DNA of 64,000 nt, from the NCBI GenBank assembly GCA_963924565.1, contig OZ004607.1, forward strand, positions 31,682,001-31,746,000. Reading direction: 5' to 3'. Source of the stretch: Ascidiella aspersa. Taxonomy: Eukaryota. This document shows, one piece after another, positions 1 through 64,000 of the stretch. Each line of letters begins with the position of its first letter. Within the stretch, counting starts at the first letter, position 1. The translations under genes were made by a program, and so were the position numbers. The notes under the pieces were generated by a model. That model was not told the DNA's origin, made no database searches, and saw nothing but the letters and a program-made list of their open reading frames with translations.

Positions 1-1010
1 ACACGAATAATTAATTATTAAACGCACTGTTCTTTCAAATTTGTTTAGTATATTGAAACGCTGTTAAACTAATTACGAAATCCACTGCTAAATTACCCAT
101 TCTAAAAGTTCTACATTTGTATATCTAATAGTTGTACATTTGTGTGTCTAATAGTTGGTACAGACTATACCACCACGAATAGGTCACCACTTTAATATAT
201 CTTGAATAAATTTAGTATATGTCGATTTAAGATACCATGACTTGTTCCAATAGGACATGCACACATATGTGTGTTAGAGCCATTGCAGACTCACCGAATC
301 TGTTGATCTATGTTGGCTTTCGGTGTATTGTTCCAATGGGTTCCTTGTTTTAGTTATTTCTAAGATTTATTTGCTTTCGACCTCGCGAACTATTTTCAAG
401 CGTAAAGTCCCAATATAGGTTTTTACCGTTGCTCCGATTTTAGCCAATTTTATTGGAATTTTAGCCAGTTTCTATTGCTAGTTTACGACCTATCGTTAAT
501 ACCCCGTTATGCCCTACCGAACAAAAAGAGAAAACATGCAACACGTCTACATTTCCTATTACAACATCGAAATTCGACGTAATTCGAAAACATGGTAACG
601 TTCATACAGTTAACTTCGGTCACGTCAAACTTTTGATATAACATGCATCAGTTTTTCTGTTTTTCTTAGGCCTTGCGATTAACCTTTTATTTTATATTCT
701 CCTTTTTTAAGCAACCTATATATATACATATAATTTTTAATTTTAATAATTTTTCGAGTATTGGAATTATATAATGTTTACTGAAAAGTTATGGCCTTCA
801 GATCAATTTCGAAAAACGAAATAACGTATCACTTTCTTAAATGCTTCTATACAGGGGTTGTATACATAGGATGTCACTACAATTTAATAGCTTTTTATGT
901 TTTAGTTACTTTAATTTACTTTGTTTTATTTATTTTTTATGTTTCTGACTTATTCTTATACTGTTGCGTTTGTTTTTATTTAGATATACTGGCGATGTCT
1001 TGGTTGGCGA

Positions 1011-1036
1011 AATATATATATATATATATATATATC
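1011..1036. repeat. (TA)n microsatellite
   Basis: Visible AT dinucleotide run. Confidence 0.9.
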
Positions 1037-2236
1037 TTTTAAGACCTGTTAATTGTGTCTGACTTCAATTGCAAGCTGTGCTAGAGTATTTGAACTGTTA
1101 CTGATCAGGGATTAAGATCGACTTTTATCCTGCAAGGGTCAAGGTGATTTCTGGTATCACATATTCAATGCAACTTTCATTAATATTTACAACTTTGCAA
1201 TGTCGAACTTACTGTTTCAGATGTTGCTACGGTACAAAGCTTTCTGCTTAACACAACCTACTCGCTGACCAGAGTTCAATCAGTCAATATATCTAATGAT
1301 TTAATTTATTACCGAATTCAAACGAAACACCGGCGATGTAACACCAACGAATACTTTCGCAACGGGTGCGTTTTTGTGCAGTATAAATACAGTTGTCGAA
1401 ATTTCGAGGTCAAGGGGTCCTACGATTGGCCTTGCCTTCTAAAGGAATTACAAGGGTTATAACTCGAAACGAAGAGCAGTGTGTAGGTACGACGTTAAAG
1501 TCAATTCTCCGAGTCCGCTTCTGGAAAGAGTCTCCGCCATTGCGAACCGGTTCACCTGAAACCGTTGTGAACTGGGGTCCCTATACCACTACGGCAAAAT
1601 AGACGGAACGCTGTAAGGACTCGTGTAAACAGTTCAGCCTTGCACGCCGTATGTCGAGCACGTCGGAAAACGCCGCGTGAGCCCGGATTAATTGAACACT
1701 TGCAAAAGTGCGTTGTTGTAGATCTGCAGCGCGGAAAAAAGGAAGCATGGTCTATGTTGAAATTACCGGTTGAGATTCGAAGCGCTGATTTTGGGGCCAA
1801 AGTTAGTGCGAAGCCACCACTTTCAAGAGATCTATATTATATAATAGTTTGTACAACTGTTATTTCTCAAAGCAGCTCCGAACCAACCGAATACAAATCT
1901 ATAACGCTATTGCGCACTATGGGATTCGAATTTTCGTAGACAAGTACACAAAATTAGCAGGAGTTAAATCAGATTTTTTTTGCTGGAAAACAAGCAGCGC
2001 TGGGGCTGGTGTGGGAACAAAGGGAAATTACTCGCGCTACCGAGGCCCTATATGCGGGTACAAAATTGTTGCAAAAAGTACAAGAAACAGCACTAAAACG
2101 GTGACGGGAAGTCAGGATAGAAAAAGGACCTACGACAGAAACAAAAAGCGCCGGGGAGAAAAAAAGCAAGCGCGCCCCGAAAGGACGCCCCTCCCGCTCC
2201 AAAGAGGAGTAGGAAGAAATTATACACGGAGGAGCA

Positions 2237-5200
2237 TTAGCGGAGGTTGAGGAGTCCGGCGAGCGCCGTGCCGACGCAAGCCACGAGAAGGGGGAAGACG
2301 GTCGAGGCGGCGCTGGTGGTCTGTTCAGTAGCAGCCGGTGTAGCCGCTGGTGTAGCCGCTGGTGTAGCCGTGCTCCCATCGGTCGCTGTGCCGTCGCTGG
2401 AGCTGGTCTCGGCTGTGCCTGGGTCTTCTCCGGAACCGGTGGTTTCCGTACCGGTAACCGGGGCAGTGGTGGTCGCATTGGTGGTTTGAGCGCCCGCCAA
2501 GGAGACCGCGACTGCAAAAAACATGAATAGGTTTTAGTTTTACCGAAAAGCAATAGCAGACTCACCGAATCTGTCGTTCAATCATGCAAGCACGGCAGGC
2601 TATAGAAAAATATACGTAAGCCGTAATCGTTGGTCAAAGAGCAGCTTCAGAACGGCTAGATAAAAGTTGTTAACACACAAATGTGTCATCTTCTGGGTTA
2701 TTTTGATTTTTGTCGGGAATTTTTCGTTTGTTCTGTTTTGTTGCTGGTGGCTTTGCTTTTAATTTTATTTTTGTCGGTTGTATTTATGTGTACTTGTCGT
2801 ATTTTTTAGATACTGTGACGACATTCTTCACAAAATTCGTTTCTGGTTAGACAACTTAAAATTGTGATGACAACTAACGTTTTATTGATTTTCAACTTGT
2901 AACAAATAAAGCACGAGCGTTTTATACAAAAGAATGGTCTTCGTTAAATGATAAAAGAGGGTTTACTTAAACGTGGACGTACATTGACCTGTACCTGTAC
3001 CTTATACTTACTATTTTAACCACTATTTCATCAACAACCGCTTTAAACAATCATTAATTATGATTAACAACCGCGTATTATAAGATTATATCAAATGTGA
3101 AAGACATGTGGTTTGCATTTTTTTACCAGATTGTGCGCGGACCTAAACTGGCGAATAAATTAGAATTGGCGTCACAGCTTGGTAAACGCAACTCAGAAAT
3201 CTTCTCAAACACATAAAACGCCTTGACTGTGAACCGGGCGAAATGAAACTGGTCAAAAAAAACAGAAAACAGACGCCGATTTTAATTACAGCCATTCGCC
3301 CGCCGGCTCGAAAACACGTTGAACAGATGGTGCCCTATCACCCCCTCCCCCCCCCCCATCAACCCTACATCGATTTCGATCGCCCTGTCCCGTTGTTGTT
3401 TTTGTTTTCGCAAATGGTTGAGCCTATCAACAAAACGCGAGATGCCGCTATCGGAATGCCTCGTCCTAAACCTTCGCTGTTTAAAGAAGGTATTAGCAGC
3501 CATACTGGTTAAGGATAGATGTCTAACAGCTAAATGGGATTTTAAATGATCTGTCTTGGAATTGAACGTAGTTGGCTTCAAGAGGCCGATATGTCGATGC
3601 TGGTTTAAAAATTTTGCTTGAGTGGGTGTTCAGCGGGTAATGACAAAGGTTGGTTTGCTTGTTACTAAATGACTCCTTGCAAAAACGTTAATTATTTTTT
3701 TTTATAACTGTTGGGCAAGATAAAAAGCAGCCATGCTTCACCTTAGGCGGCCCTAATTACATTGAATACAAAAAACTTATTTTTCTTAAAGGAAGGTCAC
3801 GTTTTTCAATTTATCGCGAGCATGTTGCCTTCGAAAATCATTAAACTTTCCTATTACATCTAAACAATACCCAAACTGTATTAACACAATTTATTACAAC
3901 CTGGAAAACGCCAACGAATCGACTTCACTGGCGTTGCCTACAACCAAACATAATCGTTACGACCCCTGTCGACTAGCATTTGTCAATATATCGTTAGCCA
4001 TGTGATGATTGCCAGACCACTGTGTGGTGCGAATGCTGGGCATCTCCGATCTCACGTTCCCGATAACGCTGTCGCTTTGCTTCCCATGCGCGGGCCGCAA
4101 GCAAAAACAGCAATTGGTGTACATCAGTCAGAGCTGTACAACACAACCTGATGCATTCACTAAAAAAACTCCATCAAATTTTATAGCAGACAGTCAACGA
4201 ATACTGTTTTATATATAAAAAATCTACCAGTCCATTAAGATTGGTGACCTGTTTAGTAAAATATAATAAATACGGTGACCGAAAATTCCAATATACGCAG
4301 TGAATAAAAACACACACTGCCATTTGAGACTTCTGTATTGTACGCCGGTTGATATTTTATATTTCAATCTTTTATAAGAACTTCAAGTTGGACATTTTAT
4401 ATCGCCCTTTAAATTCCTTGTAGTTGCACCAAAGCCAGGAATTCGCGTGCTGAGGCAATGAAATATACATGATGGTCGGAGGGTCAGCGGATTAAAATAC
4501 CCAGGTAGTAATTGACATTCAACGTCGCCTATTCTTGGTGCGCAACAAAACCTGTCAGGTGTCAAAATAGAAATTGTGTTTTCCGAGTGCACGGTTACTG
4601 GAATATTAAAAGACTGGCGTTTGTCGTTTTTGTTATATTTCCACTTTAAAAGGAAACAGTAACCACCCTGTAATGTTTCGCTATTGACGTGCTTGGAAAC
4701 TATTATAGTTATATTGGTATTCAATTGACCAACTCCATAATTATTAAGTGTTGCCTCATATTTTTTGAAACAGTCAAAAAAGATTAAAACCATCTATTTA
4801 AAAAAACGCATACTTTTTGGGTCCAAAGGTGGACAATAATTAGTAGGCCTATTCACTCATGTGGTATTAGATTGTAACTAAAAAAAAACAATTTTGATTG
4901 AGTAACACCAACTTAATCACACACACACATATCGATTCCAGGCATAAATTTTGTACAAACTCCAAGATAAAAATCGATGCTTGCACTTTACACTTTTGGA
5001 CGAAGGCCGCGGCCGTCGTCAGGGCAGGTTACCAAGGACTCGGAGCCAGGCTCATCTTAAGGCTGACCGCAAAACCACAGAGTGGGGCGCGAACCTATGT
5101 TCTGGCGTGTCCGGACCTTCTCGGGGTCTCCGCAAATACCTTGAGGACGGCATGAATAATTAAGTCGCCCGGAGTGCCCATACGCCGCGCAAGTGTTTAC

Positions 5201-8200
5201 GCCATTAATGTTTATTAGCGGGCTGCTCTGGGAGACTTGACAGGGCGAGAGGAGCCTATCAGAGGTGTCAGGAAAGTTCTGTTTGCAGGGCGTGCGGGCC
5301 CAGACCGGCCCCAAACCGCTAAACGAAGATTTCGCGTCCCTCCTGGACCCACTAGCATCCGCCACGATGAAGTGCGCTCCAATCTGGCGTGTTTGCGCAC
5401 TCGGCACGGTCAAGACTTCGCCAATAAGCCGCGACGCTTTACCCAAGGCGACCCTAAGCCAATCTAAGCGATCCTGGTCACTTCTGCCTGCTATAGTAAG
5501 GCCGCCCGCTCAAGAGCAGTTCGCCCGACGACAGATTAAGTCACGTATCGCTGTTTGACATCTCCGAAAAGCGTCCACCTTGTGGCCACGTGATAAAGCC
5601 GCTTTTAAGCACGCATCCCTCGCGCAAACAGCCACGGTCGTGAGTCTCGTCAAACAAACGCAAGTCTACGGCAAGTCGTGATGAATTGGTAATAAAGTGC
5701 TGCGGGTGTCGCCTCGTGTGACGCAGGTCGCAAATTCAACATAACCGTTGCATTGCGTCACATAGTTCTCCCTAAAAGTCCTAAATGGAAAATAACCGAA
5801 GTTGTTTTGTGAGAGTTTTATAGGATTTGTTACCAATTTCGCAAATACCCCACTTGCGGATGCATTTACACGCTTTAGTTTTTTTTTTAAACCCAACGCG
5901 ACTGTTAATGTTTTCTTAATAATATCCCAATGTAATACAATGGAATTTTAACTTTTTTACTTTTAAACTATATATACCCTTTCTAAAAAGAGCTTTATTT
6001 GCCTATAATTTTATTCGACGTTTTTTTTGGTTTGTTTTACCTAAAGCGAATGCTTTACTTTTAAAATACGGTTTCGAATTTCAACTTGTCGACTGAAACT
6101 ATGGGGGACGGTTGCCAAATACGAAATACACTTGCCTTTACGTTTTCATTACCTTCACATTTTTGCGTTCGCAAATACGCACAAGTTATCGTTCGCGTCA
6201 AGTTATCAGGGCCTACATGTGACCTTGCCACGTTCCTTGAGACCAAAGTCACTTGCTTCTAAGCAAGCGCTGTCGCATTGAGAACACGATTGGAATCCTT
6301 AAGGACGTCGGCCCGCACTGCGCTGATTTCAAAGCTTGTTTTACATTTCCCGTGACTCCGAACTGCGTCTTTCATGCTGGCCAAACAAAAATAGCACACC
6401 GCGCGTGCCTAAGCCCCCTTCTCGGTCAAGAAAACCTTCGAAACAGGGCGCTTTTTTGATGATTGCTCAAATAACTGCCATAAAAAAATAGACCATCGCT
6501 GCAATTTTTAAGGAAAAAACGATTTTTAAATTTCACTTTGCAGTGTGTTTAACGGTAGGTTAGCAAGCAATTACACCGTGTTTCGCAATCACGCGGCGGT
6601 TCCGTGAAATTTTGACAATTAGTTTTCTGTGCCGATATCGCAACTTTGCGCAATCATGTAAAAAACGACCCGTAATGGTTTGGATGCGCGTGCCGTAGCA
6701 TTTCAGTACATTGTCAAGAGGCTACAGGGTTCCCCTTTTAGTTTAATTACGTGCACATCATTAAAGGCTCCTTTTAACAGCCCATGGCGACATTCCCTCG
6801 TTTCCCTTAGTCTTATAAACCCTTGACGATTTCGCTCGGTCGCTCTGGACACACTCTTTTTATCAGCGTGTTCTTCGTCGTTCAAACACGGGATGTTTGC
6901 TGAGTCGAGTCGATGATAAGCCTTGCGGAGAGACCCAGGCGTGCACAGCATAGTCGTTCCCAATGTATTTCGAAAACAAGAAGGCAATCGATACATTGAC
7001 CGATATAATTGATTTCTGTTCCAGCGCCAACCTCCTATTTCCCTGTGTTAACTGAGCCTATTTATACATTGGTGTGGCAAAATATCTGAAAATTATCTTG
7101 TTTGATTTCTAATTTTAAGTTTGGTATACCTAATTATAGCATAGTTTTATCCATAGATTATGTAGAATGTGCACATTAATCGACTTTGCTATTTTGGGTG
7201 ACTCTTAATACACGCGTTTATATATATATATAATTATATTGTTTAATTTAACCTATAACTGTAGGGCGTAGGCTGTAAAGTTGGGCCGTTGAATGTGGGT
7301 TACCATATAAGCCAGAATTTATCTGATCATAGATATGCGAGTCTTATAAGCAATACGTCATTGGCAGAAATTTGCGCCCTCTTATCACTCTTATCTGTCG
7401 CATGCGCAAATAAAACTATCCGTGTAGGACGTATATGTAGGTTACACGGGGCGAAGTTGCCCATTGCCATTTAAAGATCAATATATTGCCTTCAACACAT
7501 GCACATTACCCTAGAGCAGGGGTTCTTGAACTGGGATTCATGGACCCCTTGGGGACACGTGAACTAATTTTAGGGGCTAAAATAAAGCATAATTGAAATA
7601 TTAGTGTAATATTTAAGAAGTAATTAATTTAAAAAAAATATATTTTAATTAAAAATAAAACGTTTATTACTGAATGTATTTACACTCCATTCACATGTTT
7701 AGGCCGAAATAAGCATATTTCTGAAGTCTACTTGTATTGTGACGTCAATGGATGTCGTCATTTTTGCAAAAAAATTAAAAAACGCGGTAAAAAAAAGTTT
7801 AAGAATCCCTGACCTATAGCATAGGTATTAAATGCATTGTTGTCGTATAAATGGAATCCAAGGAGTTGGTTTTTGATCACCGGCAACCTAACCATATCTC
7901 ACTCAAACGGAAAACACAATCAGGCCTTTGCCTACCAGGGACGCAAAGTAGATGCCTGCCCATCGAATGACATGCAGTCCAGATTGCATTGATTGCTGCC
8001 AGACGTGTCTACACTCAGGAAATAAGGGTTGACAGCGCCCGGGTTAATTAGAAACGCGTGTATTGTCGCTTGTCGTTCTTTACGGACGTCTACTTTACAA
8101 CTGTACAGGGATCCATCCCCCGCGTCAGTGGAAAAGGAACAAGTATAAAACATTGTTCCTATCGTGGCAGATCACGCTTTGCTAAATTGGCGACCAGTGT

Positions 8201-11200
8201 TTAACCTGATCATATTGAGTTTTTACGTTCTGAAAAGTATATTTTAGGATTAAAAAAAACATAAAGTTTTGTGACGAATGTTTTTAAGCATATCCAGCCC
8301 CTCTTTCCCCCCGAGAATAATATTTTGAAGTTACTGTCGTTTCTTTTTATGTTCTATTCTAAATAAGAAATCTCCATAAACTTACGGTGTTTCATTGCAT
8401 CCTTTTAAAATATTTTTCCTTGTTGTTTCATTTGTTGTCATATATTAAAAAATCGCCTTCACAATCTGGAAATAGCGCTCACAATGAAGCGGTCGTTTCT
8501 CCCCAAATAAATAGACATTCGCAACTAATGGTATGTTATGGCGTTGTCAGGTCACTTAAGCAACGGACGAAGAGACGATTTGAATTGTGGCTAATAGTGT
8601 AATTTAGAAGCACAACGTTATAGTTATCTTTGTTGTGCTTTGTGTATTTGTAGCTTCCCATATAATTTAAACCTTATTGCTCTGATATTTGTCAAAGTGA
8701 TTGTTGCTATACTCGAGTCCCGTGTTGCCTGGCAGCGCCGCGAGATGTCAAGAGTTTAAATCACTAATTTACATTTAGCCACCTTAAGCTGAACTTTTTC
8801 ACCAAACAGCGGTCGTAAATGTTAAGCTCCGTGCAGTTAACCTGTGTGGCGTGTCGGTCTAAAAATGGATCACGTTCCCCTTGTCAGTGTGCGTCGATTA
8901 AACAACATTAAACGTTGTATTTAAATGTTGTCGATCTAGCTATGTTCATATCCAATAACGTGGCGTAATTTTGCGACCAATTTTCGCTTTACAGGTCCCA
9001 GAATTTGTCGCGGCCTACGGAAAACACGGCGCCAGACTACATTTGTTTGATTAGTCATCGTGCGACCAATCACCTGCTGTTTTGTGGCCGTTGATAGCCT
9101 CGTCCCTCGCTTTTCTATACCTACGTAATAAAACGTTAGGCGAAAACATTTCTGTCATGACTAGACAAGCCCATTGATGTGGCTACCGAGAAAATTTAAA
9201 TAAGCTTTTTGATGATGTGCATATTTAATCATAGGCAGTATAAAAGCCTACAGCGAGCTAACTATACTTTCAATGTATAATCATATTAATCGCGATTAGC
9301 TTGAAGTTTTGTCTTACTTATACGGGTTTAGAAATTTCTAAATGAGTGACAACTGCTTAAGACTAAAAAGTATTGTTTGCTGTCCCTGATAAGTTTAACC
9401 CCGTTGGCCGATTTTGCATAACATTACGATTATGTGCTGTGTTACTCTCTTTGTACAGTTGACAAGACATTTTTTGCTTCTAATAAGAGACTTAAAAATA
9501 TTAAAAAACAAAAAAAGCACATCAAAGTGTCCACATATAGCGCCAATTCTGTTTAACTCTATTTTTTATTTTTGGCCGAGGAAAGCGAAAGCCCTGTCGA
9601 CAAAATAGGCGTCCTCGTTAAAAAAAACGCTCGATATTTTGTTACTGTCGCATCCGAACGTAGATGGGCGCAGAATTGCTTCGTTAAATTCGGTTGTCAC
9701 TCCACTCGAAGTCACATGAATGCAACACCGTAATTTTGGGATTAACGAGATTCTATTCAGGTGCGCTTCTGTCAAGCCGATTTATTGGAATAACGTCGTA
9801 ACAACGACAAACTAATTTTCGGGATCGATTTCATACTGGTTTGATTTAGTTTTTTTCTAGGGTGTTGTAAACAAAAATTAACAAAATATGTATTTTATTT
9901 TAACAGAAAAAAAATTTTAAAAATAAAATAGTTTTTCATACGGAAACGATTTTATACACTCATGAAATCGAGTAATTTGATATTTTTAAGAACGAAATAA
10001 CGATTATTTTATGTGGTTCCATCTTTTCCACAGAAAAGAGGATTTTGTTTTTGTTTTAATACGATTTAATAAAATGAAATTTATTTTTTATTATATTCAA
10101 TAGACACCGATAATACAACATTAAAAACAACCGCCCAGAGAATGATTCATGATTTCCTTAGTTGGAAAATCAAGAAGTCATTCCCTAGGGCGGTGGTTCT
10201 AAGCACCTTTAAGAAAAACGTACATAAACTGAAATTCAAGTTAGTGAGAAAAAGCCATATCATTTTGACGCATTCCTTGCGCTTTTAACCTGTCGCAATT
10301 GAAAGGCTGCGGTTTTGCCAAAGCAACGAGCGGTCGTGGGAACAATCGCAAACCGCAATGGGTACAGGCGACTGGTCAACGAATTCCTGGTAAAACCGCG
10401 GAAGACAGTGCACTGCGACGACCTTGGGTTCGCCTGGCTTACAGTAACTGATTGTGTGAATTTGCCTGGTGCTGTTGGTTCGCTTTGATCCCAACGCACA
10501 ACGCTGAACGCAATTGGGATTTTTTTTCCCACAAAACGTTAATTCTCCCACAAACGTGAATTTTGTTAATTTACATATAAAGTGGCTTTTAGTTAAAGGC
10601 TGGCGTTGCATTAGCACTACAAGCCTTATTGTCACCGTTTCTTAGAAAATCAATCCCACAGATATTGTGCTTAAGTGAATTTCGGACTACTGCCCATTGG
10701 AATATTTGATCATCGTCACTTTAATTTGGGATGTTCTTTCAAATTTGTTTTTATTTCTACGTTAGTGTAAAAAGTTCGGTCTTATTCTCCAGTCCTTCTT
10801 TTCTTAAACGTTTACGCCTGTATTTATGGTGCAAATTAGGTGCGTTGTACATGCACAAGTAATATTACTCGTTGATCACTGTTTTTATATTTCGAAAAAC
10901 TGTGTGACTTTGTCCTTAAAAAAATTGAATTACGCAGCGTATTTTCGACAATATAGTAAACGGACAGTCGGAAACTTTGCTGTTCCCCTATAGGAATTTC
11001 CCAAATTAATTCTGAACGCACATATAGTTTGGATTCAATACACGGGCCCTATACGATCATCCATTTTCGGTAATATAAAGTGGAATGGACAGGCGGATAC
11101 TTTGCTGTTTCCCTAGGAATTTCCCAGTCTTCATTTTGAAAACACTTCTGCCTTGGATTTAATGCACGGGCCCTAATGCCATCCAGCCTGTCTTAAAGAA

Positions 11201-14200
11201 ATCGCAGCACACGCCGCTGGCGAAATGCGGCGTGCCTTTTAACCGCGTTGAGTGCAAATCGCAAGCTAAGTAGCCCGAGCATGCAAGGTGCTTCATGAAT
11301 AGAGGCTTTCAGCTACGTGTTTGCGGGATCGCGAACACGTACTTGTGTACGGGCTGTGCATTAGTCCAAGTGATCTCCACTTATCAGGCTCGCTTTTGAT
11401 TTATTTGCCAGCACTTAACCTCCGACTTGAGTGTGCGGTAAATTAGCCTAATTGAGCGCCGCGAAGCGTTTTTGCGCAGATACGTGACGCGCAATGTCCA
11501 TTTGCAGCAGCGTCATCAACAAATTGATGCGCTATTCCTAAGTTGCATATTGATTCGACTGACAAAACATTGCAAGAAACCGCCCCCGAATAATCCGGCA
11601 AAATGCGATGGACTAAACTATGGAATCCGATTCTACTGTATAGTTAAAACTAATACAGAAAATTGAAACATTACAAATGATTTTAGCGATTAATTAGTCG
11701 GGGCCCACTGTACTCTACAAGATTTCAGGCTGCATATTAGGTCTAAAGCTGTAAAATGTGCAAGGTCTGCCTCTGTTTACACAACATTAGTTGGTGGTGG
11801 GTTATAATTGAATCGAACTCTTCTTTAACTGTTAAAACTAACAAAAAAATATTTTAAAGTTGGAAGATAATTGTCAATCAACATGGTGGGCGGTTACATG
11901 AGCAGGCCAAGCCTTTATAACTTCCAAGGCTGCCTATAACAAGTTTACGTGTTAGGGAAACTAATTAAAAGGAGAAAAACAGCAACTCGATAAACCCTGC
12001 AAAAAATTGACGGAGCCGCTTCACGAAATTACTCGTTATTGGGAAACGTCTGCCGAGTCGATAAAAACTGGGAGAATTTCCCACGACAGGTTACTCGTGG
12101 AAGGAAGAACGCCCGGTGCTACCTGGGCCACCGCTACAAGTTACAATGTAGGCAGGCGGCACCTGAAGCGTCTTGACCAACATGAATAATTCAGCACCTT
12201 GTCTCACATGCTGCCGCTACTGCTGCCTATCAAAGGTTGATGCATTGGGAACGACAGAGGCGGTAGGGGAAAGGACCCGGGAACGACGACGTGTTTGCCT
12301 CGGGGGCAACATTGGTAGGTGGCAATAAGGGGTTTATTGGGTGAAAATATGGGACAAAGTGAATCCGAATGTCAGATTGTAGCCCTGCATGTTTGAAAAA
12401 AGAAAGGAGTTAACGTTCGTTCGGGATACGGATGGATTTTTATTGTTTGCGCTTTGCTTAAACTGCTTCTGCATTACCACCTCCTCACCTCCTGGTTTGT
12501 TTGGTATTGTGCCGAGCGGTTTGACTGGCGTGTATACGCAACGGTTTTACCGGATAAAAACGGAAGCATTTTCCGGTGACACCGCTTTATCAGGTGCAGA
12601 ATCTTACCATTGGTCGCAATGCGTTGCACGTTTAACAACCGCCTTGAGTTCGCGTTGAGTGAAATACACAAGGTTCGTTATAGCGGGCGAGTTATAATTC
12701 GGGCGTGGTCTACTTCGGATAAGTTTATGTTATACACGCATTGGCCTCGGGGCCTAAACGCGGTTGTCGCATATTGCCTTATAAAGAATTTCCGAATGAG
12801 ACGAAGAAAACTTTCGAGGAAACTGCAAGAATTAGGCTGAGGAAGCTACTTCGATAAGCAATGTGTTAGTAGGATAGAATATAGTTGGTTATAATTAAGC
12901 CTTTTGTAGAAATGATTAACGTTTCCGAATCAATCTATACGCGATTAAGACACTGTCTATTAACCTTCGACTTCAGTTGGAGACTTCTCTTAAGTCTTTT
13001 ATAGTATATTACACGTGTCCGTCCAATACATCTAATTTTTGTGTGAAAAACATTAGAAAAATGAACAATGACTACTACGTCTGGTATTAATACTACACGT
13101 ATAATAATTAAACTCAATACATATATACGTTTAAACGAATCAATGCCTGATGACGTTAGACTCGGTTAGGGAGTTTCAGAAATACTTAACGATCCTTATT
13201 TGAGGGTGTACAAGAAAAACGCCATTCGCGCCTTTCCCTTTACGAGGTCCAAGTCGGGCGCCAACGTGTTGACTGTCATTTCCCAGGACAGTGACGTGTG
13301 TTTATTTATTGCTTGTTTTTCGCACCCGGTCGTTAACTTGTTGGAAAGGACGGATCATAGTCGGTGCTAATTGCAGACTATACTTGTTGTTTCAACGAAG
13401 CCAAAGCGTTTATGTTCTTTGATGGTACACGGCTGAAAATGCCGGAAATGCCGAAAACACAAACAGCCCGAAAAAACGTATTGCTGTGCACAATGTTGTC
13501 CGGCGGTGGTGTTTGCCCGCCATAATTTGAAGCCCCATTTGATCGCGGCTCGATAGTAATCTGTTTGTCCGTTAACGAGTGGATAAACACTCGAAAAGAC
13601 ACGGACAAATCGCGACGGCAAAAATGAAAAGGCACTCCATGTCGCTCGCCGTGCCCCGATATGATTCGATAATTCAAATTGAAACCGAAGGCTGCGATCG
13701 ATAATTTGATATCTGACCAAAATCGCGCGCGCCCCGCTTCTCCTGCTGCTGGCACGCCTCGCCACAATACAGGCGTCTATGACATCACACAGAAATAACA
13801 ACTGGGGCCTGGGACCTGTTTTCGCCCAAAAAATTCAAAAAATTAAACTGATTTAAATGGAAGATTGAAACGTTAAATTGATCAGACTGGCGTTGAATTT
13901 TAGTTGTAAAAACATACAGCGTAACATACAGGAATAAACCTACCGCCAACAATTAGACATGTCATGTTTATTGTTTATACATTCAATTTTGGAATTTAAA
14001 ATGTCAAATTTGACACAACATCGCTAGAAACGCTGATGTACAAACCAATTTAAAGCATGATATGACATGTTATGTAAGATGTGTGACTCGTGAATTGTAG
14101 TATACGCAGTGTTTTGTTAATTGTAAGACTAACGGTTCCACCTTAGCCAGAATAGTCGATCGTGATCTTACGGTAGACATTTTAAATTCATTTTGTTTAA

Positions 14201-14693
14201 AATTAAATACGCTTAGTAATTTTTTTTTTCTGGGGTGTTTTTTTTTCTGATTTCAAACCTAATTTTCACAAGAATTAACGAAAATTTTCCGTTTATAATA
14301 AAACAATTTTGATTGAATGGTTACAAATTTCATCCCGCTTACACAACATTTCCAGATCACTGCCGTAAAGCTGGATTTGAATAAGGTTTGTCATGTTATT
14401 TCGAAAATGATTACCATCTTTTATTTATAATATCTTATTTAAATGATTTATCCGATACGTTCAAAAAAATAAATTATTAATTTTTGTAGTTTTAAAACAA
14501 CATCCTTTTGCTTAAATGTGAACATCTGAAATAAATATCTTCATTGAAAGGTTGCCTTTAGGTTCTTGTTTACATAAATAGTTCACATATTTACAACATA
14601 AATACCAATAAAAGGCATTATTTTAAATTGTTAAAAGTTGGACTCACCGAAAAGAAGACAAGCCAAAAAGACGATGTTCTTCAAGAAAGCCAT
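2237..14693 (-). CDS. Small secreted mucin-like, probably GPI-anchored protein (CD24/CD52-like architecture), 106 aa, 2 coding exons (14648-14693 + 2237-2511)
   Basis: Exon 1 MAFLKNIVFLACLLF-G|gtgagt (phase 1) joins in frame to ttttgcag|TC exon 2, giving MAFLKNIVFLACLLFVAVSLAGA-QTTNATTT...(ATPA)3...TSAASTVFPLLVACVGTALAGLLNLR*. It has a signal peptide, an N-glycan site (NAT), a Thr/Ser/Ala-rich core, then small residues and a hydrophobic tail. The join across 12.1 kb is inferred from phase and signal-peptide continuity. Confidence 0.75.
7517..7811. mobile_element. Non-autonomous hAT-type MITE
   Basis: TIRs CAGGGGTTCTT...AAGAATCCCTG; flanking 8-mers ccctagag / acctatag (6/8 match). Confidence 0.65.
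10941..11180. repeat. Diverged ~120-bp tandem duplication; each copy has a kappaB-type site GGAATTTCCC (10993-11002, 11116-11125)
   Basis: The two units align directly: attttcg..ggacag.cgga.actttgctgtt.ccta..ggaatttccca..ttggatt.aat.cacgggccct. Confidence 0.75.
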
Positions 14694-16352
14694 TGAGTCT
14701 GCTTTGTTTTTTTTTCACGTAAGTACTTAAAACGAAAATGCTGGACAGGTAACTTTCTGAATAGAATTCGTCGAAAAACTTTTCTTAATCACTGCTTAAA
14801 AATATCTGAAAAGGCGGAGAAACTTTCGAGGATCCGATCCGTAGCGTCGTGGTCGTGAAACTGTGCCGCCGTGAGGAAGAAACCAGCAGTTTAGCAACGC
14901 CCAATCCGCCTCTCCCTTTTTCCTTTTTTTTCTATCTCCATTCGTGAGCGAGTCCCGTGATGTCGAGAGCGTTTTTTTTTTCTTCTATACAGTCTTTTGT
15001 ACGTTGCATTTCATTGCCGTGACGCAGACTTTGCTGTTCGAATATAGGTATTGCGAAACGGTTGCCATGCGATTTTTTTCTCTTTTTTTCACGCTCGGTC
15101 TTTTTATTAAAGCTGCTGGCCGCTGCCGTGTTTTGACGACTGCGCAGGACTCGCTTTTACGCATATATTGGCCTATTCGCGATATCGCCTAATTGCGTCA
15201 GCAGCGTTAACGTCCGGGCGAATCTTGTTTACCGCGACGAACGTTCGCCGATTTCTGGAAATACTGCGACCAACAGTGGTACCTTTTACAGTCGATTACG
15301 TATGGCGCGCAGAGGTTAATGAAAGAGTCACAGAAACGCACACTGTACTGAGTCAGATGGATTTGTAGGTGTTTCCTAAAATAGCATTTTTCCAACCGAT
15401 TCTTACTGCTCATTATGAATAAATTAGGTGTTCCAGGCTATTTATTGCTGTCTTGGCAAATTTAATTTGCTCCTACAATATTTACAATATTAATCAAAAT
15501 AAAATTAAAACTTTCATCGGTTTTTCATGCAAAAGGAAATATCTTTGGATTGAAAAAAAAGCTGCGCGTTTTTTGGTCTAAAACAAAACATGAACCGAAA
15601 CAGCCGTGGGCTAGCTATCGAAGGAAGGTCTATGGCAGCTTTTATAAGGAAACAGCATGTGGTCATGATAAAACGCTCAAGAATTCAATCACAAAGACTT
15701 AACAACTAACCTCCCCAGCACTCAGGCTGACAATATTAATCCCCCATGTATGATCGGCTGCTTGATTCGGGTTGTACACGTGGTAAAAAGGTTTAGGCCG
15801 AATATCAGTACCTGTTTGTATCACGGGACGCAAAGTGGAAAATACCGGATTCCGGCCGCGACATTACGGAAACACTTCTGGGTGTAAATCTGTCGCCCGG
15901 CAACTAGCTTGAGTGGGGAACCTGCTATGCCAAACACGACTAGATGGTGGTTATCGTTATGTGGATATAAATACTTAACCGCGGGGGCTTCTTGGTGGCC
16001 TTATGTATGTCCTTATGAATTGAAACGCAACGCAGCGGCCTTAGGTATTGAAACGCAAAGATAAGGATGTTTTTCATTAAATTTTTTAACTATTAATGAG
16101 CAACATATACCCACTGCTTCTTTTAAAGAGAAAATTTCCAAGCAATACTATTTCGAAAACGTTGTCGGCAACTTTTTACGTGTGATTTAATTAAAAAAAC
16201 AATATTTCACAACAATACTGATGCAGACAATTATCAGTTAACTGTTTAAACCAAATTCCAACAAGGCACAAATAAAAAAAAACAAAAAATTGCGACTTGG
16301 AAATGTTAATACCAAACCAATACCAATTTGGGGACATTGTTGGGTATTCACG

Positions 16353-16418
16353 GTTGGGATAAAAATATTCATATTCATCGTTGGGATAAAAATATTCATA
16401 TTCATCGTTGGGATAAAA
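16353..16418. repeat. 27-bp tandem repeat, ~2.4 copies (gttgggataaaaatattcatattcatc)
   Basis: Exact head-to-tail copies with no spacers. Confidence 0.9.
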
Positions 16419-16889
16419 TTGTCCAAACCGAAGTCCAACAATTCGCAACAGTATTGGAGTTGCCAGCAAGCAAGCAAGCATCCACCTTTAAGGAGCGTGC
16501 GCTTACTATTAGCGCTCGATGCACATTACGTCACTTTCCCTGAATTCGCCCGGGGCTAACTTATAGCCTGGCGAAGTGCGTTTGTCGAAGAGCGACTCGG
16601 CTAATTGTGTGCACAGAGCGCGTCCGGGAAAGTTTGTGTTTGCCCTGCACTGACACAAGAGCAACAATCGGTCCCGCCATCAGGACCAAAACGACCCACT
16701 ATCAGCTTTGTGTAGGTTTTTTCGCTCATTGTCCGCCATATTGCACAATAACACGTCAGTTCTGCCTCCTGCACTTACGCCGTTCGGCGCTAACAGCTTT
16801 TCTGCATCAAGTTTAACCGGTCGTGTTTTTTTTTATTTGAATTAAAATTGCTATCGAGCGTGTTTTTTTAACAATTTTATTTTAAAAAT

Positions 16890-17373
16890 GCTTGAGTCAG
16901 AATTAAGTCATTTGCAGAACTACTCAAGTTCCAAACAAAGTCATTAACAGCAAATAGAGAAAAAGTCCTTGTTCTAGTAATTAATTACTAAATTCAAGTT
17001 CCAGTCAAGTTATTGCCATAAAAACAGGTCTAAAACACGTAATCGGCATAAAAAAAAACAAAATGTTAAAGTACCTTAAAATTTGTAAACACGTTTCATT
17101 TTGAGCAATGTTTTGCATATAGCAAACATAAAAATCGACAAAAAAGGAACTTAACCTTTATACATTTAATTATGACATAATTGCTGTATAAATAATATAA
17201 TTCTACCTAACTATATATTTACATAAAGCACTTAAATATAATTCAATTCAATTTCGTATAATACGTAAGTCAAGTCACAAATTTTTGCCCAAAAGACTTA
17301 GTCAAGTCAAGTCATTTGAAAACAATGACTTTTACATTTAAGTCAAGTCTTAATTTAAATCAGTACAACACTG
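16890..17373. mobile_element. Dispersed CAAGT(C)-rich repeat family, probable MITE
   Basis: Clusters of caagtcaagtc; ends in tacaacactg, the inverse of cagtgttgta that starts the 47842 copy. Confidence 0.55.
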
Positions 17374-19934
17374 CTATTCACCTGCTTGGTAAATAGAAAA
17401 GAACATTTAACAATGAAAAGGCTATACTAGATTTGAAACATGTAATTTAGTAGCACTTGAACAAGCTAGTGTTTACAGTTAATTAGCCCATAAATAGCCT
17501 AATCCGACAAAGTAAAGCGAAATCTTGCGTTAAATCTATAATCGTACATCCGATGGCTCACGCTGATCGGACTTGGGGTATTACATAATTAACTTTTGGA
17601 AAGCTATTTAATTGCCTTCTTGAGAAGTTGTCAGGATTAGCCATAATTATTAAAGGTCATAGATTACAAGTATTAGCTTGTTGTACTCTCAGCCTAATTA
17701 ACATTCAAGGTACAATTGTACAACGTATACAAAATATGGAAGCGAATTTAAACGGTTGCGAACTGAACAAGGATGCGTTACTGTAGGCTACGCAGTTATT
17801 GTGATCGTTTTGTTGTTATTCAATTATGTCTAACATTTCACTGTTTCTTTTAAATTCTTTTTACTGGTATAGAACTTGAGTTTGTAAGAAGGTTCAATAA
17901 TTACGCAACCAAGTTTTTCATCTCTGCAAAAGTCCCGTGTTTGGTTTAATGTGAGGAGAAAATCAACTTTCATTGCACAACAGTTAAGAAAGCAAACTGG
18001 GCGTCGTTGGTAAACATGAAAAACACACGGGAGATCCACGATTATCTTGGCCGACTTTTCACAAAATGTCAATTACAACTATACGCCAAGGTAACTGAAT
18101 ATACAAATTTTTTGGATAACCTTTTGTTTTAATAAAGGTTGTTACAAAAACTTGGATGTCGGTTCTAAAGCTATTTTTATAAAATTTTGGTTAAAAAGTA
18201 AATGGTAAAAAATACCAACTAAAAGGAAAATAAGATTAGATTTCCCAATTAAAGAACCGTTCATGCCTATTTAGTAATTGTCACAGGACAATGATTCACT
18301 ATATTCCACGATACATTTATTGCTGGTGTACACAATTCAATTTCGTGCGATGACTGTAGTTTTTCTTCTTTATTTAGTTTTAAACAGGAGTCCAAACCAA
18401 CAGTTACAATACCATTAAGTTCCGCTTTCGCGTGAGTATAGTGGAATTTCTTTTAAGATACCCCAGTGTTCCTATGTAATCGCTCGGTAAATTTCCGTCT
18501 ACATGTGATCAAGTTTATTTTGCCAAAAACAAGCATTACCAAAGAGTCAGGCGGCACATTGCAAAGAATGCGAAACTTATTTAGCCTACGGTGATGCACG
18601 GTTCCTTCAGAGATAATAAAGCATTGGCGGCGCTGAAATAAGCACAGGCCTGTTCTCCAATTTATAGGAGGAACGTGTTTGCCCAGAGGGGCAGTGTGTG
18701 CCAGTCGATGACGGTTCGAAGGTGGAAGATGTTTGCCTGATATACATCTACCGAGTTCGTGCTGATGCATCACACTTTGAAATCGTGTCATTTCTATTTT
18801 TACAAATGTTTTTCGGGTGTTCGACATGTGCACCACAAGTTCTCATCGACTTATTTGATTTCCAACAGCAAAATCGCTAAACCATGTTGGCAATATGCTT
18901 TTTCAAACTTTCTTTTACGGCCCTGCATACTATCTGGCTTTGTAGAAAAATTAATTTAGTTAAATTTACTTATGTTAAACAAAACCTATAAATTGCACCC
19001 GAAAGCCACGCTCCAGCACCTACTGCAGATTTTAAAATCTAGTTATTTTAAAAGAGATAATATAACTTGCAGTTGCAAAAAAATAACGCTTATTTCATTC
19101 CCGAAGTGGCATCTCTGGAAAACTACAGCAAGGCTGGAAAGCTACTCGGGTACCCTCTAGTGGTTGTGCAACACATGTTGATTAAATAAAAACAAATGAT
19201 TAGTTTTTTATTAAAACAAGAAGTTGGTAACTGTACCAAAAAGGTACATTTGAGCCGACCTAACCTATTACTACATGAAAATAGAGCTTTAATGATTGAT
19301 GAGTTTTTACCTCATATTCAGCAAAAGTAACAGTTAAAAGGGCACTTAAACAAAGAAAAAGGATACATTCACACAATAAATAGTTGGTATTTTTCTTAAA
19401 AATCTGTTAAAAAATTAGGAAAAAACACACTTTGCGAAAAAAATGGCATTTGAGTATTTTTCAGTTCCTCGGAGATCTATTGCTTTTAAAAACGGAGATA
19501 CAGTATGGTAGTCCTAGGTTTAAGCCGCGTTACTTTGGTGTGAAACTGTAGTCGCTCTCAACGACTTTTCTGAACTCTTTCAACGACGGCAATATACTGA
19601 CTTACGAGCAAACTCTCTGTTTGCTCAAATTTTTACGTTTAATCTTTCGAATATACAGCATGATGGATTCCAAAGTGGAATTTATAGGCTGGGAGAAGAA
19701 AATGCGAAAGTGTAGTTTCGCCAGCTCGGAACTCCCCGCCTGCCGTGACTAGGATGCCAAAAATAAACGCGGAAAGTCATTGTGCAAACGATTGGTGTTT
19801 GACAAACGCCAAGGAAGAAATATACGCCCCCCCACATAGTCGCCGGTTACCCAACATAACAATGTTTAAGTCCGCATAGTTTGACCCTCGTTAAAGCCTG
19901 AAGCGGCTGTGGAATTTGTTTTGAACGTTTAAAC

Positions 19935-20349
19935 CAGGGGTCGGCAACCTACGGCCCGCCGCCTCTTTGAAAAAATAGACAAGAGTCCATTTCACATATT
20001 TTTTGACTACTTTAACCACCGGGACGTAATTGCGAAAAATTTGCGCTTCGCGCGAATGATCATTCTACGTCTGGTTTGTTTACGTTTTAATGCTGCTTTT
20101 TCAACTACATCAGAGATTATTTACCGTTGCGCCGTGGAAAGGCTTTTTTGCGCTTTGCGCCAACACTTTACTGCGTCTGTAAATGTAATTAAACACGTTA
20201 TCAAGTGCACAAAATACCCATGGCCCGCCTGATTCACAGTTGTTTTAACATTTTCATAACAAAATTCTTAGCTAACATTTTGTGCGGCTCGCAGAGACCT
20301 TTCTAAGTTTGGTTTTGGCCCGCGACTAGAAAAAGGCTGCCGACCCCTG
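19935..20349. mobile_element. Non-autonomous hAT (Charlie-like) MITE, 415 bp
   Basis: TIR CAGGGGTCGGCAACCT / AGGCTGCCGACCCCTG; perfect 8-bp TSD gtttaaac (19927-19934, 20350-20357). Confidence 0.9.
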
Positions 20350-21537
20350 GTTTAAACACAGTTTAAGGGTTAGAAAAATTCTTGGCAAATTATTCAAAGA
20401 GAAATTGTGTATTCAAACGATTTAAACATATAGTTGTCATATTTAGTATATATTTTAGTCTTTAGGCCGAGCATTTTTTTTATTTAAGAGAAAAAACTTT
20501 GTCTGGTGTCAAATAACCACACCACTCTGTGTTTAAATCGGCCTCAATGTTTTCATGTTACGATAAATTTCCAAACTGTTCCTTGTTGTGCAATGACTAT
20601 ATCCAATCAAATATGTAGCAAACAACCTTAATAGTCCAGACGGACAATGCGATATTTGTTTTTTACAATATAATCCAAACTGTTTAGCCCAAGGGAATTT
20701 GAAAAGCAGGTACTTAAGTTGATTTGTTTTCACTAAATAAATTTAAGATTTTTCGGTCGCACAAATGTCCTCTGTGGATTCTCGGTGTGTAGCCTAGCTG
20801 ACTAACCTCCAGACAAAAAACATTATCGCTTATCATTTCTTGAGAACCATACTGTTCGCGAACTCTTTTACAAGATGGGCAAGATACTTTTTCCATATTT
20901 TTTTGCTTTTTTATCAATAGGCTACGCAAATAAAACGTTTTTTACGCTTGGCGCAAAGTTTTTTTTTATTTTCGATGCACCTATTATATGTGCATTTAGA
21001 GAAAATGTTTTAGCTTAAAGACCCCATGCATACGTTGAAACTACTAACAATGGTTTTCGCCAAACTTGGTATATCTGAGTGCATTGCGCTTCAAACAAAT
21101 TGATTGTAACTTTTCATTGAACGTTATTAGTTTAACGGCCTTATTGAAATTACATAATACACTAGTTTAACGATTGAATTCAGCACAGCGTTTAGTTAAA
21201 TCCTTTTTATTATGATTACGTTAAGTAGATTCAAATTTTCACGCATTTTTACGCGCTTTTTGCGAACACTTTATTCCTTTATTTATGGAATTTTTTTTCC
21301 CTTTTTTTATTTTTCCCGTCCAAAAAATTAAACCTTTGGATACAAAAACTTATTTCAGTCGTGAATTGTTTGAGATTGGGGGCTGGCTCTTTACTGACCC
21401 CTAGCGACAATCGCCTTGATGACTAATTTTTTAAGTCGAACGTCAAAAGCAGCACAAAATATTAGATGGACAAAAACTGTACTTACTCATTACTGGTGTC
21501 AAAGATATATCTAAAAGTTAAAGACTAAAATCTTGTG

Positions 21538-21631
21538 GACCCGGAGCTGGACCATTTGAGCCGAGCTAGCTTGTGGGGAGCCTCTACCGAGATTAAATGA
21601 GAACTGGCTCGCTTCCGTGGGCGCTGATCGG
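21538..21631 (-). pseudogene. Degenerate partial duplicate of the last exon of the SIX6OS1-like gene (copy of 23059-23151)
   Basis: gacccggagctggac...gagctagcttgtgggg...agattaaa.gagaac...ggcgctgat.gg aligns with substitutions and a 1-nt insertion. Confidence 0.8.
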
Positions 21632-21668
21632 ACGGTTTAGTTTATAACATACTTATTATATTCTAGTC

Positions 21669-21987
21669 CAGTGATTCGTAAACTGTGTGCCGCGACACAC
21701 TGGTGTGCCTCGAGAAATTGTCAAAGTGTGCCGCGGAACTTTTTGTTATTTTGAAAATAAGATATTTGTATTACCAATGGGCTTACAAGGCAAGCATTTT
21801 ACACTTAAAATACGCACTATCCTTTACAAATTAGTAATATTGAGACATTCACATATAGTGTGTCGTGTGTTAAGGGCGATTGTAAAATTACTCTATCGTT
21901 GTTCTGTTAGAAGTTCTACTCCATACAAAACTAAAAATCTTTTTAGGATGGTGTTTCTGTGGTAAAGTTTTATTGCGACACACCGCT
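21669..21987. mobile_element. Degenerate hAT-type MITE
   Basis: Left end cagtgattcgtaaactgtgtgccgcgacacactggtgtgcc is typical of Charlie-like non-autonomous elements; right end degenerate. Confidence 0.5.
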
Positions 21988-22094
21988 GCTTCTTACTGAC
22001 GTAAAATACAAACGATTGACTTGTGGCAAATCAAACAGGATGAAAAAAAGCGTCTTTACGGAGCATATAATGGTTTCTCATACCAATGTCTTAC

Positions 22095-22586
22095 TCCGTC
22101 ACACACAATGAAAGACACACACAAACATATGTGTTTAATAACATCTGTTATCTAGCCCCTCGGAAGTTGCTTTATGACCAACGATTACGGCTTCCGTATC
22201 AATAGTACACCAAAAAGCCATCGCAGACTCGCCGAATCTGTCGATCTATGATGCAAGCAGAGCAACCCAGAAAAACAACTGGCCTGCAGTGAGGTTCGAA
22301 CTCACGACCTCCGGTCAAGTCGGGACCGTCGCTCTACCAACTGAGCTATGCAGGCTCAGAGAGGAGCGAGTCGAGAAACAACCATGCGACAATACTTGCA
22401 CATTTTGTTAGTACAAGCAACTTCACTCTGGGGGATCATCAGTCCGTATCAATCAATGAAAGACACACACAAACATATGTGTTTAATAACATCTGTGATC
22501 TAGCCCCTCGGAAGTTGCTTTATGACCAACGATTACGGCTTCCGTATCAATAGTACACCGAAAAGCCATCACCGTCCGTCATACAC
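22095..22586. mobile_element. Composite element: 117-bp direct repeats (22106-22222, 22454-22570) enclosing a tRNA-like gene
   Basis: The repeats differ at only 2 positions; flanks tccgtcacacac / tccgtcatacac resemble a TSD; family fragments at ~260-340 and ~2540-2690. Confidence 0.7.
22281..22355 (-). tRNA. tRNA-like Pol III gene or pseudo-tRNA (loop CCGACTT, nominal anticodon GAC/Val, non-canonical)
   Basis: GCCTGCA-TA-GCTCAGTTGGTAGAGC-GA-CGGTC CCGACTT GACCG-GAGGTC-GTGAG TTCGAAC CTCAC-TGCAGGC-C. Acceptor, D and T stems are perfect, A and B boxes are intact and TTTTT follows a few nt downstream. It is 2 nt longer than standard and lacks U33 and purine 37. Confidence 0.7.
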
Positions 22587-23024
22587 ACGTACACCTGGCA
22601 TTTTCGTTAACCCTTACTAACCCTTACTTGGCACTTTGGTGCTGATTTAAAGCACATTGATAAAACGCACCTAAACAGATTTGTAGCAATTGTTTATTTA
22701 AAATAAAACAACAAACATAAAAAAATAACTCCAAAGCAGTTAGAAGAAGTTAACTATTGTTGTTGTCGCGAAAAGAAAGCACAGGTCGCACGGCATAACA
22801 CATACAAGAATGTCTGAAAATTTTAAAGAAAAAAAAAACATAAAAACGGCTAACTTACAAGAGAAACAAAAACAAATTTAGCGAACTAACACTAAATACC
22901 TAAAAATTATTTAAATCTCAAAAGCAGAAAAATCAAACACAATAAACTTTGAAGTCAGGTTCTCCAATTGTAGCTTGTCTAATTTCCACTTCCAAGACCA
23001 ATAACTTGAAATCGTTGCCGAGGC

Positions 23025-26000
23025 TTACTTTCCGCAACCGAATATAGAAGAGAAAAGCGACCCGGAGCTGGACGATTGACCCGAGCTAGCTTGTGGGGCG
23101 CCTTCGCCTAGATTAAACGAGAACGGACTCGTTTCGGCAGGCGCTGATTGGCTGGTGTCAGAGGCTCCGCCAAAACTGAACGAAAATCCCGACAAGCCTT
23201 GATCTGGCGGCGACTCAGGGCCGAAATTAAAGGGGAACATGGAGGTCGATTGGCCGCTGCCGGAAGCCGACGCTTGACGCTGTTTATTGCTACTGTTGCT
23301 GGCGAAGGCGTTCATTGCGAAAGGCGAGGCGGCGTTTGTGGACGGGGAGCTGCTGTCTGCGAAATAACGGACGTAAATTTTGTACAGTTTCATTATTTGT
23401 TGAACATTTTATTGTTTGCACCAGTAGATATAGATCTCATGAAGCTCTACCGATTAACCATATCGGCACACTCAGTACCAGTGTTATAAAGAATTAAGTA
23501 AATAACACTGAAATGCAAGTAACCGTTTTGAAGCGACAGTTTCTAAACAGCTGAAAAAAAATAGCCTTGTTTTTCGCCTGTGAAACATTTAGCAATATGC
23601 TACGTTTTGGTGTTGGCAATCAAACTATTGCTTTTGATTGAACGAGTTTAACATTTTTTTTTGATAAAAATGGTCTGACCTGGACTACACTAACAATGCT
23701 GACGGAATAGTATGTACAAATACAGTCCACGAGCTTTTATTTTAATTTTTTTTTAAAGAAAAAACACTAAAAAAATTAAAAAAGGTTGAAATTATATTGG
23801 TAGCTTTTAATTCACATACATTCAACGCCAGCTAAGTATTAGTGTGTAATAAAAAACAGGCGATTAAGTCGATTTAATTGACGAAGCTCAACACTTGAAA
23901 AAATACTTTTACCTTGTAAAATCATAATCCTTACCTTGCAAATTTCCAAACGTGAATCCCTCGAACGAGGGTGATTCCACAGATGAGGCAGGGCTACCCC
24001 CGAAAAATCCCCCGCTCACGGGCGGAGGGTGTTGGGGAGTTTTCATGACGGCATCACGGTGCCCGTGAGCACTTTCGTCGTGAAACCCGCTCGCGTTATG
24101 CGGTTTAACCGGCGACGAATTGGCTTCTTGGTCGCCCTAGAAAATAACAAAGAGATGAATATATAACATATATATTATGTTAAATGGAGTATATAGGCAG
24201 CGTGGTTCTAACTTTACTTGTGTTCCGCAGATAGGGTTTGTAGTCCGCTTTTTCAACACTGCTTAATGCCTTTTGTGTGTCAAAGAAAATAAATATTTTT
24301 AAAACAAGTACAGTATAGTCACTTATAGGACCAATTATAGTAAAAATGTAAAATACGTCCAAACATTTTGGGCAAAAAGAACCGAGATCCGAAAAATATA
24401 AATACTACGTTCAAATAACCAAAATAAATCAAAAAAATAAGTGAATTGGTAATACCTTTTTAAAACTGGTTTATCTTTCTGAATGTTATATTTTCTCAGA
24501 AATTTGCCTTTAAAGTAGAAAACTCGAAACGTGGCTTAAAAGGAGTTAGTATGTTTTCAGAGATATCACCCAAGTATCGTACGAGTAGCGATACTACTAC
24601 TTGACATCGGGTATCGGCTCCGATCCGATATTATCGGACATTTTTATAACTGACCTTAAATAAATAGTTGGTCGACATGACGAAGGAGTCGCCCGGTGAC
24701 ATAGTTGACCCGAACTCACCATTCATGTTGCCGTATTCATCCGGGCTTGTTTCGGCTGTTGCGCCCTTTTCTGCACAAACAGTATACGTTTTAAGCATGC
24801 AGGAAAATGCAAACGTTACAGAAAGTCTGGTAAGTTAAACACATTACTTTTTCTCAAAAATTAATGTTATGACTTCTGGGGGCATTTCTAAAGTAGTATG
24901 TGTTTGTAAATTACAACACATATCGGGAAAATACTATGAACACCGAGATACAGTTTAGGAATAAAAAATGCCAGAGACAGACAGTGAGTACTTAACATAC
25001 CCTCCGTATTCTCTCGGCCAGGCGTGCTTGGTAAAACTTTTTCCCCAGTTGAAGTATTTTCCTCGGCCTGCGAAAATGGCAATGACAATAACAGTTTTAT
25101 AAAACAGATTTGCCCTGCGCGAAATACAGTAAAAGCTAAGGAAATACTGCACTTGTTGGCAAAATTTGTATAAAATCGACATTAAACACAAGCCATAGAC
25201 ATAAATCTCAGTTTGTGTTATAAGCACGACGTGATTTTGGTTTATTACGTATTTTTCCCGTTGTTTCCGGGTTGTAAACCAACGGGGCAACATAAATACG
25301 GGAGAGTATATAAACTAAACAAGTGTTAGGAATTTTAGTTTCCTAACAGATTTTACTTACATCCTGCTGTAACCTTTCAGTAGACGTATGTAATTTTGGG
25401 AAGAATGAGGTAATGTGTGGAGTGGACTTTGTGTCCCGAATTTGCCGTTTTAAAACGAAAAACGGATGACAAGTCGCAAATTTCGATCGTATATAATACA
25501 AACAAAATCGTATGGTTAGACGAGTGGCTTTTACCGTGGATAAATACAATTTTAAGGAGTAATTTTGGCAAAAATGTGACAGGCCATATCTTTAACCCCT
25601 ACATAACAAGAGAGCATAATCAAGACCTTCGATTGTTTGAATGTGCAATTGTATATTGTGTATTATGGCTGCAAATAATAAAATCCTCTTTTAATGCCAC
25701 TTATGTAATAATTTAACACAAGTCACAACTTTCTATAGTTTTTAAAAGCGGGCAAGTGACCATAAAAACAACCACTGAATTAGACCATTACGATTATGAA
25801 ACGAAATAAACCAATTTAAAACATACATCGGAAGAAGGCATTGGAACTTGAAATTCGGGGCCGTCAAAAAGTCTCAGCATATTTCTGCCCTTATCTTGCG
25901 GTTGTTCGTTGATGTCCGCACAGTCTTCGGTGTCTATTTCCATTGACGCGCTGTTTTTTTTTGTTAAAATTAGATATCCGTTATAAACATGGCGCTTTTG

Positions 26001-29000
26001 CAAAAATCACTATGTTTTTAGGGTTTTTGGTCGCATTAATGTTTGTTTACGAAACTCAACAGACATTAAAAAACAATTCTGGTTAGATACAACAAAAAAT
26101 ATTTCAAAAATTAAGCTTAAGATTTATAGTTTTAATTTAACAAAAAATATGTGCAATTTTTTTTATTAAAAAAACCCAATTGGACAAACTTTGTGTTGTG
26201 ACTTTGGTAAGTGATTCTATAACATAAAAAACGAAGACAGTATATTATTAGAAAACAGAATCGTAAGTTATTCCAAACTCGAAATAAAACTTCCCTTGGC
26301 TGTAAGTTCAAATCTCAATTTAGTGCTATATATTTGTATTTACTGTCAGCGTTAAATTGCAAAACTTCTTTATAAAATAAAAATATGCCGACAGCTCACT
26401 TTAGAATGTCGTTTTGGCTTTCGCTTTGCTCAATAACTTGCTGCATCAAGTTCTTCTGCTGAACTTGGCGAATAAGCGGGATCTCTGTTGATGATGCCAT
26501 GTTTTCCACCTTTTTATCTGCAGCCGCTTTCTGGGGACTTTTTCCTGAAACAATAAAACCTTTAAATTGAATGGCAAATTCAAGCAGGTCAAGTAATTTG
26601 ACATCATCTTAATTAGGACATTTGAATACGCACTTGTATAATCACCGGTTATTAACCGTTGTCAAGCTGCATTACAGATCCGTGCTAAATAAAAGCTTTT
26701 GGCCTAAATTGCTAAGACCTTTTGGAAATTTTTTTTAAACCTTTTTTCGGCAATCCAAATACTAAGCATTATTGTAAAACAATTTATACCCACTGCCTAA
26801 ACGGTCCAATTGCTTTCCACTTAACATTTTTGTAACTTAAAGTAAAAAAAACACACACAAAAAAATTGCTTAGGGCCAATCTCAATAAACTGAATTAGGT
26901 GAAATACTGAAGTCGGCAGATACACTTTAGCCCACGGCAAAATACCTAGAAAGCAATGACTTATAAAACACTTCTTACTTAATATCGGCGCCTTAGGTAG
27001 CAAGAAATCATCTCGGTGTGTCGCTTGACCTTTGACCTCCAGTTCTGGATGCTTGCTTTGTGATTGGTCATTCGCTGACGACGATTTCAACCAATCAGAA
27101 AGGGGACGCCCGAGCATAGAAGTGGTGTTCCTTACCGGATTTTCAGCTTTCTGGATTATAGTTGTAGTAAAATTTTACGTTATTTTTTAGGTGTAGTGAA
27201 ATTATAGTAGTAGTGAACGCGCTTCGCGCAATTTACCTAATTTTGTCCCCTGTCCCCGTGTGATACCAATTACTTTACGTGCTATATAAGCTGATCTCGT
27301 TTCATTTGATTTGTTTCAAGAATTTGACTTGGAATTACAACATAGGCAATAAGGAAGGGATTTTAAGTTTGTGTCATTATACTTTTTAATTCTATGTTTG
27401 GTTTCTTTCAGAAAATTCAGGTTTGTACAAGTTTTCTTTAACAGTAGAATATACAAAAAATGTGCAAGATTTGACTACTAATAATTAAAAAAGAAAGATT
27501 TAAACGTAAATCTAACATATTTCGAATGATTAAAAGTCTATCGGACCAACTAATATCGAAAAACAGAAGGTTTTTTTTTCAAGAAATTTAAAATGTATAT
27601 TTAATGTGAAATGTGCAAGAAAATCGACTGACTATCATAAAATGTGCTGAATACAAGTTTCAAACAGTATTTCAAAGCCTTTCTAAAAAAACTCAGATAA
27701 TTTTTTTACAATTTTGGACATTCCAGTTTGTCATGTACCTTTAAAGGTTTGATGATGGGCATCAGTAAGGTCAGCGATTTACTTCGGTAGAGGCTGGACC
27801 CAATCTTTTTGGGCGTGGGCGACATGCCGGCAGTTTCACTTTGTTCTGGCGATGGGTCGTTGTCGTGCTGTACACTACTGGGCATTTCATCTGGCAAATG
27901 CTGCACGGGCTACATGAAATAAATTCAAAGACTATCCCCAAAAACTAAAATTGGTTTAATCAACTTGTTTAAAATATAATTTGAAAACAAAACAGTATAA
28001 ATGAAAAGGCCACGCCCAATACTTTTCATTCCACTAGCGACACATGACAACTTGGTTGTTTTTAAAAAAAGTTAAAAAATCTAAGGGGTCACCAAGATTT
28101 TCCATAAATGGGTGAATAACTGTAAAAACTGAAACAGATAACACATTTTCCAAAATATATAGTATAACATCGGTTTGCTAAAAAAATTATTGTAATAAAC
28201 TACTTATTAACAATATATTTTAGCTGCATTAAGGAAAAATGCCACAGACCAGAATAATTATTCACGGTGGCCATATTTAACGACCACTGGCGTAGACAAT
28301 TAGCCTGGCCATAACCTCACGAAAACAAATACTCACCGTCACAGATTTGCCGACCAGTAGTGAAGGTATGTTTGGCAGACTAAGACTGGCTACCCCACTC
28401 ATCATTCTACTGCCACTGGAACCTGGGACTTGCTTTATATTGGAATGGATACCCAACTTTTTCTTGAAGATTGTGTCAAAACTTGGGACCTTGAAAGAAT
28501 TAACAGTTGCTCACCAACGAGTTTTTAACGTTTTGGAGTAAGAAACTTAGATATCAAAGTCAAATATTTAGAAAGTAACTCAACTTTTTGAAGTTCAACT
28601 AATTATTGATTTAATTGTGGTTTAAAATCATCATGAATATTTTTTTTAAAAAAGTAAGAGAAAAAAGTAAGTTGCAATTTTTTGTAATTTTAGCGGATAA
28701 GTAATATACATAATTTAATAAAAAATGTCACTAGTTAAAGTAGTAATAGCATTTTGTTAAAACACTTGTTTAAATAAATTTGCAGATTAGGAAAAAAATA
28801 TATAATATGGTAAGACAATCTTACCAAGCACTTTTGTAAAAATGAACTGCTTCTTCCAGTTTTGGAACTTGCTGTTCTCTTTGCTTGCCCATCCATCTTA
28901 ATGTCACACAACACACTATTAGATAACTGGGTAAATAACAATTAGCAAAATATCTATACAGTCATAAATCACCTTAACTGGTTGCTGCTGGATTAGACTC

Positions 29001-30889
29001 TTTTGTGCAACTTCTTTTTTCTAAAAATTAGAAATAGGCACATCGTATAAGATGTGTATTGTATAATATAATGTATTTTTTATTTTCTTGTTTCAAAACA
29101 GCCCGTTGCAATATGTTTTGACACCACAAATGGATATAAATATATGAATACACACAAAACATGCCAACATTCTAGAAACCTTCTCCATTTGCCTTTTAAC
29201 CTCTTCCAACTCTTCAACTTCTTTTTCTAAAGCTTTCACTCTGTTAAATCTGGCCTGTGCAACTGCCTTTTCTTTGTACAAGAATTTCATCTTTTTAGCA
29301 CTTCACGCAGATTGAATTGTTGTTAAAGAATGCAACCAAAATACTACAATGGCATGAATATATTTCTATTGAAGTTTAAAGCAATATTTTCCCAAGTGCA
29401 CTTAGTGGTGTCCAAACATAGCTATCAATATTTTAAGTTGAACATTTAAATAGTTATTAAAGGTTAAATATTTATATTGAGGACACAGGGACCCAATATA
29501 ACTGTTTATATGGCTGGGGATTGTACTTTACTTTATTTTTTTAGGCTGCTGTCAGGATCGGGAATCAGACTCGAGTTGTTTGGTATACATTCTGCACAAT
29601 CTAAAACAAATGTGCTATTGTCGAATATCCAGGCAGAATTAAATCTGCTTGTTCATAAAAAGGATACACTGCCACTCCCCACTCTGTGATAGACTGATAT
29701 TTTGTTGCCTGATCTGAAATTATCAAAACATAAAAAACTCATATGTAAAGTTTATCGACCATGAACAAAATTTTATCGTAACTATTTTAAATTGAAAAGG
29801 CTGAAAGAATTCTTCAGTCACAACAACCTCGCTTGGCTATTTTTTCTTCAATCTCTTTTCTAACTTTTAAATTTTGCAACTTTACTGCTTCCAGCTTTGT
29901 CTGAAGAGTAGCTACAACATGATGCTGCTTCTTTAGGTCGGCCACAAGTGGAATACTGTCGTACTGGTTCATTCTCTCTTCAACCATTTCTTTAAATTTG
30001 CTGTACTTCTTTTCACAGTCATTTCTAATCAAAATTAACTATTTTTTATTAGGCTTATATACATTAGTAAATAAATTTGTGACAAAGAATTAAACAAAGA
30101 GATATTTGCTGCAATACTTTATGCACAAAGTGATATGTTTATTATTTAGAAAAACAGTATGCACATATGGACTCAAAAAGTTCTGTTAAATACCAAAAGG
30201 TTCTGTTTAAAAATCCTTCACTAACACTAGAGACTGTAGAGAAACTCACAAAATTTTTGCATTCTTTTCTTTCTGAGAGACAAATAACTCTTCTTTTAAC
30301 TTTGCTTGTGCGCGTAGTAGTTCACCAGTATCTTCAAGACTAAGCATATGTTGAATTTAACTGTACTTAGCGAAATCTGATGTATTGTAACGCGCATCAT
30401 GCATTTAGTTTCATGTTAGTCGTTTTGTAGTACCTTTGGCAAACTTACGTTTTTATTTGAACTTTTTGGTGCTCAAATATGGACATAGTGTGTTTGATGG
30501 CAAGTTCTAGTTCAACATTTTCACTACGGAGCTTAGCAGTTGCTTCACCCCTCTCGAGTATGTCCTTTTCTAAATCTAGTTACAGCAAAATATCTATCAT
30601 GTAACTTTTAAAAATTAGTAAAAACTAAAAAAAAACTATTTTAATCAAATCAATTGGTATTATTTTTTGTTAAAATAAACTGCATTAAAATCCCACCAGA
30701 TGTTGCTATATGATGTTTTATTCTGTAGAAAAATGCCCTTTGACGTGACTTTTATAATATAGTACCTTTAATCTGCTCCTTTTCCTTTTCAACAATGCTC
30801 TTCTTCTCCGCAACTTCTGCCTCAAGTTTGTTGAAAGTGGCCAGCAGTTCACGCGGGACTCCCCCTTCACTGAATGTTGCCATCGTCAT
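23025..30889 (-). CDS. SIX6OS1/C14orf39-like synaptonemal complex central element protein (~17 exons; internal boundaries approximate)
   Basis: First exon 30766-30889 MTMATFSEGGVPRELLATFNKLEAEVAEKK. Coiled-coil exons include YDSIPLVADLKKQH and YQSITEWGVAV, resembling recalled SIX6OS1 YSETPFSREY and FPSLTKWTLNI. A Ser/Pro-rich middle follows, then last exon 23025-23356 with FPFNF/FSFSF/FSFNL motifs like the Phe-rich SIX6OS1 tail. Confidence 0.55.
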
Positions 30890-31695
30890 ATAGCAGTTGT
30901 GTGTTTAACAAAAAAAAAACTACCTTTTTATCTATTTTAACCTAAAAAACAAACAGAATGTCACATAACAAGAAAAAGTGCAGTTAATATAGTTCTTTAA
31001 GTTAGACACAAAGACACATAGTATCGCAAAAACATATTTTCCTAGGAACCTCAACATTTTTATTCACATAAACAAACTTTCTTAATTATATTGTTGATTG
31101 TTTGAACATATAGCATCACTAGGAAAGCAGTAAAATTATTGTTTTTTAAAAAGATTGAACACATAAATTTACTTAAAATTGTCAAGCAATTGTGCAGTAT
31201 ATATAAATTCACTGTGTGACTTAATGAATAATAATTAACAAATCCATGTTTTTTTAAAAATGATTGAAGAAGTAAACAGATTGCGAACAAACGCACTGAG
31301 GTAAAAATGAGAAGAGTGCCCTGTTTTGGAAGAATGTTGAAGTTTTGACAAACCCATCAGGGATTGAGCGAAATATTTTATATTAGCAAAATCCCTGACA
31401 CAACTATTATTTGTTAAATTGTTTTAAATCAAAAGCATCTCATCCATTTATTGGTGAGAGTTGGCATATTTTAAGTTTCCTATATTAGTGTATTACACCA
31501 GTATACAGGATATTGAATAACAATTTGTATTTTTGAAAGAAATAAACAAGAAAAATTTTATTGACTTGTAAAGCAATAAGTCAGTTTGGTATATCACAGA
31601 AAAATCTCTTGCCATATTATACTGTTTGTTTAAATAGTATCGATAAAAGTGACCTGTAAGAAATTGTTTCGGAATATTGCCCCTTAACAAAAACA

Positions 31696-32795
31696 TTATA
31701 AATCATCGGTGGCTCTTTTCAATACGCAAGAGCAAGCTTTCTTTTGTGCATCAATGAAAGATTTGCAGCCAAGCACAGTAACTCCACCATATATAACATC
31801 AGCTGTGATCATACAAGCTGAAAAATTCAGAGAAAGTAAAGTAAAATTGAGTCAACATACTGTATATAGATCAACTGACAACATTTCATACAACGCATGG
31901 CAAAGTGTGACATTCAGATAGTGATACATTGAAATTGAATAGATGACTAACTTTTCTATGACATTGAAATGACTCATCAGCTAATAGAACAAAGTTGTTT
32001 AAATAAGTTTATGTTACCCTGTTGCCTGCATTATTGGCAACATTTTCTATGTACTAACAAAAATGCATTTAAAAGGGTTTGCGGTTAAGTTTGCACACAA
32101 AAGATTAAAAAAAATTACTATTTAGCAAAAATCAGTAAATAAAAGGACCAACCATCTATTGTAAATACAACATCTTTGCTTGACTTTTTCTTTTTTGGGA
32201 GCGATGAACAAGTATTTTTTAAACATTGCCTGAAATCTTTGTCGCATTTATTTTTGCTTGAACTACAAGTGTCGTAACACAAGTCGTGACTGTCACAGCA
32301 CAAACTCAGCAAGGACATGTGACTCAAATCAACCTGCAGCAATATGTTTATCATAACATTACAAAACAGGCCTCAAATAAAAAAATCATTTAAAAAAATT
32401 ACTTCAACTCCAAGAGATCCACATCCATTACTTGAAGGTGAATGACTACGGTTAGCAATCTTTTTTCGTCCTAGAAAAATAGGTTTAACCCAATTAGGTC
32501 AAGGTAAAGGGGGTTATCTATGTTTGAAAAAAAATATGTTTATCAAAAGTGTCTTCAAATTATTGTTTATGCTTTAACATACAGATATTTTCTGTTTTAA
32601 TTGCTTACCTAACGGACAAGCATAAATGCATTGTGGATTGTCGAGAGACATTTGAAGTGAATCAAATACACCGACTAAGGCCTTCATTCCTGTCGCTATC
32701 ATTTTTGGGTCAATATCAAGATCCGCTTGTCCAAAACATGAAGACAAAAATGGGAATATAGCAAATACAAACCAACGTTTGAAGTTGAAAAACAT
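31696..32795 (-). CDS. PLA2G12: Group XII secretory phospholipase A2, 185 aa; exons 32609-32795, 32403-32470, 32153-32333, 31696-31817
   Basis: Signal peptide, CIYACP, NGCGSLG calcium loop, CCDSHDLCYDTC with His-Asp intact, CD..FRQCL, LGCKSFIDAQKKAC, C-terminal TDDL; all exon phases consistent. Confidence 0.92.
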
Positions 32796-33621
32796 AATGA
32801 TCAGTGAAACCCAAATACGGTCTAAGAAATAAAAGTAATATAAATAATATTTTTACCATTTTTACAACTTCAACTCAATAACGCTTCATTTACTGATTAA
32901 TTACAGATATATTACTTCATAGTGTTATGCACATATCTGTTCACTAAACAGAATTAAGCATTAATACTGAAAACAATAAGTCACAAATTAAGTTTCTGGG
33001 GAATTGCACCAATACTCCTCCTAAGTCAAATTTATTAATTTAAAATGTTATGCTACTGTTTAATACTAACAGCAATACAACATATATTATTTTTTTCGAA
33101 AAGATAAACCTAAGAATTAACTACAAAACAATACGGAACATTAGTATCGAGAGCCTAAATTACTACAACGAACTAGTTTAACGGCACGTGTCCTTGTTTA
33201 CAAACAAACCGTGAACAACTGACCATCTTTACCGCGCGTAAATTTATAATTTTGCAGTTTGCAATAATCAACTTTTCATTATGCGAATGATGTTTTTTTT
33301 TTCTACTTATAATTTTTGCGGCCATGGATTCCGCCTAAAGTTTGCTTTTATTAATTTTTTTACTTTTGCATGCTACAATAAATGTGTGGCTTAACAACTA
33401 CAGTTTTATTCTTTTCTTTCTCTAGTTTTATTAACAAATTCTATATCATTCCAAAAGCTGCTAGAGTAGGGTTTTGCTCATTTTCTTATCTTCCATTTTT
33501 TAAGTAAAAGAAAAAAAAATGCGGCGTTAACATTTCAACATTTAGGGAAAATCCCAGTGTACCTTGGTAAACAAAGATGTTCCGTTTTTGTTCTTGTGGG
33601 TTTTTTAACTTTTAGGGGGTA
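32796..33621. promoter_or_regulatory. Probable bidirectional promoter between PLA2G12 and the Syk-like kinase
   Basis: Head-to-head ATGs 827 bp apart; CACGTG at 33185-33190; kappaB-like GGGAAAATCCC at 33545-33555; polypyrimidine-AG acceptors just upstream of both ATGs. Confidence 0.5.
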
Positions 33622-35442
33622 ATGGATTTTAGTGGCGTAGTTTATTATCACGGAACTATCGGAAGGGACGAAGCACGTCAAGTTTTGTCGGAAAAACCAG
33701 ACGGCTCCTTTCTTCTTCGAAAAAGTATAAATTTACAAGATGGTTATGCCATATCCGTTAATCACCTCGGAAAAACCTTACACTACAGCATCAAATTGTG
33801 GCCACCTGCTAATCTCTATGGTGTCAACAAACTATCAACATTCGAAACACCGGTTTTAGTGTGCGAACACTACATGAAGAAAGCTGGGGGCCTGAAGTCA
33901 AGGCTTCTGTACCCTGTTGGAGTAAGCACATATTTGAACGTTAGACCACCGCGGTCATCTACTTCTTCAGTTTATGAAGACCAGGAATGGTTCCACGGAA
34001 AAATTACGAGGGAAGAAGATGCCATGCGACTTTCTTGTGCCTACAGAGTGCTACATCAGGATGGAATTTATTTGGTAAGAGAAAAAGAGGATAGCCTTTT
34101 TGTGCTGAGCATAGTCCATTGTGCAAAAGTGCACCGTTACAAGATTATCTATGACACTAATTCTCAAAAGTATAACATTGATGGAAAAGCTCAGCTGTTT
34201 CCGTCACTTGTTGAGTTAGTGGAATTCTACAAGCAGTTCAGAAATGATGGATTACTTTGTGTTTTACAAAAGGCCTGTTCACAATATGCAACTTACCCCA
34301 GCTGGACAAAGCCTAAACCCACTCCCAAACCTGCTGGACTTACCTTTGGGTCTCCTGGAGTTGTAGCCAGGTTAGCAGAGAGACTGAAACTAATGATTCC
34401 TCCCAATAGCCTAGAGGTTCCGTGGTCGGATTCTGCAGAAGATGCAGAGAAAACATCTCCAAGAAGTCCAAAAACTCCTACAAGTCAAAGAAATTTCACT
34501 TCTATTCTTTCCAGGTTCAATCGAAAATCTATGCCAAAGGATTCATTCGGATTTCAGAGTCCTTATTGCAACTTGACTTCTTTTAAGGAAAACAAGATAG
34601 TTGCTCCAGACCTATACATCAAAAGCGATCTGGTTAAAATGGGTAAAGTCATTGGGCGTGGGCATTTTGGCTGTGTTCGACAGGGAGAGTGTGAACTACA
34701 AAGTCAGATAATTCCTTGTGCAGTGAAGACAATGTCTGGCAGCGACGTTCAAGCAAACCGGGAAGAACTGCTCCGGGAAGTTTCTGTGATGCAAAAGCTT
34801 GATCATCCTTTCATTGTGCGAGTGCTTGCTGTGTGCGATGACCCCACGCCTTCTGGCGACTTGAAAATCATTTTGGAACTTGCCCCGCTGGGATCTTTAA
34901 GGGCCTTTGTAAAATATGAAAACAGGGACTCTTTTCCAGAGGAGCAACTTCTTGCATTGATGGTCCAAGTCTGTGATGGAATGGCCTTTCTAGAAAGCAA
35001 AAATGTGGTGCACAGAGATTTGGCCGCCCGTAATGTGCTTCTGGTTACTGAAAAGTTTGTAAAGATTTCAGACTTTGGCATGTCCAGGGTTCTGCATGAC
35101 TCAGAAAACTACTACAGGGCAGCCAAGCCAGGATCTTGGCCACTTAGGTGGTATTCTTTAGAGGCATTGCACTACTACAAATTCTCGAGTAAGGGAGATG
35201 TTTGGAGTTTTGGTGTAACTCTCTGGGAAGTTTTGTCATATGGTAGCAGACCTTACCAGAGCCTGAAAGGGCATGAGATTGTGGGCATGCTTGAAAGGGG
35301 AAAGAGATTAGAGTGTCCGATTGGATGTTCGCCAGGCGCTTATGCCTTGATGTTGCAATGCTGGTCTGAAAAACCAGAGCAAAGGCCAAGCTTTAGTGAA
35401 ATTCTGCCAATTCTTCAATCTATGTATGAAAATGAAAACTGA
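33622..35442 (+). CDS. SYK: Syk/ZAP70-family tandem-SH2 tyrosine kinase, intronless CDS, 606 aa
   Basis: Two SH2 domains (YYHG..GSFLLRKS; WFHG..GIYLVRE); kinase motifs GRGHFG, AVK, HRDLAARNVLLV, DFG; activation loop ENYYRA; WPLRWY; DVWSFG. Confidence 0.92.
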   Translation: MDFSGVVYYHGTIGRDEARQVLSEKPDGSFLLRKSINLQDGYAISVNHLGKTLHYSIKLWPPANLYGVNKLSTFETPVLVCEHYMKKAGGLKSRLLYPVGVSTYLNVRPPRSSTSSVYEDQEWFHGKITREEDAMRLSCAYRVLHQDGIYLVREKEDSLFVLSIVHCAKVHRYKIIYDTNSQKYNIDGKAQLFPSLVELVEFYKQFRNDGLLCVLQKACSQYATYPSWTKPKPTPKPAGLTFGSPGVVARLAERLKLMIPPNSLEVPWSDSAEDAEKTSPRSPKTPTSQRNFTSILSRFNRKSMPKDSFGFQSPYCNLTSFKENKIVAPDLYIKSDLVKMGKVIGRGHFGCVRQGECELQSQIIPCAVKTMSGSDVQANREELLREVSVMQKLDHPFIVRVLAVCDDPTPSGDLKIILELAPLGSLRAFVKYENRDSFPEEQLLALMVQVCDGMAFLESKNVVHRDLAARNVLLVTEKFVKISDFGMSRVLHDSENYYRAAKPGSWPLRWYSLEALHYYKFSSKGDVWSFGVTLWEVLSYGSRPYQSLKGHEIVGMLERGKRLECPIGCSPGAYALMLQCWSEKPEQRPSFSEILPILQSMYENEN

Positions 35443-36622
35443 TAATTGTTTTTTACAGATTAGTCAACCGGTAATTATTTAAAAAAAAAATGTTGATTTT
35501 TAAAGTAATTCTGTGAATTGTTTCCTTTCTGTGGCAATCTGTATATATTTCATGCAATTACATATTCTTTAGTTTTTAATATAATTTTATGCATTTTTAT
35601 CTCCCTCAGCACTTTTCAACTATGGTAGTACACTTATATTACTTGACTTTTAGTTAATATCCTGCACCAGGACTTTCTTCAAATGGTATATGCATTCACC
35701 TTTTTTGCTATGTTTTAAGTTCATATACTAGCTCTTACTATTGTTGCAAGTCATACAATATTATAGTTTTTTGTCTATGCACCCAAGCAAGCTGTCCATA
35801 ATTGTTTCTGTCGCTAAGCAATATTGTAGAAAATGATGTCTTCAAATTTGATGATGTGTTAATATTCCTTGTACAAATTTGTGCGTTTTAAAGTTCTGCG
35901 TTTATTCTTTCTATTTGGTATCATTTGAATGCAGCTCATGCCGTGAGTTAGGAATTTCAAATTTATAACCGTATAACTGAGAGTTACTGGATATTTTATC
36001 TACCTAATGCTGCTTTGACATTCAAAATGATGTATTGCAAAAATGAATAAATTCCCTGCCTTCAAACTTGACGCGAAAATCATTTTATTTAAAATGAAAG
36101 CACATGGACTGCAAGGAACTACGATTGAAAGGAGAAAAAGTGCAACAATAACGCGCAAACACTGCAATAAAAAATGACGTTAACTCTTGACGACACCTTC
36201 GTCCATACTGAAGGAGAAAACAATGTCGCATGGCACTAGAAAAAGGGCGAACTTAAAACAACGCAAAGGAAAGGCGGACAAATACTGGTCCCAAAACATT
36301 GAGGGTTAGAGTGTTAAAGTTTGCTAAATCTCCAGCTGCTGTTGAGAAAAATTAAAATGAGATTAAAAGCTATGAAATTCCTAAAAGACAGTGATTCGGA
36401 AGCTTTTTCAGTGGTAGTACATAAAAAGTACTTATATTTATTGCGCAGTGGCCCAGTGCAAAATAATGTAGGAAACAAACAGCTTAGGAAATATTAAAAC
36501 TCTGCCATTGCGCTACGTCGGGTATTATTAGAAGTAGGATAAACAGAAGAGTGTTTTTATTTTGGCAAAACGCTCAACTTTATCGCAAAGTCGTATTCAA
36601 AAAACAGCGTTTTTGCTCGTAT

Positions 36623-39600
36623 TTAAGAGGAGGGATTGCTAGTTGGCCAGAACGTCTTGAGAGGTAGGGAAACGAAGCGAGGCGGGCCCCTGTTGTGCCT
36701 TCGTTTGGGAGCGTGACTTCGTTCGTGCTCGGGGGCCAAGCAGCGGCTAACCTCGATGCTACAAACAGAAGGCAAACATTAAGAGTTTTGGAAACTATAC
36801 AAAAGAAAAAGGTGTTGCCAAAAACACTTTTCACTTTAAAGTATAACATAGCTCACTCCCCAAAAACTATTGCTAATTGTTTACGCCGTTCCAATAATGA
36901 TTGTTGATAGCTATGTCCGATATTATCGGAGCCGATACCTGATGCCAAGTGCGGAATCGGTTCTCGTCCGATACTAGGCTGGTATCGGTGCCAATCCGAA
37001 GCTAAATGAAATAGATATTTTAAACACGATTTGCCACCAAATGCAGCAATTTCAACATGAAAAGTCAACAACTGATTAACTTCTTTTGGCCTAATAACCT
37101 AATTAATAGGCTACTATCTTTGAATGTTTTAATTCAATCAACTTTTGATTGTCTAAGCATGGTAATGACGTCTATGTTACCGGGGCGATACTTTTTATTT
37201 AAAATATCAGTATCGGATTAAAATTCCAAGTATCGGACAGCCCTAATCGTTAGATTTGTAAGATATATAGGCAAATGATGGTAAATAATAGGCCCGTACA
37301 GTATTTACCAGCCTAACATGACAAAGCAATAGGCTACTTTACATGCATTCAGCAAAAATAAGATTGATTAAAGTAGTCCACCTTTTTATATTGGTATACA
37401 TCAGAGTTTGATCGATCCAAACGGTGAAGGTTCCCTGCTGGGGCCTTTCTATTTCCATTTTGGCAGCGCTCATGTATAGCTTGTTCCCCAGCGATTCGAA
37501 GCAATCGTCTTCCGACTGACCCTGAGTTAAAGCAAACGCATAAACGTTACAATAAGTTCAAATTATATGAAAACTTGAAAGAAGGCCACGTTTTTTGGCA
37601 ATAGCCCACAATATGACTATACTAGTTCTCTACCTGAGACACCCGCACTCAATAACGTAGAACCAAGTAGTGCAGTAGGCCTACGTTTCTTGACTAACCC
37701 ATCGTCCCCATTGTTAGTGTGGGAAAAATAGTAGCCCATAGAGAGGCAAATTGCAAAATCATGTAGCCTACTATTTTCGATGCAAAATCGAAGTCTTACC
37801 CTTCGTAACTTTTTGACAGACTTTGCAAACTTGTCGTTGGCAACCAACGTCGCTTCAATAGAGTCCGCACCCGCATAAACCGCTTGCTCTATAAATAAGG
37901 AAGAAATGTAAGGCTTAGTTCAATATAGATAAAACAAAATTTATCCACAAAACTAGCAGTAGTGTAACATAGTTGCAATGGACAACTTATTAAAGTTGGG
38001 TCGTAATTTTGAAAGTTTTTTTTGCCACCAATGGAAATACCTATGCTACTGATTCGAGGTTTAAATATGTTACCACAATAAATCGAATACCTAAACCTAT
38101 ATAAGTTTATAAAATTTTTAGGCCAGTTCGTAGGCCTAGGTATTTTTAGCGTTAAAAAAGCTGGTAAACTTTGCATGACTAAAGTTTAACAAAAATATCT
38201 TTACTGCATATCGCATTTGTTAGGTCGAAATATGTTACCTTTGTTGTTGCTGTTTGTGAGACCAACAGGAACAAGCGAAACAGAACGATAAAACTTCGCT
38301 TCTAGCTTCGTGCTCGACTTAAACGAACCGTTTATTCCGAACTGTAAATAAATATATTATTATACGGTCAATGAAATAGTGGTTTTGTCATTGGGGTCGT
38401 TTACCATTTATTCAAGGTTCACTTTACCTCACATAAAGTGGCTTTTACCAGAGCCTGTTTTGTAGGTATTTATATTTTTATTATAGTATAGCCTATATAT
38501 ATACTTAAAAATAAATGTTGATATAAAAATCGAGGCAGGCTATTTTAATACATACACTCGAGATATGATAACTGCGCTCACCTTAATTAAATTATAAGTT
38601 ATGGTTGAAAGCAATTCAGTATTTGTAACCCGTGTTTAGCCCTAACCCTTAACATATAGCTAATTCTCTTTTACCTTTGCGTATTCAAACGAGGTAAAAA
38701 TCTCAGGAGGTCCGTCACTTGGATCAGCCAACTTTCCGAAGCGCCCTGAAATAAAAAATACAATATTAGAGACTAATACCCGCTGCAGTTTAGCAGTACT
38801 CGCAGTGGTTTCGCGATATCGAAACAAATCAGGTAATTTTTTCACTATAATAATTACAAGCTTTAAGTTGCTGATCTCGTTTTAATTTTACAGTGGTCGT
38901 ATTTGTTACGCTAATAAAACCGCAATAGTAAAACCGCAATAGTTAGGGCTAAGAAAATAAGCAGACTCCAGGTTTAACTTTTCGCAGATAAACTAACCTT
39001 CCATGATGGCATTCTTGTAAGCCACGGAACCGATTTCAACTCCGCAACAGAAAACAACGTTTTTCAAATCGTCAGAGCTCGTCCGCATATTCGCCTACAA
39101 AGCAAATTTCAATTGATCCAGTAAAGAAAAAGCATATGTCTAGTATCGACTATCACTGTATCAGTTATTAACTGATCTTGAAATGGTACGTACCTTGAAC
39201 AAAGGCACGTGGTATGTGGTGACAGCAAACCGGGAAAACTTGGTTAAGCTGTTCGCGAAAATCTGCGAGCAATACAACAGCGTTCAGTTTTAGATAATTT
39301 ACCATCACAAACCGCCTTCAACATCCATTATGGTGAAATCTGTACCACAAGTTTAAAAATCTGACAGGTTCTAGTATATGACTTACGTAGGTTTAGGGAT
39401 TTTTTTAATTGAGTTTTTGTTTAAAGTTGGCGTCACAAGAGTTTAAACCAAGATAATAATACAGAAAACTAACCGCAAATTATGGATTTATCGTGGTGTG
39501 TAAGTGTATAACCTCGCTTTTTAGCTTATAAATTTGTACCACAAGTTTAAAAAGTCAGACATGTCCTAGTAAATAACTTAAGTAGGTTTAGGGTTGTAAG

Positions 39601-42600
39601 TTAGTGTCATACGAGTTTAAACCAACATAAAAATGCGCAAAACTAACCGCAAATAAAATCTTGTTATATAAGTACATAGCATTGCCTTATAGCTTACAGC
39701 TTACCGTTGCTGGTTTCATGGCTGCGTTAGGTGTTGGTGTTTCGTTCTTCCCAGCTGCCTCATCGTCACTTTCGACATTCTAGGACAAAAAAAGAGCACA
39801 CTGTGTTAAAAAACATATAAAAACGAACCTATCTATGTGTTTAAACTACATCGTACATTTAAACCTAATAGTACAACTAGATGGATCTTTGTATACCTTG
39901 GGGCAGATTCGCATTAGGTTGTTGAAGGTCATCATGACTGTCGACTGATACCAGGGGTCAGCGTTGGACATCATCTCGCCGATCTGAAGATCGAACGAGC
40001 TAGGCTCGGCTGTGGAATAAAACTCAGTTTTACTTGCGTAAGCTTGGCTGAAATATTATACGAAAGGATATGTATATTTAGAGTGATTTGCTTAATTAGG
40101 AAAATAATACAGTGAAATTAAAATATTATTTTAATTGTAGAATTGTTCTTCTGGCAAATTTTATTAAGGTACAGACGTTTCGACCACCTATTCGGGCAAT
40201 CTTCTTCAAGGCAACATACTTGTAACATATTACATTGCCCTGAAGTTGTTATTACCTTGCTCTCAGCAAACAGCATATTTAAGTATTTTCAAATACCCAG
40301 TTTTACTTCTCTTTAAACAAAGTTTCAGCGCTTAATGTTTTTAATATTCAATTACGACACAAATAACAGAGCTACTACTGTTGTAAGTTTTCCGGTCCTT
40401 TATATTGTTTATAAGCCATTGGATTACTAAAGAATTAAAGTCATTTTTCACTTGTGTCCGTAGATTCCGCTCTAATCAAAACACCCTTAAAGCCGACACA
40501 GATGCTTTCACATGCGAGAAGCTTGATTTCAACTTTGGCAGTGTTTAGAGAACACTTTAAGTGGGAAACAGGTTAATATTTTAGGGCAATGCTGGTCAGT
40601 TGTAGTTAAACGTGGGTAAACGGTTAAACCCTTACATAAAAAATGTGTAATCGTTAAACATATCTTTTTTGAGCATAATGGTTGAAGGTTATAATCAGCC
40701 ATTTGTAGGTATGTGAACACTTCAACGCAAATATAAATTCAAAACGGGATTGGGAATCCACTGTAGTATATACCTGGGTAGTCGACCCGTTCATCTTCGT
40801 ACGAGTTTTCGCCGATTGGAATGTAGAATATTCTTAGGTCGACATGATTGAGTAGAGGGGCGCGAGTTAGTTGACGCCGTCTGATAAAATATCAAATTCA
40901 TTAATATCAAGTTGTCACACCAGTTTCAAATCAACAACATCATACATTGTAAATTGGAGTCCGATTATAGGGTGGAAATTCCGAACTCTGAGGGTAGAAT
41001 TTTGTAAAAGTTTGGTTATTTCCACCTTTTAAATGATGTTGAAAAAAACGAACAACCCAACGCTCAACAATTTCCACCTCTAGGCTTGTATTTCAATTTA
41101 CAGTGTACTAGCAAGGTACATCATAACATTAGCAGCAAAACTATTAGAATATGTTATTTTATATCATAAGCATCACCTTACAAGTATCATATACTATCAA
41201 GAAGTTTTAAAATCATTAGGAGCCAGAGTCTTCATTTCAAATCGGAGATGATTTAGGGTTAAAAACTTATTCCACATACCTAAGTTCGTAGTAAGCTCTC
41301 GCCAGATTTCCAACGGTCTTATCGTTGCCTACAAACGTAACCTTGAGCACTTTCTTTCGTAAACTGCGCTCCGGAAGGTAACTCAACGAGCTGCGACTCT
41401 TGCGGTTCTTTCTGTATACGACAAAAAATGGCGTCGAAACAACTGACAATGGTTGTAACAGAAAGAAAAATGTCTTTAGTTTTGTTATAATGTTATGAGC
41501 ATGTTTAACCAGAACTATTAAATTTCAAGAAATGTATGATAATGTCAAATGAATCCCGATTAATATTTTATTATATTCATCGCACTAACAACAGTAGGCA
41601 ACATATGACTTTTGATTCATTCTGAAAATTAAAAGTGTTACTGTTACAGGTTTGGAACTAAGTGCTTTTCAATGACACACAGACTTTTTATTGAAGCATA
41701 AAATAAAAATAAAGGGGTGACAATACCAGCTGGGCTGTTATAATATTCTTTTGTGAGAATTTGTAAACTATATTTTATGTCTCGGCTGTTTTAAGAAAAT
41801 GTACTCAATGCGGGAAAGCGCTTAAAGACAACAAATCCTAAGCATTACCTGACCGCCAGCTTTCTAGAAATCTTCACACCGGCAACGCCATTCTCCTCCC
41901 AGTTGGTGCCTTGACCAAGTGAAGCCACCCGTCGGTAGCGTGGCCGGTCGCTTGGCTTGTCGAGCACAATGCCAGAGTCCATTCTGCTCGGCCAACAACA
42001 GAATGACAACTTAGAAAATACCGATATTTAGCAGTGTTATTCAAGCCAGTGCTTGGTTCCCAACCTAATGTTTAAGGGTGCCGAGAAATATTTTTAAATC
42101 TTTAGGATTCATGAAAAGATTTTGCTCTATTACTAAGTTTCTCGCAACAGTTTTAGTGTATGGTTATATTGCAATAAATCGAGAAGGTTTTTTTCTGCTT
42201 TGCGCCGATTTAATGTGTGCTGTTTTATCTCGTTTATTGTGATTTGATAGTAAACCACTTTTTGCGAAAATACTAGTAAGGGTGTCGTGAAGTCAATATA
42301 ATTTCTGTAAGGGGCCGCGAGCCAAAAAAGGTTGGGTACCACAGAGTTAGGCTATACTCTCAATAATAACCTATTTGGTTTTTCTTAACATTGACCAAGT
42401 TATAACTTTTTATATTACACTTACGGCTGTTTAACCAACAAGTGGGATTGTAATTTGAATATATCTAACTCGTACCTATTTCTTGCTTCTTCGTCATCAC
42501 GAAGGCTCTTTGCACCTGTTTGGAACAAAATTAGTCGTTAGAGATATACTACAATATCACGCTCGTAACAAACTTAAATGCAGAGGAAAAAAGCGAAACT

Positions 42601-45600
42601 ATAGGCTAATTTTTATTTACTGCAAATTTATCGCAATTACACGCATAGAGTCACATACACCAGGGCTACAAAATACACGTCCACTGTACTCTCGGAGTCT
42701 AGTAAACTACTGACCAGACCTGGGCAAATTACGTCCCACCAGGCAATTTCATTTGGCCCGTGGCTTTTTTTCCATTAAAATGCTTGATTGATTTGTGCAA
42801 AAGTAAGCCTTTATTCACTTTATTGTACAACATAATATTAAATAAATTTCACTTATAAGGTATCCTCGCCTATTAATAAACGTAACAAAAGTCAAAGCAA
42901 ATATATTTACATCTTACTTTTTTTACATTTTATATTATGAGTTTTTCAGATCCCCCTTTTTGAGCCCGGCCCTCCAAATCATTTCCTGTGTTTTAAGCGT
43001 CTCTGTCAAAAATATTTGCCCACCCTTGTTACAGAGAGCAGTTACAAAAATCGATTTTTTTTAAATAAAATGAAATTTTTGTTAAATTTTTTTTATTGGG
43101 AATTGGAAGCGATGCGTTTATTTTGTTACCGCGGGACACATGAAAAACATAAAATGTTGTGGCGGGCCAGGTCAAAAATAGGATCTTAAACTAACGCAAT
43201 TTGAACCTGTTATTACGTAAGGAGTTGTGCGCAAATGTACAACTAAAGTCGATTTTAAGGGGACAAGGCATCGCGCGAAGCAGAGTAAAAGTTGGCAAAA
43301 GTATAAAGTAAACCCTTGGCGTTCAACCATATTGATTATATTTGCTTTTAAATGTTAGCTGATTAAGATTTAATAACATGGCCGTACGCATTATCTATAC
43401 ATAAAGTCTATTTATCAAGTATATTATTCGGTCATTCTACAAATACCTCGCCGTATTTAATTTTTGTCCGAATGTAGCTCAGATAAAACTAATTTGGTCA
43501 CATTTTTGTTTCGAACATGCGCACACAGTCACTCAGTCTCACCCTCGCTGTTCACTCTGCCGAAAAGCCGCTTCCTCTTTGGCGTCGATTCGGGATGCGC
43601 GCCGTCGGCGGAGCTTGACAAGCTGAAGACGAACTTCCGCGGGACTGAGAGGCTCATGGGCCCGTCGATCGACTTTGGCGCGCCCGATGGGTCGCCATCG
43701 CTTCCGCCCGACTGCTGGCTAACGGCTGCGGGGTAGAGAAAAGACTGCGACATACTGAGCTGGTGAGGCTCGGCTACTGCGGCGGTGGAGGCGGTCGCGT
43801 CAGCCTGGTCGGCGTTACGGTGGTGGAAGAGGCTGCTCAGATGGACGTACTTGCTGCCGCGTGCGCTGGCCCGGTTCTTTTTGCTCTTGAGCGGGTCGGA
43901 GACGGTCCGCCAGCGAGGCATGCTTACGGCTTCGAAAAAAGCGGCGGCGGCGCTGGGCGGGGTCGACGATGAGCTACTGGAGGCTGCTGTTGTTGCCCGG
44001 ATGAAAAGGGGCGCGAAACAATAGAGGCGCGTGAGACGGGTTTTTGATATTTTTTCGGGGTATTGCGCTCCATTATAGGGCGAAGTTTAATGATAGGTTT
44101 GTCTTGTGGTTAAATCGTCAGAATTTGAGACAAGAAAGCTCGACGCTAAGAGGTTAATGTGACTGAATGTTGAATATTCACCTTTAGGACTGGGGCCCAA
44201 ACAAAGTTTTTTTTTTAATTTATACTTGATACGGGCATAACTTTTTCTGAGATGCAATTATGAACATTTCAGTGCGCTGACATTTTGTTGTAAACTTTAA
44301 ATCGTGCGGATGCAAATTTCATGTCAAACAAATAACGTCTCCAACGAGGGGTAAAAAAACGCAGTCGCATGCTGTTTGTAAAACTCGCGCTTGTATAAGT
44401 CCCTTTGGTTGTGAACATAAGTTTGTGTTTCATCCTCTCTAGCATTGTTTTTTGTCGGATTTCCGCTTTACAATTGGCCTTTGGCAACTTAAATGGTCTA
44501 AAAAAACTCGAAATAAAACAACATGCACGTTAAATACAAACCACGCGTGTTTATTTTTTCACAAAGAGTATTAAACTTTAAGTTATGGAAACCACCGATC
44601 ATACGTTCAGAACGAAAGTACCTTTTAAATAGTTTGAAATGTGTCTTAAATGTTTTGTTTTAAACGATAAAAAGTAGAGCGGTTGCGGACTATTATTAAT
44701 AAAACCCCTTGCCTTCTGATAAATTTACATATTACTAGTTAAATCTACACGTGCAAGTTAAATGCATGCCAGGCCGATCCTTTGTGGTACATCATTGTTC
44801 ATGCCGAAAAACATAAACTGTTTCCTTCCAATAATAGAAAACAAAATTAACCCGATGGACGATGGTGTTTTTTAATTACAATGGGGACAACATATCCGCC
44901 AATTATGTCAATAACCAAATCCATGACACGAATTGCATAGGAAACATCAAAACTAATTCTGTTAATGCTCATGCTATGCGAACTAAACCTACTAGCATTG
45001 TTTTAGATCCTTCTCGGAAAACAGGGAAATCGTGAGCTATTATGTTGCTTCGTATTCTATCAGCAATGTTGTTTTGGCGTTTAATCTATTTAAGCTTGGT
45101 CTAAATGTATCACAATAAGCTATATCCATAAAACGACCAGCTAAAGTTCGGTCCACCAACTGAGCAAGCCTCCACCACCACCATGCCGTACATGCCGAAA
45201 CAAAACATAAACTAAAAAAACTCGCATATCATTACAATACAAAAATGGGCAGCATCTTCAATGCGTTCGCCCAAACAATATATAAATTCAAGCAAAATAA
45301 AGGAAAAGTAATATACTTTTTGCATGTTTTAAAACTGTCGATATTCCAACGTGTTACCATAGACAAATTTAATTTTGACAAAACACTTTGGACAATTTCA
45401 ATAAAAATATTAAAGTCATTATATTCGATAAAATCGACATTTCGCTGTTATAAACGTTTTGGCAATGCCGCATATCATCATCAGAATACAAGTGTAGACA
45501 AAGTTTAAAAAAGTGTAAAGCAGGTTAAACCGTAGAAAGACAAATTGTACTTGACAAGGCATTATACAATTTGCTTCACTTAATGAAAGAAAAATCGTTT

Positions 45601-48600
45601 AAAACAAATAAAACATAGCCTTGATAAATATTGAAACTCCTTTGTCGATAGTAAGTACAATTTGTCCAATAACAGTACAACCCTCTCTAAAATTGCTACT
45701 CACTGGACATAAGGCTCTTGGCGTCTTCATCGGCTCTCGGTGATGTCGTGGTAGAGTCCTCTCCTCCCGTGTCCCTCTCCTCATGATCCGGACCCAGGGA
45801 TCTCATGGAGGTGGTCCTCCTCACTGCGCCCCTCACCAGCTTCTTCCCCTTCATCCTTATAGTCTTAAAACGGTTCTTTTTCTTCCCTTTTGCGTCTTTC
45901 CTGCGGCCGGAGCGCCGACTCTCTGGCTCCATCATCTCGTCTTGCTCGTTTAAAGACACGCTCAAAGTGTCCAGCGCCTCGGCCACGTCGCTTTCCATTG
46001 GTGGGGATTTGGGGGCGTGATCCGCCAACGAAAGGGGCGTGGTCCGCACCGCCTGTGGAGTGTGGTCGGGCGAGGGTTTGAACTCTAAGAAGGCGCTGCT
46101 CTTGGTGGGAGTCTCTTCGAGCTCCATGTCGCGCAGGAGGAGTTCAATGTCGCTCCCGTCGCCGCTCTCGTCGAATCCGCGCTCGAGGAATTCCCGCCAG
46201 AGCTTCTCGCTCTCCACGTGACTCACGTCCGAGCCGCCCTCGTTCTGAAAGAAAGGTGTTGGGAGATCGTTTTTGCGCCCAAAACGGAAAATTTGTCGCT
46301 TTTATGCGAGTGGAATTTCCCTACTACTTTGCAGTATAAATACAAAAAACTGTCGATATTTTGGAAAAGAAGGTTCCTAACGACCCTCTTCGGCAAATGT
46401 AAGAAATCGTAGCGAAAACGCTTCTGGAGCGTACATTTTTATAGGTAAAATTTTTTATAAACGACTTTTGTCACTAATTTGTTCTAGAAAGTATGAAAAT
46501 AATCACTTAAATTATATGTGATAAACATATTAAGTTCTCGTATGATTGGAAATCGCAAGGAACCGCTTGATAATCTAAAACGTCTTCCATTTTTTTACCT
46601 TATTAGGATAGCTATTTATAGTAAATTTGATTCAACGAAATAACAAACAAGTCCTAATTCTTATAGACACCAGTATAGCGTGTTACACAATAAAAGCGTG
46701 CGTTGAGAAGTGGAAAAATCGTGAGCGCTCCTCCAAAAGTAGGATACGGGCATATCCGCCCAGTCACAAAACGGCACAAGGCCTTACATCGACTAAGAAA
46801 ATGTACTTTTTCACCGCGAATCACGTATTAGGCGGTAATTTGCGTTTCGTTGGATTTCTAATCAACTTCGACCCATATATCGGGTAATTCAACTACAATC
46901 TCTAATTTTACCTAGTTTTGACCCAAATCTCGATTCTCAACTCATTTGGAACCAAATTACGATTTTAAACAACTGCGAACCATATGGTGACATTCTTTGA
47001 CATTTTAACGGACGAAATCGATCCAGATTTTGACATTCAATCAGTTTAACTAAAAAGGTGTTAAAGTATGTCTCAGATGTTAACTTTCAACTTATACAGA
47101 TCTCTCATTTTTATCGAAATTGACTCGACGTTTAACCGAAACGACCCCAAAACTCAACATTTAAAAAATTTTCCACTTTCAATCATTTTTCGCCCCCCCA
47201 AAAATGACTTTAAACTAGTTTTGACTGAGACCTCGCCTTTCAAGTGAGAAAATTTACCATATTATTAACCGAAATTGCATAGCACACAACTGTTAAACGT
47301 AATCGAACTATATTTTAATTTCCAGTCAGTTTGAACCCCCAAAATGTATGCTTCAACCGGTTTTGACTCAGGTCTCGACTTTCAACTAAATCTCGATTGT
47401 CTACGCAAAATGACTGGAGTTTTACCCAAAATTATACTATATCTCAAATTTCAAGCAAAGTTTTTATTTCCAAGTTTTGTCACATTCAAACACCCAATTA
47501 TACTAGATTTAGAATTCCAAGCGAGTTGAACCAGAGTTATTTTCTCCAAGGCATTTTAACCCCAAAACTACCAAACCGCAACCATACAAACAAATCCACG
47601 ACTCACGCTGCTCTGGCCCGCCTTCTCCGAGTTGCTTTGGTTGTCGAATGCAGGTGAGTCGCGGAGTGCGCGCGAAGTTTTCTTGCTCTTGCTCACGTGC
47701 GCCTCCACCTGCTCGGCGAGGTCCTCGATCAGACCGCTGTCACGTGGGTCGCTCATGCGCTGACGACTCGAGATGTCTGGCGAATGAAGGGAACATTGCA
47801 ACGTATAGGGTTGTGCAATATTGTAAACAGTGTATTGTCACCAGTGTTGTAAACAATCCTATTTGAAATGACTCAAGTCCCAGACAAGTCATTTGTGAAA
47901 TAATTTAGTCCAAGTAAAGTACTTTAAAAAAATAACAAGTCAAGTCCCAGCCCAAGTCATCAGTTGCCCAAGTCAAGTACCAGTCAAGTCATTAATGGAG
48001 AAAGTCATCTCCAAGTCAAATCACTGTTATCAAAATACAACAATAAACTATTAAAATTGGTAAACTCGTCCGATTATGAACAACAAGTTAACTAAAAAAC
48101 TTAAAAAACATGTAGCAATATAAGTGTTTTAAGTAGAAAACTTGAGATAAATAGCTCACTTTTATAGAGTAATATTGAATGAAAACACTTCATTTTAACC
48201 CAAGTCATTCAAATCAATACCTTAGGTAATTTCTTTTTTCCCACAATCTACAAAAGCAACAACTAAGGATACCCCTTTTTAAATCTTCCGTGAATATAAT
48301 AGTATAGTCTTTGTCAAACAAGGTCCGACACTACGTTCAAAAAAGTGCAAATAAAGAGCAATTTGCGTGCGTTATGAAACTGTTAACATTTGCATACAAA
48401 AAGGCAGAAACAGCGTTATTCAGTCCCCGTCTAATTGGTAAGCGCATATTAGGGGGCGACTTACATGACTTTCTTGTCGACGTGAAGCTTCCGCTTTTGC
48501 GCTTCTCGACGAAGTATTCTTTGGCCGTTCCTCTCACCACCTGGTAAAGCGTCTCGGTCAAGTTGTTGTGTTCGTAGGATTTCACCGTCAACTGCAAAGT

Positions 48601-51600
48601 AATTGTCATACTATAATGGAAGAGTGGTATTTGTAAATCAAATTAACCAACAGTGTGAGAGATATTGAACTTCGAACGTTGGATGTCATTCACCTGAAGG
48701 CGACTTGAATAGGTTGCCGAAACGTTGGAGAAGAAATATAATTACCTAAGGCGCTGTTGTTTGATTGATAATATGTCTCGTAGCAAAGTTTTATATATAT
48801 TTTTTGAGATAAGTTGTTTGTTTTTGTACAGACAGGAAGGATCCCTATTTTTATACGGTAAAACATATAATATTCCGCAAATTATTATCAACTTTTATAT
48901 ATGTTTTTACTAAACAGTCTATTTATTGTTAAATAATTCTTAATGTTTGGTATTAACGTAATGATCTAATTAGGACATATAAGCAACCATTTTGTTAGTG
49001 AGACGTAGAATGACTATCAATTCAGAATTAAGTGGCCTAACACAGGTGTCTGCCTCAGCAGCATATATGCATTGAACCAGTGCTACATCACTATGTCGAA
49101 AATGAATGTTAGAAACGTACACAAATTGCTACCTCTATATTTAGTATGAACTTTCCTATTCATTCCATACGCCTTACATTGGGATTAGAAAAAATCAAGT
49201 GCCCACCGGACAATTGCCAAATTAATCCACTTATGCCCTTACCGGAGAGTTTTGCATCGTCGTCGCCGCGTAGCACTCGAATTCCTCTCGTTGCTCGGGA
49301 TTCCCCTGGGCAGGTGCGAACGTGGCGCTCTTGAGGGAAGTCCCCGACGTGGTGCGGCTCAGGTAGGATTGATTTCGAGGAGGATTGACGACAGATCCCG
49401 CTCCCCCGCTGTCGATGCTCCTCAGGGATCCGGCGGAGGAGGAAGTCACCATCCCTTGGTTCCGTTGGTCGAGGAAGACGCTCGTCGGACGATCGTCGTC
49501 TTCTTCACAGTTGTTGGCGTTCGCTTCGTCCGAGAGTTTTGCGTCTAAGCGTTTTGTTAGGTTTCGCATTAATTAATTTATGTTTTGTTGGTAGCGTGAA
49601 ACGATTAGTGGTGAAACAACATGAAGCATGCGCGTTGGCTCTTCGCGCAAATGTCCATTACTTTTTTGAGTGTGCCTTAGCCCATTGTTATAAAATGTTT
49701 CATCCCTAAGTCGTCCTGCGTCTCACCGCACCCTCGAAAATGAAGGTGTTGGCAACTTAAACAATATTAAGGCATGTTTTTAATGTGCGGATTGATAACA
49801 CCTTCTTTAGACTCTGTTAGTAACAGCACTCTAACGTAAAACTTCAAAAAATAACTGTGTGGTGTTCTTAAGGTTACTTTTTTTGACGTCACGCTTACGT
49901 GTAACTCTGCGACGTAAATTGTGGCGCAACGTTATGACGTAACTCTGTGTCGTCATCTATGAAAAAAGCTCATGCCCCTCCCAAACAAAAATCCTAGATC
50001 CTACTGTTACCACAGAATATTGCGACTTAAGAATAATGCGAGTTAAGCGAGTTAAGTCCTGACTTACCGATATGGTACGTTTTGAGGGTTAATGAAAAAT
50101 AATTTGTTATGGACCAAGCAGTGAAGTATAAAAACTAAAAGCAAATAAAAAATATTTAAAAAAAAATTTTAATATTCAAAACAAACAATTATAATATGCA
50201 GCTGGTAAAACAAAAAACAAAAAAGTTGTTTGTTAGATTTTAACGGCTGAGACAAACGGATTTTTTTTCTTTTAACAGTTGCGGGTTTCGCATTACATAA
50301 TTTCATATGTTGTTAGTCGCGAGAAAATATTAGTGGTGAAACAACATGAAAAAAACTACGTTAGTCCGTAGAAAGCATGTTTCATGTTCACCATTTTGAT
50401 GTGATTTGTTGTTCCTGGTACCATAGAATACTTCTAAAGTTAACGCAAGGTAAAAACAATGGAAGACGTTTTGGGAAATCAAAACAATAGTTTTTGGTTT
50501 TGTGGCGGGCCCGTGTATTTTAATGCTAGAAGTTCGTGTTGACACAATGATACATTTTCGCGAATAAACTACTACAGCAAAAATCTTAAAAAAGTAAACT
50601 CTATTTAAAAAAAAAGTGAAATAACAAACGCCGAATACAGTTATCGCGACCTATTGTGCCCTTATTGCAATACGAACAGCCCGAAAAAGGTCCATATTTA
50701 ATGGTCCAACTTTTCGAGGACTGAGAGTGTAACAATACTCAAATAAATGTAAAGTTAGCAATTCGGCATTATATTAAGGTAACCGACCTGTTTCTTCTAC
50801 CAGCTGCGCAGCCAGCGACTCCAGCTGCGACCGGACAAAATCCTGCGCCCCGGAGTGCGTTTCCATGGTGATAGACTGTTCCATGACCCCCAGCGCTTCG
50901 GTACACACGTTGGCTAGGCTGGACGCGGGACACGACTGCAAAAGGACATCAGAAAATGTACAAAAAGTAAAACATGGGATAGACTATAGTGGTGGCCAAC
51001 TCATGGATCGCAAGCACTATGCGGCTCTTTACCCGATTTTATGCGATATTTATTTGTATATTATATATTTATTGCGTGGTATCTTAAGTTAATCCAGTAG
51101 GTTAGGGTAAATAAATTGGCTCTTAAGCTTCGACTGGTATACCAACCCTGGTATCTTAGCTAACACTCGAGGTGCAAACCGGTATGTAAAACTTAAACAA
51201 CTAAATAAAAAAAAACAATAAATTCGTTGCAGGGACAGCTGTTTTTCTTTCATGTCAAACCGAGTGTTTATTGGTTACCGGGTTTCTTGTTCATTTTTTT
51301 ACTTTGAATAGAAGTGTGACAAACGAACAGTCATATCATCTGTGATACATGACACAGCAATGCAGGTATGGAATCGACGCATGGAAATCTGAGATTGATA
51401 TACGTGACTAAACGCAGGCGTCGAAGGTGCAAACGTCCAGAATACGTTTGACAGCGATTTGCAACAATCAAATACCTTTAGGGCGCAACGCAGCGCCTTA
51501 AGGTCACAGCTCTCAGGCCCGAACACTGCGTGAAACATTTGTTCGACGAGGATCCGGTGATAGTCCGAGGCCTGCTTGTTCTTGACGTCGCTCTCGAAGG

Positions 51601-54600
51601 CTATCGTCTCCACTATGTCTGCCACAGCATCGTAGAGCTCCATGTCGGAGTCGATCATCACGTTCATAGGACTGCTGTTTCTGCGTATATGGAGAAAATT
51701 ACTCATAGACGTACATTTTAATATGTGAATATTAAACTACAAAAGGAGATAAACTACAAAAAAAGGGGGTCACTTAACGTATTTTGAAAGTTATTTAAAA
51801 ACTGCTTTAACATATTACCTGTGCCTGTGAGGTAGTCAAACCTGTTGTGTTATCACAATTTAATTGCAGATTCTAAATTCTACTTTACTCTTACAAAGAT
51901 TAAAAAGTACGTGCACAGAACTAAATTAATCAAAACTCAAATCAAAAGTTCTGGAAATTTTTATGCTAGAATTTGCCGCTCAAACGCAAATAGAAAACAT
52001 AACACAACTTAGGCAACCATTTACGTTGAATAACGTTTGAACCATCTGCTTAATATTAGGTAGGGTTTTAAAACTTACGTTGCTAAGTTGGCCTCGGAGG
52101 TACGTGACAAATCGAAGTCCTGCTCCTGACAGAATATCGAGCGTGCAAAATAACCTTAGAACAGAAAGGTTTGAATAAACGGTAGGTTTGATTCTAACGT
52201 TATATCCAATTTGCTGTATGAATCCTAATTTAATATTGCGAATCAGGTGTAACCCTTAACGACAAATTGTAATAAATTTTAAACAGTGTCACCTGGTTTT
52301 AAGATTTAAATTCGGACGAAAACGACTAGTACCAAAGAATAATTTAACGTTGTTTTTTTCTTGTTCTATCCATGTCGGAAAAACGCAGGTTAAGTGGGAA
52401 AAAAATGAACAAACGCAATATTTGGCTTAAAATATTTAAATCTAAATGCACCTGTAATAAACTCATTCGTAATAAACTCACCTTCAATAACGCACACAGA
52501 AGTATATGCATGCGCTCAGAACATACATATTGGGTATTTAGGCTATTAACGTTTCAATGTTATGTCTAAATCAAAACGAAATTAGTTTCAGACAAACGAA
52601 ACTTAATTACCCGGTGATTTCATCTCGGTCTGGATAAGGTCCAGCACTTCCTTAACAGCAGCTGAAACCGGTTTGGCCCACAGGTAAAACATCTGCAAGG
52701 ATGCGTAGACTTTCTCAAGCGATTCCACTGGAACAAACGGGACCTGTGAAGTATCGAAAATACACGGTTGTAAATTATCGTTTCATTAGACGCAGAATTC
52801 ATAAAAAGTGGTTTTACTCAAATTGGTAAGCACCGAAATTTATAGGGACTTTCGTGAAAGGAATAAAGGCAAGGGGAGTAAAAACAGTTGGACGAAATTA
52901 GGTGCGATATTAGATCAAACGACAACGTGCTAGCCGTGCGTTTTCAAGTGATTCTAATAGAAAATGATTTGCCAAACCGCTTAATTATAGATGACGATGC
53001 GATTAAATTCGTGACATGACAGGCTTAATACGTCGACCAACCGCATGATACATGCCAGGTTTCGTCTAGAACGCCCGAAACCGAAATGAGGCCATAATAG
53101 TTATAAAACAGTAAGCAACCCTCTTTATTGGATCTTCACTAAAGAAAATATTTAGTTGTGTTGATGTCAGTCTGTGAAACACGTTTTGAACTGAAAAGGC
53201 CGTTATAACCATCTCTGTTGCACTTCACTACAATTTTCAGGCCAAATTAATAAGATGTGCATTTATGACAGTGTTTTATATAGCTTTGTGGTGTTTTATA
53301 TGGCTTTTGTTATTATTGCCGACAAGCGGCAATGAGCGGTCAATTTACCAACTCACGAACAAATACAATTTAAGTATATTGCAACAATTTTTTTTTTTTA
53401 TAACGAAGTGTCCCAAACATCTATCTATCCTCTAACTTTTCAATGGTAAACGATTAGAGGATATGTAACAAGTAGAATCTTACACAGTATACCTGTACGA
53501 CTTTAAGTTTTGCTATTTAAAACAAAATATTAAAAAATAAGGAAAAGTCAGTTTTACTAAAAATTAGTGTCTCAATAACGTTTTTTCAAAAAAATATATT
53601 TTGGTTCATTTGGTAAATTGTTGAAAGGTGATTTCCTTACAAAAGAGCCTTACCGATATGACTGTGTCACAAATGATGTGCAGTAACGGCAATATCTTGC
53701 TTTCCTCTCCCAGCGCGTAAACCTGTATCAAAAAACATTACATTTCTTTAAAAGACAAAGCCACTACTTTAGCACCTATACCATTGTTGCGCGTTCGAAA
53801 CAGTAAATGTATCGGATCTTTTTGGATAACTAGGCTATAATTCATATATAGTAAGGAAAAAATAGCAATCACAAGGCAAATTTATTTGGCAGACTTAGTC
53901 ATTAAATCTGTGGTGCTTTTCCAATAAAAAAATGAAGAACTTATACTGTCTCCAAAAAGTTATTTGACTTAACTAAGGCCTTTTACCTAGAAGACACAAA
54001 AAAATTCTTCAAAAGGCAAGAAAAAAAAACGCAAAATGCAAAAACGAGTATACTTGCGTATTTTTCAGTATTCTAGGAGGATCAATAATTTTCCTATTAA
54101 AAAAAGTGACAAACCCACACAAACGTGAACATATGGTGGCCCTTGGCTAAGTATCTACATATATGCAACCATCAGTCCAAATCGTGAGAGGAAGTGTGTA
54201 AAACAGGCAAGCATAACAAATTGCAGTGCCAGCAAAGGCAACAGGCGCAACAGTGACGTAGTTCACAAAACTGAGGCCAGATCCAAATTAAAATTTGGCC
54301 GCGATGTTGTTTTGGGCTGGTTCGGAGCGGTCGTGACAACGTTAGGCAACACGATCGCGTGCAAACCACAAATGGAGCCAGGGACCGCGCTCGAAAAACA
54401 AGCTTCGGAATGTTCGATTTTGGGGTCAATACGTGACCACGCCGGCCGGCACATCGTCGATCGATTGAAGACTGGGCTTAATTGCTGATGTTGCATAAGC
54501 CAGGCGTTGTTGTCAACTTGTGACGCATTGCAGGGTCGAAATTAGAAATTTTCTATAAATGGCCTACAGAATGTTTTCTATTTCTTAGCCGGTCCACATT

Positions 54601-57600
54601 GGATGTTTACAGTTGTTTTTTGGAACGAAAGAGACGGAAGTGAGTAACGCCAAGAAAAGGTAGGCTATTGTAAACAGCTTTACCATCAAAACGAGCCACT
54701 AAAAAATCAAGTTACCTTGGTTGCCTTCCCTATACAATATGTATTAGTTCAACTTTTACAGTACCATCACCATTGGGGCTATTTTGGGACTTGCTGCAAT
54801 CCTTACCTATAAAAAGATTTTCGAAGTCTTACCTTGTCGATTTGCTCGCACAGCGCATCGGCAATCAGGCGAACGTGGCGGCTGTTTTGGAACATCTCCT
54901 GGCACAGAACCCAGTACTTTGTGCTCTCGCCAACTGGAAAGAAGAAGAAAATATCGATTAAGAAGAGTCGTGTGTTTCGTCATATAGTTGCCGTCGAATT
55001 TGTCTGCGAAATTAGTTTTATTTTCAGAAACGAAAGATTCGCGGATTGGAGTTGCTCTACTTGGAAAAAAACGAACGTGAAACGCACGATTGCTCGGAAA
55101 TGAATGTGACCACTAAATGAGGTTCAAAGAACGGTTTACACGATTGCTATTTAGGGGCTCAAATAACATGCGCGTTTAGTAACAGTTTTGCTGCATCATT
55201 TCGTCCATGAAAGTTGAATTACGCAACTTGGTGCTCGAGAAATAAAAGGGCCTATACTTATGGAATGCGAAGCCATTAACGGCATGTTTCATGTACCGTC
55301 GACGCGTTTAGGCCTCTATAAAGGTGTAAAACTCAAAAGTTAAAAATAGTGGGTTTAAAACCTGGTATAATATCGCGTAGGCGAAATATCTTTTACTTTA
55401 AATTTTAAACAAACGTGTGATACGCATTTTTTCTGCAAATTAAAAAAACAGCTGCTGCTTTGTAAACAGCCTGTTCATGTCGATCTATATCAAACACCGT
55501 CGATGTACGAAGGTACGAAAACGTCAGCACACTTTTTTGCGTAAGCGGAACCTCGACGCCGCGTAATCGGCCAGAGTGACGCACGCCACGTCACGCGTAC
55601 ACGTCCGGTGCTGTGCCTAGAAGTTTTTAGGTCACCGGGCTTAGATGCACCAAAAGCATCCGGCAAAGTTCGCCCGGCACCAATGCTGTCACTTTTGCGC
55701 CCGAAAGTCACTTTTTGCTGTCACTTTTGCGCCCGAAGGAGAAACTGCCCCCGACAGCGAAAATCGGTTTCTGCGCGTATTATGTAAAAGGAAAACCCAC
55801 AGTTTTTTATAGTGCGATCATTATGCGAAAAACGACAGTGGCCAAAATCAACATCCTATGACTGTAAATGTGCCATAGTTAATGCAAAGCGTCATTTGAA
55901 TGTGTTAAAAAACAGATTCCTTAAAAAAAGTTGCAAAAGAATCAGTTGTAGGGTATATCAAATTTAAAAGTGAGTGATATCGCCCAAAATGAATATATCA
56001 AATATATTAATAAAATACTGATTCGGTTTAATGATTTTTTCCACCAAAAATTATGTATCCTGCAAGTATTTCCCCCAATTAATCCTAACTAGGTTTTCCG
56101 ACAGCCAAAAGTGCCAAATCACTGCACCGCGAAGCGTTGTTTTAGCCTTACATCCAATCAACAAGATTCCGGCAACCTAAAGTTACGCGAGATTGCCACT
56201 TTGCATTATCCATTTTACTTTGAGAGGCATTGCGCATGCTTCTACAGTATTTTGCTAAAAAAATAAAGAATTATCTCATAACCACGTCATACATAGTAGT
56301 AGACGCCCACTCAATTGACTCCGACATGTGTTGCAATGCCCACAGCATATGGGCATCATTCAACACGTCAGTCGTGATGCAATGCTGTACGACGCTGAAA
56401 CGCGTGTAATGTCAACATTGGAATCGGTAAAAAATCGATTTCAGCAATAACTGTAGTGACCAAATACTTGATTTTAACTGTAGTGACCAAATACTAGATG
56501 CGACTTTTTTGTTGTTTGCATATTATGTTGTAATAATTTTGTACTATAGAAAACACCACGGAATTGTATAACGTGGATAAAACAATAACTGGATTTACCC
56601 TTATATTTAATACTGTTTTATTTCAAACATTTTCTCTTTTGCTTTTATATAAGCGACATTTCCTGGTATAATTCTATGTAAAACAATTGGCGAATTAAGG
56701 AAAAAAATTTGCGTAAGCATCAACTTTTTTGGTTGGTAAGAAGGCACATAATATACAGCTATTCAAAGTAAAAATCATTTTAAGCTGGTTTACAAATTTA
56801 AAATCTATTTAAACGATTTTAATCTAGTTTGTTCAAGTAAGCCAGTGTTTCTCAGCCTTTCCTAGCGGCACCCCTCAGAAATAGGAAATAGATTGCGGCA
56901 CCCCTTTAAGATTTTTCCGTAGGTAATTCATTAGAATTTCACAACAAATGGAACTGGAACAACACGCAACAACTCTACACAACGTAGGAAGTTATAATTG
57001 GATTTATTCCACTCTAATCTTACATAAAAAGTTGTAAGAGTTGAGTAAAAATCAGATTCTTAAAAATTTCCAAATATGTCGCGGCACTCTTGAGGATTAG
57101 AAAGGGCACCCCGGTTGAGAACCACTGAAGTAAGCCAAACCAACCTTTCTTGTCGTCTAACGTCTTTCTGTTTTGGGTGCAAGCTTCCAAGTAGTAATTG
57201 AGATTTTCACTGAACATCCGCTTCCACTTCTGATCCGGCTCCCGCTCTTTCGGAGGACACGAGAACTTCTTCATCACCTAGAGCAGGAGAAAGTATTTTA
57301 TATAACGTCGAACGAGATGTTTGAAGTTTGGATTCGAAAATATCTGGTAGGTTATTTGAAAAGATTGGTTCCAAAAAATCCACACAACAAATGTCAGTTA
57401 TTCAATGGTTTCTACACGGCCCGCCTATGTAGTTCATCCGGCCCGCGACCTCCTTTGCAAATTGGTAATTAGGCCAACACCTATTTATTTTAACAATGTT
57501 GCGCGCGAATCTTTTTTTTTTTGAAGTGTATATTTTGGGTAAATCTTCTCAGCCCAAAAGCTCCGTGCGCATCGAAACTCTCTAAATACAAGTTTCCCCA

Positions 57601-60600
57601 ATTTTTTTCGCCTTTTCTTCGCTGATGCATTCCATCGTTTATGATATAGGCTACATACAACAAAAATACAAGCATTGTGTGAATTTTTTTATATGTCTTA
57701 TGCGCCACGCCTCCTTTAAACTGAAAGTGTTGCCAACTTAAACTAAACAAACGAATTTTGTGCGCCTTTTGGAATAAAATTTTGAATTAACTTCGAATGA
57801 CACTTATTATAATAAAATTGTCAAGAGTCACACGTTATTATAACAAAACTGTTAGTAGAAATTTAATACGGGCCGCAAGATTTTGCGGAGTTTGATATTG
57901 GCCCGCGACTAGAAAAAGGTTGCCGACCACTGGGCTATTAGGTAGGCAATTAGACTTTAAGGCATCTAATTACAATTACGTAATATAGTCATCATACTGA
58001 TTTACATTTACATATGCGTTAAGAGTTTGACAAGGCACATTGTTTACTAATCCGTCATAATCGCAAATATAACCGATGTACATCACATATTCTTCGACAC
58101 GATGTGCGTCAACTTATTTTTGACGCTAAGTTTTCTAATGCTTAAAGTCAAAACCCTTTTTATTATTGATTTTTGATTACGGAGTCACAAAACTGTATGC
58201 AAAAGTTAGCGGTAAAAATCATCAGCAGAACAATCAACTACAACGACTTTACTAGTTCGTTTTTTGGTTGATTTTAGGCCACCACATACATTTTGTAAGC
58301 AATACAGACGTTCGTTCGAAAATCTATTACCAGGAAATATTAACCAGTAACCATAACACAATATATATATATATATATATATATAGGCTTCATAGGCTTC
58401 ACTGTATGCAAAGGCTGTCACAGGTGAAACACATATAAGATAGGCCTAATGAGTTATTGGCGCCTTAATGCAAAGCACCACAGAATGCTTGTTTTTACCG
58501 TAGCTTCGAAGTGCTTCGGGTCCTGGTCCCATCCACGCGCTGAAATAGAATAAAACCTAATTAGATCTCAGTTCACTATAACTTACATGCGCTTGCCTAA
58601 TTGGGCCGCCGGGTTGAATCTATTTATAGACGAAAAATTTGCATTCGATACCAATAGAAAGTCGAAGTGCTATTTCAAGCAAGGACCGGGTTAAGAGTTG
58701 GCCACGCTATTAAGATGCAAATCCCCACGATTGTTTACTTGAAAAACATAAGTGGGGTTTCATTTTGGCGATGTGTATTCCTTCTGTGTATTGTTGTATT
58801 CTTAATATGTTATGGTAGCTTGAAACAAGCTTTACTAAAATTATAGTGAGCAAGGTTCAATTGAATCCTAACAATTGTTTATTCGGAAAAAATAAGTGTC
58901 GCTGCACTATTTAGAGATGTGTATCCGTTGTTTTAGATTAGAATAACGGCATTCTTAATTTATTTTTAAATAAAGGTTTAGCTTGATGTAAATGGTAGTA
59001 GCGGAGTGAATAGGATTTATTAAGAAATATCTATTGATTTATAGTTACACTTATATCACAGGGGTTTTTGATGTAGCTTATTATTAAGTCAAGCGAATCT
59101 CCGAAACAAAACATTAACGAAAAATGGAAAAATGCTTTATTTCAACATTTTCGCTTTTGCATTTATGTAAGCGATATTTCCCCCGTATAATTTTCCCCGC
59201 ATATTAATTCTATATAAAACAAATTGGGGAAATAAGGATATTTTTTTGCATAACGCATCAACTATATTTCATTGGACCTTTGTTCATTCGGAATTTCCGT
59301 GTTTTATTTTTGGATAAGTCTTACCTTTGTTCCAGATGAGAAAGACCTCTCGAAGGTTGCTGAAGTCCCACCTTCTCATGTCGCAGGTGTGAAGCATGAA
59401 GGACACTGTGTACATCAGGTCACGAAGCTTTTGCATCACACGACGATCTTCGGCTGAAAATCGGGAAATGTGTACGTTAAAAAAAGCAGTCAAAAGTCCC
59501 AATAAATATTTATTTTTTTTTAGATATAAACCGACACTTTTGTCTTATCAATACTTTGTTGTCTTTTAATCAATATAGCCTTATTGTCAACCCTATAAGT
59601 TAAACATACTATTTCAAAGTCAAAGTCTTAACAGAAATAAGTCCAAGTCAAGTCTTAACAAAACTAGCCAGTCAACTCCAAGTCAAATCACTAGCAAAAA
59701 AATAAAACATTGAACTATTTAAATTGGAAAACTCGTCCGGATATGAGCAATAACTCAATTACAAAAAGCAAAAAAATACATATAGCTATCCAATTGTTTT
59801 GCAAAAAAAGAGGCAAAATGAAATTTTATAATAAATGGTAAATGAAAACCCTCTTCAACCCACGTCAATTGACTAAAATGACATGTGACCATGTCAAATC
59901 ATTTGTCCAAAAGACTAAAGTAAAGTCAAGTAATTTAACCAAAATAACTTGGGTCTAGTCAAGTCACTTGAAAACGGCGACTCAAGTGCACTTAAGTCAA
60001 GGTAAACGATATTAAAATGTTCCCTAACAAATGTTCCAAGAATATAAAGAAAAATGGCGTTACATGTTCACCACGAGTTAAGCAATAATCCCTCTTCAAA
60101 TAGAGTTAAGGGTCAACTAATGAAGGCATCATTTGCTATTGTGAGTTTGTTGTTGTTGTTATTGTTCAAACGTTGCACGCCGAATGAGCGTGGCAAATTG
60201 TAGACCCAATAATAGAATTGTCATCGACAACAACCCATTAATCAGCACGTGTTGCCCATAGTAAATAATAGTAGCGTAACAACACACATCAACTCATCAA
60301 CTGGCGCAACTTATCACACCCTTATTTCGCACGCCTCAGGAAACTATTAACCTTATCTAACAAATTTAGAAGCGTTAAAACGCAGCAGTCGTAACCAGTG
60401 CAGACAAACTGCTTTGTTCCTTTATAAAGGCCATTTGGCAGCGATTTACGATTGCTTCGTACTATCAGTCAACAAATCAGAACCAAAAAAGTCAATAATA
60501 GATTGCAGCAATAGCATTCGTGCTAAAGCTATCTTCATTTAAATAAAAATGAATGTAAACCTGGACCTATATTACAGTCACCCTCATTAATTCCTTTTAA

Positions 60601-63166
60601 ATTTATAAATGTCGTTTGGCCAGTTGAAAGGTTGTTGTGCATTACTAAAAAAACCGAAATGTCAACCGAAGCGCAAAGCAGTAGTTTGATAATAGCAAAT
60701 TTACTTTTTAAAGAGTTTTAACTTCAAGATTTATGGTTTGGTAAAAGGTGTAAATTCATGAAAAGGGATTATCCGAAACTTAACCTTTTATTCTGATTAA
60801 GTTATCCGGTATTTTAGACAAAATAATCGGTATCAGATCGCCAACGAAGCCAACCAATATCTGAGAAGCACCCAATTACCCATACAACCACTTCGGTTGA
60901 AATTGGTTAACAGTTTCGAGTTAAAATTATCATAGGGCATCCCTAGACGCCTCCCCATGTTGAAAAAAGTTAATCCAGCATTTCCGCGTAAACCACGAAA
61001 ATACCTGAATTCAGCATGAGCAGACTGCCGGCCTCCGCTTGCGTGTCACTGGTCTTCCTTCTATTCTTGTCGTGCGGCGAGTGCCCGGGCTGCTTGTCGA
61101 GGGATCCGCGCGGCGACGACTTGCCGCTCGCTTCGACGCTCGGCCGCCGGTTCGGCACCGTGTTGGAGCGCGTGCGCTTCGGCGGCGACACCCCGAGAGT
61201 TAGCAGCGACGAATGGCGGGGAATCGGGCCTCGATTTCCCGCCGGAGCTTGCCCGGAAATGTCGATCGACTGACGCGCGGTGTTTTGGCCCGGAAAGCTC
61301 GACACGTTCTTGATCATGCGCATCGCCTCGCGAAGCGGCTTGTGACCTGCGTACAGCGGCGGCGCCGCGCGAGGTCAGAAATTGGAAACTGAATGGTGTA
61401 ACAAAGTCTACAGAAATTGCATGGCGGATTTTTTTTGTAGCAATACGATGAGAGCCATTAAAATGCGTTGACTTTTGCCATTAAAATTTGTTATTAAAAT
61501 TTGTTTACTTTTCGCGGCTGGTGACCTGCGTAAAGCGCGGTCAGAAATTGGAAACTGAATGGTGTAAGATAGGTTGCTGGGAAATTTGCTTGCTGGATCT
61601 TGTCTTACTTTTTAGGTATTGTGGTTTATTTGCAATGGAACTGCCGCGATTTCTTATAAACTTGGTTCGCATGAACAAACAAATGCTGGATTTTTAATGA
61701 AGACCTAGTAGCAATAGGATAAGAGGCATTCGAATTAGTTTACTTATGTCTTGCGTTTTTATTGACTTTGTCTTGTGTTGTTTTAAAATTTACTTTAAAT
61801 TTTCGTGAAAACATCGTGAACAAAGCAGATGGCGAATTTCGCTGTTAACCCTGTCCAACCTGTACGGCAATAGTGTAGCATCTTGGGGCGAGAAGTGATG
61901 CAAACAACATGGGTTTGATATAGAATCGTGACAAATCATATTTCAGTAATTTATTTTTCCTGTTGCACGCGATACAAATATATTTGGTCTATTTGCTCGT
62001 TTCCGTTGTCTGAATAAAACTTGCCCAAATAAGCGTTCTAGTACAAAGCGGGAAGTGGCCCAATACGACGAAAGAGAAATTCCCAAGAAGCTCCATTGCA
62101 TTGTTATCATGACTAAAAACGGCCGGTCCAAAGTGCGACAGTAAAAAATATATGGCATACGATTGATTTGCTATGATTCAGCATATTCTAAAGTTGTCTG
62201 GGCGTTCTTGGCAATTGTACATCATTTGTTTTGATTTTTTTGTGATGTTCAAAATATTTTCGAAAATATTCCAGAAAATTAGTAAAAATTTAATTGTTTT
62301 ATTTCAATAGCCCATTAACAATCTGTAAAGGTTATATCAGTGATGTTTCAACTTACCGAATCCAAGCGTAAACGAAATGTACTTGAACACCAGACATTGG
62401 ACGTATCTAAAATATATAAAGGGAGTTAGAAACGTTTCACACACTCAGTGGTTATGCGCCACAATTACGTGCTTGGCAAAATGCCATTTGACTATTTCGT
62501 CGAAATGTTTTGATTCTCCTTATGGTGTCACGAAACATAACCGGAACCAGCATAGTCACTTACAACGAATTGACAATGAATTATAAAATTCTCACTTTTG
62601 ATTTTTTAGCATAAACAGAAAATGTAACAATAAAGTTTGAGGTGTAATTAGTATTTTAATTTTGATTCTTACCGTATCTTCATCGTTCATAAACCCCGTT
62701 TTTTGTTACACTATCTTAACGGACGTAATTAGCTTAAATCGGTTGTCAAAATGATCTTCGGGTGTTTACCTGAAGTTGTGAAATCTGCTTAAATGTTGTT
62801 ATTACATAATAGACTTTACAACTTCAAATTATAGATTTACTAAAGCCATTATCGGTAAGATTTATTTATTCTCAAGAGGTATTCGATTCGATAGGAATTT
62901 TAAAGATTGACAAAGCCAAGTGGCTATCAGAACGAACCAAGGCAATCAAGCATTCGCCTGTAGTGTATCTTTAACTTGCAAATAAAGCTCTGTCATTCAA
63001 AGGGGCTGCACAGGCCCTAGTAGCACATAAACAACACTCACACTTGCTGTGCTTCCGGGTTGTTGTGAATTTGCTTCCAAAACTGACTGGGCGCAGTCGC
63101 CCGGTCGTCGCAAACAAAGTTGTCAACGATGTCACAGACGTAATCCAAATCGCACAGGACCGACAT
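36623..63166 (-). CDS. PIK3R5: PI3K-gamma regulatory subunit p101/p84 (PIK3R5/PIK3R6) homolog, 30 coding exons, ~1480 aa
   Basis: Phase-consistent exons: 63042-63166, 62357-62406, 61005-61346, 59325-59453, 58499-58539, 57145-57277, 54833-54933, 53654-53722, 52611-52743, 52079-52154, 51476-51680, 50788-50935, 49243-49544, 48465-48591, 47607-47776, 45704-46244, 43543-43986, 42476-42515, 41849-41983, 41280-41411, 40774-40880, 39897-40009, 39705-39779, 39194-39262, 38998-39094, 38675-38745, 38239-38341, 37800-37888, 37382-37521, 36623-36758. Motifs match recalled p101: FYLWAKP..IQTEMKSPG, FHAVFG..CDL, LKVTFVGNDKTVGNLARAYYELR, IFYIP, DPWYQ, FSRFA, IEVSRC, LPLKTF. Confidence 0.85.
36908..37245. mobile_element. 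MITE with TA(G)..TGTCCGATA / TATCGGACAGCCCTA termini and CCGATA-rich body; inverted fragment at ~24560-24641
   Basis: Terminal inverted repeats; shared segment tgtccgata.tatcgga..gccgatacc.gatg.caagt. Confidence 0.6.
39341..39654. repeat. Diverged intronic direct duplication (39341-39480 vs ~39535-39654)
   Basis: tgtaccacaagtttaaaaa...gtaggtttaggg...gagtttaaaccaa...aaaactaaccgcaaat present twice. Confidence 0.8.
42713..43030. mobile_element. Degenerate hAT-type MITE
   Basis: cagacctgggcaaa ... tttgcccacccttg termini with ggccc subterminal motifs. Confidence 0.55.
46850..47570. repeat. Degenerate minisatellite-like intronic array
   Basis: Recurrent ttttgac...ctcga.tttcaa motif (~46915, ~47218, ~47360 and weaker copies). 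Confidence 0.45.
47842..48215. mobile_element. CAAGT(C)-rich repeat family copy
   Basis: Starts cagtgttgta; caagtc arrays; shares aaactcgtcc.ga.tatga with the ~59724 copy. Confidence 0.6.
56843..57127. mobile_element. Non-autonomous hAT MITE, 285 bp
   Basis: TIR CAGTGTTTCTCA / TGAGAACCACTG; perfect 8-bp TSD aagtaagc. Confidence 0.85.
57410..57932. mobile_element. hAT MITE related to the 19935 element (left end degenerate)
   Basis: Right end ggcccgcgactagaaaaaggttgccgaccactg nearly identical to 20317-20349. Confidence 0.65.
58360..58386. repeat. (TA)n microsatellite
   Basis: Visible AT dinucleotide run. Confidence 0.9.
59610..60002. mobile_element. CAAGT(C)-rich repeat family copy
   Basis: caagtcaagtc arrays at both ends; internal similarity to 48050-48210. 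Confidence 0.6.
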
Positions 63167-64000
63167 TTTTGCCAGGTCGCAGCGCTTACTCTAACTTCCA
63201 CAGAGTTCTACTTTGTTTCAAGACCTTGTTTAACCACTTCCTTTGGTCCTCACGATTACTCCAAGCCTGTTGAAACGGAGATGTATGGTTAGTTAGTTTA
63301 ACAGTGGCAGCACTTAAATTTAGTAAGATCGAATACACTTGTGCCAAGGAAAAACACAACTGCAGTTTAGCCTGAATCTATCTTATTTACTTCATTACTG
63401 TAAGCCACTAAACTTCGGTATATGAAGTAAATCTAGCAGTGTCACTTAAACATCCTGTCTTTACTTTATTTAAGTCTCTAAACTTGTGCATCTGCTTGTA
63501 CACACGTGTTACGGCATAATAAACAGTCTCTATCATAACCCACGCATTCGATTGTCAGTAATTGCGCACTGCTGAAAATATATTGTGACAGTTCTGGCTG
63601 AACAATCGTTTGTCTTTAACATACGTCTATTAATCAGCAGTCATTGTACAGAGGTACGCGAAGCGAAATTGTTATCAATAAACTACGACATACAACACCT
63701 TAAGGTTGAAATCTAAAGAGGCGCACCTGTAAAGGCAAAAACGTGGCCTCCGCGACCTTCATGTCCGCTTGCCTGTCTAGCGTCTGCGTATTGCGCTCAA
63801 CAAATTCACTACAGCGCCCTGGCGATTTTAAAAGGACCTTTCAAGTTACGTCACATCCGCCCACTGACAGCGTATACCAGGCGAGACGAGCTTCTAATGC
63901 TGTTGCTGTTGTTGCTGATCTGCCAGCCACACACTGGCGTGCTGTAATGGGTTCGCGGGAGCGAATACACTGCGTGTAACCGGTAAACAGGTGAGGTATT

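What the first reader, a model, noticed from the sequence alone, without database searches (positions are those of the whole stretch)
22095..22586. tRNA-carrying mini-element bounded by 117-bp LTR-like repeats
Seen: two 117-bp repeats (2 mismatches) enclose 231 bp containing an intact Pol III tRNA-like unit, with 12-bp near-identical flanks (tccgtcacacac / tccgtcatacac). Known: SINEs carry the tRNA part at their 5' head without long terminal repeats, and Cassandra TRIMs carry 5S sequence inside their LTRs. Inference: a non-coding, non-autonomous element (TRIM-, Penelope-, DIRS- or retrozyme-like) with an internal tRNA-like promoter. It fits no class I can name.
Basis: partly seen in the sequence, partly recalled or inferred. 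Interest (0 to 1): 0.8.

Follow-up and report, generated by a model that had tools for sequence, protein, structure and literature searches.

The report
tRNA-bearing Penelope-style retroelement copy
The "LTR-bounded tRNA mini-element" is one slightly aged copy (1.33 tandem units) of an abundant, recently active, non-coding 348-base jumping element that carries a tRNA look-alike; it inserts the way Penelope-like retrotransposons do but has no hammerhead ribozyme, and this scan has already met the family elsewhere in the genome.

Summary
In detail: 22107-22454 is one 348-bp unit and 22455-22570 repeats its first 116 bp (2 mismatches). A tRNA-like sequence lies on the minus strand, and 12-bp target duplications (11/12) flank the insert. 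The "LTRs" are not LTRs. They are the overlap of 1.33 head-to-tail units.

The unit is dispersed: an exact 27-mer of its start occurs 463 times. In 40 sampled loci the inserts hold 1.3 to about 13 units and differ from the majority sequence by 0.7% on average. 25 of 40 have clear 6-15-bp duplications. Ten or more paralogous empty sites confirm one insertion.

Arms start precisely at unit position 1, or raggedly at 95-104. In 14 of the 16 loci with an inverted arm the outer ends are one of each. The other end is 5'-truncated.

Partial tandems, an inverted 5'-truncated arm, a one-sided tail and variable duplications are the published signature of Penelope-like elements. The closest described relatives are the schistosome Sm-alpha elements and animal non-LTR retrozymes. 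No hammerhead or other ribozyme was found.

The mobilising partner was not identified and no RNA data exist. Other agents of this scan reached the same reading on other copies. This is a new variant of a known kind, of moderate interest.

The parts
22095..22106 (.). Left copy of the target-site duplication (TCCGTCACACAC).
   Evidence: Matches 22575-22586 at 11/12.
22107..22454 (-). One complete 348-bp unit. The RNA sense is the minus strand, so the element's fixed 3' end is at 22107 (unit position 1).
   Evidence: It has 6 private differences from the family majority.
22455..22570 (-). Second, 5'-truncated unit (unit positions 1-116). Together with 22107-22222 it forms the apparent 'LTR' pair, which is a pseudo-LTR.
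   Evidence: 98.3% identical to 22107-22222 and identical to the family majority.
22571..22574 (.). Four extra bases (ACCG) at the 5'-truncation junction, found in neither the unit nor the duplication.
22575..22586 (.). Right copy of the target-site duplication (TCCGTCATACAC).
22281..22355 (-). tRNA-like module (unit 175-249). The acceptor, D and T arms are perfect and carry A-box and B-box-like sequences. The anticodon arm is enlarged and non-canonical. This copy reads GAC only because of a private G>A change; the family majority reads GGC.
   Evidence: Rfam 54 bits; ARAGORN. The arms are kept in ~80% diverged relatives while the anticodon loop varies or is deleted.
22271..22275 (-). Run of five T on the minus strand, 5 nt after the tRNA-like 3' end. 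It is a Pol III terminator-like signal.
   Evidence: Read directly from the sequence.
22443..22453 (+). Motif TCCGTATCAAT directly before the unit boundary. In other copies, arms start 2 nt after it, at position 1.
22193..22203 (+). Second copy of TCCGTATCAAT (unit 87-97). In other copies the second arm starts here, at unit 95-104. It recurs at 22541-22551 in the partial unit.
2542..2684 (.). Old (~83%) two-armed mini copy of the same family: unit 103-153 forward, followed by unit 93-19 inverted.

Best explanation
Window 22107-22570 is a retroposed copy of a non-coding, non-autonomous retroelement. Its 348-nt unit carries a tRNA-like module in the RNA sense (the window's minus strand).

Inferred mechanism:
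- A multi-unit RNA, either a transcript of a tandem array or a unit-length circle copied round and round, is reverse-transcribed at a nicked target by an enzyme supplied in trans.
- First-strand synthesis starts at one fixed nucleotide (unit position 1). It runs through one or more units and stops anywhere. This gives head-to-tail partial tandems whose overlap looks like LTRs.
- In about a third of insertions the other target strand primes a second cDNA about 97-104 nt further in, by annealing of 2 or more bases. This gives an inverted arm that lacks the 97-nt 'tail'.
- Staggered nicks give 6-15-bp duplications.

The tRNA-like module most likely serves as an internal Pol III promoter or as a structural signal, not as a decoder.

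Shown here: the copy structure, the termini, the duplications, the empty sites, the youth of the family and the absence of known ribozymes. Inferred: the RNA intermediate, the identity of the enzyme, the promoter role and the form of the template.
For: Family and mobility:
- More than 137 matches at 97-99% identity to the window's copy, on all nine large contigs.
- Exact 27-mers occur 463 times (unit start) and 552 times (tRNA part), against 0 for the control patterns.
- 165 unit segments from 40 loci differ from the majority by 0.7% on average, and several loci are identical to it throughout.
- 25 of 40 loci have clear duplications of 6-15 bp, median 10.
- For the 7.3-unit array in L059, at least 10 paralogous copies of the host LTR element have the two flanks contiguous and sharing a single 8-bp GCCTGGTA.

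Termini:
- Arms start sharply at unit position 1 or raggedly at 95-104. The other end is anywhere in the unit.
- 16 of 40 loci have an inverted arm. In 14 of these the outer ends pair position 1 with about position 97, never 1 with 1. The other two (L068, L069) have no duplication.
- All 15 starts near position 97 that lie next to a clear duplication have at least 2 nt of microhomology with the target (mean 3.1). Starts at position 1 have a mean of 0.9.
- The two arms of an insertion share private variants (L055, L032).

Match to PLEs:
- High 5' truncation, partial tandems forming pseudo-LTRs, an adjacent inverted 5'-truncated copy, a one-sided tail, and non-autonomous derivatives with multicopy head-to-tail insertions are described for PLEs in PMC8557442.
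- GIY-YIG PLEs are present in this genome, including a 3,422-bp tandem array with an inverted copy.

tRNA-like module:
- Rfam scores 54 bits in the young family and 37-45 bits in ~80% diverged relatives.
- The A-box and B-box regions are 0.91-0.95 conserved and the anticodon loop 0.71.

RNA structure and coding:
- The tRNA-sense unit RNA folds at -132.6 kcal/mol, z = -5.3.
- There is no open frame through the units.
Against: - No autonomous partner was found. The 3' regions of two GIY-YIG PLE families (L087; L088 and L090) and of three young LINE families (L091-L093) share no significant similarity with the unit.
- A T5 terminator directly after the tRNA-like module argues against Pol III making the full-length template.
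- The TCCGTATCAAT motif next to the second start site is not especially conserved in old copies (0.78).
- Some arrays have variants shared by only some units (L054, L067, L069). A single circular template does not predict this.
- No RNA data were available.
- The 40 loci were the best-scoring hits, so they are biased towards long, young copies.
Confidence: 0.7

Rival explanations
1. It is an ordinary tRNA-derived SINE mobilised by a LINE with an AP-type endonuclease. The multi-unit copies come from read-through transcripts of arrays or from template jumping, and the inverted arms come from classical twin priming.
For: Variable 6-15-bp duplications, 5' truncation, microhomology at the second priming site and a fixed 3' end are all compatible with LINE target-primed reverse transcription. 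Many LINE families with intact ~1000-aa frames exist in the genome. No PLE partner was found.
Against: Insert 5' ends do not cluster at the tRNA start, as SINE transcripts would require. Head-to-tail multimers of up to 13 units, and an inverted arm that starts within one 10-nt zone in 14 of 16 such loci, are not features of LINE or SINE insertions, but are described for PLEs. There is no poly(A) or microsatellite tail. Three young LINE 3' ends share nothing with the unit.
Confidence: 0.2
2. It is a DNA-level product: rolling-circle or extrachromosomal circular DNA of a satellite that re-integrates, or a Helitron-like one-ended transposition starting at a nick site after TCCGTATCAAT(C).
For: One end is fixed next to a repeated 11-nt motif and the other end is variable. 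The copy number of units per locus also varies.
Against: Variable duplications of 6-15 bp are present in most loci, whereas Helitrons make none and insert between A and T. No donor flanking DNA is carried along. The two outward-facing arms have different start sites, and microhomology occurs at only one of them.
Confidence: 0.04
3. It is an LTR-type non-autonomous element (TRIM, Cassandra or plant-type LTR retrozyme) with 117-bp LTRs, and the arrays arose by LTR-LTR recombination.
For: LTR-internal-LTR arrays of Cassandra-type elements exist in plants (PMC7215508, title and abstract only, listed). The window copy alone looks like LTR-internal-LTR.
Against: The right end of inserts falls anywhere in the unit (positions 46 to 347), not at an 'LTR' end. 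Duplications are not a fixed 4-6 bp. The unit starts AATG, not TG. About a third of loci have inverted arms.
Confidence: 0.01
4. It is a local tandem duplication around a genuine tRNA gene.
For: The tRNA-like sequence scores well and is followed by a T5 terminator.
Against: There are hundreds of dispersed copies with duplications. The anticodon loop lacks U33 and a purine at 37 and is enlarged. The anticodon differs between copies: GGC in the majority, GAC here, TCG in L074, and deleted in L078.
Confidence: 0.01

Closest known systems
Non-autonomous derivatives of Penelope-like elements (e.g. MRC1 and other non-autonomous Chlamys elements; PLE insertion architecture in PMC8557442)
   Same: 5' truncation, partial tandems forming pseudo-LTRs, multicopy head-to-tail insertions, an adjacent inverted 5'-truncated copy, an extension ('tail') on one side only, and no coding capacity.
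   Different: No similarity to the 3' end of any PLE examined here. The one-sided extension is about 97 nt, not 30-40 bp. The element carries a tRNA-like module. The PLE paper could often not discern duplications, because of microsatellite targeting, whereas they are clear here.
Sm-alpha / Sj-alpha SINE-like elements of schistosomes ('schistosome satellite DNA'; PMC2770079 and references cited there)
   Same: A short non-coding unit with a tRNA-derived sequence and a high-copy SINE-like character. From my own knowledge of Ferbeyre et al. 1998, which I could not read here, the unit is about 335 bp and is both dispersed and tandem.
   Different: Sm-alpha carries an active hammerhead ribozyme. 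No hammerhead core is present here. The tRNA source and the host phylum also differ.
Animal non-LTR retrozymes (PMC7229834; bioRxiv 10.64898/2026.07.22.740005)
   Same: Dispersed tandem repeats of 150-450 bp, without LTR, primer-binding site or polypurine tract, with duplications longer than 4 bp. They are proposed to be PLE-dependent, and the unit RNA is highly structured.
   Different: The defining type I hammerhead is absent. A tRNA-like module is present instead. No circular RNA could be looked for.
tRNA-derived SINEs (SINE2)
   Same: A tRNA-like module with A and B boxes, non-coding, and retroposed with variable duplications.
   Different: The tRNA part is internal to a circularly repeating unit and is not at the 5' end of inserts. 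The copies are multi-unit or two-armed. No LINE-like tail was found, and a T5 follows directly after the tRNA part.

Membership tests
Penelope-like-element-dependent non-autonomous retroelement | Partial tandem (pseudo-LTR) and multicopy head-to-tail insertions with frequent 5' truncation | tested here: met
   All 40 loci sampled. The window copy holds 1.33 units; others hold up to about 13.
Penelope-like-element-dependent non-autonomous retroelement | An inverted 5'-truncated copy adjacent to the insertion, giving outward-facing 3' ends | tested here: met
   16 of 40 loci. The window copy itself has none.
Penelope-like-element-dependent non-autonomous retroelement | [quoted passage not shown] | tested here: met
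   In 14 of the 16 loci with an inverted arm, one arm starts at position 1 and the other at about position 97. The offset is about 97 nt, against the 30-40 bp described.
Penelope-like-element-dependent non-autonomous retroelement | 3'-end similarity to an autonomous PLE of the same genome | tested here: not met
   Two GIY-YIG PLE families showed no significant similarity (L087; L088 and L090). The test was not exhaustive.
Penelope-like-element-dependent non-autonomous retroelement | Autonomous PLEs (reverse transcriptase plus GIY-YIG nuclease) present in the genome | tested here: met
   25 GIY-YIG matches, though at least one (C11, bacterial uvrC) is not a PLE. L087 holds a reverse-transcriptase frame followed by a GIY-YIG frame, in a 3,422-bp tandem array.
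Non-LTR retrozyme | A type I hammerhead ribozyme in every unit | tested here: not met
   Rfam at E<=10 on two tandem units, both strands, found only tRNA, and likewise in old copies. By eye, the single CUGAUGA (unit 336-330, tRNA sense) has no helix II and is followed by GAAG, not GAAA. Caveat: Rfam also missed a minimal hammerhead-like core in the PLE 3'UTR of L088.
Non-LTR retrozyme | Unit-length linear and circular RNAs | not testable with these tools
   No run on record as RNA holds the element.
tRNA-derived SINE | A tRNA-derived head at the 5' end, so that full-length copies begin at the tRNA start | tested here: not met
   5' ends are spread over the whole unit. Only 2 of about 20 single-arm copies end near position 249.
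tRNA-derived SINE | A 3' tail shared with a partner LINE | tested here: inconclusive
   Three young LINE families were negative. Many others were not examined.
LTR-type non-autonomous element (TRIM, Cassandra, LTR retrozyme) | Defined LTRs and a fixed short (4-6 bp) duplication | tested here: not met
   The right end is variable, duplications are 6-15 bp and the unit starts AATG. A primer-binding site and polypurine tract were not searched for separately.
DIRS | Inverted or split direct terminal repeats and no duplication (tyrosine recombinase) | tested here: not met
   Duplications are present in most loci.
Helitron | Insertion between A and T without duplication; 5' TC and 3' CTRR with a hairpin | tested here: not met
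Functional tRNA gene | A 7-nt anticodon loop with U33 and a purine at 37, and a stable anticodon identity | tested here: not met
   The loop reads CCGRCUU, or 9 nt in the Rfam alignment. The anticodon differs among copies.

The most novel reading that the evidence does not exclude
The family may be a ribozyme-free counterpart of retrozymes. In place of a hammerhead, the tRNA-like module with its enlarged anticodon arm would recruit host tRNA-processing enzymes (RNase P/Z, or the splicing endonuclease plus the RtcB ligase). These would cut multi-unit transcripts and close them into 348-nt circles. A Penelope-type reverse transcriptase would then copy the circle round and round from one fixed start. 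This would explain multi-unit inserts of any length, the fixed internal start, and units within an insert that share private variants.
Probability: 0.1. Interest if true: 0.8.

Novelty: new variant of a known kind. Interest (0 to 1): 0.42.

Why it matters
Penelope-like retrotransposition is the least understood retroelement mechanism, and no in-vitro system exists for it. This young, short, homogeneous non-coding family gives unusually clean junctions. They show one precise start and a second start about 97 nt upstream that depends on microhomology. Two offset priming events would therefore explain the enigmatic one-sided 'tail' and the inverted arms of PLE insertions.

The family also shows that a retrozyme-like, tandem-forming element can thrive without a hammerhead while keeping a tRNA-like module. 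This bears on what hammerheads and tRNA mimics actually do for such elements.

In practice, the family scatters hundreds of tRNA-like Pol III-type cassettes and pseudo-LTR structures through the genome. These will mislead tRNA, LTR and satellite annotation.

Tried and rejected
- **Known ribozymes.** Hammerhead, HDV-like, twister and the other Rfam ribozymes were sought on both strands of tandem units and old copies. Nothing was found. I also tried by hand to build a hammerhead or HDV-like fold at the unit boundary, without success.
- **Resemblance to a PLE hammerhead region.** By eye, the unit boundary (TTTCATT, then 12 nt, then CTGATGA ... GAAG) resembles the hammerhead-like 3'UTR of the PLE in L088. 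The similarity is not significant: local alignment score 17, against 18.4 +/- 2.5 for shuffles. I dropped it as evidence.
- **Spliced-leader RNA gene.** I considered this because of a GGTGAGT and a U-run in an old relative next to an ATG at window ~2540. I rejected it because that site is simply an old two-armed copy of the family.
- **Poly(A)-primed insertion.** Rejected: there is no T-run bias at the target ends.
- **Pol III termination as the source of the 3' end.** Rejected: there is no T4 or longer run at unit position 1.
- **LINE or PLE partner.** I compared the unit with 3' regions of 2 PLE and 3 LINE families. All were negative.
- **Empty-site allele or RNA evidence from public runs.** In run X1 the right junction is held by a variant-haplotype contig, and no contig that skips the insert was listed. 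No RNA run was available. The raw-read run X23 laid nothing.
- **Circular versus array template.** I tested this using within-insert variants. The result is mixed: five loci share a private variant across all or nearly all units, and three or four loci across only some units.
- **Covariation test of the tRNA fold.** Too few diverged copies (9), and all are dead copies, so I did not pursue it.

A majority-rule unit was computed inside scripts only as a yardstick for distances. It is not reproduced here.

Full report
**Observation**

- 22107-22222 and 22455-22570 are direct repeats of 116 bp (117 with the preceding C), with two mismatches and start-to-start spacing of 348.
- The 231 bp between them contain a tRNA-like sequence on the minus strand at 22281-22355. 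Rfam scores it 54 bits (E 3.7e-10) and ARAGORN calls it Val-GAC.
- A run of five T on the minus strand lies 5 nt after its 3' end.
- The flanks TCCGTCACACAC and TCCGTCATACAC match 11/12. Four unmatched bases (ACCG) sit at the right junction.

**What the repeats are**

A search of the window's own genome found the 492-bp stretch in more than 137 places on all nine large contigs, at 97-99% identity, often as overlapping hits exactly 348 bp apart. Mapping one 348-bp unit onto 40 fetched loci shows head-to-tail arrays of 1.3 to about 13 units. The window's 'LTRs' are therefore the overlap of 1.33 units, not terminal repeats.

Exact 27-mers from the unit start and from the tRNA part occur 463 and 552 times, against 0 for reversed controls. 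A sister subfamily has a 346-bp period. Relatives of about 80% identity are also abundant (2,280 first-look candidates). Two old fragments lie in this window, at about 278-330 and at 2542-2684.

**Mobility**

25 of the 40 loci have clear duplications of 6-15 bp, median 10.

The 7.3-unit array in locus L059 sits inside an LTR-retroelement reading frame. In at least ten paralogous copies of that host element the two flanks are contiguous and share a single 8-bp GCCTGGTA, which is duplicated at the filled site.

The family is very young. 165 unit segments differ from the majority by 0.7% on average, and several loci are identical to it throughout. The window's full unit has six private changes and its duplication has one, so this copy is somewhat older than most.

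The unit has no open frame.

**Anatomy of the ends**

Read on the strand opposite to the tRNA-like sequence, every insert begins in one of two ways:
- sharply at unit position 1 (AATGAAAG...), or
- raggedly at positions 95-104.

Both places lie directly after the same 11-nt motif, TCCGTATCAAT. The other end falls anywhere in the unit.

This is the pattern of a cDNA with a fixed start and 5' truncation. The RNA would then have the tRNA sense, with its 3' end at position 1.

16 of the 40 loci carry a second, inverted arm. In 14 of these the outer ends pair position 1 with about position 97, never 1 with 1 or 97 with 97. The other two (L068, L069) have other outer ends and no duplication.

All 15 starts near position 97 that lie next to a clear duplication have 2-6 nt of microhomology with the target (mean 3.1; about 0.33 expected by chance). 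Starts at position 1 have little (mean 0.9).

The two arms of an insert share private variants (L055, L032), so they were copied from the same template.

The target shows only a weak preference, for a nick before an A. A few position-1 junctions carry an extra TG that recreates (A)ATG-AATG, which suggests slippage at initiation.

**Which machinery**

The following are features not seen in LINE insertion (PMC8557442, read):
- variable duplications with 5' truncation;
- partial tandems that mimic LTRs;
- multicopy head-to-tail inserts;
- an adjacent inverted 5'-truncated copy;
- an extension present on one side only.

They are the published hallmarks of Penelope-like elements and of their non-autonomous derivatives.

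The genome contains such elements. One family has a reverse-transcriptase frame followed by a C-terminal GIY-YIG frame and stands in a 3,422-bp tandem array with an inverted copy. A second family has a hammerhead-like core in its 3'UTR.

I therefore read the family as a non-autonomous element mobilised by a Penelope-type enzyme. The two offset start sites offer a concrete explanation for the 'tail': a first strand with a precise start, and a second strand primed by annealing about 97 nt upstream.

This step is inferred. The 3' regions of two Penelope families and of three young LINE families share nothing significant with the unit. A LINE remains a live rival, at about 0.2.

**The tRNA-like module**

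Its acceptor, D and T arms are perfect, but the anticodon arm is enlarged and lacks U33 and a purine at position 37. The 'anticodon' is GGC in the majority, GAC here (a private change), TCG in one old copy and deleted in another.

In relatives of about 80% identity the A-box and B-box regions are the best conserved parts of the unit (0.91-0.95), and the anticodon loop is the worst (0.71). That fits a promoter or structural role, not decoding.

The T5 directly after the module means that a Pol III transcript would normally be only about 85 nt. How the full-length template is made is therefore open.

The tRNA-sense unit RNA is strongly structured (-132.6 kcal/mol, z = -5.3). Long-range helices join the unit's start and end.

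**Ribozymes**

No Rfam ribozyme appears in young or old units on either strand at E<=10. The single CUGAUGA cannot form a hammerhead core. By the definition of retrozymes, this is not one. One caveat applies: Rfam also misses the minimal hammerhead-like core in the Penelope 3'UTR, so the negative result rests partly on inspection by eye.

**Template form**

Private variants are shared by all or nearly all units of an insert in L046, L068, L047, L055 and L069. That would fit a unit-length circular template copied repeatedly. Other arrays share variants among only some units (L054, L067, and a second variant in L069). The question is unresolved.

**Public runs**

Holders are marine and seawater metagenomes and several coded organisms. 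None is on record as RNA.

In run X1 two flank haplotypes are visible. A variant-haplotype contig runs from the right flank into the element's end. No contig that skips the insert was listed. Depth over the unit is three to four orders of magnitude above the flanks. This depth sums all look-alike copies and is not a copy number.

**Comparison and novelty**

The closest described things are:
- non-autonomous Penelope derivatives, such as MRC1 in Chlamydomonas;
- the tRNA-derived, hammerhead-bearing Sm-alpha/Sj-alpha elements of schistosomes (PMC2770079);
- animal non-LTR retrozymes (PMC7229834; bioRxiv 10.64898/2026.07.22.740005).

This family combines a tRNA-like module with Penelope-style insertion and no ribozyme. 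It is a new variant of a known kind.

After I had reached this reading, the scan's notebook showed that other agents had come to the same conclusion on other copies in this genome. They call the genome a sea squirt. Those notes are not independent evidence, but they mean this finding adds one more copy, not a new discovery.

- the rule that the two start sites pair, and the contrast in microhomology between them;
- the paralogous empty sites;
- the negative partner tests.

Noticed in passing
window 2542-2684 (and 278-330): An old (~83%) two-armed mini copy of the same family ends 16-18 nt upstream of the ATG of the signal-peptide ORF at 2524..2237 (minus strand). It could contribute that gene's promoter or 5'UTR. 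The same ~150-bp arrangement (unit 1 to ~105, plus 154 to 98 inverted) recurs at many loci.
   Followed up: partly
window 21538-21636 and 23059-23156: Two ~100-bp repeats (80-95% identical), 1.52 kb apart, bracket the finding. They are probably copies of another dispersed repeat.
   Followed up: no
L089 (G000:C11:3500-5300): The 25-kb contig C11 carries an intact bacterial-type UvrC frame (571 aa open frame with GIY-YIG). A bacterial symbiont or contaminant contig is present in the assembly.
   Followed up: partly
G000:C2:30628752-30640503 (L087): A tandem array of a canonical Penelope-like element (a reverse-transcriptase frame followed by a C-terminal GIY-YIG frame), with a period of 3,422 bp and an inverted copy at its end.
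   Followed up: partly
L088 (G000:C1:15309900-15312100, minus strand), ~190 nt after the GIY-YIG ORF stop: A minimal hammerhead-like core (CUGAUGA-AGCAC-GGUU-GUGC-GAAA) lies in a Penelope 3'UTR. Rfam does not report it even at E<=10.
   Followed up: partly
L059 (G000:C6:17407177-17411708): The 7.3-unit array interrupts a long gag-protease/RT reading frame of an LTR-retroelement family that has more than 20 copies at 90-97% identity. I only observed these copies and built no consensus.
   Followed up: partly
window 33616-35439 (+): A 608-codon open frame without stops that begins with SH2-like sequence.
   Followed up: no
G000:C1:8129087/8129433; C2:2690692-2691384: A sister subfamily with a 346-bp period shares the exact tRNA-part 27-mer.
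   Followed up: no
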